Shown piece after piece: positions 1 through 64,000 of a stretch of 64,000 nucleotides of DNA. Source of the stretch: Candidatus Doudnabacteria bacterium (lineage in GTDB: Bacteria > Patescibacteriota > Doudnabacteria > UBA920); the NCBI GenBank assembly GCA_016218585.1, contig JACRDK010000006.1, forward strand, positions 1,823 to 65,822, written 5' to 3'. The notes under the pieces are model-generated. The model saw only the letters and a list, made by a program, of their open reading frames with translations, did no database searches and was not told the origin of the DNA. A program made the position numbers and the translations under genes. The first letter of the stretch is position 1. Every line of letters begins with the position of its first letter.

Positions 1-1
1 A

Positions 2-610
2 GCAAGCACAGAAATTCAAATTATAAGCTTGGGTAAAGTTTTTTATATCAAGTTGCCGGACATTGCGATCTTAAAAGAAATCTTGCCGGACCCCAGCGTG
101 TCTTGGATTAAGTTGGATTTAGATTCCATTGAAAAATATATTACTGAACAAATGCCGGCAGGAACCGCCAGTTCCACAAATTCACTTTCGTCTAACCTTG
201 AACTGCGAAACAAAGTGGTAAAAATTTGGCGCGACGCAAAAATTTTAAATCCTGGTTCAAAAGCGGTAAGGGAAGTTATAGACCAGACTCCGGTTTTTCG
301 CTTAGAGCCCAGTGTAGATTCGGAAAAACTTACGGAAGCGGTAATAAATTCTATTAATACAATTCAAAGCTACCAGGGTTCCGCCGATTTAAAACTTACA
401 GATGACCAAAAAAAAGCCATTGCTGCATTGGTTGAAAAATTTAAAGTAAAGAGCCTTAAACTTTGGGTGGGGCAAAAAGACTATAAACTTTACAAAATTC
501 AGGTTCAAATTGCGGCGCCGTCGATTAAAGACGCAGTTCAACTAACGCCGCGGACTACATTCCGGCGCTTAGCTCTGCCAGAAATAAAAGCCGCGATGCC
601 AAACGAATAG
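2..610 (+). CDS. hypothetical protein, 5' partial (reading frame open to the window start)
   Basis: Frame-2 ORF with no stop from position 2. No recognisable domain. Its 3' end abuts the pilin-like repeat ORF in the -1 frame. Confidence 0.4.
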   Translation, partial: ASTEIQIISLGKVFYIKLPDIAILKEILPDPSVSWIKLDLDSIEKYITEQMPAGTASSTNSLSSNLELRNKVVKIWRDAKILNPGSKAVREVIDQTPVFRLEPSVDSEKLTEAVINSINTIQSYQGSADLKLTDDQKKAIAALVEKFKVKSLKLWVGQKDYKLYKIQVQIAAPSIKDAVQLTPRTTFRRLALPEIKAAMPNE

Positions 611-624
611 CTGACATTAGGCAA

Positions 625-1434
625 TTGGCAACGGCTTTGGAATTGTATGCCTATGACAATAATGGCTATCCGGAAGGGCAAAATGGAATTCCTTTAAATT
701 TATCGCCAACCTACATTGGTGAAATGCCTGTTGCGCCTACTCCGGCGGACGGAAAATGTACCGACTACTATAACTCTTACTGGTACACGCCAACCGGCAA
801 GCCAACAGTGCGTGGAAACAAAAATGTTTACCCAAATTATGAAATAACCTTCTGCTTAGGAGGGATCACGGGAGGTTATGGGGCCGGCATTGCCAAACTC
901 ACAATGAACGGCATAGAAGCTTCGATTGAATGTCCGTCGACAAAAGAAAATTGCGAAAAATCAACTGAAGCCGAGAGCCAGCAAACCCTTGAAGAGATTA
1001 AACAAATGGACTTTGGGGCGGAAATTTCCTACGAAGCCACCTTTAAAGATTACGGCGTAAACAAAGAATTAACCGCGCCGCAAAATTCACTGGATATTTT
1101 AGAACTAATCACAGGCGCGCTTGGCCAAGCCAAGAGCCAATCCGCGGATGCTAAAAGATTGGCTGACATGAGACAACTAGCCGCCGCCTTAGAATTATAT
1201 TTTATCGACTACAATGCTTATCCGGACAACCTTTCAAAAATGGCCCCTATGTATATAGGCGTTATACCAACCGCTCCGGTCCCTGCCGGAGGGGCCTGCA
1301 GCGAACAGGACAATTCCTATGCTTACACATCTGCAAATCATCAGAATTACCAATTAACCTTTTGCCTAGGGTCGGCTACAGGCGGTTACGCCGCGGGAAA
1401 ACATACGCTCACCGAAGCAGGAATAAGCAACTAA
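625..1434 (+). CDS. pilin-like (pseudopilin C-terminal domain) tandem-repeat protein; start unclear, possibly frameshifted continuation of upstream ORF
   Basis: Motif DAKR(I/L)AD(I/M)RQLA(T/A)ALELY..YP occurs three times in this frame: at 586-660 (upstream of the only candidate start, a TTG at 625), at residue ~1, and at residue ~170. The frame is open back to 529 without an ATG. No hydrophobic prepilin helix is present. Confidence 0.45.
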   Translation: MATALELYAYDNNGYPEGQNGIPLNLSPTYIGEMPVAPTPADGKCTDYYNSYWYTPTGKPTVRGNKNVYPNYEITFCLGGITGGYGAGIAKLTMNGIEASIECPSTKENCEKSTEAESQQTLEEIKQMDFGAEISYEATFKDYGVNKELTAPQNSLDILELITGALGQAKSQSADAKRLADMRQLAAALELYFIDYNAYPDNLSKMAPMYIGVIPTAPVPAGGACSEQDNSYAYTSANHQNYQLTFCLGSATGGYAAGKHTLTEAGISN

Positions 1435-2555
1435 TGTTAAATAATCAATATAGAACCTGGATAGAAATATCCCAAAAAGCAATAACACATAACTATAAAA
1501 CTTTTCGTTCGCTTGTAAATCCAAAAGTTAAATACTTAGCCGTAGTAAAGTCTAACGCCTACGGCCATGAGCTTATTGGCTTTGCAAAAGCCCAAAGCAA
1601 GTTGGGCGCAGACTTTTTGGGGGTGGATTCAATTACCGAGGCCAAAAGTTTAAGAGAGTCGGGCATTAAAAAACCAATCTTGGTTTTGGGTTATACATTG
1701 CCTATTCATTTTGGTTTGGCGGAAAAATATAAAATTTCCTTAACTATATCAAGCGCTCAAGGACTTACGGCTTTAATTAAAAGCGGAAAAAAAGTAAAAA
1801 TTCATTTAAAGCTCGATACCGGCATGCATCGCCAAGGATTTTTTGTGAACGATTTGGAAAAAGTTTGCGAGCTGCTGAATCAACATTCAAAAATTTTAGT
1901 GGAAGGGGTTTATACTCATTTTGCAAGCGCAAAAAAACCGGACTCGCATAACGAAACAGAAAAACAAATTCTCCAATTCAAACAAGCTGTTTCAATTATT
2001 AGAGCGGCCGGGTTTTCTCCAATCACTCATGCCGCGGCAACGGCCGGAACTTTAAATTATCCGGAGGCTCATTTTGACATGGTCCGCATTGGCATTGGCA
2101 TGTATGGCTTATGGCCTTCGCCCGAGACCCAAAAAGTAATGGAGAAAAAATATCCGCTTTTGCCTGCGTTGACCTGGAAAAGTATTATTTCTGAAGCCAA
2201 ATGGGTTGAAAAAGGGGAGAAAGTAGGCTATGATTACACGGAAACACTGCAAATGAAATCTTTGCTTGCCGTAGTGCCAATTGGCTATTGGCATGGCTAT
2301 TGGCGCGCCTTTTCAGGCAAGGCTAGCGTTTTAGCAGGTGGCAAACGCTGCAAAGTTGTAGGCAGGATTGCTATGGATATGATAGTGATTGATATAACAG
2401 GAGTTCCCAAAGTCAAAGCAGGGGATGAAGTCGTGCTAATTGGCAAGCAAGGCAAAGAAGAAATATCCGCCGGAGAATTAGCTCAATTGGCAGGAACAAC
2501 GCACTACGAAGTTGTAACCAGGCTGAACCCGTTAATTAAAAAAGTGTATTTATAG
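1434..2555 (+). CDS. alr: alanine racemase
   Basis: VVKSNAYGHE (PLP-lysine region) and overall Alr length/architecture. Start taken at the ATG overlapping the upstream stop (TAATG). Confidence 0.85.
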   Translation: MLNNQYRTWIEISQKAITHNYKTFRSLVNPKVKYLAVVKSNAYGHELIGFAKAQSKLGADFLGVDSITEAKSLRESGIKKPILVLGYTLPIHFGLAEKYKISLTISSAQGLTALIKSGKKVKIHLKLDTGMHRQGFFVNDLEKVCELLNQHSKILVEGVYTHFASAKKPDSHNETEKQILQFKQAVSIIRAAGFSPITHAAATAGTLNYPEAHFDMVRIGIGMYGLWPSPETQKVMEKKYPLLPALTWKSIISEAKWVEKGEKVGYDYTETLQMKSLLAVVPIGYWHGYWRAFSGKASVLAGGKRCKVVGRIAMDMIVIDITGVPKVKAGDEVVLIGKQGKEEISAGELAQLAGTTHYEVVTRLNPLIKKVYL

Positions 2556-2703
2556 TTCACTATATTACTATATTGTATGATAGTGGCAGAAGATAGCAAA
2601 TTGGTTATTTTTGCTGAAGCCCTCGACAAGTCGGGATTATTTGCTAGGCTGCCCGCAGACGTAGTTAAATTGATAGACAAAGAATCGGCCCGTTAAATAT
2701 TTT

Positions 2704-2779
2704 GCCGGCTTAGCTCATCTGGTAGAGCAGCGGTATCGTAAACCGCAGGTGGTCGGTTCAAGTCCGACAGCCGGCTCCA
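2704..2779 (+). tRNA. tRNA-Thr (anticodon CGT)
   Basis: Cloverleaf GCCGGCT...AGCCGGC+T+CCA. Anticodon loop ATCGTAA. T-loop GGTTCAAGTCC. Confidence 0.8.
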
Positions 2780-2796
2780 TATTTAACTGGCTGAAC

Positions 2797-2814
2797 AAAC
2801 CACAGGTGGTTTTA
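2797..2814 (+). terminator. hairpin aaaccacAGGtggtttt after tRNA-Thr
   Basis: Short GC/AT stem followed by T-run. Confidence 0.35.
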
Positions 2815-2852
2815 TAAATCACTAAGCTAGGGTTATATCTGCAAAAAAATAT

Positions 2853-3461
2853 ATGAATTTCTTTCCTAAATCAGCAAAAAAAGTTTTTCAAGGAATAATT
2901 TTTGACGTATATCAGTGGCCGCAAAAAATGTTTGACGGTTCAGTTGCAACTTTTGAGCGAGTTATTAGGCAGGGAACAGTGGTAATAATTCCAACTGTAG
3001 GAAACAAAGTTGTAATGGTTAGGCAAAAGCAGCCCGGCACAGACTGGTATTACGATCTCCCTAGCGGCAGAATGGATAAAAAAGGGGAAAGCCCAAAAAA
3101 CGCCGCCTTGCGTGAACTTTTGGAAGAAACCGGCCTTAAACCAAAAACTATTAAACTTTGGAAGACTTACAGCCCGAGCGGCAAAGTTGTCCAAAAGGTT
3201 TACTTCTTTGTTGCCCAAGATTGCCAGAAGGTTGCTGAGCAAAAGCTTGATCCAGGGGAAAAAATTACAGTTGAATACAAAACTTTTGACGAGTTTTTAA
3301 AGCTTACCGATAATGAGAAGTGTTTTTTGGGGCCATTAATGATAGATGCGCTGCTTGCCAGAATCCACAGGCAAAACTACAAATATTTGAAGGACTCTTT
3401 CTTTAAATCTTGGAAAACAGCCCCAAAGTTCCCAAAAAACGGGCCAAAGAGTAATTGGTAG
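2853..3461 (+). CDS. NUDIX hydrolase
   Basis: Nudix box GESPKNAALRELLEETGL. Confidence 0.8.
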   Translation: MNFFPKSAKKVFQGIIFDVYQWPQKMFDGSVATFERVIRQGTVVIIPTVGNKVVMVRQKQPGTDWYYDLPSGRMDKKGESPKNAALRELLEETGLKPKTIKLWKTYSPSGKVVQKVYFFVAQDCQKVAEQKLDPGEKITVEYKTFDEFLKLTDNEKCFLGPLMIDALLARIHRQNYKYLKDSFFKSWKTAPKFPKNGPKSNW

Positions 3462-3533
3462 CAATTTGTCAAGAGCCCTTCCTTTGGCGACCCTTGACTA
3501 AAAGCCCTATTTTATATATTCTAAACGCGCTAA

Positions 3534-3794
3534 ATGCAAAATTTTCCTGAAGTGCCGGAGAAAAAACCGGAAAAAAGCAAACAACAAAAAGCAGGCATGT
3601 TGCTGGTTGAAGCCGGCACCGAATTTGCCGTTATGATAGGCCTGCCTTTAATCGGTTTTATCTTTTTAGGCAAATGGCTTGATACTAAGTATCAACACCG
3701 TTTTTTTGTTGTTATAGGGATATTTTTGGCAATCGCCTTAAGTTCCTACATGATTTATAAAAAAATTCAACAAATTAAAGATTTATTGAAATAA
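3534..3794 (+). CDS. AtpZ/AtpI-like small membrane protein at head of atp operon
   Basis: 86 aa, two predicted TM helices, position immediately upstream of atpB. Confidence 0.45.
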   Translation: MQNFPEVPEKKPEKSKQQKAGMLLVEAGTEFAVMIGLPLIGFIFLGKWLDTKYQHRFFVVIGIFLAIALSSYMIYKKIQQIKDLLK

Positions 3795-4657
3795 TGTTAT
3801 TTTTACCCCCACTTAAAGCAGAAATACTATTCCAGATCGCAGGATTTCCCATTACTAACGCAATGGTAAATTCAATTTTGGCAACTGTATTGTTGGCAAT
3901 TTTTGCTTTCTTTTTAAACAAAGGGGTTAAAAAATACTACCCCAAAGGAAAAGCTCCTAAGGGTGTTTTGAATTTTTTTGAAGCAATTTTGGAATTTTTG
4001 CTCGGATATATTGATGGAGTTACCAAAGACAGAAAAAAAAGCTTAAAGTTCCTGCCGATTGTCGGCGGCTTGTTCCTGTTTATTTTAATCTCCAACTGGA
4101 TGGGACTACTTCCGGGCACGGGATCAATTGGTTTTTGGCATGGCGAAGAATTAGTGCCGTTGCTGCGGCCGGCTAATACCGATTTAAATATGACTTTGTC
4201 TATGGCCGTATTTGCGGTAATTTTGTCACACGTTTTTGGAGTGTTTACAATAGGCTTCTTTAAGTACGCCAACAAGTTTATAAAGCTTGGCGATTTGTAT
4301 CACGCTGTAGCCAGTTTGAACCCAATGAAAATGATGGTTGCCTTTATAGAATTTTTCGTTGGTTTAATTGAAATCTTCTCCGAGGGCGCGAAGATGGTTT
4401 CTTTGTCCTTGAGACTTTTCGGTAATATTTTTGCCGGTGAAGTTTTGCTCACGGTTATTGGTTCCTTAATTTCAGGCTATGGCGCATTTTTTATTCCTTT
4501 GCCGTTTATGGCTCTAGAATTAATAGTGGGAGTTGTTCAAGCTACCGTTTTTTCCATGCTTACTTTGGTTTATTTAACCATAGCCACAACCCCTGTTACA
4601 GACCACGCCGAAACGCATCATGTTGAAGCGGCGGAAGATCAAACTCCAACGGTATAA
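3794..4657 (+). CDS. atpB: F0F1 ATP synthase subunit a
   Basis: Conserved LRLFGNIFAGE...motif and polytopic membrane profile. Confidence 0.9.
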   Translation: MLFLPPLKAEILFQIAGFPITNAMVNSILATVLLAIFAFFLNKGVKKYYPKGKAPKGVLNFFEAILEFLLGYIDGVTKDRKKSLKFLPIVGGLFLFILISNWMGLLPGTGSIGFWHGEELVPLLRPANTDLNMTLSMAVFAVILSHVFGVFTIGFFKYANKFIKLGDLYHAVASLNPMKMMVAFIEFFVGLIEIFSEGAKMVSLSLRLFGNIFAGEVLLTVIGSLISGYGAFFIPLPFMALELIVGVVQATVFSMLTLVYLTIATTPVTDHAETHHVEAAEDQTPTV

Positions 4658-4823
4658 ATGCGAATCTACAAATGCCTATTGAACTAAATCAGTAGCCATC
4701 CGTAGATCCGGATTTAATTTACAAATCTTGATCGGAAAATAATTCATCATTCACTTCCAGGCGACGTTAAACAAATTTCAAAAAAATTGTCGACCAAAAA
4801 GTGAACAAGAAAGGGTTTATACT

Positions 4824-5042
4824 ATGGAAGCAGAAGCAATAACAGTATTGGCGAAAGCCGCAACTATCGCAATCGGCGGTATTGCCCCAGCCATTGCAAT
4901 TGGTAAAACTGCCAGCAAAGCTATGGAATCCATTGGCCGCAATCCGGAAAGCGCCGACAAATTGTTCGTCCCGCTGCTCTTGGGTATGGCTTTTGCCGAA
5001 GCTATCGCTATTTACGCGTTAGTCGTCACTTTCACACTTTAG
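4824..5042 (+). CDS. atpE: F0F1 ATP synthase subunit c
   Basis: 72-aa two-helix proteolipid, GxGxGxG-like AIGGIAPAIAIG and conserved acidic residue in helix 2. Confidence 0.9.
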   Translation: MEAEAITVLAKAATIAIGGIAPAIAIGKTASKAMESIGRNPESADKLFVPLLLGMAFAEAIAIYALVVTFTL

Positions 5043-5084
5043 TTTTAGATAAGTGGGTGGGATTCGTCCTGCCCATCAATTTAC

Positions 5085-5200
5085 AACTTAACTCGATCCG
5101 AATGTTTCGAATTATATCCGAATGCCCCGAATGGGAGCATTAGGATAACCTGCCTACCGGCAGGCAGGTTCGATGGCATTCGTAGATTAGAATCGTATTT
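5085..5200. repeat. CCGAAT/ATTCGG-word repeat element containing the 20-bp palindrome CCTGCCTACCGGCAGGCAGG (5149-5168)
   Basis: Related copies at 30244-30295 and 62985-63050. Palindrome copies at 27713-27732, 28731-28750, 53061-53080. Confidence 0.55.
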
Positions 5201-5202
5201 TT

Positions 5203-5757
5203 ATGAACTTACTTGATATTATTATTCCAATTGCCCACGCAGCGGAAGAACCGGCTGTTAAAGAAGGCGGCGTTGCCGTTTTAGGCATTAATTTAAAACT
5301 TTTCATAGCCCAACTAGTAAACTTTGCGGTAGTTTTGGGAATTTTGTGGAAATTTGTTTTCACCCCGGTTGCTAAACAGCTTCAGGCCAGAACAGAAAAA
5401 ATTGAAAAAGCAATGGCCGATGCCACCACCACCGAAAAAGAAAAACAGGAATTTGCGGTTTGGAAACAACAAGAAATTGCTAAAGTAAAAACAGAAGCCG
5501 GCAGCATTATTAGCAGCGCTCAAGCGGATGCCGGAAAAGTTAAGGAAGATTTGCTTAAACAGGCTAAAGAAGAACAGCAAAAGTTAATTGAACAGGGTAA
5601 GAAACAGATTGAACAGGAAAAAGCCCAAGCCTTACAGGCGGCAAAATCTGAATTGGCAGACATTATTACCACAGCAACAGAGAAGATACTTAGGGAAAAG
5701 TTAACTGGCGATAAGGACCAAAAACTTATCAAGGATTCTCTTAAAGATATTAAATAA
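5203..5757 (+). CDS. atpF: F0F1 ATP synthase subunit b
   Basis: N-terminal TM helix plus long charged coiled-coil, operon position. Confidence 0.8.
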   Translation: MNLLDIIIPIAHAAEEPAVKEGGVAVLGINLKLFIAQLVNFAVVLGILWKFVFTPVAKQLQARTEKIEKAMADATTTEKEKQEFAVWKQQEIAKVKTEAGSIISSAQADAGKVKEDLLKQAKEEQQKLIEQGKKQIEQEKAQALQAAKSELADIITTATEKILREKLTGDKDQKLIKDSLKDIK

Positions 5758-5764
5758 GTTTGTA

Positions 5765-5895
5765 AAATTAACCTAATTTCTAATTATTCTAAGTGCCCTA
5801 AACAAATTCCAAGCTCCAAACCTCAAACTTTAGGCATTAAACATTAAGAATTATTTAGAATAATTAGGTCAATTAGACTAATTAGAATAATTTAT
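5765..5895. repeat. ~130-bp inverted-repeat (MITE-like) element, copy 1
   Basis: Arms aaattaacctaattNNtaattattYtaagtgcYctaaaYaaa / ttatttagRataattaggtcaattagaMtaattaRaataattta are conserved with 10973-11104; the middle has diverged. Confidence 0.55.
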
Positions 5896-5896
5896 T

Positions 5897-6289
5897 ATGA
5901 AGTTCTCCTCCCAACAATACGCCCAAGCTCTTTACGACGCGGTTCACGAAACGAGCTCAAAAGACCACGATGTGGTTTTAGACAATTTTGTGAAGATTCT
6001 TGCCCAAGCCGGGGATTTAAATAAATATCCGGAGATTGAAAAAGAATATCACTTGCTGGAAATGAAAGAAAAGGGGATTAGCAGCGCGGAAGTTACGGTA
6101 GCTAAAGACATAGAAATTAACTCAGCGCTGATTGGCCAACTAAATGAGATTATCGGCAACAAAGTTGAAGTGAAAAAGAAAGTGGATGAAGGAATTGTTG
6201 GCGGAGTTGTGGTAAGAGTCGACGACACGCTAATAGACGCAAGCATAAAAACTCAGCTAGAAAGTTTAAATTCCGAATTAAAATCATAA
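5897..6289 (+). CDS. atpH: F0F1 ATP synthase subunit delta (short, 130 aa)
   Basis: Operon position between b and alpha. C-terminal VVGGVVVRVDDTLIDASI matches the delta C-terminal region. Confidence 0.7.
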   Translation: MKFSSQQYAQALYDAVHETSSKDHDVVLDNFVKILAQAGDLNKYPEIEKEYHLLEMKEKGISSAEVTVAKDIEINSALIGQLNEIIGNKVEVKKKVDEGIVGGVVVRVDDTLIDASIKTQLESLNSELKS

Positions 6290-6293
6290 ATTT

Positions 6294-6551
6294 ATGACTT
6301 CACCAGAAAAGGGTTCGTCTCCAGAATTTTCAGAACTTATTCCGGGTACACCTGTAAGAATAAAGGGTACTAGTGAACACCATATAAACCACGAATTTTT
6401 GCTTAATGGGATTACGGGTGTAGTTGTTGAGGTAAAGAATGACAAAGTTTTTGTCGCTTACAGAATACCAGGTGATTCAATACGAAGAGATAAAGCGCAA
6501 GAAACAATTCAACCTTTTGATCGCAGCGAAATTGAAGAAATTATTTCATAA
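6294..6551 (+). CDS. hypothetical protein inserted between atpH and atpA
   Basis: 85-aa ORF, tightly packed (5 nt after atpH stop). No recognised domain. Confidence 0.45.
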   Translation: MTSPEKGSSPEFSELIPGTPVRIKGTSEHHINHEFLLNGITGVVVEVKNDKVFVAYRIPGDSIRRDKAQETIQPFDRSEIEEIIS

Positions 6552-6689
6552 ATCTTATATCTTAAATCCTAAACGACAATCATTAATTATTAAAATATAG
6601 TTGTCGTCCTGAGCGAAGCGAAGGATCCCTTAATAAAGAGATTCCTCACTGCGTTCGGAATGACGCCGAGGATATTAATAAAAAATTTT

Positions 6690-8186
6690 ATGGCTCAAAA
6701 TATTGTAGAACAATTGAAAACTAAAATAACCGCCTTTCAACCGGGTGCGAAGGTTGAAAAAGTTGGCACGGTTTTGGAAGTTGGCGACGGCGTAGCTCGC
6801 GTTAGCGGCCTTACTCAGGTTGCCAGCATGGAAATGTTGGATTTTGGCAACGAAACTTTTGGCGTGGCGCTGAACTTAGAAGAAAACTTAATCGGTAGCA
6901 TTATTTTAGGCGACTATTTGCAAATTAAGGTTGGCGACACTGTTCGCGCCACCGGCAAAATTCTTTCTGTTCCGGTTGGTGAAAACTTAATTGGCAGAAC
7001 TGTCGGCGCATTGGGAAACCCGAAAGACGGCAAAGGCGCCATTGAAGCCAAGGCTTTTTATCCTGTAGAAAAAATTGCTCCCGGAGTTATTACCCGCCAA
7101 GGCGTAAGAGAGCCGGTGCAAACCGGAATTAAAGCCATTGACGCTCTTATCCCTATTGGCAGAGGCCAGCGTGAGCTTATAATTGGCGACAGACAGACCG
7201 GAAAGACCGCGGTAGCCATAGATGCCATCATCAACCAAAAAGGCCAGAATATGACCTGTATTTACGTTGCTATTGGGCAAAAAGAAAGCAAGGTTGCAAA
7301 AATTGTGGCCGAATTGGAAAAAAATGGCGCAATGGAATACACGATAGTTGTTTCCGCTTCCGCTTCTGAGCCGGCAGCATTGTCTTACATTGCTCCTTAC
7401 GCGGCAACCGCTATGGGCGAATATTTTATGGATCAGGGAAAAGACGTTTTGGTTGTATACGATGATTTGTCCAAACAAGCCGTAGCTTACCGTGAAATTT
7501 CTTTGCTCCTCCGCAGACCGCCGGGAAGAGAAGCTTATCCCGGAGATGTGTTCTATCTCCACTCACGCTTGCTGGAACGCGCTGCTAAATTGAATCCTGA
7601 TTTTGGGGGTGGTTCATTAACTGCTTTGCCAATTATTGAAACTCAAGCCGGAGATATTTCCGCTTACATTCCGACCAATGTTATTTCCATTACCGACGGG
7701 CAGATCTTTTTAGAAACAGATTTGTTTTATAAAGGCGTGCGCCCGGCTTTAAATGTTGGGTTCTCCGTGTCCCGCGTAGGAAGCGCGGCCCAAACCAAGG
7801 CAATGAAAAAAGTTGCCGGTAAATTAAAATTATCCTTGGCGCAATTCCGTGAATTGGAAGCCTTTGCCCAATTTGGATCTGACTTGGATGAAAACACAAA
7901 GCGTACTTTAGACTTAGGACGCAGAATGACAGAAATTTTAAAGCAGCCGCAATACCAGCCTTATTCCTTGGAAAAACAAGTTACTATTATGTATGCGGTT
8001 AACAACGGCTTATTCAATGAAGTTCCAGTAGAAAAAATGCCGGAGACTGAAAAAGCTTTTCACAAATATATGGAAGTTCAGGGCAAAGATGTCTTAAAAG
8101 CCATCCGTGAGACCAAAGAGCTTACCGAAGACACCGAGAACAAGCTGAAAGAAGCAATCAGCAACTTTTTGCAAACAGTAAAGTAA
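6690..8186 (+). CDS. atpA: F0F1 ATP synthase subunit alpha
   Basis: Walker A GDRQTGKT and alpha signature. Start set at the internal ATG (MAQNIVEQ), 30 nt downstream of the ORF-track start. Confidence 0.9.
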
Positions 8187-8266
8187 ATGACAAGATTGAC
8201 CAACAATGCCCTGCATAAAATCATGTCAATAATTTAAATCTTATTTAATCTTGTTCAATAGCCATT

Positions 8267-9142
8267 ATGCCCGGAATAAAAGAATTAAAAAACCGAATAA
8301 AAAGCATTGGTAGCACCCGTAAAATTACCCGTGCGATGCAAATGGTTTCCGCTGCCAAAATGCGCAAAGCCCAAAATGCAGCTCTAAACAGCCGCGTCTA
8401 TTCTGATTTAGCCTGGGAATTAATCCACAATTTGGCGCAAAAAACCCATTTAGAAAACCCTCTCCTGCAAGTTTTTCCAGAGGCAACAAAAACCGGGATA
8501 ATTGTTATTTCTACCAACAAAGGTTACGTAGGAAGTTTTAATACAAACCTGGCTAATAAGATAAAAGAAACGGAAGGCGTAGTAGAAAATGTAAATGCCG
8601 AACTGTTTGTGATGGGTAAAAAAATTAAAGAATACGCTGTCCGCTTAAACAAGAATTTGGCGGCAGATTTTCCAAAAAGCGACTCACTGGCCACGGTTGA
8701 AAGCATTTATCCGCTGGCAAAATTGGTAAGCGATCTTTACAAGACAGGGGAGTATAAATTTATTTCTATTGTCTTCAATAAATTTATTTCCACCATAAAC
8801 CAGAAGCCGGTAGCCAGACAATTATTGCCTTTTGCCGAAAGCTACATAAAAGATTCCCATTTTGTTGCCCCAAAAAATCCTCCCACGGAATATTTGTTTG
8901 AACCGGACCCTCATTTAGTTTTAGACAACCTTTTACCGAGAATTATTGAAAGCCAAATTTACCAGGCAATTCTGGAATCCGATGCCTCTGAACATTCCGC
9001 CCGTATGGTTACGATGAAAAACGCAACTGAAGCCGCTGAAGACTTAATTAGCGATTACACATTAACTTATAATCAGTTAAGACAGAATAAAATAACAACT
9101 GAGCTGGCGGAAATTACCGCCGGTAAAATTGCACTGGAGTAA
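8267..9142 (+). CDS. atpG: F0F1 ATP synthase subunit gamma
   Basis: N-terminal IKSIGSTRKITRAMQMVSAAKMRKAQ and C-terminal TAEL..I..G conserved helices. Confidence 0.85.
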   Translation: MPGIKELKNRIKSIGSTRKITRAMQMVSAAKMRKAQNAALNSRVYSDLAWELIHNLAQKTHLENPLLQVFPEATKTGIIVISTNKGYVGSFNTNLANKIKETEGVVENVNAELFVMGKKIKEYAVRLNKNLAADFPKSDSLATVESIYPLAKLVSDLYKTGEYKFISIVFNKFISTINQKPVARQLLPFAESYIKDSHFVAPKNPPTEYLFEPDPHLVLDNLLPRIIESQIYQAILESDASEHSARMVTMKNATEAAEDLISDYTLTYNQLRQNKITTELAEITAGKIALE

Positions 9143-9145
9143 GCT

Positions 9146-9487
9146 ATGAACGAATTTGAAGGCAGTGAAAACCCATTTAAGGATTTAGAAGAAAAAACCA
9201 AGCCTCATTACATCGAGGAAATGAGAAACTTCATACTTGTAGCTTACTTTGGAGAAGAAGTCTATAATAAATTTCTTGATTTAAATAAAGACTACGATGA
9301 AAGTGATGATCTCCTCAAAGAAGTAGGCAAGATGGAAAAGGACTTGGGGAATTTAGATTCAGAGGAACAACTTATTTCTTACGCAGAAGATCGTGGAATA
9401 CTTATTAGCGCGGAAGATTTAGCAATCATACAAAGCAGGGCATTAGATAATTTAAGCTTCGATTCATCATCGGAAGAAGAAAATTAA
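9146..9487 (+). CDS. hypothetical acidic protein inserted between atpG and atpD
   Basis: 113 aa, highly acidic. C-terminal half (LDSEEQLISYAEDRGILISAEDL) is weakly reminiscent of Nif11-type helical domains; low confidence. Confidence 0.45.
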   Translation: MNEFEGSENPFKDLEEKTKPHYIEEMRNFILVAYFGEEVYNKFLDLNKDYDESDDLLKEVGKMEKDLGNLDSEEQLISYAEDRGILISAEDLAIIQSRALDNLSFDSSSEEEN

Positions 9488-9556
9488 TAATTTATACCAT
9501 TCCTATAATGCTTAAGCAAGTCGAAGAATCCTTTGCTTGGGGATCGATATGGGTAA

Positions 9557-10966
<1,410 letters not shown>

Positions 10967-10972
10967 TCTTGC

Positions 10973-11104
10973 AAATTAACCTAATTATTAATTATTTTAA
11001 GTGCTCTAAATAAATACTAATCCCCAATTTATAAATATTTGACATTCAGTATTGGGTATTATTTAGGATAATTAGGTCAATTAGAATAATTAAAATAATT
11101 TACA
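10973..11104. repeat. ~130-bp inverted-repeat (MITE-like) element, copy 2
   Basis: Homologous arms to 5765-5895. Confidence 0.55.
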
Positions 11105-11127
11105 ATTTTATTTAGCAAACAAACAAC

Positions 11128-11580
11128 ATGAATAACATATCCTTTAAATTAGTAACCCCCGAACGCACTGTTCTAGACCAGGAACTGGTGAGTTTAACTT
11201 GTCCGACAACTTTAGGACAAATTACCATCCTGCCTGGGCACGCCAGCCTTGTGGCAACCCTTATTCCCGGGGAACTCCATGCCAGAACCGGCAAAGATGA
11301 CTTCTATATTTTTGTCTCCGGCGGATTTGTTCAAGTTAATCCAAACAGCGAGGTTATTGTTTTAGCAGACTCTGCCGAACATCATCACGAAATTGACCTG
11401 AAGCGCGCTGAAGAAGCCCGCGCCAGAGCGCAAAAAGCCCTTACTGAACAAAAACTTTCCGACGAAGAATATGCAAAAGTTGCCGCGGCGCTGGAAAGAA
11501 GCACTGGAAGATTAAATATAAAGCGCAAACACTCTCATAGAAAAAATCCTCTCGCCGGCGAAGCGGTGTTTAAAGAATAA
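11128..11580 (+). CDS. atpC: F0F1 ATP synthase subunit epsilon
   Basis: Beta-sandwich plus helical C-terminus, operon position. Confidence 0.85.
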   Translation: MNNISFKLVTPERTVLDQELVSLTCPTTLGQITILPGHASLVATLIPGELHARTGKDDFYIFVSGGFVQVNPNSEVIVLADSAEHHHEIDLKRAEEARARAQKALTEQKLSDEEYAKVAAALERSTGRLNIKRKHSHRKNPLAGEAVFKE

Positions 11581-11596
11581 TTCAAATAATTTTTGT

Positions 11597-12307
11597 ATGA
11601 GATACTACTTTCTTGCGCATACAAAATTAGAAAAGTTTGGAGAAAAAATATTTTTCACGCTTGTGGAAAACTTTTCCCAAACTTTTTTTGTTGGCGGGGC
11701 AGTTCGCGACCTTCTGCTAAAGAAAAGCGTAACGGATATTGATATTGCAACTGAAGCAAGCCCGGATGAGGTCCTAAAATTGCTGGATGCCGCCGGCATT
11801 TTACACGACGACAGTTATAAAAATTTTGGTGTAATAGTTGCTAAGCAGGGGAGTCTAAAAGTAGAAATCGCAACCTTACGGAAAGACCTGAAGACTGCGG
11901 GACGCTATCCAAAAACCAAGTTTGTTAAGAGTGCCAAAATAGACAGTCAAAGAAGAGACTTTACTATAAATGCCTTATATTTAAGCCTAAAAACTAATGA
12001 AATTTTAGACTTTCACAACGGTCTGATAGATTTAAAGAGTAGGGTTTTAAGATTTATTGGCAAACCTGAAAAACGCATAGCAGAAGACCCATTAAGAATT
12101 ATTAGGGCATTAAGATTCTCTTTGGTTTTAAATTTTAAATTAGAAAAAAAATCTTTTTTTGCCTTAAAAAAATATTTTTACTCAGTTAAAAATTTAACTT
12201 TGACAAGAATTAACAAAGAGCTTGAAAAAATCTCTGACAAAAAAATAAAATTACTTTTGAAAAGCGTGCTTGACAACAAAAAAGTTCTTGACAAACATTT
12301 TAAATAG
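11597..12307 (+). CDS. tRNA nucleotidyltransferase/poly(A) polymerase family protein (head domain only, 236 aa)
   Basis: GGAVRDLLL...DIDIAT nucleotidyltransferase motif, RRDFTINAL motif. Lacks body/tail/HD regions. Confidence 0.7.
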   Translation: MRYYFLAHTKLEKFGEKIFFTLVENFSQTFFVGGAVRDLLLKKSVTDIDIATEASPDEVLKLLDAAGILHDDSYKNFGVIVAKQGSLKVEIATLRKDLKTAGRYPKTKFVKSAKIDSQRRDFTINALYLSLKTNEILDFHNGLIDLKSRVLRFIGKPEKRIAEDPLRIIRALRFSLVLNFKLEKKSFFALKKYFYSVKNLTLTRINKELEKISDKKIKLLLKSVLDNKKVLDKHFK

Positions 12308-12474
12308 CGGTAGAATAAATTTATAGTTAGTAAAAGACAAAACGGAAACGAAAATCCTTGGGGGAAAAAACAGAAAATATTTTTTAGCACTACTCTCTTG
12401 GGAATAAATCCCAAAGGTAGAAAATTAAGAAGAGTTGACCAAAACTAGTTGGCTCTTCAGGGAGACTAGCCCAA

Positions 12475-12552
12475 ATGGCTACAAAGAAAAAAGCGAAGAA
12501 AAAAGTCGCCAAAAAGAAGACCACAAAAAAGTCTTCTAAGAAGCGCGCTTAA
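12475..12552 (+). CDS. 25-aa lysine-rich micro-ORF (MATKKKAKKKVAKKKTTKKSSKKRA)
   Basis: GGGAG SD-like 10 nt upstream, followed by a terminator hairpin; below the ORF-track size cut-off. Confidence 0.3.
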   Translation: MATKKKAKKKVAKKKTTKKSSKKRA

Positions 12553-12577
12553 TCTTCCAAGCTCTAAAAAGAGCAGC

Positions 12578-12616
12578 AAAAATCATCCTCAAAACTAGGA
12601 TGATTTTTGTTTTTAG
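12578..12616 (+). terminator. rho-independent terminator (aatcatcct/aggatgatt + T-run)
   Basis: 9-bp stem, 7-nt loop, T-run. Confidence 0.5.
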
Positions 12617-12635
12617 AATGCCCAAGCAGTATCTT

Positions 12636-12664
12636 GCCAAATTTCAAAATATTAAGTATACTAT
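12636..12664 (+). promoter_or_regulatory. sigma70-like promoter for tRNA cluster (TTGCCA-17-TACTAT)
   Basis: -35 TTGCCA at 12636-12641, 17-nt spacer, -10-like hexamer ending ~15 nt before tRNA-fMet. Confidence 0.4.
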
Positions 12665-12679
12665 ATGGAGTTTGCATAT

Positions 12680-12755
12680 CGCGGGATAGAGCAATTGGCA
12701 GCTCGCAAGGCTCATAACCTTGAGGTTCCCGGTTCGAGTCCGGGTCCCGCAACCA
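12680..12755 (+). tRNA. initiator tRNA-fMet (CAT)
   Basis: C1·A72 mismatch, anticodon loop CTCATAA. Near-identical acceptor/T-arm to E. coli tRNAfMet (…TCCCGCAACCA). Confidence 0.8.
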
Positions 12756-12818
12756 AGCTAGCACTGGAGAGTATCAAGTTTTAACTTGGTGAAAAACCAT
12801 AAAATCGTGACAGATTTT

Positions 12819-12845
12819 AGCCTTCTGTCCGAAGGCTTTTTGTTA
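12819..12845 (+). terminator. terminator agccttcTGTCCgaaggct + T-run
   Basis: 7-bp stem, T5. Confidence 0.5.
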
Positions 12846-12853
12846 AAAAATGA

Positions 12854-12930
12854 GCCGGAGTAGCTCAGTTAGTTAGAGCGTGGGACTCATAAGCCCAAGG
12901 TCAGAGGTGCAATTCCTCTCTCCGGCACCA
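12854..12930 (+). tRNA. tRNA-Met elongator or tRNA-Ile2 (anticodon CAT)
   Basis: G1-C72 paired acceptor GCCGGAG/CTCCGGC, loop CTCATAA. Identity Met vs Ile2(lysidine) not decidable from sequence. Confidence 0.75.
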
Positions 12931-13011
12931 GTGGCAAGTTACAAGTTTATCAAGAATATAAAGTTCCTAGTACTTGATAAACCTTATAACTTTTTACCTT
13001 ACAACTTATAC

Positions 13012-13084
13012 GGGACCGTAGCTCAATTGGTTACCCGCCCGAACGTACCGTTCGGTACGGGCGGGGAGCACTCGCCTGTCACGC
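13012..13084 (+). pseudogene. truncated 5' copy of tRNA-Asp (acceptor through anticodon loop) with a 32-nt GC hairpin insertion in the D-loop
   Basis: 13012-13033 and 13066-13084 are identical to 13334-13374 of the intact tRNA-Asp. Inserted cccgcccgaacgtaccgttcggtacgggcggg at 13034-13065. No T-arm follows. Confidence 0.7.
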
Positions 13085-13097
13085 TTAAAGTTAAATT

Positions 13098-13356
13098 ATG
13101 TATACTGTATACATATTAAAAGATGGCTTAGGAAATCTATATAAAGGTTTTACTAATGACTTAGAAAGGAGATTTAAGGAACACAGGCAAGGTAGAACTA
13201 AAACAACTAAAAAAAATGGAGAGTCTCGAAATAATTTATACTGAGAATTTAAATTCGAGAATTGAGGCAAGAAAAAGAGAAAAGTATTTAAAATCAGCCG
13301 CAGGAAGAAGATTCCTGAAATCAATAGGTATATGGGACCGTAGCTCAATTGGTTAG
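13098..13356 (+). pseudogene. small GIY-YIG (COG2827/YhbQ-like) nuclease gene interrupted by a frameshift in an A8 run
   Basis: N-terminal part MYTVYILKDGLGNLYKGFTNDLERRFKEHRQG matches the GIY-YIG motif. After a +1 shift at A8 (13209-13216) the frame continues ...LEIIYTENLNSRIEARKREKYLKSAAGRRFLKS, ending inside tRNA-Asp. Confidence 0.6.
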
Positions 13357-13410
13357 AGCACTCGCCTGTCACGCGAGAGGTTACGGGTTCGAGCCCCGCC
13401 GGTCCCGCCA
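13334..13410 (+). tRNA. tRNA-Asp (GTC)
   Basis: GGGACCG...CGGTCCC+G+CCA, anticodon loop CTGTCAC, T-loop GGTTCGAGCCC. Confidence 0.85.
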
Positions 13411-13412
13411 TT

Positions 13413-13441
13413 AAAAACCACCAATTATATTGGTGGTTTTT
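13413..13441 (+). terminator. terminator aaaaaccaccaatTATattggtggttttt
   Basis: 13-bp stem flanked by A- and T-runs (bidirectional). Confidence 0.55.
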
Positions 13442-13515
13442 AATTATACCCAATGAGGCTCGAATAAAAGGCAAAAAGTGTTATAATTTAAAAGTAATAT
13501 TAACAAAATAAAAAC

Positions 13516-13899
13516 ATGATTTATGTAATAGAATTTATAATAGCCTTCATCGGCGGGTTTATTGTGGGGCTAATCAACAAGAACCTTGTTAAGGGGGTTA
13601 TTAACGGCTCAATGATATTACCGAAGCATAGACACTCACTTTATAGCGCCGGTGATTATGAAAAGCTGGGAGGTTTTCGATCCAAATTTCTTGGAATTTT
13701 TATGCTTTTAGCGTCAATTGCCATAGTGGGCATTTTGCTTTATGATCTCATACTTCTAAAACCCTTTATTGATAACTTTGGCGATCCTGCTTTTTATTTA
13801 AAGTTGTTAGGTTTTATAGTTGGTATATATTACGGAGTTAAAATTATTTCAGGCACAATAAGACAGCAAATGGACATCAAGGACGAGGGTTTAAAATAA
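13516..13899 (+). CDS. hypothetical membrane protein
   Basis: 127 aa with several hydrophobic helices. Confidence 0.45.
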   Translation: MIYVIEFIIAFIGGFIVGLINKNLVKGVINGSMILPKHRHSLYSAGDYEKLGGFRSKFLGIFMLLASIAIVGILLYDLILLKPFIDNFGDPAFYLKLLGFIVGIYYGVKIISGTIRQQMDIKDEGLK

Positions 13900-13991
13900 A
13901 TATCCTAATATAATTTTTGAATAAATTTTGGCACCTCAAACCATTCTGGATGTTTATAGTGATATAATGAGGTTAAATAACTAAAACTACT

Positions 13992-14426
13992 ATGACATTA
14001 AACAAAAAAATAAGTCTTGGGGTAATAATTCTGCTTTTAATTGTTGCCGGAATTTCTGTTTATTTTAAATATCAAAAGAAAGACGCTGCGCCGGAGCAAA
14101 CAATAAAGTCTTCATATAAGCCCAACAAAATAGATGTGGTGGACAAAACAAACCTCCCGGCAGGAGAAAAAGACCAAGTAACAAAAGCGGTTGACGACTT
14201 TATGAATCAATACAAGCTGCCGCATAGCGAAACACAGAATGCTTATGTCCTACAAATAGAAAAACGTTTAAATGACGCCTTAGAAGTTAAAACTGATCCG
14301 GATAAAGCAAAGAGCGACACCAATACAACAATATATTTAAGAAAGACTAACAATCAATGGGAAGTAGATAAAACTGCTGGGCCGTGGTGCACACTGGAAG
14401 AATTTGAGCAAAATAATTGCAATTAA
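13992..14426 (+). CDS. hypothetical protein with N-terminal signal/anchor
   Basis: N-terminal hydrophobic segment then polar domain. Confidence 0.45.
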   Translation: MTLNKKISLGVIILLLIVAGISVYFKYQKKDAAPEQTIKSSYKPNKIDVVDKTNLPAGEKDQVTKAVDDFMNQYKLPHSETQNAYVLQIEKRLNDALEVKTDPDKAKSDTNTTIYLRKTNNQWEVDKTAGPWCTLEEFEQNNCN

Positions 14427-14490
14427 ATACTTAAAAATGTTCAAGGCCGGACAACGAGGAGTTGTCCGGCCTAAAGTAGCAACGCAGATG

Positions 14491-14871
14491 CTAACCAACA
14501 TACCTGGGCTTACGGTCCGCAACCTTAAAACAGGCAGACCATTCCGACGCGCCTTTCCGCTCATGGAAACCGCCGCCATCCAGCTCGGCATCGCCCAACA
14601 CCAGTAGAATCTGCCGCACGTGAAGGTTATACAAATCCATTGCCCGATAAAGCTCTTTGGTCTTTGGATTGATTGGTTTCGGAGATTTTAGCATCCTTTG
14701 GCCTTTCTGATCCAAAGTTCCTTCAAAAAATGTCTGGACAAACGGAGTGCCAGGACCGTTTACCTGTTGGTATACTATCCTAATTTTACTCACGTGTCCG
14801 AGAAGCTTCCTAAGCCTGTTCTTCTTGAGCCTTTTTTTCTTCTCTTCTGCCGTTTCCGTTTTCACCTTCAT
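14491..14871 (-). CDS. hypothetical basic protein (GC-rich islet)
   Basis: Start at MKVKTET preceded by strong SD AAAGGGAGGAG and extended -10 TGGTATAAT. Local GC clearly above the window average. Confidence 0.45.
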   Translation of the reverse strand: MKVKTETAEEKKKRLKKNRLRKLLGHVSKIRIVYQQVNGPGTPFVQTFFEGTLDQKGQRMLKSPKPINPKTKELYRAMDLYNLHVRQILLVLGDAELDGGGFHERKGASEWSACFKVADRKPRYVG

Positions 14872-14898
14872 ACTCCTCCCTTTCTTTTCCAGGCACTG

Positions 14899-14907
14899 AT
14901 TATACCA
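14899..14907 (-). promoter_or_regulatory. extended -10 element TGGTATAAT upstream of 14871 gene
   Basis: Reverse complement of attatacca, ~20 nt upstream of SD/start. Confidence 0.35.
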
Positions 14908-14923
14908 AATATTTTGCAAATTT

Positions 14924-14950
14924 AAAAGACCCTTATTATTAGGGTCTTTT
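14924..14950. terminator. bidirectional terminator aaaagacccTTATTATTagggtctttt
   Basis: 9-bp stem flanked by A4/T4. Confidence 0.55.
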
Positions 14951-14976
14951 AAATTAGAAACCGCAATTATTCTTAA

Positions 14977-15168
14977 TTACCCATGAAAATCCGGAGGTAC
15001 CGGGTGATTAACAATTCGCCCTGTTGCTGGAGGCTCATTGTCCGAGGGCTCCACAAGAGACCTTTCGGCAGCAGCATTAGCCAAATCAGGGTTTCGGTCC
15101 GCAAAGGCTTCAAAATCTTTGCCTGTAAGGTTGTGATTTATCCCTTCCTCAACATTGTTTCTTGACAT
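14977..15168 (-). CDS. hypothetical acidic 63-aa protein (GC-rich islet)
   Basis: ORF ending just before the terminator at 14924-14950. No domain recognised. Confidence 0.3.
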   Translation of the reverse strand: MSRNNVEEGINHNLTGKDFEAFADRNPDLANAAAERSLVEPSDNEPPATGRIVNHPVPPDFHG

Positions 15169-15215
15169 GGTTATTTATGTTTAACTTAATGATACTTTTA
15201 TGATAAACTATATTT

Positions 15216-16238
15216 ATGAATTCAACAATATTATATCTCATTTTAGGTGTATTTTTAGCCGGGTTTGGGGTTTTGGTTTACATTATTATCGGTCTTAAAA
15301 AACAAGCTGAAAAACCAAGCGACGACCAGTCATTAAAGATAATGATGGAGTGGATGAAGGAAATTAAGCAGGGAACAGATACAACCCGCGAAGGCGTGCA
15401 AAAAAGCATTAACGAAACAAACAAGGCAATTAATGAGAGGCTAGATAACGCCGGCCGGGTCATTGCCCAATTAACCAAAGAACTTGGCGGCATTTCTCAG
15501 GTAGGGCCGGATATTCGCCGTTTAACCGAGACCTTAGCCAGCCCAAAGTTGCGCGGCAACTTTGGTGAAGAAATGCTGGAAAATATGTTGTCCCAGGCGC
15601 TGCCTAAAAGCGGTTTTGAAATTCAGCATAAATTTAAAAACGGAGAGGTTGTAGATGCCATTATTTACGTTGGCGAAAAAATTCTGCCCATAGACAGCAA
15701 ATTCAGCATGGAAAACTTTAGGCTATACAAGGAAGCCACCACCGAAGAAGCAGCTGAAGCGCTTAAAAAAACATTTTTAAAAGATGTAAAAAAGCGCATT
15801 GACGAAATCCACAAGAAATACATCTTACCTCAAGAAAATACTTTTGATTTTGCCTTAATGTACATTCCTTCGGAAGGAGTCTTTAGCGAAGTTTTGGACG
15901 ACAGCAATACCTTAACCTACGGCCGCGATAAAAAGGTTTATTTTGTTAGCCCCAACACCCTTTACCACCATTTGCAAATTATTTTACTGTCTTTGCGCGG
16001 ACAAAAAGTGAACCAGGCCGCCCAACAAATATTGGCAATGATTTCCGGAATTAAACAGGAGTCGGATAAATTTGGCCGCAACCTGGAAGTATTAGGCAAC
16101 CATATTAAAAATGCGGGCAACACTATGGGCACGGTAACTAATGACTTTGCCAAATTAAAAACCAGCATTACCAATGCCTCGTCTTTAAAATTAGAAGATG
16201 CTAAAGAGCCGGCAATAGTACAAAAGCTTTTAGACTAA
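15216..16238 (+). CDS. rmuC: DNA recombination protein RmuC
   Basis: N-terminal TM plus coiled coil. C-terminal nuclease-like region with conserved PIDSKF...YILP...MYIPSEG pattern. Confidence 0.75.
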   Translation: MNSTILYLILGVFLAGFGVLVYIIIGLKKQAEKPSDDQSLKIMMEWMKEIKQGTDTTREGVQKSINETNKAINERLDNAGRVIAQLTKELGGISQVGPDIRRLTETLASPKLRGNFGEEMLENMLSQALPKSGFEIQHKFKNGEVVDAIIYVGEKILPIDSKFSMENFRLYKEATTEEAAEALKKTFLKDVKKRIDEIHKKYILPQENTFDFALMYIPSEGVFSEVLDDSNTLTYGRDKKVYFVSPNTLYHHLQIILLSLRGQKVNQAAQQILAMISGIKQESDKFGRNLEVLGNHIKNAGNTMGTVTNDFAKLKTSITNASSLKLEDAKEPAIVQKLLD

Positions 16239-16263
16239 ATCTACAAAACTTCGAAAATACGAA

Positions 16264-16700
16264 TCTACAAATGACTACAAATTTTCACCAACCAAACGTA
16301 GTTCAAAATAATAAAGTTTTATATAAAGACTTAAGCTATAAAATCGGGGGCATATTTTTTGAAGTTCATAAGGAGTTAGGTTCATTTGCACGTGAAAAAC
16401 AATATTGTGATTTATTTGAACAAAAATTAAAGGAGCAAGCTGTTAAATACAAACGCGAACTAAGACTTGGCGATTCTGGAAATATTGTTGATTTTGAAAT
16501 TGACGATAAAATTATTATTGATTTAAAGCTGTCCCGTTTCTAACATCAGAACATTATAACCAGGTGAAAAGATATCTTTATCAAACCGGTTTTTCATTGG
16601 GCTTATTAGTAAATTTTAGAGACAAACGTATTAACGCTAAACGGATTTTAAATATTAACAATTTACGTAATTCTGCAGAGCATTTGTAGTCATTTGTAGA
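16264..16700. mobile_element. cassette bounded by perfect 19-bp inverted repeats (TCTACAAATGACTACAAAT / ATTTGTAGTCATTTGTAGA) enclosing a GxxExxY-family gene
   Basis: The IRs are exact reverse complements. The gene ATG lies in the left IR and the stop (in the corrected frame) in the right IR. Confidence 0.5.
16271..16689 (+). pseudogene. GxxExxY / PD-(D/E)XK (PDDEXK_3) family protein, -1 frameshift in an A-run near 16530
   Basis: IGGIFFEVHKELG...DFEIDDKIIIDLK, then after a shift AVPFLTSEHYNQVKRYLYQTGFSLGLLVNF, matching the family consensus (ELKAV..L...H.AQ...YL...G...GLLINF). Confidence 0.6.
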
Positions 16701-16729
16701 ATTAGTAAAATTTGAGGTTTTGTAGTTTT

Positions 16730-17239
16730 ATGTCTATCCGAAACGCAGATCAAAGAGTAGGAGTATTTGTAGATGTGCAAAATTTATATTACTCGGCGCG
16801 GAATATTTATTCTGCCAGAGTTAAATTTAATGAGGTTTTAGACGCGGCTGTTGCCGGACGAAAACTTATTCGCGCCATTGCTTATGTAGTTGAAGCCAAC
16901 ATGCCGGAAGAAGAAAGTTTTTTTGAAGCTTTGGAAAAAGCCGGTTTTGAAGTTAAACGAAAAGAGCTTCAAACTTTTGCCGGAGGGCATCAAAAAGGGG
17001 ATTGGGACGTAGGCATTGCTATGGATATAGTGAAATTAATGAATAAATTAGACGTGGTGGTGCTTTGCAGCGGCGACGGCGACTATGCGCCATTGCTGGA
17101 ATATATGCAGATGTCAGGCCAGTTTACCGAGACTGTGGCCTTCGGCAAAAGCTGCAGCGGCAAAATAAAAGAGCTGACCGATTATTTTATTGACTTGGAC
17201 GAAAACCCAAGAAAATATTTAATGCCAATAAAAAAGTAA
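16730..17239 (+). CDS. NYN-domain (LabA-like) protein
   Basis: RVGVFVDVQNLYY...GDWDVGIAMD...VVLCSGDGDYAPL signature. ATG at 16730 preferred over TTG at 16712. Confidence 0.75.
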   Translation: MSIRNADQRVGVFVDVQNLYYSARNIYSARVKFNEVLDAAVAGRKLIRAIAYVVEANMPEEESFFEALEKAGFEVKRKELQTFAGGHQKGDWDVGIAMDIVKLMNKLDVVVLCSGDGDYAPLLEYMQMSGQFTETVAFGKSCSGKIKELTDYFIDLDENPRKYLMPIKK

Positions 17240-17322
17240 AGATTGAATTAATATTAAAACAACCAACTGGAAAAGTTTTATACACGAGCCTCTTAATATT
17301 AATTATTTAAGCAAACAAAAAT

Positions 17323-17796
17323 ATGAAATCGGGATTTTACAGGCCAGACTCCGAGCAAGCCAAGCGCTTCATTGAGCAGACGGACAAGGCAGCGAAGAGC
17401 GCCGAATCTGAAACACCAGAACTTAAGAAAACACCTGTCGGGGATTTTGGTGTCAATATAGGAACTCAGGAGGGCACAAAAAATCCCAGGCAACAAGAAT
17501 CCAAGCCCCGGAGAAAAAATTATCCTGCTGAAAGAAAGCCAGCGATTCAAATAAACATACAAGAAATAGACAAAGCTTGCTCCTATATTGCGGAACAAAT
17601 CTTAACGGAAAAGGACAAAATAATTACTCTCAGTTCTTTGTATGACATTGTCGCGCGAACGTTTCCAGAACTGGATATAAAAAACGAAACTGTTAAAAGA
17701 CTCTTAAAAACAAGGCTTCCAAGATTTGGTGTTAGCAGAAAAGAAAAAGATGAGCTTATAAAACAACCTTACTATGAAAACAGTAATAGACACTAA
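17323..17796 (+). CDS. hypothetical protein overlapping the PIN gene (candidate partner/antitoxin)
   Basis: 157 aa, overlaps downstream PIN ORF by 23 nt. Confidence 0.45.
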   Translation: MKSGFYRPDSEQAKRFIEQTDKAAKSAESETPELKKTPVGDFGVNIGTQEGTKNPRQQESKPRRKNYPAERKPAIQINIQEIDKACSYIAEQILTEKDKIITLSSLYDIVARTFPELDIKNETVKRLLKTRLPRFGVSRKEKDELIKQPYYENSNRH

Positions 17797-18226
17797 CGTC
17801 CTTATAAATGGATTTAAAGATGAGTATTCCTACGAAAAAAGAATAATTGACGCGGTTATAGGGGGAGAAATTAAAGCTTTTGCCAACCGCCAAACTTTGC
17901 GCGAGAATAAATTAATATCCTCCCAACTGATTGATAATGATGACTACCACGGAGAATTGGAAAAATTATTCTCTAAAATTAATTGGGTTGTTAACAAACG
18001 GCAAATTAATGTTGTGCGAGACCCGGAAGACAATAAAATTCTGGAAAGCGCCGTTGAAGCAAATGCTGAATATTTAATTACAAGCGACAATGATTTACTA
18101 ATGTTGGAAAAATTTCAAGGCATTCAAATTGTCACCCCTCAGCAATTTTGGAATGTTTACCAAGACCACGACAATGACTTATGGAAACAGTGGACGAATT
18201 TTATTACTAAAGACAGAACCAAATAA
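17774..18226 (+). CDS. PIN-domain protein (PIN_3/TIGR00305-like putative toxin)
   Basis: VIDTNVLI...DPEDNKILESAVEANAEYLITSDNDLL. Confidence 0.7.
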   Translation: MKTVIDTNVLINGFKDEYSYEKRIIDAVIGGEIKAFANRQTLRENKLISSQLIDNDDYHGELEKLFSKINWVVNKRQINVVRDPEDNKILESAVEANAEYLITSDNDLLMLEKFQGIQIVTPQQFWNVYQDHDNDLWKQWTNFITKDRTK

Positions 18227-18233
18227 TTTTACA

Positions 18234-21233
18234 ATGAGCAAGCTTCTGGAAAATCTAAATAAAGAGCAATTAGACGCGGTCAAGCACGGGCAAGGACCGC
18301 TTTTAATTGTAGCCGGAGCCGGAACCGGAAAAACCACGGTAATTACCAAACGCATTGCTTATTTAATTGAAGCGTGTTTTGCAAAACCGGACGAAATTTT
18401 AGCTTTAACTTTTACGGAAAAAGCCGCCGGGGAAATGCAGGAGAGGGTAGATTTGCTGCTTCCTTTGGGCTATCACGATATGTGGATTTCCACATTTCAC
18501 AGCTTCTGTGAAAGAATTTTGCAACAACACGGGCTAGATTTAGGCTTACCGGGAGACTTTAAACTTTTAAACGACACCAAGGCTTGGGTTTTAGTTCATA
18601 ACAACCTGGATAAATTCAATTTGAATTATTACAAACCCTTGGGCAATCCTAAAAAATTTATTTCCGCCCTGCTTAAACATTTTTCCCGCTGCAAAGATGA
18701 GCTTATAACTCCGGCTGCGTATTTGGAATATGCGGAGAGTTTAAAATTGGAGACCGACAATGCTGAAGGACTCTCCGGAAAGTCGGAAAGTCGGAAAGTC
18801 GGAAAACCAAAAAAATCCAAAACTCAAAACTCCGAGGCTCCGACTTCTGATTCTCCGATTCCCGACCCTTCCGAAATTCTCCGCATCCAGGAAATTGCCA
18901 ACGCCTACCACGTATATCAAAAATTGTTGCTCGACAATAATTATTTAGACTTTGGCGATCTGATAAATTATGCCCTGGAGCTTTTGCAAAAGCGCCCAAA
19001 AATCCTTGCTTTGTACCAAAAAAAGTTTAAATACTTAATGGTAGACGAATTTCAAGATACCAACTATGCCCAGTACCAATTGGTTAAAATTTTAGCCGGG
19101 CAGGCGGCCAATTTAACCGTGGTCGGGGACGACGACCAGTCAATTTACAAATTTCGCGGCGCCTCTGTTTCCAACATTTTAAAATTTCAGGAAGATTTTA
19201 GTTCAGCCAAACAAATTACCTTAGTCGAAAACTACCGCAGCACCCAGGAAATTTTAGACTTATCTTACGACTTTATTCAAGCCAACAATCCGGACCGCCT
19301 GGAGGTTAAATTAAAAATCGACAAAAAGCTCAAAAGCCAAGCCAAAGGTAAAAGCGTAATTGAGGTTTTGGAGGGCAAAGATTTAAGTGAGGAACTAAAT
19401 TCAATTGCAAAAAAAATTCTGGAAGTAAAGCAAGAGGTTCCTGCATCTACCTGGAATGACTTTGCTATTTTGTTAAGAAGCAATTCGGCTGCTGACGAGC
19501 TGTTGCCGATTTTGGCGCAATACAGCATTCCCCATACCTTTGTCGCCAACACCGGGCTGTATAAAAAACCGCTCATAGCGGACTTAATTGCATATTTTTC
19601 CTGCCTTGATAACTTTCACGATTCATTTGCGCTTTATCGGGTTTTGGGATTTAGCGAATTTAAGCTGCCACCGGAAGATTTAGCCAAGTTGCTTACCAAT
19701 TCAGCCAAAAAAACTTTAACGCTTTATGAAATTTTAGAAACCGCTGCGGCTTTCCCGGAAATTGGCTCGGGCAGCCAAAAGGTTATTCAAAAAATACTGG
19801 AAACTTTGCGCGCTCACGCAAAAATGGCTCAGGAAAAAAGCGCCAACGAAGTTTTCGTGGAAATAATTAAAGACTTAAAAATTGAACAGCTGCTGGAAGC
19901 GGACACCCTGGAAAATGCCGAAAACCGGGAATTACTAGAACAGTTTTACAAAAAAACCGAGACCTTTGTTCAGGAAAATTCAGACAAAAGCCTGCACTAT
20001 TTCCTATATTTGCTAAATATGGAAATTGAGGCGGGGGACGAAGGGCAAATTAAATTTGACCCTAATATGGGGCCGGAGAGCTTAAAAGTTCTAACTGTCC
20101 ACTCGGCAAAAGGCTTGGAATTTGAATATGTGTTTTTGCCTAATATGGTTGACCAACGTTTTCCCACCAGGGCCAGAGGCGACCAAATAGAAATTCCGCC
20201 AAAGCTAATTCAGGATATTTTGCCGGAAGGCGACTTTCACTTGCAGGAAGAGCGCCGCTTGTTTTACGTCGCGCTCACTCGCGCGAAAACCAGGCTATAT
20301 TTGTCGTGGGGCAAAGATTACGGCGGCGCCAAAACAAAAAAACCTTCCCTGTTCCTCCAAGAAACCAAATTAGTACCGGGGCTTATCACCAGCCAGGCAA
20401 CCGGAAAAGTTTTTTTCTCCAACTCAACGAAAAAAGACGTGGTCTTTAAAGTCTTGCCGGACAAATTCTCTTTTTCCGCCATCAAGGCCTTTGAAAATTG
20501 CCCGTTGCAATATAAATATCAATATTATTTAAAAATTCCGAGCCCCGGCAGCCCGTATTTTAGCTTTGGGCAGACTATGCACAAAGCATTTGAACTATAC
20601 TTAAAAGATTATCGCGGAAAATTAAACCAAAGCCAGCAGGATTTATTTTCTAAAAGCAAAACCGGCCAGGAATTGCCTCCTTTTAAGCTTTTAGAAGATC
20701 TATACGAAAAAAATTGGGTTGACGAATGGTACAAAAGCAAAAAACAAAAAGAAGATTACCGCAAAAGAGGCCGTGAGCTTCTAAAAACCTTCTATGGTTT
20801 TAGTTCGTTAAACCTGCCTAAGCCAAAATACTTAGAACAGTCTTTTTATTTGCCGCTCGGCCCTTATAAATTTACGGGAAAAATTGACCGCGCGGACGAA
20901 CTGCCGGAAGGGGGAATTGTTATTTTGGATTATAAGACCAGCGAAAAAATTCCCGACAAAAACGCCAAGGGCGATCTTGACCAGCTGTATATTTATCAAT
21001 GGGCAGCGGAAGAATTTTTAGGCGAAAAAGTGGGAAAAATGGCTTATTGGTATTTGCAGGATAATAAATTTTTGGAAGAAAACGTCGCCAGTAAGGATGA
21101 AATTGAAAAGCTCAAAGCCGGACTGTTGGAGATTATTGAAAAAATCGTTCATACTACCAAGTATGACCTGTTTAAAGAGCTGCACCAAAAAACCAAAGAA
21201 CATAACTGCCAATATGAAATGCTGGAAAGCTAA
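18234..21233 (+). CDS. UvrD/PcrA/AddA-family DNA helicase with C-terminal RecB-family PD-(D/E)XK nuclease domain
   Basis: Motif I AGAGTGKTTV, UvrD motifs (VDEFQDT, TVHSAKGLEFE, YVALTRAK). C-terminal GIVILDYKTS and QLYIYQW nuclease motifs. Start at the ATG MSKLLENLNKEQL. Confidence 0.85.
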   Translation: MSKLLENLNKEQLDAVKHGQGPLLIVAGAGTGKTTVITKRIAYLIEACFAKPDEILALTFTEKAAGEMQERVDLLLPLGYHDMWISTFHSFCERILQQHGLDLGLPGDFKLLNDTKAWVLVHNNLDKFNLNYYKPLGNPKKFISALLKHFSRCKDELITPAAYLEYAESLKLETDNAEGLSGKSESRKVGKPKKSKTQNSEAPTSDSPIPDPSEILRIQEIANAYHVYQKLLLDNNYLDFGDLINYALELLQKRPKILALYQKKFKYLMVDEFQDTNYAQYQLVKILAGQAANLTVVGDDDQSIYKFRGASVSNILKFQEDFSSAKQITLVENYRSTQEILDLSYDFIQANNPDRLEVKLKIDKKLKSQAKGKSVIEVLEGKDLSEELNSIAKKILEVKQEVPASTWNDFAILLRSNSAADELLPILAQYSIPHTFVANTGLYKKPLIADLIAYFSCLDNFHDSFALYRVLGFSEFKLPPEDLAKLLTNSAKKTLTLYEILETAAAFPEIGSGSQKVIQKILETLRAHAKMAQEKSANEVFVEIIKDLKIEQLLEADTLENAENRELLEQFYKKTETFVQENSDKSLHYFLYLLNMEIEAGDEGQIKFDPNMGPESLKVLTVHSAKGLEFEYVFLPNMVDQRFPTRARGDQIEIPPKLIQDILPEGDFHLQEERRLFYVALTRAKTRLYLSWGKDYGGAKTKKPSLFLQETKLVPGLITSQATGKVFFSNSTKKDVVFKVLPDKFSFSAIKAFENCPLQYKYQYYLKIPSPGSPYFSFGQTMHKAFELYLKDYRGKLNQSQQDLFSKSKTGQELPPFKLLEDLYEKNWVDEWYKSKKQKEDYRKRGRELLKTFYGFSSLNLPKPKYLEQSFYLPLGPYKFTGKIDRADELPEGGIVILDYKTSEKIPDKNAKGDLDQLYIYQWAAEEFLGEKVGKMAYWYLQDNKFLEENVASKDEIEKLKAGLLEIIEKIVHTTKYDLFKELHQKTKEHNCQYEMLES

Positions 21234-21260
21234 TATAAAATAACGTGAGTCTAGAAACCT

Positions 21261-21361
21261 CTGTCATCCCGGAATCCCGATTTATCGGGATATCCGGGAT
21301 CCAGAACTTGGCTTAAATACTGGATCCCGGGTCTCAGATGCATTCGCCCGGGATGACACAG
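21261..21361 (+). other. GC-rich multi-hairpin structured element (candidate ncRNA or REP-like element)
   Basis: Outer stem ctgtcatcccgg/ccgggatgacacag encloses hairpins atcccgaTTTATcgggat and ccgggatccag-15nt-ctggatcccgg. Confidence 0.35.
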
Positions 21362-21378
21362 TAAGGGTTTTTGGGTTC

Positions 21379-21801
21379 ATGTTTAGAATAACTTTCCCAA
21401 ACAGCGAAAAATGTGGTATAATTTTTATGTCAAATAAGCCAAAACAACATTTATTTTTAATTGGTTTCAGCACATTGCTAACGGCTTTCTCGCTGGCATC
21501 TATTATTAATTTTACCGATCCGCAAACCGCTTCGTTTTTAACATTCTCTTTTTTTTATATTAGTTTGTTTTTAATGTCGCTTGGTTTATTTACCCTAATT
21601 GGACTGCTAATAAGGCAGCAAATTAACCCCGGGCATTACATAGCAAATTTGAGCAACAGTTTCCGGCAAGCGCTTCTGCTGTCTCTGCTTATTACCATTT
21701 CCATGGTTTTGCTTTCAAAACAATTGCTCTTTTGGTGGATTGAATTAACATTAATATTATTTTTTTCATTTATTGAGGCCTTGCTCAATTTAAAAATCTA
21801 A
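21379..21801 (+). CDS. hypothetical integral membrane protein
   Basis: 140 aa, 4 hydrophobic helices. Confidence 0.5.
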   Translation: MFRITFPNSEKCGIIFMSNKPKQHLFLIGFSTLLTAFSLASIINFTDPQTASFLTFSFFYISLFLMSLGLFTLIGLLIRQQINPGHYIANLSNSFRQALLLSLLITISMVLLSKQLLFWWIELTLILFFSFIEALLNLKI

Positions 21802-21811
21802 AACAAAAAAA

Positions 21812-23299
21812 ATGGACTTAAATTTAACCCCAAAAAGCCCCGGTTTGCCCGGCCAAAACCCCGCCCCTTCTGACCCAACGCAAGCAAAAGAAAACGAACA
21901 GCAGGAAGGCGAGGAATATTTATTTTTTAATGTGATGCCAAAAAATAAAAGCAAGGAAAATATTGTGGAACCATCGGTAAAAATTGCGGAGCAGGTAAAA
22001 GAGCCAAACAAGTCAGGGGAGTTTTTTAAAAAATACCGCCTATACATAATTGGCGTCGTCGCGCTTTTAATATTGGCTCCATTAGTTTATTTTTTAATTG
22101 GTAAATTTGGCGGGGGAAGCGGGGAGAGCGACATTAAAATAAATACGCCTCCTCCAAAAATTAAAAATACAAGCACATCGACCCCCTTAAACTCCGAAAA
22201 CACAACAACCCCTCAGGAATGGCGCGATAAATATTTTACCGGCTGCCAAGACGAGAAAATTTGCGGCGACGCAGCAGACCCGGACCACGACGGTTTAACC
22301 AACATTCAGGAAAACAGCCTGACCACCGACCCAAATAACCCGGATTCAGACCAGGATGGACTGTCTGACGGCGATGAAGTAAATGTTTTTGGCAGCAGCC
22401 CTTCAAACAGCCATACGGGGAGAGACAGAAACTACAACGATGCTGATTACATTAAAGGAGCTTTTGACTTTTCCTCGGACAAAAGTTTGAGCCGCGAACA
22501 AATTGCTGCTCTTTCGGCAAAAATGACCCAGTTCGGCTTGCACACAACTACCATAACCACTTTGGGGGACATTCTTTTAAAGACCTATAATTTTAATGGA
22601 CAGGGGGATTCAAGCGGCAATGCAACAACCACTCCCGCAAGCGGAACAGCAACATCAACCATTAGCGGTTTTGATATGTCGGTGGAAGCAAAACAGGACA
22701 GAGACACCCAACGGTCAAGCACAATAAAAAATATTGAAAGCGCACTTGTAAAGTACTACACGGACAATAAAGCTTACCCGGCCTCCGCAAACTTTTCCGA
22801 TATGTTTCAAAAAGTTAAGCCCTACTTAAAAGTTGCCACCAATGCGCTAGACCCAATTAACCAAGACCCTTTTATTTACGGTTATGCGTCATCCAATAAC
22901 GGAGCGGACTTTACTTTGTCATTTTTCAGCGAAGTTGCCAACCAAATTATAAAAAAGCATGGGGCTGATGCACAAAAAGATTCGGCCGTCGAACAATCCG
23001 GAATTTATGACGACCAAAGGCAGAATGACTTAGAGAGCATTAGAACGGCATTGTTGCTTTACTCAAATAAAAATGTAGCGGGAACCCAGGATTATGTTTT
23101 TCCCAGCGTAGAAAAATATAAAACCGCGTTGGTGCCTGAATTTATTTCCGCTATTCCAAAAGACCCAAAAACCGGACAGGATTACGAATATAAGGTTTCG
23201 GACACATTTAACACCTTTACATTAAAAGCAGCCCTAGACAACGCCCCGAGCGGAACAAGCGGCTACTTGTGTAACCAGGAAGATTGCCGCAATTATTAA
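21812..23299 (+). CDS. membrane-anchored surface protein with thrombospondin-type-3-like Ca-binding repeats and two pilin-like C-terminal domains
   Basis: TM helix near residue 76-96. DPDHDGLTN...DPNNPDSDQDGLSDGDE repeats. Two copies of pilin-like motif (TIKNIESALVKYYTDNKAYP, LESIRTALLLYSNKNVAG). Confidence 0.55.
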   Translation: MDLNLTPKSPGLPGQNPAPSDPTQAKENEQQEGEEYLFFNVMPKNKSKENIVEPSVKIAEQVKEPNKSGEFFKKYRLYIIGVVALLILAPLVYFLIGKFGGGSGESDIKINTPPPKIKNTSTSTPLNSENTTTPQEWRDKYFTGCQDEKICGDAADPDHDGLTNIQENSLTTDPNNPDSDQDGLSDGDEVNVFGSSPSNSHTGRDRNYNDADYIKGAFDFSSDKSLSREQIAALSAKMTQFGLHTTTITTLGDILLKTYNFNGQGDSSGNATTTPASGTATSTISGFDMSVEAKQDRDTQRSSTIKNIESALVKYYTDNKAYPASANFSDMFQKVKPYLKVATNALDPINQDPFIYGYASSNNGADFTLSFFSEVANQIIKKHGADAQKDSAVEQSGIYDDQRQNDLESIRTALLLYSNKNVAGTQDYVFPSVEKYKTALVPEFISAIPKDPKTGQDYEYKVSDTFNTFTLKAALDNAPSGTSGYLCNQEDCRNY

Positions 23300-23410
23300 G
23301 CACCCAATTTTTACTAAATACTAATTTTATACCAATATACCAATCCTGTGCTTCTGTGCCCATTAGTATATTAGTAGAGATTGGTATTTAGTAAAGAGAG
23401 CTAATTATTT

Positions 23411-23836
23411 ATGAATTTTTTTAAACAATTTTTTTCTTTTAAGTCAAAAAATACTTTTACCACGCAACCGCTAATTATCGCTGCTAAGGTTATTGCCATA
23501 GAAAAACATCCCAACGCCGACCGCCTAAGAATAATCAAGCTGGATGGCGGAGGCAAAGAAATATATCCGGTAGTTTGCGGGGCATTTAATTTTAGCGAAG
23601 GCGCCATGGTAATCTTGGCCTTGCCCGGAGCGACAATTGCCCAAAATATTCATTCTGAAACTCATGAACCGTTCACTTTAGAAAAAGCAAAGATTCGCGG
23701 GACAACCAGCGAGGGCATGGTTTGCGCGGCCTTTGAACTAGGCCTTTCAAGCGAACCGGGACAGGGAATTGCCCTGCTTAAAGACAATGTAGAGCCAGGC
23801 AGCCAATTTACCCCTGAGATGATTAAAGCCTTGTAA
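23411..23836 (+). CDS. stand-alone tRNA-binding domain protein (Trbp111/CsaA/PheT-N-terminal-like)
   Basis: AKVIAIEKHPNADRLRIIKLDGGG...YPVVCGA..F..G..V..A.PGA motif of the EMAP/Myf tRNA-binding fold. Confidence 0.7.
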   Translation: MNFFKQFFSFKSKNTFTTQPLIIAAKVIAIEKHPNADRLRIIKLDGGGKEIYPVVCGAFNFSEGAMVILALPGATIAQNIHSETHEPFTLEKAKIRGTTSEGMVCAAFELGLSSEPGQGIALLKDNVEPGSQFTPEMIKAL

Positions 23837-23849
23837 AAAAGGCTTTTTT
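23825..23849 (+). terminator. terminator aaagccttGTAAAAAaggctttttt
   Basis: Overlaps stop codon of 23411 gene. Confidence 0.5.
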
Positions 23850-23894
23850 AGAATAAAATTACATCACTAATTAAGTTAATTTAAGCTGACAGAT

Positions 23895-25037
23895 ATGAAA
23901 GAACAAATTGTTATAAATACGGATGAAGAAAAACGTTTAAGGGGAGAGTTGGAAAAAAGAACCGACTTTGAAGCCCAAAGAATTAGGCGCTACTTGAGCA
24001 TGCCAGACCTCTCTCGCACCCCCGAAAGCCCAATTGCGGAAATTGTTAAAAGGATTTTAAACAGCCCGTATTTTAAAGATTTAGACACAATTCAAATTCC
24101 GGAAATAGTCCCGGCCGATATTAGCTTTGATTTATTTGACTTTGCCCCGGACCATCCGGCTAGAAGCAAGTCTGATACCTACTACGTTGATGACAAAAAC
24201 ATTCTCCGCACCCACACCACGGTTATGTGGTATTACTACTTGCAAAACGAGGAAGTAAAAAAACGCATAGCCAACAACGAAGCTGTCGGAAGTTTTTGTT
24301 TTGGCAAAGTTTATCGCAAAGATGAAATCGACAGAAAGCATATGAACGTTTTTCACCAGATTGACGGTTGGTATTTAGCGCCAAAATCTTTAAAGACCAT
24401 TACCCAGACCGACCTGGAAGAATCTTTAGGCAACATTGCCAAAGCCGTTTTCGGAGAAAACGTAAAGTACCGCTTAAACAAAGATACTTTCCCGTACACG
24501 GACCCTTCCTTAGAAATGGAAGTAGACATTAACGGCAGCTGGGTTGAAGTTGTCGGATGCGGCGTGGTGAAGGGAAGCGTGCTGGAAAAATTAGGAGTTG
24601 ATTCCAAAAATTATACCGGCTGGGCATTTGGTTTTGGCTTGGAGCGCTTGGCAATAACCAGTATGGAACTTCCGGATATCCGCCTGCTCTGGTCAGACGA
24701 CGAGCGCGTAAAAAAACAACTGGTCTTAGGACAAAAATTTGTGGAAGTTAGCAAGTATCCTCCAATTACCCGAGACATTTCTTTTATTGTAGACAATTCA
24801 TTCGTGCCAAATAATTATTTCGATTTAATTAGAGAAATTGGCGGTGACTTAATTGAACAAGTTGAGCTGCTGGATAAATATGAAAATAAAGAAAAGTTTG
24901 GCGAAGGAAAAGTAAGCTACACTTACCGGGTAGTCTACCGCAGCACCGACAGAACCCTAAAAACAGAGGAAGTAGACCCCCTGCAAAGCAAGCTCTATGA
25001 AGAAACAAAAAGCATTTATAATGCTCAATTAAGATAG
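23895..25037 (+). CDS. pheS: phenylalanine-tRNA ligase, mitochondrial-type monomeric form (PheS catalytic core + C-terminal FDX-ACB anticodon-binding domain)
   Basis: Class II motifs (FDLFDFAPDHPARSKSDTYY, LRTHTT, FCFGKVYRKDEID, GWAFGFGLERLA). C-terminal SKYPPITRDISFIV...FDLIREIGGDLIEQVELLDKY...YRVVYRSTDRTLKTEEV matches the FDX-ACB domain and is strikingly similar to human FARS2. Confidence 0.8.
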   Translation: MKEQIVINTDEEKRLRGELEKRTDFEAQRIRRYLSMPDLSRTPESPIAEIVKRILNSPYFKDLDTIQIPEIVPADISFDLFDFAPDHPARSKSDTYYVDDKNILRTHTTVMWYYYLQNEEVKKRIANNEAVGSFCFGKVYRKDEIDRKHMNVFHQIDGWYLAPKSLKTITQTDLEESLGNIAKAVFGENVKYRLNKDTFPYTDPSLEMEVDINGSWVEVVGCGVVKGSVLEKLGVDSKNYTGWAFGFGLERLAITSMELPDIRLLWSDDERVKKQLVLGQKFVEVSKYPPITRDISFIVDNSFVPNNYFDLIREIGGDLIEQVELLDKYENKEKFGEGKVSYTYRVVYRSTDRTLKTEEVDPLQSKLYEETKSIYNAQLR

Positions 25038-25059
25038 TAAATTGTTGATAACTTTTTAT

Positions 25060-25094
25060 AACAAAAATCCCTTTTAATTAAAAGGGATTTTGTT
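25060..25094. terminator. bidirectional terminator (perfect 15-bp stem aacaaaaatccctttt/aaaagggattttgtt)
   Basis: Long perfect hairpin with A/T-rich flanks. Confidence 0.55.
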
Positions 25095-25123
25095 ATTAGA
25101 GCACTAGTAAAAATTGCTGAAAT

Positions 25124-25429
25124 ATGATAAAATATAAGCATATGTCATTAGCAGAATTTGAGCGAAAATACGATCCAATTGACCGGCTCTCACAGCTTCT
25201 TCTAGACAGTAAAAAGGCCCCTGAAGGACTGATTGGGAGCCCTGATTCTGATTTAGAAGCAGCGGCGGCCGTAAAAGACATTACTCACAGGGCACTGGAA
25301 CTGGTAGGAGAAATACAAAAAAATTTTCCCACTGACTATAAAGACAAAATTTTATCTTTACTAGAAGCTAACGAACACAATACACCTAAAATTTTATCCT
25401 CAATTATTAAGAACGAATTAAATAAATGA
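25124..25429 (+). CDS. hypothetical protein
   Basis: 101-aa ORF overlapping gyrB start by 4 nt (ATGA). Confidence 0.4.
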   Translation: MIKYKHMSLAEFERKYDPIDRLSQLLLDSKKAPEGLIGSPDSDLEAAAAVKDITHRALELVGEIQKNFPTDYKDKILSLLEANEHNTPKILSSIIKNELNK

Positions 25430-27474
25430 CCAAAGAAGAGAAGAACAAAAAATCCAATAGCTATACAGCTGAAAATATTACTGTACTTGAAGGCCTTGAG
25501 CCTGTCCGTAAGCGCCCGGGAATGTACATTGGGTCAACTTCCGTAACCGGACTGCACCACTTAGTATGGGAAATAGTAGACAACTCGGTAGACGAAGCCA
25601 TGGCTGGGCACGCGGACAAAGTTTGGGTGCTTATGCAAAAAGACGGCGGAGTAAGCGTTCTGGATAACGGGCGCGGAATTCCGGTTGATGTTCACAAAAC
25701 CACCAAAAAATCCGGTTTGGAAACCGTACTAACCGTGCTGCATGCCGGAGGAAAATTTGGCGGGGAAGCATCCGGCTATAAAGTATCCGGCGGTCTTCAT
25801 GGCGTGGGTGCCAGCGTGGTTAACGCGCTTTCCACAAAATTAGTAGCCCAGGTTTACAAGGACGGAAAAATTTACGAACAAAGCTATAAAATTGGAAAGC
25901 CCCAGGGACAAATAAAAGTAGTCGGCAAACTAGACAAAGACGAACCAATTCAGCACGGCACCAGAATTACTTTTTATCCGGACGACACGATTTTTGAAAC
26001 CGTTAAATTTAATTTTAAAACCATTCTGGAACATTTGCGCAGCCAGGCTTATTTAACCAAGGGCTTGCATTTTGTAATTACCGACGAAGCAGAAGGCCTA
26101 ACCTATCAATATTTCTTTGAAGGCGGAATTTTAAGCTACCTTAAACAGTTTAACCGCAACAAAAAAACCAAATCACAGGCAGTTTATATTGCCAAACAGG
26201 TTGGGGACGTTGCTTTGGAAGTCGCCATCCAGTACACCGACGACTTTGAGGAACGCATTTTATCTTACGCTAACAATGTTTACACTCCCGAGGGCGGTAT
26301 GCACGTAACCGGTTTCCGTACCGCGTTAACCAGAGTTATTAATTCTTACGCGACTAAAAATAATTACGTAAAGGAAAGCGAAAAACTAACAGGTGAAGAT
26401 ATGCGCGAAGGACTTTCGGCAATTATTTCCGTTAAGCTTCCTAACCCGCAATTTGAAGGACAGACCAAGGCCAAGCTAGGCAACCCGGAAGTAAGAACCG
26501 CAGCCGAAGCCGTAGTTGGCGAGGCTTTAGAAATTTATTTGGAAGAACATCCGCAGGAAGCCGGAAAAATTATTGAAAAAGTTATTTTGGCCGCCAAAGC
26601 CAGAATGGCAGCCAGAGCAGCCAGAGATTCCGTAATCCGCAAAGGCGTATTGGAAGGTTTGGCGCTGCCCGGAAAATTAGCCGACTGTTCCGAATCAGAT
26701 CCGGCGAAATGCGAAATGTATATTGTTGAGGGAGAAAGCGCCGGCGGTACCGCCAAACAAGGGCGCGACCGACGTTTCCAGGCCATTCTTTCTATGCGCG
26801 GTAAAATTTTAAACGTGGAAAGAGCCAGAATGGACAGAATGCTGGCTAACCAAGAAATTAAAAATATTATTATTGCTCTCGGCGCAGGCATTGGCGAAAT
26901 GTTCGACGTAGCTAAATTGCGTTATCACCGCATTGTAATTATGACCGATGCCGACGTAGACGGTTCTCACATCCGCACTCTTTTGCTCACTTTGTTTTAC
27001 CGCTACTTCCCGGATATTATAAAAAACGGCTACGTTTATATTGCCCAGCCGCCGCTATTTAAAGTTCAAGTTGGCCGGGATGCCAAATACGCTTTCTCTG
27101 ACGACCAGCGCGACGAAGTCTTAAAAGAATTGGTTAAGGCGGCAAAAGAAAAGAAGGCCGCCAACAAAAAAGCCAAAGGTGAAACCGAAAGCCCGGACAA
27201 CCAGGCCGAGGTTTCTACTGTGGAGGAAACAACCGGCGGAAATATAGACGGCATTAAATATAGCATCCAGCGCTACAAAGGTTTGGGTGAAATGAATGCC
27301 GAGCAGCTTTGGGAAACAACTATGGATCCGGCCGCCAGAGTTATGCTTCAGGTAAATATTAAAGACGCGGAAAAAGTTTCGGAAATTTTTGAAATTTTAA
27401 TGGGCGATGAAGTAGCCCCGCGCAAACGCTTTATTACCACCCACGCTAAAGCTGTCAAGAATTTAGACATCTAA
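25426..27474 (+). CDS. gyrB: DNA gyrase subunit B
   Basis: GHKL ATPase motifs (LEGLEPVRKRPGMYIGS, GLHGVGASVVNALS), Toprim EGESAGG, C-terminal domain. Confidence 0.9.
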   Translation: MTKEEKNKKSNSYTAENITVLEGLEPVRKRPGMYIGSTSVTGLHHLVWEIVDNSVDEAMAGHADKVWVLMQKDGGVSVLDNGRGIPVDVHKTTKKSGLETVLTVLHAGGKFGGEASGYKVSGGLHGVGASVVNALSTKLVAQVYKDGKIYEQSYKIGKPQGQIKVVGKLDKDEPIQHGTRITFYPDDTIFETVKFNFKTILEHLRSQAYLTKGLHFVITDEAEGLTYQYFFEGGILSYLKQFNRNKKTKSQAVYIAKQVGDVALEVAIQYTDDFEERILSYANNVYTPEGGMHVTGFRTALTRVINSYATKNNYVKESEKLTGEDMREGLSAIISVKLPNPQFEGQTKAKLGNPEVRTAAEAVVGEALEIYLEEHPQEAGKIIEKVILAAKARMAARAARDSVIRKGVLEGLALPGKLADCSESDPAKCEMYIVEGESAGGTAKQGRDRRFQAILSMRGKILNVERARMDRMLANQEIKNIIIALGAGIGEMFDVAKLRYHRIVIMTDADVDGSHIRTLLLTLFYRYFPDIIKNGYVYIAQPPLFKVQVGRDAKYAFSDDQRDEVLKELVKAAKEKKAANKKAKGETESPDNQAEVSTVEETTGGNIDGIKYSIQRYKGLGEMNAEQLWETTMDPAARVMLQVNIKDAEKVSEIFEILMGDEVAPRKRFITTHAKAVKNLDI

Positions 27475-27712
27475 ATTCTTGACCCTAAGCTTGCCGGACG
27501 AGTAAAAAACTTGAATATATAATTGGGAGAATTAAGAATACTGAATTAAGAATAAAGGATACTGATAACAGATAGGGAAGTGCCAATAAATCTGTATAAA
27601 GATTGACACGGACTAAATTTTCCATTAACATATACGCAGTCTAATAAATCTTACGAAGTACCAAATAGATAAGAATGTACGAAGCGTCTATCTGTTTTAT
27701 TTCGTAAATCCG

Positions 27713-27732
27713 CCTGCCTACCGGCAGGTAGG
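27713..27732. repeat. 20-bp palindrome variant CCTGCCTACCGGCAGGTAGG
   Basis: Member of the 4-copy palindrome family, embedded in TACGAAG/CTTCGTA word repeats upstream of greA. Confidence 0.55.
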
Positions 27733-27760
27733 TAATAATTCGTACTTCGTAAATAAACCT

Positions 27761-28222
27761 ATGTCAAAAAAATATTTGCTCACAGCCGAGGGTCTACAAA
27801 AACTTCAGGAAGAATTAAAAGTTCTTATTAACGATAAAAGAAAAGAAGTTATTGAGCGCATCCGCGAAGCGGCTGCTCATGGCGACTTAAGCGAAAATGC
27901 TGACTACGCGCAGGCCCGCGAAGAACAAAGCTTTATAGAAGGCCGCATTCAGGAAATTGAAGACATTATAAAAAATGCCGAAATCATTACCACCAACAGC
28001 CATGGCAACACTGTCACCATCGGCTCTACTGTTACCGTTAAAGTTGGCGGTTTAGAAAAAAAATACTCTATTGTCGGCAGCAACGAAGCCAACCCAAAAG
28101 AAGGTAAAATTTCCAACGAATCATTGGTTGGCAAGGCAGTCTTAGGGAAAAAAGCCGGTGAAAAATTTAAAGTCTCCACTCCGGCAGGGGAAATTGACTA
28201 CGAAATAGTCTCATTGGAGTAA
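27761..28222 (+). CDS. greA: transcription elongation factor GreA
   Basis: N-terminal coiled coil with LSENADYAQAREEQ and C-terminal FKBP-like domain. Confidence 0.85.
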   Translation: MSKKYLLTAEGLQKLQEELKVLINDKRKEVIERIREAAAHGDLSENADYAQAREEQSFIEGRIQEIEDIIKNAEIITTNSHGNTVTIGSTVTVKVGGLEKKYSIVGSNEANPKEGKISNESLVGKAVLGKKAGEKFKVSTPAGEIDYEIVSLE

Positions 28223-28226
28223 ATAT

Positions 28227-28598
28227 ATGAGCCAGGAAATGTGGCCAACTCTTCCACCAGAAGAGCTGAAAAAGCAAATGCAAAGCAACCTTGAAGCTGC
28301 CCGTCGTAACAAGGATCTCAGGGATGCTTTTGAATACAGCCCGGAACCTGAAAGAACAAAGCAAAAAACTTTAGCCACAGAACTGATACACGCTTTAACA
28401 GTAGCAGACGACGAATCCCTTGATTCTTTGCTAAACCCATTAGGGGAGACAACGACATCATTGGTTAGATCCTTGGTAGAAAAAAACAAAGATAACTTAG
28501 CAACAAAATATCTTCAAGAAATTGGCGAATTTAATAAGGTAACAAATGTTAAAAAGCGCCAGCAGATCCTGGAAAAGATAGTCAAACTTGCATTTTAA
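28227..28598 (+). CDS. hypothetical protein
   Basis: 123-aa ORF immediately after greA. Confidence 0.45.
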   Translation: MSQEMWPTLPPEELKKQMQSNLEAARRNKDLRDAFEYSPEPERTKQKTLATELIHALTVADDESLDSLLNPLGETTTSLVRSLVEKNKDNLATKYLQEIGEFNKVTNVKKRQQILEKIVKLAF

Positions 28599-28730
28599 AC
28601 ATACAATCATCAAAAACCGCTCTTTTTTGCTTAAAGGGGCGGTTTTTGTTATAATTATCTACAGAAATATATACAAATACTACAGAAACCTACAGACTAA
28701 AATAGTCTATTTTCTGTAGGCATCTGTAGA

Positions 28731-28750
28731 CCTACCTGCCGGCAGGCAGG
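28731..28750. repeat. 20-bp palindrome variant CCTACCTGCCGGCAGGCAGG
   Basis: Embedded in CTACAGA/TCTGTAG word repeats upstream of lysS. Confidence 0.55.
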
Positions 28751-28779
28751 TTAGTATTAATTCGTAATTCAGTAGAAAT

Positions 28780-30264
28780 ATGTCGGAACGTTTAGAAGAT
28801 ATAATTGCGGCAAGAAAGCAAAAATTAGAAATTATTAAGCAAGCGGGGATAGATCCATACCCGTCTTTTAACTCGCGCACCCACACCAATCACGAAGCCT
28901 TAGACAAGTTTGATGAGCTGGGGGAACAGAGCATAACTTTAGTTGGGCGCATCCGGTCTTTCCGCGACATGGGAAAACTAATTTTCTGCCACATTGAAGA
29001 TGGCACAGCGCGTATTCAGGTTTTATTTAAATCGGACAATGTTGGCGCTGAAGAATTTAAATTTTTGTTAAAAAACTTTGACTCCGGCGATTTTATTGAA
29101 GTTACTGGCACTATATTTAAAACTAAGACCGAAGAAAAAACCCTGCAGGCTACAAGCTATAAACTTTTAGCCAAAAGCCTGCGCCCCCTGCCTTCCGAAC
29201 ACTATGGGCTGGAAGATGAAGAAATAAAATTGCGCAAACGCTATTTGGATATTTTAATGAATCCGGAAGTTAAAGATATATTTATTAAAAAGAACAAGTT
29301 TTGGTCCGCAATGCGTTCGTTCTTAGTGCAAAAGGGCTTCCTGGAGCTGGAAATGCCTGTTTTAGAGGCAGTGCCGGGCGGAGCCGAAGCCGAACCATTC
29401 ATTACTCATCATAACGCGTTAGACCGCGATTTTTATCTTAGGATTAGTTTGGAACTACCCTTAAAAAAAATGCTGGTTGCCGGTTATGAAAAAGTTTTTG
29501 AAATTGGCCGCATTTTCCGCAACGAAGGAATCTCGCCGGAACATTTGCAGGACTACACGCAAATGGAATTTTACTGGGCCTATGGCGATTTTGAAAAATT
29601 GATGGATATGGTTCAGGAAATGTACCAGCACATAATTCAAGAAACTTTTGGTACTTTAGAAATTACTTACCAAGGGACAAAAATAAACTGGGGCGGCAAT
29701 TGGCCGCGCGTGGATTATTTTGAAATCTTTAAAAAGCATACAGGCATAGATTTAAACACAGCAACCGAACAAGAACTAAAGGCTTACGCTGACAAAAAGC
29801 ATATTAAGTATGAAGAGTTTGCGGGCAAAGGCCGCGTGACTGATTTAATTTTTAAAAAGACTATCCGCATTCTGCCGGAAGTTGCCACTCAGCCAAGCTT
29901 TTTAATTAATCAGCCGATTGAGTTAGAGCCGTTGGCAAAACGCGACCCAAAAAATCCTAAAATGGTTCAACGTATGCAAATATTAGCGTGCGGCTCTGAG
30001 CTGGGCAAAGGTTTTGGGGAATTAAATGATCCGGTTGACCAACGCTCCCGCTTTGACGAGCAAATGAAACTTAGGCAAGCAGGGGATGGGGAAGCCCAAA
30101 TGCTCGACGAAGACTACGTGGAAGCAATGGAATACGGCATGCCTCCGGCAGCCGGTTTTGGAATTTCTGAACGCTTGTTTGCAGTTTTAATGGACCGCTC
30201 AATCCGCGAAACCGTCATCTTCCCGCCAATGAAAGAAAAAAACCGATCCGAATCTTCGAATTAA
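28780..30264 (+). CDS. lysS: lysine-tRNA ligase (class II)
   Basis: OB-fold N-terminus, class II motifs (FRNEGIS, GxGxGxERL-like GFGISERL). Confidence 0.9.
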   Translation: MSERLEDIIAARKQKLEIIKQAGIDPYPSFNSRTHTNHEALDKFDELGEQSITLVGRIRSFRDMGKLIFCHIEDGTARIQVLFKSDNVGAEEFKFLLKNFDSGDFIEVTGTIFKTKTEEKTLQATSYKLLAKSLRPLPSEHYGLEDEEIKLRKRYLDILMNPEVKDIFIKKNKFWSAMRSFLVQKGFLELEMPVLEAVPGGAEAEPFITHHNALDRDFYLRISLELPLKKMLVAGYEKVFEIGRIFRNEGISPEHLQDYTQMEFYWAYGDFEKLMDMVQEMYQHIIQETFGTLEITYQGTKINWGGNWPRVDYFEIFKKHTGIDLNTATEQELKAYADKKHIKYEEFAGKGRVTDLIFKKTIRILPEVATQPSFLINQPIELEPLAKRDPKNPKMVQRMQILACGSELGKGFGELNDPVDQRSRFDEQMKLRQAGDGEAQMLDEDYVEAMEYGMPPAAGFGISERLFAVLMDRSIRETVIFPPMKEKNRSESSN

Positions 30265-30295
30265 ACCCGAATGATCCTAATGCCAAATTCAAAAA
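30244..30295. repeat. CCGAAT-word repeat copy (partial)
   Basis: gatccgaatcttcgaattaaacccgaatgatcctaatgcc is homologous to 5091-5145. Overlaps and encodes the last 7 codons of lysS. Confidence 0.5.
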
Positions 30296-30351
30296 CTCTT
30301 TTTTTCTTACAATCTTAAATCTCATATCATAAATCTAAAATCTACTATTAT

Positions 30352-31680
30352 ATGTTGGACATAAAATTTGTTCGCGATAACCAAGAAATTGTAAAGAAAG
30401 CCATTGCCGATAAGCGCGTTGATTTAAATCTCGACGAGTTGTTGGATTTAGATTCCAAAAGGCGCGACCTGCTCACTGAACTGGAAAGCCTGCAGGCAAC
30501 CAAGAATGCCGTTTCCAAAAGCATTCCTCAGTTATCCGAAGAAGAAAAAAAGGTGAAATTTTTGGAGATGAAAGAAGTGGATGAGAAATCCAAAGTCTTA
30601 AAAGACGAGCTAAAACCAATTTTGGAAAATTACGACAGGCTTATTGCTTTAACGCCAAACATTCCAAGCCCCGAGACCCCAATCGGCAAAGATTCTTCCG
30701 GCAACATTCCTTGGCGTTATTGGAACAGCACGCTCGGAGTTGTTGACCCTACCAAAGAGCCGGAAAAAGTTGCGGAGATTCCCGCTAAGTTTAATTTTAC
30801 AATAAAAGACCATATTGCTTTAGGCAAAGATTTAGATTTAATAGATACTGAGACCGGGGTTAAAACTTCCGGCTTCCGCGGATATTATTTAAAAAATGAA
30901 GCCGTGTTAATGCAGTACGGCCTAATTTGGCTTGCATTGAAAAAAATGCAGGAAAAAGGCTTTACGCTCATGGTACCGCCGGTGCTGGTGCGCGAGTTTG
31001 CCTTGTTTGGCAGCGGACACTTTCCGGCCGGCCGCGATGAAATATATAAAATTGCCAACACCGATGAAAAAGACCAAATATATTTAGCCGGCACATCCGA
31101 ACCTTCTTTGCTCGCGTATTATGAAGGAAAAACGTTAACCGAAAAAGATCTGCCAATTAAAGTTTGCGGCGTTTCTTCCTGCTATCGCAGCGAAGTAGGC
31201 TCTTACGGCAAAGACACCCGGGGCATTTATCGCATCCACGAATTTATGAAAGTGGAACAGGTGGTTATGTGTAAAGCGGAAACCGCCGAGAGCGACCAGT
31301 GGTTGGAAACAATGAGAGAAATTGCCGAAGGCATGCTGCAAGACTTAAAACTGCCATACCGCGTACTAAATATCTGTACCGGGGATATGGGAGCCGGCAA
31401 GTATAAAATGTACGACATTGAAACCTGGATGCCTTCTAGGAACGACTTTGGCGAAACCCACTCGGATTCAAACCTTACCGACTGGCAGGCAAGAAGGCTG
31501 AATATAAAGTACAAAGACAAACAGGGCAAGACCAAATATGTTTATACCCTAAACAACACTGTCATTGCTTCCCCCCGCATCTTAATTGCCATTTTAGAAA
31601 ATTACCAGCAAGCCGACGGCAGCATTCTGGTCCCGGAAGTTTTAAAACCATACATTGGCAAAGACGTAATTAAGAAATGA
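30352..31680 (+). CDS. serS: serine-tRNA ligase
   Basis: N-terminal coiled-coil arm, class II motifs (FRGYYLK, GSGHFP, motif 3 GTSEPS...). Confidence 0.9.
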   Translation: MLDIKFVRDNQEIVKKAIADKRVDLNLDELLDLDSKRRDLLTELESLQATKNAVSKSIPQLSEEEKKVKFLEMKEVDEKSKVLKDELKPILENYDRLIALTPNIPSPETPIGKDSSGNIPWRYWNSTLGVVDPTKEPEKVAEIPAKFNFTIKDHIALGKDLDLIDTETGVKTSGFRGYYLKNEAVLMQYGLIWLALKKMQEKGFTLMVPPVLVREFALFGSGHFPAGRDEIYKIANTDEKDQIYLAGTSEPSLLAYYEGKTLTEKDLPIKVCGVSSCYRSEVGSYGKDTRGIYRIHEFMKVEQVVMCKAETAESDQWLETMREIAEGMLQDLKLPYRVLNICTGDMGAGKYKMYDIETWMPSRNDFGETHSDSNLTDWQARRLNIKYKDKQGKTKYVYTLNNTVIASPRILIAILENYQQADGSILVPEVLKPYIGKDVIKK

Positions 31681-31724
31681 GATACTGACAGGGAATCCGT
31701 AGGTATCTGTAAATCTGAATTTAT

Positions 31725-32708
31725 ATGTTCGGCAAAAACAAAAAGAAACTAGATCCCCGTGTTCGTTTTCAAAATCGCGGTTTTCAGAAACAGCTGGACT
31801 CGCAAAGAAACTATAAACGGACAAAAAAAACGCTCCCTCAAACTGATTGGGGTGTTTTTTTGTCAAAAATTGGCTTAGGTTCCTGGCCGGCAAGACTAGG
31901 CAGCCTGGCTCTTTTTCTATTTATAATTTACATTGTTTTTATTCCAAACCTGTTTTTTATTAAAAATGTAACTATTAACGGCCTTGATGAAAGCAAAACT
32001 GCGGATGTAAAAACAGTTGCCGAATCTTTTCTAAAAAAGAGCCTGCCCTGGCCGCAAAAAAATATTTTATTGCTATCTAAAAACAAACTCACCAAATATT
32101 TATTGGAAAACAACCAAAGCGTTCTTAAAGTGGATAAAATTACCAAAGATTTTCCCAATACTTTGGTAATTAACATAACTCCGAGGCTGGATACTTTTAC
32201 AATTATTGCCCAAAGCGGAGTATATGCCGCAGCCAATGATGGCTTAATAAAAAAACAGCTGGCTCCTGAATATACAGCCAGCACAACCTTGCCAAACGGT
32301 CTAATCTTAATTAAGCTAACAACAAGTGAAACTTTGTTTGCGGGCAAGCACGCCTTCCCCGCAGAAACCGCTAATTTTTTACTGACTATAAACAACCAGG
32401 TTCCAAATATAGTTAAGAGCCCGCTGGAACACTTTGAGTTGGCCGACCAGCCAAATACCGACCTGACAGTTTTTACGCAAAGCGGGCTAAAACTTTTATT
32501 TGACTTAAAATCTGACCCGCAAGTAGTTGCGGAAAGGTTACAACTTCTGCTTAGCCAGTTTAGCGACGCGGATTTAAAAAGCCTGGATTATGTTGATATG
32601 CGCTTTGACAGCAGGGGATATATATGTAAAAAAGGGGCGGCCTGTGTTAAAAATACCATTTTGCCGGTGAATAATGCCACCGACACAACCGACAGTATAA
32701 TTAACTAA
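31725..32708 (+). CDS. FtsQ/DivIB-like cell division protein (POTRA)
   Basis: Basic N-terminus, single TM, POTRA-like IKNVTINGL segment. Weak assignment. Confidence 0.45.
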   Translation: MFGKNKKKLDPRVRFQNRGFQKQLDSQRNYKRTKKTLPQTDWGVFLSKIGLGSWPARLGSLALFLFIIYIVFIPNLFFIKNVTINGLDESKTADVKTVAESFLKKSLPWPQKNILLLSKNKLTKYLLENNQSVLKVDKITKDFPNTLVINITPRLDTFTIIAQSGVYAAANDGLIKKQLAPEYTASTTLPNGLILIKLTTSETLFAGKHAFPAETANFLLTINNQVPNIVKSPLEHFELADQPNTDLTVFTQSGLKLLFDLKSDPQVVAERLQLLLSQFSDADLKSLDYVDMRFDSRGYICKKGAACVKNTILPVNNATDTTDSIIN

Positions 32709-32721
32709 CTTTAAACAATTT

Positions 32722-33405
32722 ATGAAAAGCAAACTTTTTGTCATTTCAGTCGGAGGTTCGTTGATTAACCCTGGAGAAGTTGACACTGCTTTTTTGAACA
32801 ACTTAAAAAAATTAATTATCAACCAAACTGCAAAAGGCAACCGCTTTATTTTAATTTGCGGCGGCGGCAAGTTATCCAGAAAATACGCAGATGCTTTAAA
32901 AACAACTTCTACCCCTTCCGCTGACGATTTGGACTGGCTTGGCATACAAGCAACCTGGCTAAACGCAAAATTAGTCCAGCTTATGTTTGGCAAACTGGCT
33001 CATAAAACCATAATTTCCGACCCCAATAAAAAAGTAAACTTTAAAGAGAAAATTCTTGTTGCCGGCGGCTGGACACCCGGAAGAAGCACGGACGACGATG
33101 CGGTGCGCCTGGCAAAAATTTATGGCAGCCAAACCGTAATAAACCTGAGCAATATAGATTTTGCTTATGACAAAGATCCAAACAAATTCAAAGACGCAAA
33201 AAAAATTACCTTAATTTCCTGGGCGGAGTTTAAAAAAATTGTCGGCAACAAATGGGACCCGGGCAAAAATGCGCCTTTTGACCCAACAGCAACCGCGCTG
33301 GCCTCCAAACTTAAACTACAGGTAATTATTGCCAACGGGAAAAACCTAACTAACCTGGAAAACATTTTGCAAAATAAACCATTCCTCGGCACAACCATTC
33401 ATTAA
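32722..33405 (+). CDS. pyrH: amino-acid-kinase family protein, UMP kinase-like
   Basis: VISVGGSL...ICGGG...VAGGWTPGRSTDDDAV pattern of the carbamate/UMP kinase fold. Confidence 0.55.
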   Translation: MKSKLFVISVGGSLINPGEVDTAFLNNLKKLIINQTAKGNRFILICGGGKLSRKYADALKTTSTPSADDLDWLGIQATWLNAKLVQLMFGKLAHKTIISDPNKKVNFKEKILVAGGWTPGRSTDDDAVRLAKIYGSQTVINLSNIDFAYDKDPNKFKDAKKITLISWAEFKKIVGNKWDPGKNAPFDPTATALASKLKLQVIIANGKNLTNLENILQNKPFLGTTIH

Positions 33406-33432
33406 ATTAAATTGGCCAAAAATAAATAAAAT

Positions 33433-33459
33433 AAAAATTCCGGTTCCCCGGAATTTTTT
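33433..33459. terminator. bidirectional terminator aaaattccggTTCCccggaattttttt
   Basis: 8-bp stem with A/T runs, between convergent genes. Confidence 0.5.
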
Positions 33460-33520
33460 TATTTGCAGTGATTTGTGTTTTCAATCTGCGACATTTGATT
33501 TTTATCTGCGCATCAGCGAT

Positions 33521-35107
33521 CTAATTCACTTTATACTCCGTAATATAAATCATTGTCCCGGGGTAAGGCCTTACATCCTGGTACCCCTTTTCATCTATTT
33601 TAACCCAGTTGGCAGGCGTTTCTGGTTTATTAGAGCCAAAAGCATACGTCCAAACAAGCCAAACTGTGTCTTCCCGGTTTACCGCGGCCTTAAAGTCCGG
33701 GACTAAATCCGCATCGGTAAGCAAAGCCACTCCTTCTACGTGTGAAAGCTGATTAGCATGAACGCGTCCGCCGGTAAAAAGCAATGGCCTTGTGGGGATT
33801 GGGTCCAAAACAGTGCCGTAATATTTATAATTAAAAAATTCATAGGATGTCCCAACAAAAACATGATGCTTTGGCTCAACATTGGTTGCCAAGAATCTGG
33901 CAGCCGCAGCCATCCCGGGCTTGCCAGCCACATCTAACTGTTTCCAGTAGTGGGCATAGGCGGTTAGGTTTAAAATACAATAGACCAAAAATAAAGAAAC
34001 AGATAACCATTTAACTTTAATTTCCTTTAGCCAAACCGCTAAGGCCACGGAGTAGAACAAACTGCCGAACAAAAAATATCTGTCCAAATAAACCGAAGAA
34101 TCACTGCCTTTTAGTTTAGCTAAAACGGCAAACAATATTGCTCCGCCAAAAGGCGCGGCAATGGCCAAAACAGCAAGCCATTTAGCAAAACTTTCTGTCT
34201 TCCTGATAAAACGATAAAGCATAAACAAGCTAAACAAAGTAACTAAAACCAGCAAAATTTGGGTATTACTTTTGTTTATATCTCTTTCAAATCCCAAAAG
34301 CATATCCCAAAAAGTTGAAGGAATGCTCCACACATTCATTTTGGAGATCCAATAACCGTCTTGCACCTGGCGATACTGGAACAAAAATGTTTTTAACCAG
34401 GGAAGAAAAGAAATAACAATTAAGACATAAGATGTAAGAATTGGAACAAATTTTTTCCATCCGCCCTGATGATGCAAGTACAAATACAACAAACCGTAAA
34501 AACCCAAAGCCGCAGCCGTAAAAAACAAATAGTAGTGAGTGTAAATAATAATTATTGTTGAGACAGTAAAACCAACATAGCCCCACAGCATTTTTCTTTT
34601 GGCGCTAATTAGTTCCGGAGTGTTTGGCATATTCTGTTTTTCCAGCTCAACCACTGACTTGTGCTGAGTTAAAGCTTTCACCAAAAAATATGCAGCCATT
34701 AAAGCAAAGAAGGCGCCAAAAGTATACATTCTGGCTTCGGTTACGTACTGCAGCTGAAAAGGGTTAATAGCAATGAAGGCGGCTGCCCAAAGGGCGGCTT
34801 TTTCGCTTTTAAATGCTTCTTTGGTAAATAACCAGCCGGCCCAAATTGCCGCGGTGCCAAAAAATATGGAAAAGCCACGCAATGAGAGCATCGATTCGCC
34901 AAAAATATAATGCCATAGCCGCAAAGCCACATAATACATTGGCGGGTGGACATCTAGGCCTAAGCGATAAAACATTTCTCCCCAAGGGTAGCGGATCATC
35001 AGCGCGCTAAAAGCTTCGTCGTGCCAAAGAGAAATATCTAAATTATGATAAAACCGCAAAAGCACTCCGGCAATTAAAATTATTGTAAGTGGAATATATT
35101 TTTTCAT
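33521..35107 (-). CDS. GT-C family 39 membrane glycosyltransferase (ArnT/PMT-like)
   Basis: N-terminal RFYHNLDISLWHDEAF (DE motif in first loop), ~12 TM helices. Confidence 0.7.
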   Translation of the reverse strand: MKKYIPLTIILIAGVLLRFYHNLDISLWHDEAFSALMIRYPWGEMFYRLGLDVHPPMYYVALRLWHYIFGESMLSLRGFSIFFGTAAIWAGWLFTKEAFKSEKAALWAAAFIAINPFQLQYVTEARMYTFGAFFALMAAYFLVKALTQHKSVVELEKQNMPNTPELISAKRKMLWGYVGFTVSTIIIIYTHYYLFFTAAALGFYGLLYLYLHHQGGWKKFVPILTSYVLIVISFLPWLKTFLFQYRQVQDGYWISKMNVWSIPSTFWDMLLGFERDINKSNTQILLVLVTLFSLFMLYRFIRKTESFAKWLAVLAIAAPFGGAILFAVLAKLKGSDSSVYLDRYFLFGSLFYSVALAVWLKEIKVKWLSVSLFLVYCILNLTAYAHYWKQLDVAGKPGMAAAARFLATNVEPKHHVFVGTSYEFFNYKYYGTVLDPIPTRPLLFTGGRVHANQLSHVEGVALLTDADLVPDFKAAVNREDTVWLVWTYAFGSNKPETPANWVKIDEKGYQDVRPYPGTMIYITEYKVN

Positions 35108-35112
35108 ATTTT

Positions 35113-37206
35113 TTAATTTACTGTGCCTGCTGGAACAGGCGCGTAATAATATTTATTATTAATTTTGCAATATGCTGCTTCAGATTTTATGCCAGTCTGG
35201 CCATTATTTTTAATACAATCATCGTATCCGCTAACTGACTTTTTCGGCGCAGCCGCTTCTGCTGCAACACAGCTCCCGGGCACATCACCGCAGTCCGATG
35301 TACAAGCGCCATCATTACTGCAAGAGCTCGGCACACAAAGCGTTTGGCAGGATTGCGGACAATTGGAGAACGTATAATTTTCACAGCTGGTCTGTGTTTT
35401 GCCTTGAATATTTTTTGTTTCTTTAATTTTATAAACCGCCAAGATGCTCTGTTTGAATTGATTTCTAAATTCCGCTGCCAGGCTAAATTCCGGATGGTAT
35501 GCTTTAAATTTCTTGGTGTCAAACATTGAACTTTGGGTAAAAACCACTTCGTCGCCTGATTTTAAATTTTGCAGTTTCCAGGAATCTTCCGGATCTACCT
35601 GAATGTAGGGGACATTGCACGGGCTGTTAAAATTGCCGTGCGGGTCGGAAGTGAAATAATCGGTGGTTTGCACGGAAAATTTATCCAAAACAAGATAAGT
35701 GGAATTTTTTGTGGACTCGCCGTTTTTTGCAACAGATTGGTTGCAGCGGTCTACCAAATATTTACTCACTTGAGTGAGATCGGAACGGAAATAATAAAAG
35801 TTTTCCGGCGAATTGGCGGCATATACAAAATATGCCAAATAAGCCTGGCTGCTTAAAGCCACAATAAAACAAACCACTACTAATTTTAAACCGGCGTTAA
35901 TTAATCTCATTCTTGGGGGAACGAGCGCGTGGTCTTTCATCCATTGCGGATCTTTATAATGGCTTAAAACCCGGCCCCAAAGTTTTTGATGGGCCTTCCA
36001 AACCAAACTCCCAAATTCATACAAAACAAACGCGGAAATAATGAACACCGCCGGAATAACGCCAATCGCCCTAAGTCCGTGGGGGATTCCTTCCGCTGTT
36101 GTAACCACAGGCAAAAGCATTCCCCAAAACCAAACTGCCAGCAAAAAATATGGCCAGTATTTTTCTTTTTTATTTGGAGCAAAAAAATACCAGGCTCCGA
36201 GAAGCGTAATTAAAATTAAACCGATTGCAAAAAATGGGCTATATAACTGGGACAAAAATGGCTGTCCGGAAATATTGGAGCGCCAGTTTAAATCGCCCTG
36301 GGTAAAGAAGCCCATTATTTGAACTCTGGCAACTTCAACAACTACCGGCAAAACAACGCCAAGCGGCGGCTTGCCTTGCAACTGTTCACCATTAAAAGAA
36401 TATAATTCCGGATTAAACACGCTCACTTGCCCGGCGCGGCCAATAAAAGAGCCGGGGTGGTCGTAAAAATATTTGCCGATTGGAAAAATAACAATCAAGA
36501 AAGCTACAAGAAATCCTAAAGAAGGCAAGAAGTACTTTTTAATTTGATACCATAATAATTTTTGCCTAAACGCGCCCAGCATTGGCCAAACAACTACGGC
36601 AAACAAAGCAGGGGCCATAATGCGGAAGGCAATATAAGTATAAAAACCCAAAGCAAAACTGGCGCCGGTTAAAACCGCAAATATAATGCGTTTTTTATTT
36701 GTTACTGCCTGGTAAGTTTTAATTAAAAAATAAAATGTCAGGGAAGCAAACAGCGGAATGCAGACCGCGCGGAAAGCGGTGCGCGAAAGCACAATATGCC
36801 AGGTTGAAACCGCCATTAAAAAAGTAGCGAGCAAGGCAATATTTACTGCCCGGTTCTGCCCGTCCTTGTCATCTTCCGCAACTTTAAATGTAAAAATTCT
36901 TCTGGCAACTAAAAAACACATTAACACAGACAGAACGCCAATTAGCGCGGAAACAATATGATGTTGCCACGGACCTTTGCCAAAAATTTCCACGCTGCCC
37001 CAAAGCATATAAAAAAACAGAGCTTCCCGGCCGTTGCCGCGTTCATAAAACGGCTGCAGATGGCCGCTCTGCATTAAATTTATATCCAAACCATTTGCTG
37101 CCTCATCCGGGAACAACCCTCCCGGCATATGGGTTATCTGAAAATATCTAAAAAATACTGCCAGAATGATTATCCCGGCGAGCAAAAACTTTTGTTTGGG
37201 TGTCAT
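35113..37206 (-). CDS. GT-C family 39-like membrane glycosyltransferase with Cys-rich C-terminal domain
   Basis: N-terminal FRYFQITHMPGGLFPDEAANG, polytopic. C-terminal cysteine-rich extracellular tail. Confidence 0.65.
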   Translation of the reverse strand: MTPKQKFLLAGIIILAVFFRYFQITHMPGGLFPDEAANGLDINLMQSGHLQPFYERGNGREALFFYMLWGSVEIFGKGPWQHHIVSALIGVLSVLMCFLVARRIFTFKVAEDDKDGQNRAVNIALLATFLMAVSTWHIVLSRTAFRAVCIPLFASLTFYFLIKTYQAVTNKKRIIFAVLTGASFALGFYTYIAFRIMAPALFAVVVWPMLGAFRQKLLWYQIKKYFLPSLGFLVAFLIVIFPIGKYFYDHPGSFIGRAGQVSVFNPELYSFNGEQLQGKPPLGVVLPVVVEVARVQIMGFFTQGDLNWRSNISGQPFLSQLYSPFFAIGLILITLLGAWYFFAPNKKEKYWPYFLLAVWFWGMLLPVVTTAEGIPHGLRAIGVIPAVFIISAFVLYEFGSLVWKAHQKLWGRVLSHYKDPQWMKDHALVPPRMRLINAGLKLVVVCFIVALSSQAYLAYFVYAANSPENFYYFRSDLTQVSKYLVDRCNQSVAKNGESTKNSTYLVLDKFSVQTTDYFTSDPHGNFNSPCNVPYIQVDPEDSWKLQNLKSGDEVVFTQSSMFDTKKFKAYHPEFSLAAEFRNQFKQSILAVYKIKETKNIQGKTQTSCENYTFSNCPQSCQTLCVPSSCSNDGACTSDCGDVPGSCVAAEAAAPKKSVSGYDDCIKNNGQTGIKSEAAYCKINNKYYYAPVPAGTVN

Positions 37207-37244
37207 ATTGTTTATTTGTAACTTTTCACAACCCTGAGTTTCTC

Positions 37245-37300
37245 CATGTAGTTGCTCGATTTATCGAGCGGGTAAGCCTGATAAATCAGGCAACTACACC
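37245..37300. other. structured element related to 21261-21361 (YCGATTTATCGR hairpin family)
   Basis: Outer stem tgtagttgc/gcaactaca encloses ctcgaTTTATcgag and cctgATAAATcagg hairpins. Confidence 0.3.
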
Positions 37301-37418
37301 CAGCCTTGTGAACTGTTACTTTAATTTATCTGGCTAAATAATAAGAATTTTGGTATAATAAACAAGCAAACCTCTTAAATAAGCGAAATTACCTCAAAAA
37401 AATAACACACTCCCTATT

Positions 37419-37775
37419 ATGGAATCGGTTTGGAGACAAAAAATTAAACTTTATTTTACAAACATTTGGTTTCTTTGGGTGCTTTGTCTGATTTTTAATA
37501 TTATAACATTTTTATTCATATTAATCAAAATCAGCCCTGGCGAACAAACTTTAGCTTTGCGTTATAACGTGCTGGCAGGGGTTGAGTGGTATGGTAAAGG
37601 GAAAAATTTGTATTTTATTCCGGGGGTAGGGCTCGTAATTACCGGGGTTAATTTTACTTTGTTCCGGGCATTAAAAAATAACGAGAACTTTTTAATTTCT
37701 TTAACAGTATTTGCCAGTTTAAGCGTGCAGGTGGTTTTATTTATCTCCGCCTTATTTTTAGCAAAAGTAAATTAG
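37419..37775 (+). CDS. hypothetical membrane protein
   Basis: 118 aa, 3 TM helices. Confidence 0.4.
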   Translation: MESVWRQKIKLYFTNIWFLWVLCLIFNIITFLFILIKISPGEQTLALRYNVLAGVEWYGKGKNLYFIPGVGLVITGVNFTLFRALKNNENFLISLTVFASLSVQVVLFISALFLAKVN

Positions 37776-37845
37776 CACTACGGAAAACTACAGAATCATC
37801 AGCAAAGGCTTCTGTAGATTCGTATTATTTTGTAGTTCTGTAGCT

Positions 37846-39516
37846 ATGTTTAGACAACGCACAACAACAGAAAGAATTTGGGAAATTTTGCCGGGATTGC
37901 AATTCTGGGTAGTTTTTTTTGGCGCCATTTTGCTTTCCGCGCTAAGGCCTGTTTGGGCGGCATTGTTTATAATTTGTTTTGATTTGTATTGGGTTTTAAA
38001 AGCGGTTAATGTGGCAACTCACTTAATTTCCGCGTACAACAAATTCCGCTTGTTCGTAACCATTGACTGGTTAAGCAACACAACTAAGCTAACCGACTTC
38101 AAATCATACCAAAAATTTTTATTGGAAGAGCTGGCTAAAGCCAAAAGGCCGACAGCGAAAAGGTTTTATCGCCAGGAAGCGGAAAGAATTGGCCATTTAA
38201 TTTCTATGGGCCAAACCGGAAAAAATATGGGCGACTTTTACCATATTGTACTAATCCCATTTACTGATGAAAGTTTTGAAATTTTAGATTCAACTTTCAG
38301 CGCACTGGCTGCCTGCAATTACCCGAAAGATAAAATGATGGTGGTAATGGCTAGCGAAGAAAGAGCGGGGGAGCCTGCCCAGGAAGTTGGCCGGCAAATT
38401 AAAGCCAAGTACGAAAAAATATTCAACCGATTTTTCATTACCAAGCACCCCGACGGGCTGCCGGGTGAAATAAAAGGCAAAAGCGCCAACGCCAGCTTTG
38501 CCATGCAAAGCATGCTGCCGGAACTGGAAAAACTGGGCCTTAAAACCGAACAAATCCTGGTTTCAAATTTTGATTCAGACACCATTGTCCACCCGCAATA
38601 TTTTTCCCGGGTAATGTACGAATTTTTAACCGCGCTCAAACCTTATCAATCCAGCTACCAGCCAATTGCCGTATACAACAACAATATTTGGGACAGTCCG
38701 GCGCTAATCCGCGTGGTTTCGGTGTCTAATTCTTTCTGGCAGTTTACCGAAAGCAGCCGTCCCGACCGTTTGCGCAGTTTTTCTTCCCACACTATGACCT
38801 TAAAGGCTTTGGTGGAAATTGGATTCTGGAAAAAAGATATTGTAAATGAAGACGGCTACGTATATTGGCAATGTTACTTGCATTACAAAGGGGATTATCA
38901 GGTTGTGCCGTTATTCATCCCAATTTCTTTGGACACCTGTCTGGCAAACACTACCTGGCAGACTTTAATTAACCAATACAAACAAAAGCGCCGCTGGGCT
39001 TATAATGTAGAGTACTATCCGCACCTAATTCCGGCGCTAATTAAAAACGAAGCTCCTTTTTGGGACAGAATGTACAAACTCTACCAATACGTGGAAGGAA
39101 ATTTTAACTGGGCCACTGCCAGCATTTTAATTTCTTCCCTTGGATGGCTGCCGTTATTTTTAGGAGGCGACGCTTTTAAAAACAGCGTAATTGGCTATAC
39201 CTTGCCGACCGTGACTAAAACTTTAATGACCATTGCCACCTTCTTCCTGATTTTCAGCGTATATATTAATTTAATTTTATTGCCGCCACGACCAAAAAAA
39301 TACAGCATCTGGCGTTCGGCCATGATGTATTTGCAATGGTTTTTAGTGCCATTAACTTCCGTTGTTTTTGGCAGCCTGCCGGCGGTAGAAGCCCAAACCC
39401 GCCTAATGTTTGGCGCCTACCTGGAATTTTGGGTTACGCCAAAAGCCAGAAAAGGGGAGAATACCGGATTGGCTATGAAAGAAATGCAAAATAACCAAAC
39501 TTCCAACTTAAATTAA
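37846..39516 (+). CDS. membrane-embedded glycosyltransferase, GT2-like (putative)
   Basis: Central NFDSDT (DxD) and multiple TM helices flanking a cytoplasmic domain. Family assignment is tentative. Confidence 0.45.
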   Translation: MFRQRTTTERIWEILPGLQFWVVFFGAILLSALRPVWAALFIICFDLYWVLKAVNVATHLISAYNKFRLFVTIDWLSNTTKLTDFKSYQKFLLEELAKAKRPTAKRFYRQEAERIGHLISMGQTGKNMGDFYHIVLIPFTDESFEILDSTFSALAACNYPKDKMMVVMASEERAGEPAQEVGRQIKAKYEKIFNRFFITKHPDGLPGEIKGKSANASFAMQSMLPELEKLGLKTEQILVSNFDSDTIVHPQYFSRVMYEFLTALKPYQSSYQPIAVYNNNIWDSPALIRVVSVSNSFWQFTESSRPDRLRSFSSHTMTLKALVEIGFWKKDIVNEDGYVYWQCYLHYKGDYQVVPLFIPISLDTCLANTTWQTLINQYKQKRRWAYNVEYYPHLIPALIKNEAPFWDRMYKLYQYVEGNFNWATASILISSLGWLPLFLGGDAFKNSVIGYTLPTVTKTLMTIATFFLIFSVYINLILLPPRPKKYSIWRSAMMYLQWFLVPLTSVVFGSLPAVEAQTRLMFGAYLEFWVTPKARKGENTGLAMKEMQNNQTSNLN

Positions 39517-39520
39517 TTTA

Positions 39521-40603
39521 ATGCCTTATCTAATTTATTTTTTAATTGCCTTAGCCGCATCATTTGTTTTTACGCCTTTGGTAATGCGCGCGGCTTTTAA
39601 ATTAAAAATTATTGACGTTCCCGGAACGCACCCAAAAAAAATCCACGAGCAGCCAACAGCTCTTCTTGGCGGCGTTGCGGTTTTTTTGTCGTTCCTTTCG
39701 GCTTTGTTGCTTTACCTATATTTCGGCAAGCCGGATTTAAATGTTGTCCCAATGAAATTTTTCCTGGGAATTATTTTTGGCGGACTAATTTTAGTTTTAG
39801 GCGGGGCGATTGACGACAAATACAACCTGCCGCCAAAAGTTCTCTGGTTGTTTCCGGCACTGGCATCGCTAGTGGTAATTTGGTCGGGGATTGGCGTTGG
39901 CATAAAATTTATTTCCAACCCGTTTGGCACAGCCATAAGCTTAGATTATATTTTTCTCGGCTTGCCTCTGTCTGCAATTTTTGTCTGGGTCTGGATGATG
40001 GGAATGATTTTTACCACAAAACTTCTGGACGGACTAGACGGGCTTTGCGCGGGCATTGCTTTAATCGGCGGACTAACTATGTTTGCTTTATCTTTAGGAG
40101 AAAAAATTAATCAGCCGATTACCGCGAGCATTTCAATTATTTTTGCCGGGGCACTGCTCGGATATTTGTTTTTTGCTTTTAACCCGGCTTCCATTTTTTT
40201 GGGGGAAAGCGGCAGCACCTTTTTAGGATTTATTTTAGGTGTACTGGCTATAATTTCCGGCGCAAAAATTGCCACAGCTCTACTGGTTATGGGCATTCCA
40301 ATTCTAGACGTTGCCTGGGTGATTGTAAAAAGGCTGTGGTACCACCGAAGCCCGTTTTCCGGCGACCGCCAGCACCTGCACTTTAAACTGCTGGATATTG
40401 GCCTAACCCAGCGCCAGGCCGTCTTGGTTTTATATGCAATTTCCGCGGTTTTTGGCGGGGTAGCGGTATTTTTACAGAGTATGGGAAAACTCGTCGCCTT
40501 AGTCATTTTAACGTGTTTAATGGTAGGTTTAGCCCTAACCACAGTGGTTTTATACAAACGCCAACACCCCCACATTCCCGATTTGTTTGATAAGGCAAAA
40601 TAA
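39521..40603 (+). CDS. glycosyltransferase family 4, undecaprenyl-phosphate sugar-1-phosphate transferase (WecA/MraY-like)
   Basis: GGAIDDKYNL (DDxxD) motif, 10-11 TM helices. Confidence 0.75.
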   Translation: MPYLIYFLIALAASFVFTPLVMRAAFKLKIIDVPGTHPKKIHEQPTALLGGVAVFLSFLSALLLYLYFGKPDLNVVPMKFFLGIIFGGLILVLGGAIDDKYNLPPKVLWLFPALASLVVIWSGIGVGIKFISNPFGTAISLDYIFLGLPLSAIFVWVWMMGMIFTTKLLDGLDGLCAGIALIGGLTMFALSLGEKINQPITASISIIFAGALLGYLFFAFNPASIFLGESGSTFLGFILGVLAIISGAKIATALLVMGIPILDVAWVIVKRLWYHRSPFSGDRQHLHFKLLDIGLTQRQAVLVLYAISAVFGGVAVFLQSMGKLVALVILTCLMVGLALTTVVLYKRQHPHIPDLFDKAK

Positions 40604-40646
40604 AAAAGAACCGCCGGCACAGAGGCTGGCGGTCCAAGTTTGGTTC

Positions 40647-40889
40647 CTATTCCGAAACCTCCTTGATGAAACGCTGGTTAGCGAAGTACTCGCGTTCCAT
40701 TTCGAGGAAGCGACAGTTTTGCCCGGCGAAATACCCGTTCCAGAACGTATCGGTTCGATACTCCCTTACACGGATTCCCCGAAGACCCAAACTGTAGCCG
40801 TCCCTGAACTGGCGACGGATTCTCGCTTTTGCAGCGGTTTCTTTCGTTTCGGTAGAGCTCTTTGAGCCCTGATTCTTTGAATATCTCAT
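40647..40889 (-). CDS. hypothetical protein (GC-rich islet)
   Basis: Start MRYSKNQ preceded by AGGAGA SD. GC content above surroundings. Confidence 0.4.
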   Translation of the reverse strand: MRYSKNQGSKSSTETKETAAKARIRRQFRDGYSLGLRGIRVREYRTDTFWNGYFAGQNCRFLEMEREYFANQRFIKEVSE

Positions 40890-41123
40890 GGTTCTCTCCT
40901 GACAGCGGGCTACCTTGGTAGCCGTCGTCAAAAAAAATACCGATCACGAAAGAACCAACCTACAATACCATACTATATGTAAATTGTCAATATACCAAGA
41001 TAAAAGCTTAAAGCTTCCGCCGTTTGCCTATATTTTTTGCTAATTGACGAAATCCAATAAAAGTGATAGAATATTTGGGTATCTTTTCTAATAACTATTT
41101 ACTAGTCACTAATCACTATACTT

Positions 41124-41429
41124 ATGTTCGCAATCATCGAGACCGGCGGAAAGCAGTACTTGGTTTCCAAAGGAGACAAAATTCAGGTAGAAAAACTGGA
41201 CACCGAAGCCGGCAAAACCATTAAATTCGACAAAGTCTTATTTACTTCCGACGGCAAGTCCGCGGAAATCGGCAAACCGTATGTTACCGGAGCCGTGGTA
41301 GAAGGCAAGGTAATTAGCCAGGGACGCGGCAAAAAAATCCACGTTTTAAAATACCGCGCTAAGAGCAAATACCGCCGTAAAATAGGTGCCCGCCAAGCTT
41401 ACACTGAAATTGAAATAGTCAAAGCATAG
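41124..41429 (+). CDS. rplU: 50S ribosomal protein L21
   Basis: MFAIIETGGKQY...KIHVLKYRAKSKYRRKIGARQ. Confidence 0.9.
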   Translation: MFAIIETGGKQYLVSKGDKIQVEKLDTEAGKTIKFDKVLFTSDGKSAEIGKPYVTGAVVEGKVISQGRGKKIHVLKYRAKSKYRRKIGARQAYTEIEIVKA

Positions 41430-41467
41430 ATCGCGGATACGCGGACGGGACAGATTACGCAGATTTT

Positions 41468-41504
41468 AAAAAGACCCACCCTTTGAATAAAGGGTGGGTC
41501 TTTT
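41468..41504. terminator. bidirectional terminator aaaagacccacccttTGAATAaagggtgggtctttt
   Basis: 15-bp stem with A/T runs, between convergent rplU and recR. Confidence 0.6.
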
Positions 41505-41542
41505 GTATCAGTGTTATCAGCGGTAATCTGCGTATCTGTGGT

Positions 41543-42154
41543 CTAATATTCTCTTCTTCCTTCCATTGCTCTCATTAGAGTAATGTCGTCGGCGTATTCC
41601 AGGTCGCCGCCCATAGGCAAGCCTCGGGCAATGCGCGTAATTTTAACTTCCGGATTTGCCGCTTTAATAACTTTGGAAAGATGCATTGCCGTTGTTTCTC
41701 CTTCAAGCGACGGATTAGTTGCAATAATCACTTCCTTAATTCCTAATTCTTCATTCTTAATTCTTGCAAGGAGCGAATCTATTTCCAAATTCTCCGGCCC
41801 CAAGCCTTCCAAAGGGTTTAGCACTCCGCCTAACACATGAAATATTCCGTTATATTGCCCGCTCTTGTCTATGGCCTGAGCATCCAAAGGCTCTTCCACT
41901 ACGCAAACTAAAGAATGGTCCCGCCTGACATCGGCACAGGTAGAACAAGGGTCTGTCTCGCCCATATTGTGGCAAATTGAACAAAAAGTTATGCCTTCTT
42001 TAATTTGGGCAATACTCTGGGAGAGGCTATTTATATCTATGCTGTCCTGTTTAAGCAAATAAAAAGCCAGGCGTTGGGCGGTTTTTGGCCCCACGCCGGG
42101 AAGCTTGCCAAGCTCATTTATTAATTTTTGTAGAGATGATGGTAGTTTGGTCAT
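41543..42154 (-). CDS. recR: recombination protein RecR
   Basis: HhH LPGVGPKTAQRLAF, C4 zinc finger CSICHN...CSTC, Toprim. Start taken at the ATG (MTKLPSSL). Confidence 0.85.
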   Translation of the reverse strand: MTKLPSSLQKLINELGKLPGVGPKTAQRLAFYLLKQDSIDINSLSQSIAQIKEGITFCSICHNMGETDPCSTCADVRRDHSLVCVVEEPLDAQAIDKSGQYNGIFHVLGGVLNPLEGLGPENLEIDSLLARIKNEELGIKEVIIATNPSLEGETTAMHLSKVIKAANPEVKITRIARGLPMGGDLEYADDITLMRAMEGRREY

Positions 42155-42161
42155 AAATAAG

Positions 42162-42188
42162 TTATCAAGTTTATCAAGTCTATCAAGT
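42162..42188. repeat. three tandem 9-bp repeats ttatcaagt/ttatcaagt/ctatcaagt
   Basis: Located between dnaB stop and recR start. Confidence 0.5.
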
Positions 42189-42245
42189 TTAAAGTTAATG
42201 GGCCCATACTTGATGAACTTTATAACTTTATAAACTTGCAACTCT

Positions 42246-43634
42246 TTATACTGGTTCTTCCGCCGGAGCCATACTTTCCATTACGGTTTGCGGAGAAACG
42301 TCAAAAGTTTTGTCCAAATTCCTAAAGCTGGTCTTTTCACCGTCAAAGTACAAATCAACTTCGCCTACGGGACCATTTCTATGTTTCTTAATATGAATTT
42401 CCGCAATATGCGGGCGGCGGGACTCCTTGCCTTTATACATATCTTCACGATAAATAAACATAACCACGTCGGCATCTTGTTCAATGGAACCGGATTCACG
42501 CAAGTCGGAAAGCTGCGGCACTTTGTCCGGACGATTTTCCACGCCGCGGGACAGCTGGGACAAAGCCAGAACGGGCACATTAATTTCACGGGCCAAAAGT
42601 TTTAAGGCGCGGGAAATTTCCGAAACTTCCTGCACGCGATTCTCTGTGCTGCGCCCTTCCATTAACTGCAAGTAATCCACAACTATTAAACCAACGTCGT
42701 GTTCAGATTTCAAGCGGCGAGCTTTGGTGCGGACTTCCATAATGTTGCTGCCGGCGGCGTCATCTATAAAAATAGGGGACTCGGACAGTTCACCCATTGC
42801 CTGGCCAATTTTTTCAAAGTCTTCGTCATTCAAATGCCCGGTGCGAATTTTGGTTAAACTAACATCGCTCTGGGAAGAAAGCAAACGGTCCACCAATTGG
42901 TCTTTGCTCATTTCCAAAGAGAATATTCCTACCGGGGTTTTAGTATTTACCGCCACGTGGCGCATAATGTCCAAAGCCAAAGAAGTTTTACCCATAGAAG
43001 GACGGGCAGCCAGCACAATAAGGTCAGATCTTTGCAAGCCGCCAAGCAGCCTATCAAGATCTACATAGCCGGTCGGCACGCCGCGAAGCTTGCCCTTTTC
43101 TCTATGAAGCTCATCTATTCTCTCAAAGGTAGAATGTAAAATATTTCCAATGGAAATAAAATTCTGCTTCAAGTGCTTTTGGGAGATGTTAAAAAGTTTT
43201 TGTTCGGCAGCGTCTAAAATATCTTCCATATCGCCCTCTTCGTTAAATGCCAAATTACTCATTTCGCCCGCGGCATTTATAAGTTTTCTTAGCGCGCCTT
43301 TTTTGCGGACAATAAAAGCATAGTGCGTAATATGCGCGGAAGAGGGGACGGCGTTAACCAGTTCGGTTAAATAACTGGATCCGCCAACCTTGTCCATTAA
43401 CTTTCTCTCTTCCAACCAGTTGGTTACGGTGAGAATATCAATGGAAATATTTTTTTCGGAAAGCGCTAAAGCGGCTTCAAAAATTATTTTGTGGCGGTCA
43501 TCATAAAAGTCATCGGCAGAAACGACATCTCCGATTTTTATAAGCGCGTCTTTGTCTAACATTAAACAGCCCAAAACAGACATTTCGGCTTCCATGTTTT
43601 GCGGAGGCATCCGCTGAATACTTGAGTTTTCCAT
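42246..43634 (-). CDS. dnaB: replicative DNA helicase DnaB
   Basis: N-terminal domain, Walker A ARPSMGKTSLAL, RecA-fold C-terminus. Confidence 0.9.
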   Translation of the reverse strand: MENSSIQRMPPQNMEAEMSVLGCLMLDKDALIKIGDVVSADDFYDDRHKIIFEAALALSEKNISIDILTVTNWLEERKLMDKVGGSSYLTELVNAVPSSAHITHYAFIVRKKGALRKLINAAGEMSNLAFNEEGDMEDILDAAEQKLFNISQKHLKQNFISIGNILHSTFERIDELHREKGKLRGVPTGYVDLDRLLGGLQRSDLIVLAARPSMGKTSLALDIMRHVAVNTKTPVGIFSLEMSKDQLVDRLLSSQSDVSLTKIRTGHLNDEDFEKIGQAMGELSESPIFIDDAAGSNIMEVRTKARRLKSEHDVGLIVVDYLQLMEGRSTENRVQEVSEISRALKLLAREINVPVLALSQLSRGVENRPDKVPQLSDLRESGSIEQDADVVMFIYREDMYKGKESRRPHIAEIHIKKHRNGPVGEVDLYFDGEKTSFRNLDKTFDVSPQTVMESMAPAEEPV

Positions 43635-43794
43635 AAATTATTTACAATCCTTTTAAGCTATTATAGCGGTTTTTGTCGGGTCTTAAAAGAGCAAAAAAGC
43701 CCACATTTTGGGCTTTTTTGCGTAATTAGTGCAAATGATGGGGAAAGCAAGGGGACAAACAGTTTACCTTGTTATCATAAGGAGGTGTTCTAAA

Positions 43795-45222
43795 CTAAAT
43801 ACTGATTTTTTTGCGAATTTTCTGCCCTTCGGCAGTGTCTTTAACCTCAAATCCCAGAGCTTCTATTTCTTTTCTTAATTCATCAGATTTAGCAAAATCT
43901 TTTGCTTCGCGCGCAGCCTGGCGGGCTTTTACCAAATTTGCCGCTGCTTCAGGCAATTCAATATTTTCCAAAATGCTTGGCGGGTTAATTAAACCTAGCC
44001 CTAATACTTCATCAAACTTTTTTGCTATTTCATCTTGAGTTCGTAAATTTGCAGCCAAATGGCCAAAAGATTCCCACAGCGCAGCCACAAAAGCAGGAAT
44101 ATTCATATCATCATCCAAAGCTTGTTTTGCCATAGCCAAATATTCTTTCAAAATATCCGCTTGTTCGGGTTGGTTTTCGCCAATAATTTTATGAGATGCA
44201 AGGGTATTAAATAATTTCTCCACGGCCTTGTAAGCGCCCAAAAAACTCTCCCAGGTAAAATTTTGCCTCATGCGATAGCTGCTCTGAGTAAACAAATAAC
44301 GCAAAGCCTCTCCGGGCAAAGGAACTTTTTCCGCCATATCAGAAAGCTGCAGGAACTTGCCGTCGCGCTTGGCCATTTTTTTGTCATCCACCATTAAATG
44401 TTCGCAGTGGCACCAGTGTTTAACAAAATTTCCTTTTCCCAGCAGGGCCTGGCTTTGGGCAATTTCATTTGTATGATGCGGAAAAATTAAGTCCACGCCG
44501 CCGGTATGGATATCGGTTACTTCGCCTGAAAAAGCCACGCGGTTTATTACCGAGCATTCAATATGCCAGCCGGGTCGGCCTTTGCCTAAAAGGGGATGGT
44601 CCCAAAAAATTTGCGCGTCACTTTCGGAATTATGCGCTTTCCACAAGGCGAAGTCGGACAGGTTATCTTTTTCATATTCGTCTACGGCCACGCGCGCGCC
44701 AACTTTTTTCCCTTCCAAAAACTTTTCTCCGACAAGTTCGCCGTAATCGTTAAAATCTTTTTGATATTTTTCAATGCTAAAATAAACGCTTCCATCTTCA
44801 GCTTTGTAAGCGTAGCCTTTATTTATTAACTCAACAATAAATTCCTGAATCTGAGGGATTACATCGGTCACCCGGACAAAAGTAATGTCTTCCACCGAGA
44901 CTTTTACTTTATGCAAGTCTTTTAAAAACTCATCGTAATAAAATTTCGTAAATTCGCGAAGATTTTCCACATTGGCCTGAGCGCCGTATTTTTCTACCGT
45001 GCCTTTTATAGTTTTATCATCAATGTCGGTAATATTCATAACCCATTTTGGGTTAAACCCTTCGTGCTTAAGCGAACGAAAAAGCAAATCTGCCACTATA
45101 TATGAGCGCAAGTTTCCAATATGGGCATAATTGTATACTGTTGGCCCGCAGGTATACACATTTAAATGGTCTTTTTTTGGAACTTCTTCAAGTTGTTTGG
45201 AAAGGGTATTATATAATTTCAT
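43795..45222 (-). CDS. cysS: cysteine-tRNA ligase
   Basis: HIGN, zinc-binding Cys pattern, KMAKR (KMSKS variant). Confidence 0.9.
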   Translation of the reverse strand: MKLYNTLSKQLEEVPKKDHLNVYTCGPTVYNYAHIGNLRSYIVADLLFRSLKHEGFNPKWVMNITDIDDKTIKGTVEKYGAQANVENLREFTKFYYDEFLKDLHKVKVSVEDITFVRVTDVIPQIQEFIVELINKGYAYKAEDGSVYFSIEKYQKDFNDYGELVGEKFLEGKKVGARVAVDEYEKDNLSDFALWKAHNSESDAQIFWDHPLLGKGRPGWHIECSVINRVAFSGEVTDIHTGGVDLIFPHHTNEIAQSQALLGKGNFVKHWCHCEHLMVDDKKMAKRDGKFLQLSDMAEKVPLPGEALRYLFTQSSYRMRQNFTWESFLGAYKAVEKLFNTLASHKIIGENQPEQADILKEYLAMAKQALDDDMNIPAFVAALWESFGHLAANLRTQDEIAKKFDEVLGLGLINPPSILENIELPEAAANLVKARQAAREAKDFAKSDELRKEIEALGFEVKDTAEGQKIRKKISI

Positions 45223-45268
45223 ATAACTAATTTTAGCATGAAAAAGAACAAACGGTCGAACATATACT

Positions 45269-45304
45269 CATTCCGCTCATTCACGGCCGTGAATGAGCGG
45301 AATG
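45269..45304. repeat. perfect 36-bp palindrome cattccgctcattcacgg|ccgtgaatgagcggaatg
   Basis: Shares 22-bp core ctcattcacggccgtgaatgag with 45860-45893. Abuts the stop codon of the PaaX-like gene. Confidence 0.6.
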
Positions 45305-45826
45305 TTATAAATTAAACATCTTTCTAAGGTCTTTATCGTTATCCATCTCTTCAACCTTTATAATTCTTATAAAATTAATTAGCTTTGTCTCAGTTAAATA
45401 TTGTATTGCATCCCTGTTTAAGGGGTAAGGACTAATGAAAACACTAGCCTGAAGCTTTTTAAAATTGTTTTTCTTAAGCATCCAACGAAAATGATCCCGT
45501 AAATGATGGAAGCTTTCCGGGATGTCAAAAATAATGACCCTCCACTTCCCATCCCAATTTTTTGCAACATCTAGCCCTGCTTTTTGCAGCAATTTTTCCA
45601 ATTGCCCCTTGTTGGTAATTTTTAAAAACTTCTGGTCATTTTTTTTAATAATTTTTAAATACCCCGAACGGTTCATTTTCCACAGCGCATTAGTGTATTT
45701 GTCCCTGGTAAAACCTCTAAGGTTTTTCCTCTTTGCGAAATCATACAAACTTTCCAACGGCAAAAACGGAGTGTCAAGATCCAGACACTCGAGAACCAAA
45801 TGAACAAAAGGCCCATAACGATTCAT
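45305..45826 (-). CDS. PaaX-family-like transcriptional regulator (short form)
   Basis: WDGKWRVIIFDIPESFHHLRDHFRWMLKKNNFKKLQASVFISPY matches the PaaX C-terminal signature (WDG.W...F..PE...R...R..L...GF..L...VW..P). Confidence 0.55.
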   Translation of the reverse strand: MNRYGPFVHLVLECLDLDTPFLPLESLYDFAKRKNLRGFTRDKYTNALWKMNRSGYLKIIKKNDQKFLKITNKGQLEKLLQKAGLDVAKNWDGKWRVIIFDIPESFHHLRDHFRWMLKKNNFKKLQASVFISPYPLNRDAIQYLTETKLINFIRIIKVEEMDNDKDLRKMFNL

Positions 45827-45859
45827 ATAAATTGACTGTCGCTTTTATTTAAAAATTAA

Positions 45860-45893
45860 ATTCACCTCATTCACGGCCGTGAATGAGGTGAAT
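45860..45893. repeat. perfect 34-bp palindrome attcacctcattcacgg|ccgtgaatgaggtgaat
   Basis: Second copy of the cattcacggccgtgaatg core, between the CPA2 gene stop and the PaaX-like gene. Confidence 0.6.
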
Positions 45894-45894
45894 G

Positions 45895-47607
45895 TTAGCT
45901 ATTTGAAATCATTCCTAAATGATGTTCGCGGAGTTTTTTTAACCCGGTTGATAATTCCCGGCCTTCTAAAATTTTTGCTAAGTGCAAGCCGCCCATAAAA
46001 TGCGGTGAGATTACGTAGTCTATGCCATGCTCGTACAAAATTTTTGTTTCCGCTTCATCCTGGGCAATAAAAATTAACTTCGGGTGATTGCGCTTGCCGG
46101 CTGTGGCGGCTTTGATGGAATGAATCAGCGACAGGTTATCGTTAAAATCCGGGACAGTGGAAATAATTAATTTAGCAAACGGCAAATTAACTTGCTCTTG
46201 AATAAAGCCGTCGGTAATATCGCCGCAAACAGCCAAGTGTCCCAGTTCAATATAATGTTCAACCACCTCCGGATTAAAGTCTACTATAACAAACGGAGTT
46301 TTATGTTTTTTTAATGCGTCAATTAAATGATGCCCAAGCCTATGCGCGCCCACCAGGATAATATGGTTTTTAAGGACCGCAGTGCTAACATGCTTTTCGG
46401 CCGAGCCTTTGCGGAAATCAAAATATTTAAAAACAAATTTTAGCTTTTCAAAAATTTGCGTAGCGTACATTATCATATACGAGGAAAGGCCAATTGTGAC
46501 AATGGCAATTAAAGTCATTAAAGCCACGTCCTGTTTTTGCAAATGCCCCAGCTGATAGCCGGAAGTTACTAAAATTAAACTGAATTCAGAAACCTGGGCC
46601 ACAGTTACGCCAGCCAAAAATCCGGTGCGGGGCTTATAACCGGCCAATCCGAGCAAGACCATAACAATTAACGGGTTGCCAATTAGAACAAACAACGACA
46701 GCCAAATTGCCGGACCGGTTAAGGCTGATAAATTATCGAGCATTAAGCCCGAACCAAGCACGATAAAAAATAAAATTATAAAAAAGTCGCGAATGGGTTT
46801 TATTTTGCCGCTAATTTCATAATGAACGCCGCTTCTGGCCAAAGACAGTCCGGCTAAAAACCCGCCAATCTCCAAACTGAAACCGACAATTGGCAGAGAC
46901 ACAAAGCTGGCAAGGCCTAAAGCCCAAGCCAAAGAGAAAACCAGCATTAGTTCGTCGTTATTGCCAATGTGCTGCAAAATTTTGGGGAAAACTTTGGCTG
47001 ACAGCCACCAGACAACCAACACTAAAATTAAGCCTCTAACCAAAGCCATAATTACGGTCTGCCATAACGGCAAGTTGGAATAAAAGCCCGAACTGCTGGA
47101 ACCCATGCTGGACAGAGCAATTAAAATTAAAATCGCAACAAAATCCTGAGTCAAAAAAATTCCAATAACCAGCTTGCCATACAAACTTTGCATATCTTTC
47201 TTCTCGCCCAAAAGTTTAACCACAATAATCGTAGAAGAAAAAGTCAGCGCCGGAGCAAGATACAAAGAGGGGATGGTGCCAAGGCCGAGCAGGCGCAAAA
47301 TTAAATAGCCAATTCCGGTAGTAAAAACAATTTGCCCCAACGCAACAAACAGCACGGTTTTGCCCAGGCGCCGGAGCTGCGCCACGTCCAGTTGCAGGCC
47401 GACCATAAACAAAAGCAGGGTAATACCTATTTCCGCCAAAGCCGAAAACACATCGCCTTGCTGCAGGCGATAATATCCCAAAGGCCCGACAACAACGCCG
47501 GTTAAAATGTAAGCAATTATGCTGGGTTGTTTAAGCAGGCTCACCAAAAAAGACACCAAGCCTGCCAAAATCAAAACCGTGGTTAGTTCAAAAAATAAAT
47601 TATTCAC
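45895..47607 (-). CDS. monovalent cation:proton antiporter-2 (CPA2, KefB-like) with C-terminal RCK/TrkA-N domain
   Basis: ~12 TM helices, then Rossmann ILVGAHRLGHHLIDALK and a second RCK segment. Confidence 0.8.
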   Translation of the reverse strand: MNNLFFELTTVLILAGLVSFLVSLLKQPSIIAYILTGVVVGPLGYYRLQQGDVFSALAEIGITLLLFMVGLQLDVAQLRRLGKTVLFVALGQIVFTTGIGYLILRLLGLGTIPSLYLAPALTFSSTIIVVKLLGEKKDMQSLYGKLVIGIFLTQDFVAILILIALSSMGSSSSGFYSNLPLWQTVIMALVRGLILVLVVWWLSAKVFPKILQHIGNNDELMLVFSLAWALGLASFVSLPIVGFSLEIGGFLAGLSLARSGVHYEISGKIKPIRDFFIILFFIVLGSGLMLDNLSALTGPAIWLSLFVLIGNPLIVMVLLGLAGYKPRTGFLAGVTVAQVSEFSLILVTSGYQLGHLQKQDVALMTLIAIVTIGLSSYMIMYATQIFEKLKFVFKYFDFRKGSAEKHVSTAVLKNHIILVGAHRLGHHLIDALKKHKTPFVIVDFNPEVVEHYIELGHLAVCGDITDGFIQEQVNLPFAKLIISTVPDFNDNLSLIHSIKAATAGKRNHPKLIFIAQDEAETKILYEHGIDYVISPHFMGGLHLAKILEGRELSTGLKKLREHHLGMISNS

Positions 47608-47742
47608 CCTCTATAATTTAATTAATTTCTGATTTGTATTTCAAAAGAAAAACTTTTATTTATTATACCATAACTTTTTGCCAAATCCCAATGTATTGAT
47701 AAAAACTCGGGATTACGGTAAAATTAAATTACTTTCAACCTT

Positions 47743-48321
47743 ATGGAACTAAATACCATATTTTTTATAGGTCCGCAGGGAAGCGGCAAAGGAACCCAAG
47801 CCAGAAGACTGGCCGAACGTTTAAAATTCTTTTACTGGGAAATGGGCGGAATTTTAAGGGAAATTGCCAAAACCGATACCCCATTGGGCAATAAAGTTAA
47901 AGCCCTGATTGATTCCGGCACTCTGCTTTCCGACCAGGATTTATACGAAGTTGTAAAAGCAAGGCTAAAACAACTGCCAAAAAGCCAGGGTGTAATTTTT
48001 GACGGAATTCCGCGCCGCCTGGGCCAGGCAGAATTTTTATTTAACTACTTGGTAGGCCAGGGCAGAAAAAACTTCTCGACTTTGTTTGTAAATTTGCCTA
48101 AGCAGGAATCTGTAAACCGGTTAATGCTCAGGGCGGAAAAAGAAAAACGCGCGGACGATACATTGGAAAAAATTGAATTCCGCCTCAAACAATATGAAGC
48201 CGATACTGTGCCGGTCTTAGATTATTTAAAAGACAGAACCAGTTTTTTTGAAATTGACGGAACGCCCGACATTGATACTGTGAGCCAAAATATAAATAAG
48301 GCATTAGGACTAAATGACTAA
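47743..48321 (+). CDS. adk: adenylate kinase
   Basis: P-loop GPQGSGKGTQ, FDGIPRRL, 192 aa. Confidence 0.8.
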   Translation: MELNTIFFIGPQGSGKGTQARRLAERLKFFYWEMGGILREIAKTDTPLGNKVKALIDSGTLLSDQDLYEVVKARLKQLPKSQGVIFDGIPRRLGQAEFLFNYLVGQGRKNFSTLFVNLPKQESVNRLMLRAEKEKRADDTLEKIEFRLKQYEADTVPVLDYLKDRTSFFEIDGTPDIDTVSQNINKALGLND

Positions 48322-48922
48322 ACAACCACTTAACATAATTCTCTTGGGCGATCCGGCCAGCGGCAAAGCAACGCACGGGGCTTTTATTGCGAAAAAATAC
48401 AAAATGTACGACCTTGATATGGGGCGCGAACTGCGCTCCATTTCTAAAAATCCGGTTTTGCGCAAAAAATACCGCCTGGACGAAACTTTGGAAAAAGGAA
48501 AACTCACGCCGACAAAAATTGTCAGGCAAATTTTGCAGGACAGCATTGCCGCAGTGCCAAAAAGCCAGGGGCTATTATTGAATGGCACGCCAAAAATGAT
48601 TGGCGAAGCCAAACTGGTTACCAAGTGGCTCAAACAACAAAAGCGCGAGAGAACAATTTTTATTTATTTGTCCATTCCGCTCAAGGAAACTATTTTGCGC
48701 ATGACCGGCCGCAAAGAATACTTTAAAGGCAAGTTCTCCAAGCGCCCTGACGACAACAATAAAGCTTTAAAAAACCGCATTGCTTATTACCAAAAAAACA
48801 TTGCCGAGGTAGTTACCTATTTTAGAAAGCTTTATCCTTATACAAAAATTTCTACCATCGGCACCGTAAGCGAAGCCAAAAACCGCTTGCTGACAATATT
48901 AAAAAAGTACGAGAACATTTAA
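48314..48922 (+). CDS. adenylate kinase-like paralog (divergent)
   Basis: P-loop GDPASGKATH, LLNGTPK (equivalent of DGFPR), similar length. Overlaps adk by 8 nt. Confidence 0.6.
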   Translation: MTKQPLNIILLGDPASGKATHGAFIAKKYKMYDLDMGRELRSISKNPVLRKKYRLDETLEKGKLTPTKIVRQILQDSIAAVPKSQGLLLNGTPKMIGEAKLVTKWLKQQKRERTIFIYLSIPLKETILRMTGRKEYFKGKFSKRPDDNNKALKNRIAYYQKNIAEVVTYFRKLYPYTKISTIGTVSEAKNRLLTILKKYENI

Positions 48923-48924
48923 TT

Positions 48925-49686
48925 ATGAAACGCGGGTTAATTAAAACTGAAAATGAAATAAACACCATAGCCGAAGGCGGCAAGCTTCTTCGCGATATTT
49001 TGGCGCAAACAGCGGCTTTGGTTAAACCCGGAATCTCCACGGCTTATTTAAATGACTTTGCGGAAAAAAAGATTTACGAAATTGGGGGGCGTCCGAGTTT
49101 TAAAAACTACGGCCCTAAAAAAAACCCTTTTCCCGCCGGGCTATGCACTTCAGTTAACGACGTTGTGGTGCACGGAATTCCAAACGAAGAAACTATTTTA
49201 AAAGTCGGCGATATTGTCGGGTTAGACATTGGAATGGAATACAAAGAACTTTATACCGATCATGCCATAACCGTGGCGGTTGGCGAAGTTACGCCGCAGG
49301 CAAAAAAATTAATGGAAGTAACCCAAAAATGTTTAAACTTGGCCATTAAAGAAGCGGCTCCGGGAAAGAAGACAGGGGACATTGGCTATATAATACAAAA
49401 AACCGCCGAAGACGCCGGGTTTAGCGTTATTCGCGATTTGGTAGGACACGGCGTGGGTTATGATGTGCACGAGGAACCGGCTGTTCCATGCTATGGCAAA
49501 AAAAATACCGGCGATGTTTTAAAACCGGGAATGGTCATTGCCATTGAACCAATGCTTACTTCGGGAGAATACTTTTTAACCTCAGACCCGGACGGATGGA
49601 CCCTGCGCACCGCCGACGGCAGTTTAGCAGCCCACTTTGAACACACAGTAGCTATTACGGACAAGGGGTCTAGAATACTTACTTAG
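48925..49686 (+). CDS. map: methionine aminopeptidase type I
   Basis: Pita-bread fold metal ligands pattern (D..D...H..E..E), HGIPN, 253 aa. Confidence 0.85.
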   Translation: MKRGLIKTENEINTIAEGGKLLRDILAQTAALVKPGISTAYLNDFAEKKIYEIGGRPSFKNYGPKKNPFPAGLCTSVNDVVVHGIPNEETILKVGDIVGLDIGMEYKELYTDHAITVAVGEVTPQAKKLMEVTQKCLNLAIKEAAPGKKTGDIGYIIQKTAEDAGFSVIRDLVGHGVGYDVHEEPAVPCYGKKNTGDVLKPGMVIAIEPMLTSGEYFLTSDPDGWTLRTADGSLAAHFEHTVAITDKGSRILT

Positions 49687-49721
49687 GGTGTAGTTAGTAG
49701 ATTGTAGTTGGTAGTAAATAT

Positions 49722-49749
49722 AAAAACAGCGGTTGACCCCGCTGTTTTT
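49722..49749 (+). terminator. terminator aaaaacagcggTTGACCccgctgttttta
   Basis: 9-bp GC stem + T-run after map. Confidence 0.55.
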
Positions 49750-49781
49750 ATATGCAAATATTTCTATGAAAGGAGGACACT

Positions 49782-49970
49782 TTGAAGACTGTTGCGCTAC
49801 TGGATAAGTGTCCCAAATGCGGCGGCAACAACACTTGTACGATGTATGTCTCTACCCGAGAAACCATTGAGTGCAAGCACCCGGAAAACCCAGAATGGGT
49901 TGGTCTAAGAAAAGACCTAACCGCGCAGTCCAGAATCGTCTGCAAAGGCAAACCGAGACAAACCGGTTAG
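49782..49970 (+). CDS. small Cys-containing (zinc-ribbon-like) protein, TTG start
   Basis: Strong SD AAGGAGG 6 nt upstream of TTG. CPKCGG...ECKH...C pattern. GC-rich relative to context. Confidence 0.4.
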   Translation: MKTVALLDKCPKCGGNNTCTMYVSTRETIECKHPENPEWVGLRKDLTAQSRIVCKGKPRQTG

Positions 49971-49994
49971 CATCAAGCGCGTGGATACCAAAAT

Positions 49995-50025
49995 ATGCCG
50001 GGGAGCGATAATCACCCCGGCATTT
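49995..50025. terminator. terminator atgccggggAGCGATAATCAccccggcat + T-rich
   Basis: 9-bp GC-rich stem, between convergent small ORF and thrS. Confidence 0.5.
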
Positions 50026-50079
50026 AGAAATAAATCTTTTAATCCGCGTTATCTGTTTTTATCCGCGCATCCGCGATTA

Positions 50080-51900
50080 TTATTTCTTTTTTTCAATCTC
50101 TAATTTTAATTTTTCCGCAAATTTCTTTAGCGCCATTGTGCCCAAATCTTTTCCTTCCCGGCTTCTAATAGCAATCTTTTTAGCTTTAACTTCTTTCTCG
50201 CCCAAAATAATTTGGTACGGAATTTTTTGCATGCTGGCCTCGCGGATTTTTTTACCAACACTTTCATCGCGGTCGTCCAGTTCTATTCTTAACTCTTCAT
50301 TCAAAATTCCTAATTCTTTTTGTACTTTTTTGGCATAAGCATTCTGTTTTTTGCTAATTGGCAAAATTGCCACTTGAACAGGGGAGAGCCACAACGGAAA
50401 GGCTCCGGCATAGTGTTCAATCAGCAATCCAATAAACCGCTCCATAGAACCATAAATTACGCGATGTACGACCACAGGAGTTTTTCGAGAACCATCAGCG
50501 GCAATGTATTCCAAACCGAAACGCTTAGGCTGCTGGAAATCTAATTGTATTGTTCCAGTCTGCCACTCGCGGCCCAAAGCATCTTTCATTAAAATATCAA
50601 TCTTCGGTCCGTAAAATGCCCCATCTCCTTCTTCTATAAAATATTTCACCCCAGATTTTTCCAAAATTCTTTTAAGCGCACTTTCAGCCTTATTCCAAGT
50701 TTCAATGTCCCCTAAAAACCCTTCTGGCCTAGTTCCTAAACGGAAATGATATTCCATTTTAAAAATTCCATAAAACAGTTTGGCAATTTTAAATATCTCA
50801 CCAAACTCGTCTTCAATCATCTCCTCGGTAATAAAGTTATGTGAATCATCTTGCCTAAAAGATCTAACTCGCAACAGCCCATTAAGTGTTCCAGCCAGCT
50901 CATAGCGATGTAAAATATCTGTATCAGAAAATCTTAATGGCAAATCTTTATAAGATCGTAGTTTTGAGCCAAAAACCAGCATAGCGTTTGGGCAATTCAT
51001 GGCTTTTACCCCATAAACATCATTTTCCCCCATATCAGCAATAAACATATTCTCTTTGTAGTGATCCCAATGCCCTGAAGTTTCCCAAAGCTCTTTTTTG
51101 TTAACTAGGGGCGCGGAAATTTCCAGGTAACCGCGCTTCCTGTGCTCTTTGCGCCAGAATTCAAGTAAACCATTAAATACCACCATACCTTTAGGCAACC
51201 AATATGGCTCACCAGGAGCCGTTGGGTGGAACATAAACAAATCTAACTTTGGCCCCAAGATTTTGTGGTCTCTTTTCTCTGCTTCTTCTAGCTGGTGAAG
51301 ATACTCAGCCATTTCTTCTTTTGTTTCAAACGCCAAACCGTAGATGCGCTGCATTTGCGGATTTTTTTGGTCGCCGCGCCAGTACGCTCCTGAAGTTTTG
51401 CTTAATTTAAAAGCATCTGTTTTTATTTGTGAAGTATTTTCCACATGTCCGCCACGGCACAAATCTATAAACTTTCCTGTTTTATAAAGCGAGACCTTGT
51501 CTATGCCGGAAGATGTCGATTTGTCTAATTCCTGATTCTTAATTCCTGATTCCTGATTCAATACGGCATCTGCTTTGGTTGTGCCAAACTTTTCTATGTC
51601 TTCAATCAACTGAATTTTAAACGGCTGGTTTTGCCCTTTAAAAAATTCCTTTGCTTCGGCAGTGCTTTGCTCAATTCTTTCAAAATCAAGCTTAGACTGG
51701 ACTAGCGCGCGCATTCTTTTTTCCAGTTTAGATAAATCATCTGGGGTTAGAGAACGGGGGAGCAGGAAATCATAAAAAAATCCGTTGTCTATAACCGGGC
51801 CAACGCCAAGCTGAGCCTTTGGAAACATTTCCACAACCGCGGAAGCGAGTATGTGGGCTAACGAATGGCGGATATTGTGCAGTTTTTCTTGTTTGTCCAT
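50080..51900 (-). CDS. thrS: threonine-tRNA ligase
   Basis: Editing-domain HSLAHIL, class II motifs, anticodon-binding C-terminus. Confidence 0.9.
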   Translation of the reverse strand: MDKQEKLHNIRHSLAHILASAVVEMFPKAQLGVGPVIDNGFFYDFLLPRSLTPDDLSKLEKRMRALVQSKLDFERIEQSTAEAKEFFKGQNQPFKIQLIEDIEKFGTTKADAVLNQESGIKNQELDKSTSSGIDKVSLYKTGKFIDLCRGGHVENTSQIKTDAFKLSKTSGAYWRGDQKNPQMQRIYGLAFETKEEMAEYLHQLEEAEKRDHKILGPKLDLFMFHPTAPGEPYWLPKGMVVFNGLLEFWRKEHRKRGYLEISAPLVNKKELWETSGHWDHYKENMFIADMGENDVYGVKAMNCPNAMLVFGSKLRSYKDLPLRFSDTDILHRYELAGTLNGLLRVRSFRQDDSHNFITEEMIEDEFGEIFKIAKLFYGIFKMEYHFRLGTRPEGFLGDIETWNKAESALKRILEKSGVKYFIEEGDGAFYGPKIDILMKDALGREWQTGTIQLDFQQPKRFGLEYIAADGSRKTPVVVHRVIYGSMERFIGLLIEHYAGAFPLWLSPVQVAILPISKKQNAYAKKVQKELGILNEELRIELDDRDESVGKKIREASMQKIPYQIILGEKEVKAKKIAIRSREGKDLGTMALKKFAEKLKLEIEKKK

Positions 51901-52472
51901 AAAGTTTACTAATACGCGATACTAATATACAAATTTACAAATATTAACGAAGTTAACTAATACTATCCAAAAAAAAATTTAAATAACATTAGTTATAGTT
52001 CGTTGCATTCGTACAAATCAGTATATTGGTATCATTAATTATTTGTTAATAACAAAACCCCGAGATCCACTTATTATAAATAATAATAAGTAAATCCCGG
52101 GGCCTTGGTTTTTCCCAAGACGTTTCCGTCCCAGTTTTTCCCGCTCTTTGTTACAAAGAACGGGAACTTTTAACCTAAAACAGTCTCTAGAACCAGTTTT
52201 AGATTTATTGATTCAATTGTTTCAAGCTCACTAACTTGGTAAGGCTAGATCATCGCTTGAAGAACTAAATTGATTATAATATAACTGCTTTATCTTGGCA
52301 ATACCACTTTTCCACAATATTTTTGGCTTATTTAAGATAACTTTTAAAAATTACTCTCGCTATCTTTGACAATTAAGCCCCTTCGGTGCTATTTTTACCG
52401 CGATAGGCCAACAGGAGGGCAAATGTCTTTTTGCTTTCCAAGCGGCACCAAAAGTGTACAAAAGGAACTGAG

Positions 52473-52709
52473 ATGAAATCGATAAAGGTCTGCGGTTGCG
52501 TCGCGCTGATCATTGGCCTGCTAGTGCAAGCCATGATCTATAGCGAAAGTTTGATGAATTGGAAACTGGACGCCTTTAAGGGTCCCAGTTTCATCGTCAT
52601 CTTGGCCGGGGCTTTAATGGTAGCCGTTCCCTCAGTATTTCAGCGGTTTTCTGAGAGGAAGCGGCAACAAGAAGCTTCGTTGTCTCACGGCACGTTCGGC
52701 GACATCTGA
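52473..52709 (+). CDS. small two-TM membrane protein (GC-rich islet)
   Basis: AAGGAA SD, MKSIKVCGCVALIIGLLVQ... Two hydrophobic helices. Local GC well above window average. Confidence 0.45.
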   Translation: MKSIKVCGCVALIIGLLVQAMIYSESLMNWKLDAFKGPSFIVILAGALMVAVPSVFQRFSERKRQQEASLSHGTFGDI

Positions 52710-52731
52710 CGAGCTAGCCCAAGGAGGTGGC

Positions 52732-52848
52732 ATGTCAAAGATTCAAATACTTTTAAGTGCTCTCCTCTTGGGGGCAGCTGCGATCGTTTTCTACTTATGC
52801 AACACTTCCGGCCGCAAAGGCCGTATTTGGGGCAAACCAAACAACTAG
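52732..52848 (+). CDS. 38-aa single-TM peptide (GC-rich islet)
   Basis: Strong SD AAGGAGG 6 nt upstream. MSKIQILLSALLLGAAAIVFYLC... Followed by a strong terminator. Confidence 0.4.
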   Translation: MSKIQILLSALLLGAAAIVFYLCNTSGRKGRIWGKPNN

Positions 52849-52857
52849 ACAGCATAC

Positions 52858-52900
52858 GCCGCGGACCAAGCATTCTCTCGGTCCGCGGCGCAACCATTTT
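52858..52900 (+). terminator. terminator cgccgcggacc-11nt-ggtccgcggcg + T-run
   Basis: 11-bp GC stem followed by caaccattttta. Confidence 0.6.
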
Positions 52901-53060
52901 TATTAAATTTATTTGTTTATAACTCTCACATTTGTGAATTTTATGAACAACTGTTTATGTAAAAAATAATCCTCGAGAGATTCTTCATCCTCTGATGCGC
53001 TTACCCGGACTCAGAATGACGCCGTGCATTCATCCGCGCAATCTGTGTTTATCTGTGATC

Positions 53061-53080
53061 CCTGCCTACCGGCAGGCAGG
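53061..53080. repeat. 20-bp palindrome CCTGCCTACCGGCAGGCAGG (copy 4)
   Basis: Identical to 5149-5168. Lies 5 nt beyond the dnaE stop codon. Confidence 0.55.
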
Positions 53081-53085
53081 CGCGA

Positions 53086-56000
53086 TTAACTAACATCTAT
53101 CATCACTATTTCCGGAACATTGTGCAGCTCTTCCATTAAATCATTGCTCATACCCACCAGGGTTTGGGTTTTTATTTTTTTGGAGCGGGCGCCGGTGCCA
53201 ACGGACAAATAAACCTGCACATTGCCCGGATGTTTTTCCAAAATATTTTTAATGCTATTTAACGCGGCCATATTTACCAGGCTATCCATGTGTAAAATTA
53301 ACTGCTTATTTTTTTCCATCTCATTTAATGCCATTCCATAAAGTTCGTCGTTAGGCAATTCTTTAATTTCATCGGCAATTAATTTAAACTCTTCATCTTT
53401 ATCCGATAGCCGTCCCGAGACCTGGACTATTTTATCATCCGCCAAAAACGGTAATGCTTTTTCCATAACTTTAGGAAAAACCAGCACCTCTACGCTGCCG
53501 GTAACATCGGACAGGGTAAAAAATGCCATTGGGTCGTGTTTTTTGGTAAGCGTGCGCTTAAGCCGGGAAATTATGCCTCCCATAACCACGTTAGCGCCCA
53601 ACTCATCCAAACTCAAACTCTTTACATTGCGCATATTGCCCAAAACTTTTCTATAAACATCCAGCGGATGAGCGGAAACATACATTCCCAAAAGCTCCTT
53701 CTCCCACAATAGCATTTCTTCTTTAGTAGCCGCGGCCGCGGGTTTTAACTTCAGCTTTCCGGCTGTGTATGCGCCGCCAAACAGAGACCCTTGCTCGCTG
53801 TTTACATCTTTATAATATTGGCGAATAAAATTTAAAACTTCTTCCGTGTTGTTGAGCAACTGACCTCTTTCGCCAAAGGCATCCAGCGCTCCAACCTTGC
53901 ACAAAGCTTCCCAGGATTTTTTATTCAAATTTTTTGTGTAAGTCCGAATTAGCAAGTCGTCTAAATCTTTAAACTTCCCGCCTGCTGCGCGCTGCTCTAT
54001 TATTTTGGCTATAACATCATTGCCTAAATTTTTAATGGCGTTCAAACCAAAACGAATATTTTTCTCATCTACCACGGTAAAATCTCCCAGAGATTCATTT
54101 ACATCCGGCGGCAGCACAGCAATGCCAAGAGCTTTACAGTCTTCCACTGCTTCGTAAATTTTGTCTTCATCGCCGGATTCAGCGGTCATTAAAGCCGCCA
54201 TAAACTCCACCGGATAATTTGCCTTCATATAGGCCGTCTGGTAAGACACCACGGAATAACTGGCCGAGTGCGCTTTGTTAAAACCATAGGCGGCAAACGG
54301 CTCAATCCAGGCCCAAATATCTTCGGCTTTTTTATGGCTCCACTTGGAAGTTTCCTGGCATCCCTGAATAAATTTAATTTTCTGCTTAGCCATTTCTTCC
54401 GGAATCTTTTTTCCAACGGCTTTTCTAAACTTGTCTACTTCTTCCCAGGAATAGCCGGCCAAGTCGTGCGCAATGGAAAGCAAATCATCCTGATATACCA
54501 AAATTCCGTAAGTACGGCGCAAAATCTTTTCAAACGCCGGATCAAAATAGGTAATCAGCCCGGGGTTATGTTTGCGGCGAATATATTCTTCAATAAATTG
54601 CATCGGACCGGGGCGATACAAGGCTATCATAGCCATAATATCAAAAATGCTCGACGGCTGAAGTTCTTTTAAGTGTCTGGTCATTCCCGAGGAACCCAAT
54701 TGAAACACCCCAAAAGTTAAACCTTCGGATAACAGCTTAAAAGTTTTAGGGTCGGGATGGGGGAGATTATAAATATCAATATTAATATTGTGTCTGGCTT
54801 GCACCAAATTTACCGCGGTTTCCAAAATGGAAAGGTTGCGAATTCCAAGCAAGTCCAGCTTAACCACGCCAATAGCGTGTGAAGACGCGTTCACGTCGAG
54901 CGCGTACATGTCGTACTGGGTAATAATTCTTTCCCCGTCCGGTTCTTTTTGCAGCGGAGTGTAATCGGTAAGGTCCGTCGGGGTTATAACAATTCCGGCC
55001 GCGTGCACCGAAGCATGTCGGGCGCAGCCTTCTAGTTTTCTGGCAATAGTTAATACGCGTTTGGTTTCCGGATCGTGGTCATAAATTTCTTTTAATTCCG
55101 CATTCATATCCAGGGCCTTGTCCAAAGTCATATGAAAACCCTGTTTGCCTATGGGAATCATTTTTGCAATTTGGTCGCACTTGGAATAGGGGACGGCCAG
55201 AGCGCGGCCAACATCGCGCACCGCAGCGCGGGCCATCATAGTTCCAAAAGTAATAATTTGCGCGACTTTTTCCTTGCCATATTTTTGCGTAATATAAGCA
55301 ATGGCTTCGTCGCGGCGGTTATCGGCAATGTCCAAGTCAATATCCGGCGGGGTTGGGCGATGCATTGTTAAAAAACGTTCGAACGGCAATTCATAATACA
55401 GCGGATCAACATTGGTAATTCCTAAAATTCTTCCCACAATGCTTCCGGCAGCGGAGCCTCTGGTGTTGGTAATGGCGCCAATGCTGTGCGCGCCCTGAAC
55501 CACGTCGGCCACCATTAAAAAGTAAGTGTCAAAACCTTTTTTACAAATAATATTTAACTCGTAATCTATGCGCTCTTTAATCGCGTCCGACAATTGGCCA
55601 TTTTCGCCATAAAGCGGCAGAGCTTTTTCATAAGTTACCTGGCGAAGATACTGCTCTGTGGTCAAGCCTTCCGGAATTTCCACCTGAGGGAAGTAGCGCT
55701 GGTCAATGGCAATTTCCGTATTGCACATATCCGCAATCTTTTGCGTATTAGAAATTGCTTCCGGGACATCGTAAAATAATTCTTCCATTTTTTCCGGAGA
55801 CTTTAGGGACAGATCATAAGCGCGCATATCTAAACGATCTTCGTCGTTAACGGTTCTGCCCGTGCCAATACAAACCATAACATCCTGCGCCTCGGCGTCT
55901 TCCGGATAAATATAGTGGCAGTCCGCGGTAGCCACCAGGCCCAAACCGTTTGCTTTAGCTAAAGCAATAAGTTTGTTATTTAATTCCGTTTCTTTAGGGT

Positions 56001-56544
56001 CGGCGTTGCGGCTGTTTCTTTGAATTTCAATAAACAGGCGTTCGGCTGTAAAAATATTTAAATATTTTTGCAAAACTTTTTGTGCCTCTGTTTCAGACTT
56101 GTTCATAACTGCCCGCGCAATTTCTCCGCGCATGCAGCCCGATAAACAAATTAAACCCTCGCTATGTTCCGCCAAATAGTCAGTATCAATTCTGGGCTTA
56201 TAATAAAAACCTTCCAAATGCCCGGTGGTAGTTAGCTTAATTAAATTTTTGTAACCAACTTCATTTTGCGCCAGCAGGGTTAAATGAAAATAGTCGGCAT
56301 CGGCGCGGCCGTCTTTGTCGGTCATTTTATTTGGGGAAATATATGCCTCAAGCCCAATAATCGGCTTAATCTTTTCCGCCCGGCATTTGTTGTAAAAGTC
56401 TATTACCCCATACATAACACCATGGTCGGTTATGGCTAAGGAATCCATACCTAACTCTTTGGTCCGCTCTACCAGCGGATCAATTTTAGACAAACCATCT
56501 AACAGGGAATAATGGCTATGGCAATGGAGGTGGGTAAATGGCAT
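53086..56544 (-). CDS. dnaE: DNA polymerase III alpha subunit
   Basis: N-terminal PHP domain (HLHCHSHYSLLDG), polymerase core, OB fold. 1152 aa. Confidence 0.9.
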   Translation of the reverse strand: MPFTHLHCHSHYSLLDGLSKIDPLVERTKELGMDSLAITDHGVMYGVIDFYNKCRAEKIKPIIGLEAYISPNKMTDKDGRADADYFHLTLLAQNEVGYKNLIKLTTTGHLEGFYYKPRIDTDYLAEHSEGLICLSGCMRGEIARAVMNKSETEAQKVLQKYLNIFTAERLFIEIQRNSRNADPKETELNNKLIALAKANGLGLVATADCHYIYPEDAEAQDVMVCIGTGRTVNDEDRLDMRAYDLSLKSPEKMEELFYDVPEAISNTQKIADMCNTEIAIDQRYFPQVEIPEGLTTEQYLRQVTYEKALPLYGENGQLSDAIKERIDYELNIICKKGFDTYFLMVADVVQGAHSIGAITNTRGSAAGSIVGRILGITNVDPLYYELPFERFLTMHRPTPPDIDLDIADNRRDEAIAYITQKYGKEKVAQIITFGTMMARAAVRDVGRALAVPYSKCDQIAKMIPIGKQGFHMTLDKALDMNAELKEIYDHDPETKRVLTIARKLEGCARHASVHAAGIVITPTDLTDYTPLQKEPDGERIITQYDMYALDVNASSHAIGVVKLDLLGIRNLSILETAVNLVQARHNINIDIYNLPHPDPKTFKLLSEGLTFGVFQLGSSGMTRHLKELQPSSIFDIMAMIALYRPGPMQFIEEYIRRKHNPGLITYFDPAFEKILRRTYGILVYQDDLLSIAHDLAGYSWEEVDKFRKAVGKKIPEEMAKQKIKFIQGCQETSKWSHKKAEDIWAWIEPFAAYGFNKAHSASYSVVSYQTAYMKANYPVEFMAALMTAESGDEDKIYEAVEDCKALGIAVLPPDVNESLGDFTVVDEKNIRFGLNAIKNLGNDVIAKIIEQRAAGGKFKDLDDLLIRTYTKNLNKKSWEALCKVGALDAFGERGQLLNNTEEVLNFIRQYYKDVNSEQGSLFGGAYTAGKLKLKPAAAATKEEMLLWEKELLGMYVSAHPLDVYRKVLGNMRNVKSLSLDELGANVVMGGIISRLKRTLTKKHDPMAFFTLSDVTGSVEVLVFPKVMEKALPFLADDKIVQVSGRLSDKDEEFKLIADEIKELPNDELYGMALNEMEKNKQLILHMDSLVNMAALNSIKNILEKHPGNVQVYLSVGTGARSKKIKTQTLVGMSNDLMEELHNVPEIVMIDVS

Positions 56545-56752
56545 AAGATATTTTGAGCTTTATTTGGCATCTTCATTCGGTTAGATGAATAGTTTAAAAC
56601 CAACAAGGGCCTGGCTAACTCATCGGCCTTATCATCAGTTTTTTTGAAGATGGCTTTTAATTGGTTTTTTGGGTTTCCGTAGCGAATCTAATCTGTATTT
56701 CCGCGGGAAGCTTCTTAATATTACCAAAAAGCGGCAGATTTTGCTATAATCA

Positions 56753-57640
56753 ATGTGTAAAAAAACCAAACAAAATATGTCCATTCTTAAAGACAAAATT
56801 GAAATTGGAATAGAAGAAGCCGAGCTAGGGGTAGAGCAGTCCTTAAGCCAAATGCCGCCGCTTCTTAAATGGTATTTTATTATAGGAATAATCGCTATAA
56901 TTCCGGCATATTTTATCGCCAAAAATATTTCTTTTAAAATTTGGCAAAAAAATTATGCAGTTTATGCGGTCACGGCAAAACCCAGCTTTACTAACCCTAA
57001 AGACCTGTCTGTTTCCGACATTAGCGTAACCTCTCAGGGGCCAAATACTTTTGCCGCTCTAGTTAAGATTACTAATCCTAACTTAGATTTGTCTGCGCAA
57101 AATATTAATTATCGTTTTAATTTTTATAACTCTTCAAAGACCCTAATTTATTCCAGCCCAACAAACAATTTTTTCATTCTGCCAAACCAAAGCAAATATT
57201 TAACAGCAACCAAATTTACCAGCAGCGACGCCATTGCTTACGCGGAGGTAAAAATAGACCCTAACATTGCCTGGCAAAAGCGCCTGCAAATTCCGCAGGT
57301 AAAATTGCTTACCTCGGTTCCATCCACCTATCAGCAAAATTCACCTGCAGCATTTGTGGTAGAAGGGGACTTTACCAACCAAAGCCCTTATTTGCTGGGA
57401 CAGGTTAAACTTACTTTCGTCCTTTATAACACGGCAAACAAAATTATCGGAGTTAGCGAACGAACTGAATTTACCGTAAGCCCATTCGAGCGCCGCGGCT
57501 ACAAACAGCTCTGGCCAAATATGGCGGCTCCGCAGCTTTCTAAAGTAGAAATTATTGCCGACACTAACACTTTAGATTCCGGCAACCTAAAAATTCTTGA
57601 GTCTTCCTCAAGTTCCGCCTCAGACTTGGGCCGGCCCTAA
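56753..57640 (+). CDS. hypothetical membrane-anchored protein
   Basis: TM helix near residue 40-60, then polar domain. Confidence 0.45.
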   Translation: MCKKTKQNMSILKDKIEIGIEEAELGVEQSLSQMPPLLKWYFIIGIIAIIPAYFIAKNISFKIWQKNYAVYAVTAKPSFTNPKDLSVSDISVTSQGPNTFAALVKITNPNLDLSAQNINYRFNFYNSSKTLIYSSPTNNFFILPNQSKYLTATKFTSSDAIAYAEVKIDPNIAWQKRLQIPQVKLLTSVPSTYQQNSPAAFVVEGDFTNQSPYLLGQVKLTFVLYNTANKIIGVSERTEFTVSPFERRGYKQLWPNMAAPQLSKVEIIADTNTLDSGNLKILESSSSSASDLGRP

Positions 57641-57693
57641 GCTGCAAAACTTTTCACCATACCAACAGATTATAGTTCTGACCGAAGAGACCA

Positions 57694-58794
57694 ATGCTAA
57701 ATTTTTTCAATCGTTTTAAGTATTTTGATATTCCGTTGCTCACCGCGACTTTGCTTTTAGCGCTCGCGGGTATTTCCATTCTTTACAGCACCACGCTTTC
57801 CGAAGACAGCAATACGCTGTTTTACAAACAGCTAATTTTTTTGGGAATTGGGTTTGGCGGATTTTTATTTTTAAGCTTTTTTAACTACCGCACCCTGGCC
57901 AAAGCAAACCGGGTTATTTACGTTGTAATGGTTGGGCTGCTGTTGTATTTGGAAATTTTCGGTTCCATCGTCCGCGGAGGCAGGCGCTGGATAGACTTAG
58001 GCTTTTTTACTTTTCAACCGGCGGAATTCGTAAAGCTGGTAGTTATTTTAGGCTTGGCTAGAATGCTCTACTTAAAAAGGGGGCAAATTAATTCCTTTAC
58101 AACGCTGGTTTGGTCCCTGGCTTACGCGCTTGTTCCGGCCGGGCTGGTTATTTTAGAACCTGACCTGGGTTCTGCAATTATTATTTTAAGCTTGTGGCTG
58201 GGAATTATTATGCTCAGCCCAATCAAAAAGAAATTTTTAGTTTACCTATTTATTAGTTTTGTTATTATATCCGGGCTCACCTGGAAATTTTTCCTTAAAG
58301 AATTCCAGCGAGACAGAATTATGGTTTTTATTAACCCGGAATTGGATCCTAGGGGAAAAGGGTATAACGTTAAGCAGGCCACCATTGCCGTAGGAAGCGG
58401 AGAATTTAGCGGCCGCGGCTTAGGCAAGGGGGTGCAAAGCCAGCATAAATTTTTACCGGAACGCCAAACAGACTTTATTTTTGCCGCCAGCAGCGAAGAA
58501 ATCGGCTTCTTAGGCTCTATGAGTTTGCTAGGCCTGTTTTTCTTTTTACTTATGCGTCTTTATATGATTATGAAAAAAGCCAAGGACGACCTGGGTATGT
58601 ATATTGCCGGAGGAATTTTATTTTTCTTCTTCTTTCACGTAATAATTAATGTCGGGATGAACATCGGCCTTTTGCCGGTAACCGGCATTCCCTTGCCCTT
58701 TGTCAGCGCCGGCGGAAGTTCTCTTATTGTAAGCCTTTCGGCCTTAGGCGTAGCGCAAAATATCGCCATCCAATCTAAAGCTTTGCGGTTTTAA
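57694..58794 (+). CDS. SEDS-family peptidoglycan glycosyltransferase (FtsW/RodA)
   Basis: Polytopic membrane protein with conserved GLLPVTGIPLPFVSAGGSS near C-terminus. Confidence 0.8.
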   Translation: MLNFFNRFKYFDIPLLTATLLLALAGISILYSTTLSEDSNTLFYKQLIFLGIGFGGFLFLSFFNYRTLAKANRVIYVVMVGLLLYLEIFGSIVRGGRRWIDLGFFTFQPAEFVKLVVILGLARMLYLKRGQINSFTTLVWSLAYALVPAGLVILEPDLGSAIIILSLWLGIIMLSPIKKKFLVYLFISFVIISGLTWKFFLKEFQRDRIMVFINPELDPRGKGYNVKQATIAVGSGEFSGRGLGKGVQSQHKFLPERQTDFIFAASSEEIGFLGSMSLLGLFFFLLMRLYMIMKKAKDDLGMYIAGGILFFFFFHVIINVGMNIGLLPVTGIPLPFVSAGGSSLIVSLSALGVAQNIAIQSKALRF

Positions 58795-58817
58795 CTTCTA
58801 TCTGATAAAATACTTAT

Positions 58818-59225
58818 ATGAAAAATAATATGTCTGCCGGTGGAGGACCAGCCTTTAACGGAAAAAATTACGACTTCAAAAAAATTATCGAGTGGCTCGG
58901 GATTATTTTAAAGTGCCCGATTTGTAATGCTAAATATAACTTGGAAAAGACCCAGGTTATAGAAAGCGAGCAGAGCGAAGTTTTTAATGAAGCCCGAATA
59001 CTCATTCATTCCGATTGCGCCAAGTGTAAAAGCTCGGTTATGTTTAATGTTGAGATTAAGGGTCCGGAAGTATTTAGCGTTGGAATGGTTACGGATTTAA
59101 CCGGCAAAGACAGCAGCAAATTTAAAAAACTGGGGCCAATACATGTTAATGAAATTATCGGCATACACCAAGCCCTAAAAACCTTCAAAGGCGATTTCAT
59201 CTCCGCCCTTACAGTTAAGAAATAA
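58818..59225 (+). CDS. hypothetical zinc-ribbon protein
   Basis: CPICN...CAKCKS pattern. Confidence 0.4.
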   Translation: MKNNMSAGGGPAFNGKNYDFKKIIEWLGIILKCPICNAKYNLEKTQVIESEQSEVFNEARILIHSDCAKCKSSVMFNVEIKGPEVFSVGMVTDLTGKDSSKFKKLGPIHVNEIIGIHQALKTFKGDFISALTVKK

Positions 59226-59235
59226 TCTCTCTATT

Positions 59236-59263
59236 AAACCCCTTGCCAAAGCAAGGGGTTTTT
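59236..59263. terminator. terminator aaaccccttgcCAAAgcaaggggttttt
   Basis: 10-bp stem with flanking A/T runs. Confidence 0.55.
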
Positions 59264-59345
59264 GTTATAATGTTTGGGCATAAATTTTTAAGGTTTGTGA
59301 GTATCCTAAATAAGGAGATGGGCAAACCAATAGAGAGACCAGAAA

Positions 59346-60017
59346 ATGGAGAAAATCCAACTCAAAGCCAGTTTAAGAGACATTAAAACCACTAAGCCTG
59401 CCAAACTCAGGAAAGAAGGCTTGCTGCCGGCAGTTTTGTACGGCAATAAGGTGCAGAATGTTTCCTTAAGCGTAAATGCCAGAGAATTCGACAAAATTTT
59501 AAAGAAAGCCGGTGAAAGCACGGTTATTGATCTTCAGACTGAAGACGGCAAAAACCACCCGGTTTTAATTCACGATATCCAAAACCATTACTTAACTTCA
59601 GTCCCGACTCACGTCGACTTTTATGAAGTAAGCATGACCACCAAATTAAAAGCCAATGTGGCTATTGAATTTACCGGTGAATCCCAGGCTGTTAAGGCTT
59701 TGGGCGGGGTATTGGTAAGAGTCTTGAATGAAGTTGAAGTTGAATGTTTGCCGGCAGACCTTCCTCACAATATTGAAGTTAATGTTGAAGTATTAAAAAC
59801 CTTGCAGGATACAGTTCATGTTAAAGACTTGAAAGTTCCTGCTAACGTGAAAATTTTAACCCCGGCCGATGAATTGGTTATTAAAGTTCAGCCGCCACGC
59901 GACGTGGAAGCTGAATTAGCCGCTCCGGTTGTTGAAGATGTTAGCAAAGTAGAAGGCGCCGCCGAAGAAAAACCGGCTGCTCCAGCTGCAGACGCTAAAG
60001 CTGAAGAAAAAAAGTAG
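59346..60017 (+). CDS. rplY: 50S ribosomal protein L25 / general stress protein Ctc
   Basis: L25 N-terminal beta-barrel (LRKEGLLPAVLYG) and Ctc-type C-terminal extension. Confidence 0.85.
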   Translation: MEKIQLKASLRDIKTTKPAKLRKEGLLPAVLYGNKVQNVSLSVNAREFDKILKKAGESTVIDLQTEDGKNHPVLIHDIQNHYLTSVPTHVDFYEVSMTTKLKANVAIEFTGESQAVKALGGVLVRVLNEVEVECLPADLPHNIEVNVEVLKTLQDTVHVKDLKVPANVKILTPADELVIKVQPPRDVEAELAAPVVEDVSKVEGAAEEKPAAPAADAKAEEKK

Positions 60018-60093
60018 TTTAAACTTTTAATCCGCCTCAACCTTATAAACAGGTGAGGCGGATTTTTTAAATGTTTGATATAATTATCTCACC

Positions 60094-60981
60094 ATGAAAA
60101 GCAAAAAAATAGCATTAATCTCTGCGGCCTGCATAATCCTGCTATTCGGCGTAGTGTGGCAGCATTTCAACAGCCACAAGTTTGTTGTTGAAACCTTAGC
60201 GCAAAAGCCAACCGAACCGGGGATAGTCCATACTTTCTACGCCGCAGCCGTTGAAACAAAACCACAAATTAAGCCGCCGCAGGAAAAAGTATTGCGCCTG
60301 CCAATTTTAATGTATCATCATGTAGGCGACCTGCCGGATAAAGCAGATGGCACCAGGCAAGATTTAACCGTTCCAACAGCGGAATTTGAACAACAGGTAA
60401 AATGGCTGTCCGAAAATGGCTACAAAAGCATTCATTTGGCGGACTTAGACAATTACGCCAAAGGCAAATTTATTATGCCGAAAAAGCCGGTTATTTTTAC
60501 TTTTGACGATGGGTACTTAGACGTTTTTACAAATGCCGTGCCGATTTTAAAAAAATATAACTTTACCGGCAGTTTTGCAATAATTACCCAGTTTCCCGGC
60601 ACGCAAGAAGGCAACAATGTTTATGCCTCCTGGGATGTTATTAGAGATGCTTACCGGCAGGGAAATGAGATTGTTTCCCATACCCAAAACCATTTTGACG
60701 GCAGCAACCCAAAATTTAACAGCGAGTTTATCCAACAAAATCTGTGCGGATCAAAAACAGATTTAAAACAGAACCTGGGAATAAATACCAATATTCTTAT
60801 TTACCCTTACGGCCATTACACTCCTGACTATATTAATCAGGCAAAAATTTGCGGTTTTAATATGAGCCTTACGGTACACGAAGGCTCGAGGATAAATTTA
60901 GAAGACCTGATGGAAATTCCGCGCGTTAGAATCCATGGCAGGCAAAACTTTGAAAGATTCAAACAATTAGTCTCCGAATAA
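60094..60981 (+). CDS. polysaccharide deacetylase (NodB homology domain)
   Basis: LMYHHV, TFDDGY, H-containing motifs of the CE4 family. Confidence 0.8.
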   Translation: MKSKKIALISAACIILLFGVVWQHFNSHKFVVETLAQKPTEPGIVHTFYAAAVETKPQIKPPQEKVLRLPILMYHHVGDLPDKADGTRQDLTVPTAEFEQQVKWLSENGYKSIHLADLDNYAKGKFIMPKKPVIFTFDDGYLDVFTNAVPILKKYNFTGSFAIITQFPGTQEGNNVYASWDVIRDAYRQGNEIVSHTQNHFDGSNPKFNSEFIQQNLCGSKTDLKQNLGINTNILIYPYGHYTPDYINQAKICGFNMSLTVHEGSRINLEDLMEIPRVRIHGRQNFERFKQLVSE

Positions 60982-61023
60982 AACACCACTCTATTACACT
61001 GGAGTAATAGAGTGGTGTTTTTT
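60980..61023. terminator. bidirectional terminator (caccactctattac/gtaatagagtggtg)
   Basis: 14-bp stem + T6, between convergent genes. Confidence 0.6.
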
Positions 61024-61888
61024 AAAGGGTTATTTCAACAAAGCGCCAAAGGCTTCGAAAATCTTTGTAAAATTTTACATTTGCTTTGGGCAGATGTTTT
61101 TTTATTTCTTTATCCAGCTCAACTTTTTGCCTCGGATCAAACTCCAAATAAATCAAGCGCGGCTGTTTTATAGATTGTTTGATTTGCAATAACAAACGTT
61201 TAATTTCATATAGCCCATTATCTTTTGTAAACAAAGCATGTTTGGGTTCAAACTTTAAACCAATAGTAGCTGCGGATGTATTATTTTTCCATTGACTCCA
61301 ACCATACGGCAAATTAGCAATAATTATATCCGGGGTATTCTTTATATTTTTAAGCAAATCGGATCTAACAAAATTTATTTTGACATGATGGGCTTTGGCA
61401 TTCTGTTTGGCTACAATAAGAGCCTTGCTCGAAATGTCAGATGCAGTAATTTGAAATTTAAAATTTAAAATTTGTAATTTTTTGGCCAGTGCTATAGCTA
61501 TGCATCCGCTGCCGGTGCCAATGTCCAAAATATTTATTGTTTTCCCCTTAATTCTTAATTCCTGATTCTTAATTCTAGTTATAATTTCTTCCGTCTCCGG
61601 GCGGGGGACCAGCACGTTTTTATTCACTTTAAACCGCAAACCGTAAAAATCCTTATATCCCAAAATATAAGCTATAGGCTCGCCCTTTTCCCGGCGCCGC
61701 ACCATCTGTGTTAATTTGCTTGCCTGAATCCGTGTTAATTTTTGCTCCCCATTCATAAACAAAAACTCCCTGGTTTTCTTTAGAACCTCAGAGAGTAAAA
61801 GGTCAATCTCAACCTTCTGATATTTAATTAGGGCTTCTTTGACTGTCAATTTTGTCAATTTTACTAAATCCTGGTCAATTTTGTTCAA
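61022..61888 (-). CDS. prmC: release-factor glutamine N5-methyltransferase PrmC (HemK)
   Basis: SAM motif ILDIGTGSGCIA and NLPY (NPPY variant). Overlaps prfA by 4 nt. Confidence 0.8.
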   Translation of the reverse strand: MNKIDQDLVKLTKLTVKEALIKYQKVEIDLLLSEVLKKTREFLFMNGEQKLTRIQASKLTQMVRRREKGEPIAYILGYKDFYGLRFKVNKNVLVPRPETEEIITRIKNQELRIKGKTINILDIGTGSGCIAIALAKKLQILNFKFQITASDISSKALIVAKQNAKAHHVKINFVRSDLLKNIKNTPDIIIANLPYGWSQWKNNTSAATIGLKFEPKHALFTKDNGLYEIKRLLLQIKQSIKQPRLIYLEFDPRQKVELDKEIKKHLPKANVKFYKDFRSLWRFVEITL

Positions 61889-62955
61889 TGCTTCAGCGCT
61901 TCTTTTTTTGCTTCTAAGTCAGCGCGCTGCAGGGCTTCGGTAATGGGTCCAAACTTTCCTTCCATAATCAAATTAATTTGGTTGAAGTTCTGGTTAATGC
62001 GATGGTCGGTTACGCGGTCTTGCGGGAAGTTATAGGTACGGATTTTTTCGGAGCGGTCGCCGGTGCCTATTTGGCTTTTGGTTAAATCGCGCACTTTTTT
62101 ATTTTCTATTTCTTCATAATGCGCGGCAACGCGGGCGCGAATAACTTCCAAGGCTTTTTCTTTGTTCTGCGCAAAACTGCGTTCGTCCTGACACTGGGCG
62201 GTTATGCCGGTGGGAATATGCACAATGCGAATAGCGGAGTAAGTGGTGTTAACCGATTGTCCGCCGTGTCCGGAGGAGGTGGTGGCTTCCATTTTTAAAT
62301 CTTTGTCGGCAATGGCGTAATCTTTTTCTTCTAAAATTGGCAGCACAGCCACGGTAATGGTGGATGTGTGAACGCGGCCGCTTTTTTCCGTTTCCGGCAC
62401 GCGCTGGACGCGATGAACGCCGCTTTCATATTTAAACACCTGATACGGGTGTTTTTCCGCACTTGCCCGGCCGTGTATTTCAAAAACCACTTCCTTAAAA
62501 CCGCCGGCCTCACTGCGGGAAGAGGAAACAATGTTTGGTTTAAAACCCAGCTCTTCGGCAAACTTACCTAAGGCACGGAACATTTCTGAAGCAAACAGGG
62601 TAGATTCGTCCCCGCCGGCCCCGGCGCGAATTTCCACAATTACGTCTTTGTCGTCATTAGCGTCTTTAGGCAGCAGAGCCTCCTCGATTTCAGATTTTAA
62701 ATTTAAGATTTCGGATTCAAGGCGCTTGGCTTCATCTAAAGCCATAGATTTAATTTCCGGGTCGGCGTCATTCAATAAATTCTTATTTTCTTCCAGCTCC
62801 TTAATTCTTAATTCATAATTCTTAATTCTGTCTGCAATAGGGGACAGCTCGGCATGGCGGCGGCCCAATTTGGCAATATCAACACTGCCACCGGCAGACA
62901 TCTCTTCGGTGATTTTATTATATTCTTCTAAAATTTTGGCAAATGCTGGTTCCAT
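61885..62955 (-). CDS. prfA: peptide chain release factor 1
   Basis: GGQ motif (SGHGGQSVNTT), PxT-type recognition loop (PETEKSGRVHTSTITVAV). Confidence 0.9.
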   Translation of the reverse strand: MEPAFAKILEEYNKITEEMSAGGSVDIAKLGRRHAELSPIADRIKNYELRIKELEENKNLLNDADPEIKSMALDEAKRLESEILNLKSEIEEALLPKDANDDKDVIVEIRAGAGGDESTLFASEMFRALGKFAEELGFKPNIVSSSRSEAGGFKEVVFEIHGRASAEKHPYQVFKYESGVHRVQRVPETEKSGRVHTSTITVAVLPILEEKDYAIADKDLKMEATTSSGHGGQSVNTTYSAIRIVHIPTGITAQCQDERSFAQNKEKALEVIRARVAAHYEEIENKKVRDLTKSQIGTGDRSEKIRTYNFPQDRVTDHRINQNFNQINLIMEGKFGPITEALQRADLEAKKEALKH

Positions 62956-62984
62956 AAAAATTAATCCTAAACTACAAATTATTT

Positions 62985-63050
62985 TCCGAATGATCCGAAA
63001 TTTCGCGGCATTCGGATTGCATCATTTGTTGAATTCGGATTATACACTGT
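62985..63050. repeat. CCGAAT/ATTCGG-word repeat copy
   Basis: tccgaatgatccgaaatttcgcggcattcggatt...gaattcggatt is related to 5085-5200. Confidence 0.5.
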
Positions 63051-63116
63051 TAATTCTAACATAAAACCACCCCAAACAAAACGTCAGGATGGCTTTATTA
63101 AAAGTTCTTTTAGCAG

Positions 63117-63380
63117 TTATTTCTTCGGGGAGCGGGCTTTTCTTGGCTTCTTTTCTTTAACTACAGCCTTAATCTTTACCGCGGTCTCTTTGCGCTTTTT
63201 GAATTTATCTACGTTACCAGCTGCATCGAGAAGCTTTTGCTTACCGGTATAAAACGGGTGGCAAGAGCTGCAAATTTCAGTGTGCAGGGAAGGGGCGGTA
63301 GAACCTGTGGTAAAAGTATTGCCGCAGGCGCAAGTAACTGTAATTCCAACGTTATATTGTGGGTGGATGTTAGATTTCAT
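63117..63380 (-). CDS. rpmE: 50S ribosomal protein L31 (with lysine-rich C-terminal tail)
   Basis: MKSNIHPQY...C.CG...C..CHPFYTG. Confidence 0.85.
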
Positions 63381-63499
63381 TGTTATACTAAGTTAATTTC
63401 GTTATTTCTTAATGCCTTAATTTCCATCAATCATTGCTGATATTATTGAAATTAAATGAAACTAAGAAACTTATGCAACTCCAGATATTCTATCAACAC

Positions 63500-63528
63500 T
63501 TGCCAAAAAAGTCAAGGCCTGTTATAAT
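63500..63528 (+). promoter_or_regulatory. sigma70-like promoter TTGCCA-17-TATAAT upstream of rpsB
   Basis: Consensus-like hexamers with 17-nt spacer. ~100-nt structured leader follows. Confidence 0.5.
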
Positions 63529-63630
63529 ATCGCTAATAATTAATAAACATATTCCGCACTCATTTCCTGTCCCAATAGGCCTGCGGGCTAAATATCGGGA
63601 TCGGCGGAATAGAAGGAAAGGATTAATAGA

Positions 63631-64000
63631 ATGAAAGAAATAACTCTTTTAGAGTTGTTAAAGAGCGGCGCGCACTTTGGGCACACCACTTCAAGATGGA
63701 ACCCAAAAATGAAGCCGTTTATTTTTACCACCAGGAATAACATCCACATTTTGGACCTGGAAAAGACCAAGAAAGCCATTGTTAAAGCGGCTAAATTTGC
63801 CCAAGAACTATCCAGCCGCGGCGGCACAATTTTGTTTGTTGCCACCAAACGCCAGAGCAAAGACATTGTAAAGCAAGCTGCGGTTTCCTGCGGCATGCCA
63901 TATGTTAACGTGCGCTGGCTCGGCGGTACCTTTACCAATTTCAAAACCATCCAAAGAACAATCCGCAAACTGGAGAAATTGGAAAATATGAAGATGTCGG
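63631..64000 (+). CDS. rpsB: 30S ribosomal protein S2 (3' partial, runs off window)
   Basis: MKEITLLELLKSGAHFGHTTSRWNPKM..., SD AGGAAAGGA upstream. No stop before window end. Confidence 0.85.
   Translation, partial: MKEITLLELLKSGAHFGHTTSRWNPKMKPFIFTTRNNIHILDLEKTKKAIVKAAKFAQELSSRGGTILFVATKRQSKDIVKQAAVSCGMPYVNVRWLGGTFTNFKTIQRTIRKLEKLENMKMS

Follow-up and report, generated by a model that had tools for sequence, protein, structure and literature searches.

Twin perfect palindromes bracket a mini-PaaX gene across Patescibacteria and may be its operators

Introduction

A locus of Candidatus Doudnabacteria raises the question of why the gene for a small PaaX-like protein is enclosed by two perfect palindromes with a common core, and whether these serve the encoded protein, the transcripts that end there, or their own propagation. 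The locus lies in a 64,000-nucleotide stretch of contig JACRDK010000006.1, referred to here as the window. A sequence-only reading of the window, made without database searches, had proposed that the palindromes are autoregulation sites of a winged-helix regulator or else the ends of a small inserted cassette. It did not contain three points developed here: the generality of the module, the compensatory symmetry of the palindrome arms, and the retention of a Cas2-type FDIPE motif in the protein. To our knowledge, few regulators are recognisable in Patescibacteria and almost no cis-elements have been defined experimentally. The literature searched yielded no description of a palindrome-bracketed gene of this kind, no paper combining PaaX with Cas2, and no mention of PaaX in the papers listed for PaaX in CPR.

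Results

Two perfect palindromes frame a 173-residue protein gene

The gene, here called mini-PaaX (positions 45305..45826, minus strand), lies in a co-directional string. Upstream of it is the gene for a CPA2-type cation:proton antiporter with a TrkA_N domain (45895..47607, minus strand) and downstream is cysS, encoding cysteinyl-tRNA synthetase (43795..45222, minus strand). The downstream palindrome (45269..45304, no strand assigned) spans 36 bp and reads CATTCCGCTCATTCACGG followed without spacer by CCGTGAATGAGCGGAATG; its 18-nt arms are 100% complementary and it directly adjoins the mini-PaaX stop codon. The upstream palindrome (45860..45893, likewise strandless) spans 34 bp, ATTCACCTCATTCACGG followed by CCGTGAATGAGGTGAAT, again with zero spacer and 100% complementary arms of 17 nt; it lies 1 nt after the CPA2 stop codon and 33 nt before the mini-PaaX ATG. 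They are the two longest zero-spacer palindromes of the 64-kb window and share a 22-bp core, CTCATTCACGGCCGTGAATGAG. Both the twin architecture and the flanking placement described earlier are thus confirmed. The upstream palindrome holds four ATTCAC/GTGAAT boxes, the inner pair at 45869–45874 and 45880–45885 and the outer pair at 45860–45865 and 45888–45893; orthologous copies occur in loci L001, L003 and L006, within a family-wide pattern. In orthologues of the downstream palindrome, the coding sequence enters the palindrome and ends at the TGA of CCGTGAA. Even with three mismatches allowed, the 64-kb window has exactly two occurrences of the 18-bp core, against an expectation of 0.02, and two further TTCAC...GTGAA matches in the window, both inside long ORFs, look like chance.

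The predicted hairpins are very stable. RNA folding gave −29.8 kcal/mol for the 36-bp and −23.3 kcal/mol for the 34-bp palindrome (z about −6 against shuffles), and DNA folding gave −18.7 and −15.0, respectively (z about −9). Rfam searches of the whole window at the gathering threshold returned four tRNAs only, with no known RNA family at the palindromes. The earlier claim that the palindromes lack T-runs holds for the downstream copy, the tail of which is AGTATATGTT, and fails for the upstream copy, next to which comes the T-rich TTAATTTTTA on the coding strand; a simple scan flagged both as terminator-like. The palindromes could therefore be plain transcription terminators or 3′-end stabilisers of the CPA2 and mini-PaaX transcripts, unrelated to the protein. 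Their position right after stop codons, the terminator-like scan result, the upstream T-rich tail and the lack of any other terminator between the CPA2, mini-PaaX and cysS genes all favour this explanation. However, the other terminators of the window have loops and A/T tracts, whereas the palindromes are loop-less.

Mini-PaaX combines a winged helix with a Cas2-like fold

According to structure prediction, mini-PaaX is a two-domain protein. The AlphaFold (AF2) model, with a pLDDT of 85, comprises a winged helix (H-H-H-E-E-H, residues ~1–82) and a Cas2-like domain of ferredoxin fold (~95–170). Its best PDB match in Foldseek was E. coli PaaX (8a39; E 4.5e-6, TM 0.56 on the query); TNALWKMNRSGYL, the recognition helix, lines up with RTALFRLNKEGWL of PaaX. 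Pfam PaaX_M (PF20803) matched residues 89–164 with 65.4 bits against a cut-off of 24. These results bear out the assignment to PaaX-like winged-helix regulators. The sequence is identical to that of an NCBI protein from a Candidatus Doudnabacteria MAG. With 35.9 bits it stays below the cut-off of 264.55 for full-length PaaX (TIGR02277); no PaaX_C domain was matched in the Pfam search, the chain stopping at residue 173 versus 316 in E. coli PaaX. No paa genes lie nearby, the neighbours being the CPA2 antiporter gene, cysS, dnaB, recR and adenylate kinase genes.

Cas2 profiles score just under their cut-offs (PF09827, 22.7 versus 23.8; TIGR01573, 22.4 versus 24.5), PDB Cas2 chains match at E values of 0.01–0.1, and NCBI and JGI annotation often labels family members 'Cas2'. 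A CRISPR context was rejected because the 64-kb window contains no CRISPR arrays; the genes flanking mini-PaaX are housekeeping, and no Cas1 was present among the called neighbours of related loci with recorded Pfam hits. A phage or defence origin was also rejected: the viral contigs searched contained no relatives, PADLOC returned weak Cas2 hits only, and PHROGs gave nothing meaningful. The FDIPE motif of the Cas2-like domain, which includes D101, is invariant. Retention of this Cas2-type aspartate, which is absent from E. coli PaaX, hints at more than a scaffold role for the domain and counts against a simple operator-binding function.

The palindromes accompany the gene in the CPA2–cysS slot

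In Doudnabacteria, comparison of synteny showed a mini-PaaX gene between the CPA2 and cysS genes in two clades and none in the same slot of four relatives. None of the four slots without the gene contains a CGGCCG palindrome; such palindromes are confined to slots that hold the gene. The occupied slots that were inspected on both sides (the window, L001, L003, L006, L009, L128, L129, L132 and L149) carry two copies each, and at L130 a long copy was seen downstream alone. In L211, which lacks the gene, a canonical A-tract/hairpin/T-tract terminator takes the place of palindromes and gene, which speaks for termination as a function of the palindromes. The position of the slot is otherwise stable, and an N-terminal motif common to both gene-bearing clades suggests orthology. 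On the earlier proposal of a small inserted cassette, these observations point both ways.

The patchy occupancy of the slot, with a canonical terminator in the empty L211, also fits a selfish module of REP/RAYT-like or cassette-like type. A nuclease or recombination factor with winged-helix and Cas2-fold domains would act on the palindromes as hairpins or cruciforms and would homogenise, duplicate or move the units; palindrome–gene–palindrome would be the autonomous form, palindrome–cargo–palindrome the non-autonomous form, and solitary palindromes the footprints. The stable slot and the N-terminal motif shared by the two clades, however, are consistent with vertical descent with losses, and neither target duplications nor pairs of empty and filled sites were identified.

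The same bracket recurs across the family

The mini-PaaX family comprises 3306 clusters at 50% identity (E up to 1e-10), and most of the relatives sampled across Patescibacteria show this bracket as well. In the close subfamily, 39 of the 43 loci with both flanks available have at least a core palindrome; long palindromes stand on both sides in 18 of the 43, and a long copy is present at the 3′ end in 32. Nearly all of these palindromes are centred on CGGCCG, and short upstream copies, with arms of 8–10, keep the core alone. In family loci totalling ~303 kb, perfect palindromes with arms of at least 12 numbered 58 within ~360 nt at the gene ends and 4 elsewhere, a density ~120-fold higher at the ends of mini-PaaX genes than in the flanks. 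This coupling indirectly supports the proposal of autoregulation sites, since the sites travel with the gene.

The family-wide data also bear on termination. Long copies are commonest at the 3′ end, as terminators would be. T-tracts, however, follow only 12 of 53 downstream and 7 of 37 upstream copies, compared with a background of 14%, and neither the concentration at one gene family nor the change of arms from paralogue to paralogue (see below) fits a terminator unrelated to the protein. A generic terminator as the sole explanation was rejected on the basis of the two copies in 64 kb, the conserved centre, the enrichment at gene ends and the near-background T-tracts; the pattern is not that of a core found at many gene ends. 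We regard this explanation as highly improbable, and a role in termination may exist on top of an operator role.

Solitary copies, found away from mini-PaaX genes, share inner and outer boxes with the other copies in the same genome. The genes next to them are of unrelated kinds (Ham1, CYTH, sugar transferase, methylase, PIN, UvrD, GNAT, CAP and Macro), and a common regulon theme was rejected for this reason. Certain solitary copies are found between convergent genes or right after stop codons, with nothing to repress, which counts against an operator. Genes outside the family are bracketed as well, which counts in the same direction: twin palindromes enclose a HAD-like gene in L093, where four CGGCCG palindromes within 4.4 kb separate Fic, Macro and HAD genes, and two enclose an M1 peptidase gene in L047. 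The MAG palsa_1336 carries at least four copies of one 36–38-bp palindrome on different contigs and gives at least five core hits.

The gene between two copies, the further copies scattered in tight intergenic gaps, the dispersed palindromes of palsa_1336 and the bracketed cargo of L093 and L047 are what a selfish module would leave. Against such a module stand the low copy number (two in the 64-kb window and a handful per genome among the matches listed), the failure to find the family in viral contigs, and the nature of the protein, which is neither an HUH nor a DDE enzyme and has no adjacent recombinase.

Arms vary with the protein and keep strict symmetry

Arm sequences differ between genomes, and between the paralogues L009 and L029 of one MAG, and match within a locus. 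Site sequence thus changes with the protein yet is common to both copies, which lends further indirect support to autoregulation. Compared with each other, the two copies of a locus are 100% identical at arm positions 1–4, 76–92% at positions 5–10, 56–68% at positions 11–12 and again 76–92% at positions 13–17; identity drops to ~50% at position 18 and to background further out, so that the similarity ends ~18 bp either side of the dyad. No recognition code relating the N-terminal helix to the half-site was visible by eye.

Over 64 sites (1024 cells), 97.9% of cells are Watson–Crick pairs, and 435 cells have changed on both sides. Differences between the two copies of a locus were compensated 67 times in 26 loci. 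The centre is always self-complementary (GGCC, GATC, GTAC, AGCT or CATG). Perfect symmetry extends to positions 8–12, where the copies of a locus differ and where a plain operator would not need it; this counts against an operator pure and simple. Recognition of the conserved centre by the Cas2-like domain was considered; the presence of GATC, AGCT and TATA centres within the close subfamily (L159, L139 and L134) weakens this idea.

These data bear on recognition at the RNA level, whereby the Cas2-like (RRM-like) domain would bind or cleave the hairpins and so process or stabilise the mini-PaaX message from a CPA2–mini-PaaX–cysS polycistron. Cas2 and its VapD relatives are ribonucleases. The stability of the hairpins as RNA, the retained Cas2 aspartate and the close, co-directional spacing of the genes agree with this explanation. 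G·U pairs, however, are no commoner than other mismatches (~7 versus 22 in the 1024 cells), the 'loop' is always self-complementary although an RNA loop does not need to be, and the short upstream copies keep the core alone. An RNA-only hairpin was rejected because of the first two of these observations, and we consider RNA-level recognition very unlikely. The intolerance of G·U and the self-complementary centre also speak against terminators.

Strict pairing without constraint on sequence is what a selfish module acting on hairpins or cruciforms might impose. In L129 both copies carry the same asymmetric defect, CGACCG, and in L132 a 45-nt non-palindromic repeat, ATG included, precedes both the mini-PaaX gene and cysS; both cases indicate copy-paste or gene conversion between copies, again in favour of such a module. 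Crossover at the dyad between unlike sites, giving Campbell-type hybrids, was rejected since each copy is internally symmetric though the two differ, and this symmetry argues against the module. Weighing these points with those from the slot and the family, we regard a selfish module as unlikely.

The upstream palindrome has a promoter-like context

In 24 of 37 loci, versus 20% in the background, the upstream copy has on its gene side a −10-like hexamer that starts +15 to +21 from the dyad, and this too is indirect evidence for autoregulation. The usual position of the hexamer is +16/+17, at the gene-proximal edge, and the ATG often follows 5–8 nt after the −10; in L007, L131 and L134 the palindrome lies between TTGACA and TATACT. 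In the window, we read a candidate mini-PaaX promoter that overlaps the upstream palindrome (45855..45883, minus strand) and consists of a −35 element TTCACG (45883..45878), a 17-nt spacer and a −10 element TTTAAT (45860..45855). It is absent from the scan list because its second hexamer has no A at position 2, and the assignment is weak and tentative because close orthologues (L001, L003 and L006) place the −10 elsewhere, a discrepancy that counts against an operator here. If the promoter does overlap the upstream copy, that copy would be missing from the mini-PaaX mRNA, which argues further against RNA-level recognition.

Beyond the downstream copy, −10-like hexamers are at background level (13 of 53). 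For this reason, and because the similarity of the copies ends ~18 bp from the dyad, a general role of the downstream copy as promoter of the next gene was rejected; L132, with its 45-nt repeat before both genes, is an exception. A promoter-like site of cysS (45230..45259, minus strand; TCGACC, 18 nt, TG-n-TAAAAT) begins 9 nt after the downstream palindrome. The cysS mRNA is probably leaderless, given that the ATG follows just 7 nt after this −10. The arrangement TGnTAAAAT-N6/7-ATG is also present at L003, L006, L001 and the mini-PaaX-less L211. In the window, the palindrome dyad precedes the cysS ATG by ~64 nt; in orthologues the distance ranges from ~27 to ~170 nt. The downstream copy is placed by the stop codon of its gene and has no fixed relation to a promoter, which counts against an operator.

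Discussion

We consider it moderately probable that the palindromes are cognate PaaX-type operators of the encoded mini-PaaX, the upstream one autoregulatory and the downstream one a second site. Mini-PaaX would be a homodimeric PaaX-type repressor cut down to the winged helix and the Cas2-fold dimerisation domain. Each site would extend ~18 bp either side of the dyad, with a family-conserved inner box, CCGTGAA, beside the CGGCCG centre, and an outer box at about positions 13–17 that is particular to each protein. At the upstream site, the palindrome would contain the −35 and spacer of the mini-PaaX promoter, with the −10 at its gene-proximal edge, and binding there would bring about negative autoregulation, as by E. 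coli PaaX at Px. We infer that the downstream site, at the stop codon, is a second cognate site that closes the transcription unit as a hairpin, a protein roadblock or both. Looping might additionally let the two sites act together, and in some relatives the downstream site might serve cysS, the next gene, as its operator too. The perfect Watson–Crick symmetry at seemingly unread positions could reflect selection for a hairpin or cruciform, or template-switch 'correction' of quasi-palindromes during replication.

A further conjecture is that palindrome–gene–palindrome is a self-maintaining DNA element in which the Cas2-fold protein acts catalytically, through its aspartate, on its own repeats and drives conversion, duplication or movement of bracketed cassettes such as the Fic/Macro/HAD genes of L093. 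This is doubtful, somewhat more so than the broader selfish module. If true, the element would represent a counterpart of REP/RAYT in the Cas2 family, with a free-standing Cas2 relative paired with cognate palindromic repeats.

The finding in the window is real, specific and most likely autoregulatory, and its practical result for the window itself is modest. On the reading of the palindromes as cognate operators, the probable DNA site of most sampled members can be read from the flanks of the gene, often twice. The result would be a ready-made protein-to-site data set from which to derive recognition rules and choose candidate orthogonal repressor/operator pairs, and it would help to locate promoters and leaderless starts in bacteria that have not been cultivated. 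The features that go beyond a plain operator, namely strict symmetry at unread positions, a second site at the 3′ end, a Cas2 catalytic motif and other small genes bracketed, may point to a function in DNA structure or insulation, or to Cas2-family activity outside CRISPR.

Among known systems, the repressors DeoR, GalR and LacI act by looping between operators that lie hundreds of bp from each other, and Lrp/AsnC-type proteins combine a wHTH with a ferredoxin fold. By analogy, two identical sites 570–600 bp apart would serve one putative oligomeric repressor here, and the wHTH joined to a β-α-β-β-α-β oligomerisation domain recalls Lrp/AsnC-type proteins. Unlike in the looping repressors, the second site lies at the 3′ end of the regulator's gene, away from the promoter.

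With CRISPR Cas2 (especially type II-A) and VapD, mini-PaaX shares the ferredoxin-like fold and the motif FD(I/M)P...R..(F)R...Q.SV(F/Y). It differs in staying under the Cas2 cut-offs and in its fusion to a winged helix; no cas1 or other cas genes are among the identified flanking genes, and the window has no CRISPR array. The resemblance to REP/RAYT lies in a gene between two palindromic copies and in dispersed extragenic copies, usually just after stop codons. Mini-PaaX, however, does not belong to the HUH/Y1 transposases. Its palindromes are low in copy number and have no GTAG head, and, in contrast to the imperfect REP sequences, they show perfect symmetry, no loop, a conserved centre and locus-specific arms.

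The closest likeness in kind is to PaaX, the phenylacetate repressor of E. coli and Pseudomonas, which shares a winged helix, a Cas2-like middle domain and a WDGKW motif with mini-PaaX and has a similar recognition helix. The operator bound by E. coli PaaX is TGATTC-N27-GAATCA, which spans 39 bp, and the protein acts as a repressor of its own promoter (PMC9493321), a parallel that again indirectly favours autoregulation. The upstream site of the window is ATTCAC-N22-GTGAAT, so that both operators would be wide inverted repeats of 6-bp boxes, 39 bp in PaaX and 34–38 bp here. Mini-PaaX is half the size, lacks the C-terminal domain, the region assigned to phenylacetyl-CoA binding (reviewed in PMC9493321), has no paa genes nearby and keeps the Cas2-type FDIPE motif lost in PaaX. 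Its sites are perfect palindromes through spacer and centre and stand on both sides of the gene.

A PaaX-like gene between twin perfect palindromes

The gene for the 173-aa mini-PaaX protein (X; 45305-45826, minus strand) lies between two perfect palindromes without a spacer. The downstream copy (45269-45304; arms CATTCCGCTCATTCACGG and CCGTGAATGAGCGGAATG) adjoins the X stop codon and is followed by cysS, the cysteinyl-tRNA synthetase gene. The upstream copy (45860-45893; arms ATTCACCTCATTCACGG and CCGTGAATGAGGTGAAT) lies 1 nt past the stop codon of the cation:proton antiporter gene CPA2 and 33 nt ahead of the X ATG. The coordinates, the arms and the 22-bp core common to both palindromes reproduce what the sequence-only reading had described, namely twin palindromes with a common core around a PaaX-like gene. 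They are the longest zero-spacer palindromes of the window, and very stable folding is predicted for both, as RNA or single-stranded DNA. The copy search suggested by that reading was run for an 18-bp core; with up to three mismatches allowed, it found these two places in 64 kb (0.02 expected) and no third. A further perfect zero-spacer palindrome at 25064-25091 (AAAATCCCTTTTAATTAAAAGGGATTTT) has 14-nt arms, a TTAA centre and a sequence unrelated to those at X.

Residues 89-164 of the X protein match PaaX_M, the Cas2-like middle domain of PaaX (Pfam; 65 bits, cut-off 24), and the Pfam Cas2 match falls slightly under threshold. Of the NCBIfam models, PaaX scores far under and Cas2 just under the cut-off. 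In an AlphaFold model with 36 relatives as input (pLDDT 85), a winged helix precedes a ferredoxin-like domain; the closest PDB structure is E. coli PaaX (8a39, E 4.5e-6), ahead of PaaX-like structures, winged-helix regulators and, with weaker matches, Cas2. The claimed PaaX-like, winged-helix character is thus borne out, including the DNA-binding fold that structure prediction was to check. The alignment to PaaX covers the recognition helix and the WDGKW motif; domain searches detected no PaaX C-terminal domain. The family reads IIFDIPE, which is Cas2-type with an invariant aspartate, where PaaX has LLLSEGLD. Among relatives, the N-terminal 60 residues are highly variable and the Cas2-like half is strongly conserved. 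At 50% identity the family (E up to 1e-10) forms 3306 clusters, and no members were found in the viral contigs searched. An identical protein is already annotated in one Candidatus Doudnabacteria MAG.

Conservation of the arrangement

Assemblies, GTDB genomes and JGI metagenomes supplied a set of 93 non-redundant family loci. Both the CPA2-X-cysS order and the two palindromes recur in three loci whose X orthologues are 75-84% identical (L001, L003 and L006). The core TTCACGGCCGTGAA is invariant in their palindromes and those of the window, and differences between genomes in the outer arms are perfectly compensated. In L009, whose X orthologue is 52% identical, the two perfect palindromes are 38 bp long and have only the CGGCCG centre in common with the window's; a paralogue in the same MAG (L029) has different ones. 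Among 43 loci of the close subfamily with both flanks available, 18 have long palindromes on both sides, a further 14 have a long 3'-end palindrome with a short core or nothing upstream, and 4 have none. The centre is self-complementary in every case: CGGCCG in nearly all loci, CGATCG in a more distant subfamily, and GTAC, AGCT, CATG or TATA in isolated loci. Perfect palindromes with arms of at least 12 in ~303 kb of family loci number 58 within ~360 nt at gene ends and 4 elsewhere, two of the latter being additional or shifted copies of the type found at that locus.

The window protein ends at a TAA (45305-45307) just ahead of the palindrome, past which the frame would still encode HSAHSRP*. 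The coding sequences of the three closest orthologues run into the downstream palindrome (L001, 2688-2723; L003, 4373-4414; L006, 3453-3492) and end at a TGA within CCGTGAA, giving a ...HS(x)HSRP tail.

X occupies the CPA2-cysS slot in the window, L001, L003, L006, L009, L128, L129, L130, L132 and L149. Two palindrome copies are present in nine of these ten slots, L130 showing the downstream copy alone; the pairs include 16-bp cores at one extreme (L128) and imperfect copies with the same defect at the other (L129, L132). The proposed check of cysS-CPA2 adjacency in relatives yielded four other Doudnabacteria (L208-L211; CPA2 54-65% identity) without X and with no CGGCCG palindrome in the slot. 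Three of the X-less slots hold unrelated ORFans of 128-198 aa on the opposite strand; the other (L211) has CPA2, a canonical terminator and then cysS. A different zero-spacer palindrome (arms AAATTCACTACCCG and CGGGTAGTGAATTT) lies just past CPA2 in L209. In the CPA2 tree, X-bearing loci form two clades with X-less lineages between them, and the X proteins of both clades have the N-terminal motif LDxDxPLLPxESxYDFxKRK in common. An ancestral X with several losses would fit this pattern, and repeated gain is possible; under losses or gains alike, gene and palindromes come and go together.

Tandem adenylate-kinase-family genes (47743-48321 and 48314-48922, plus strand, 8-nt overlap) lie beside CPA2 in all related loci examined. 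Several MAGs titled 'uncultured Candidatus Saccharibacteria' carry the X locus (CAZFQP01, L040/L003; CAYZEI01, L083/L001); compared with the Doudnabacteria window, their CPA2 is 85% and their DnaB 90-93% identical, and the labels look unreliable.

Site anatomy and symmetry

The two copies of each locus were compared in dyad alignment at 25 loci. Counted outward from the dyad, identity between copies is 100% at positions 1-4, 76-92% at 5-10, 56-68% at 11-12, 76-92% at 13-17 and ~50% at 18. It drops to background farther out, indicating a unit of ~18 bp on either side of the dyad. Two boxes make up each half-site, with about one helical turn between them: an inner one conserved across loci (consensus CCGTGAA) and an outer one specific to the locus.

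In 26 twin loci, the copies differ at 67 positions and each is still Watson-Crick symmetric there, with 27 of 1704 pairs mismatched overall. A formal count over 64 sites gave 97.9% standard pairs, a value biased by the choice of these sites as palindromic. It also gave 435 cells altered on both sides, and G·U in ~7 cells versus 22 other mismatches. This selection bias affects neither the scarcity of G·U nor the count of pair types. The symmetry thus operates at the level of DNA and of both strands, not of a single transcript.

At L132, a 45-nt direct repeat (~700-750 and 1272-1316), made up of an imperfect palindrome, a -10 and an ATG, stands ahead of both X and cysS. Both flanking copies at L129 have the same asymmetric centre, CGACCG. 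The repeat and the shared defect suggest that one site was copied to the other or that the two underwent gene conversion.

Promoters and the terminator question

In 24 of 37 loci, the gene-proximal flank of the upstream copy has a -10-like hexamer whose start lies between +15 and +21, counted from the dyad (mode +16/+17; random-position background 20%); beyond downstream copies the frequency is that of background (13/53). In many loci an extended -10 (TGnTAnnnT) crosses the outer boundary of the right arm, with the ATG only 5-8 nt behind it, a gap that implies leaderless or near-leaderless mRNAs. The palindrome of L007, L131 and L134 is placed exactly between TTGACA and TATACT, so that the inner half-site (TTCACG or TTGACG) coincides with the -35. 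The family-wide pattern gives a candidate X promoter on the minus strand of the window (-35 TTCACG, 45883..45878; 17-nt spacer; -10 TTTAAT, 45860..45855), a tentative assignment because the closest orthologues have their best -10 elsewhere. A promoter-like site for cysS (45230-45259, minus strand; TCGACC-18-TGcTAAAAT, ATG 7 nt past the -10) begins 9 nt past the downstream palindrome and is conserved in Doudnabacteria relatives with or without X (L211, ~4750-4770). The cysS mRNA appears to be leaderless, from an extended -10 promoter (TGnTAAAAT, 6-7 nt, ATG), and many family genes have the same -10-to-ATG spacing.

The evident terminators of the window have loops and flanking A/T tracts, unlike the two palindromes. 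A T-tract stands behind 12 of 53 downstream copies and 7 of 37 upstream ones, near the background of 14%. Ordinary terminators were rejected as the sole explanation. Since the window locus has no other terminator between CPA2, X and cysS, and that of the X-less L211 sits exactly at the cassette's place, a hairpin or roadblock role on top of an operator role is plausible; it would account for the 3' end being the side on which long arms occur most regularly.

Solitary copies

GTDB genomes were scanned for ATTCACGGCCGTGAAT. Among the matches listed, nearly all those outside Patescibacteria are bare cores (arms 8-11), with a few longer-armed ones such as that of a Victivallales MAG (arms 25). At least ~30 Patescibacteria matches have perfect arms of 12-29, in Doudna-, Moran-, Kaiser-, Niyogi- and Parcubacteria. 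Several of those listed flank family genes on both sides; others are single, in very short gaps between unrelated genes, mostly 0-16 nt past a stop codon. The copies of one genome have a genome-specific half-site in common: AAAATTCACGG, often GACCTRTAAAATTCACGG, in palsa_1336, CTCCRTTTATTCACGG in CAZGRD and CACTTMATTCACGG in CAZFQP.

The MAG palsa_1336 carries one 36-38-bp palindrome (arms GACCTRTAAAATTCACGG and CCGTGAATTTTAYAGGTC) on four contigs (L023, 7113-7148; L025, 691-728; L047, 5896-5931; L060, ~5707-5742), two copies being perfect and two having one defect. L047 has a second, different palindrome as well, and the two enclose an M1 peptidase gene. On Moranbacteria contig JAZHDF010000010.1 (L093, 3091-7476), four long CGGCCG-centred palindromes within 4.4 kb set apart genes for an unknown 602-aa protein, Fic, Macro-domain and HAD-like proteins and an unknown 115-aa protein; those on either side of the HAD-like gene are identical. 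The family gene is not present on this 7.7-kb contig, whose layout resembles a series of accessory genes set between palindromes.

Comparison with known systems

On the simplest account, a PaaX-type dimer would bind the palindromes as its cognate sites. PaaX of E. coli is a steric repressor of its own promoter and binds TGATTC-N27-GAATCA, 39 bp overall (PMC9493321); the upstream site of the window reads ATTCAC-N22-GTGAAT. The variable outer boxes would be read by the variable winged helix, and the conserved inner core may be touched near the dimer axis and, in upstream copies, would double as the -35. Support for the autoregulation sites proposed from sequence is indirect.

A plain operator leaves three features unaccounted for: the two sites of a locus are strictly Watson-Crick symmetric even where they differ from each other, the second site is fixed to the gene's stop codon, and the family keeps the Cas2 aspartate. 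Both sites are presumably bound by the same protein, and symmetry of this kind would have to come from selection for intrastrand pairing (hairpin, cruciform or two-way terminator) or from mutational bias. In E. coli, a mutational bias of this sort is well established, namely the correction of quasi-palindromes by template switching. Together the three features leave room for a REP/RAYT-like or cassette-like reading of the palindrome-bracketed gene, which we consider improbable; RAYT identity was rejected for the window protein, as was CRISPR Cas2 identity, by score and by context.

Compared with the PaaX family, the window protein has the fold and PaaX_M, whereas it is not full-length and has neither the C-terminal domain nor the paa context. 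Among the papers searched, none joins PaaX with Cas2, and 'PaaX' is absent from those listed for PaaX in CPR. Given the PaaX fold, the rejection of Cas2 and RAYT and these searches, we file the system as a putative minimal form of autoregulated PaaX-type repressor, with paired perfect palindromes bracketing its gene, widespread in Patescibacteria.
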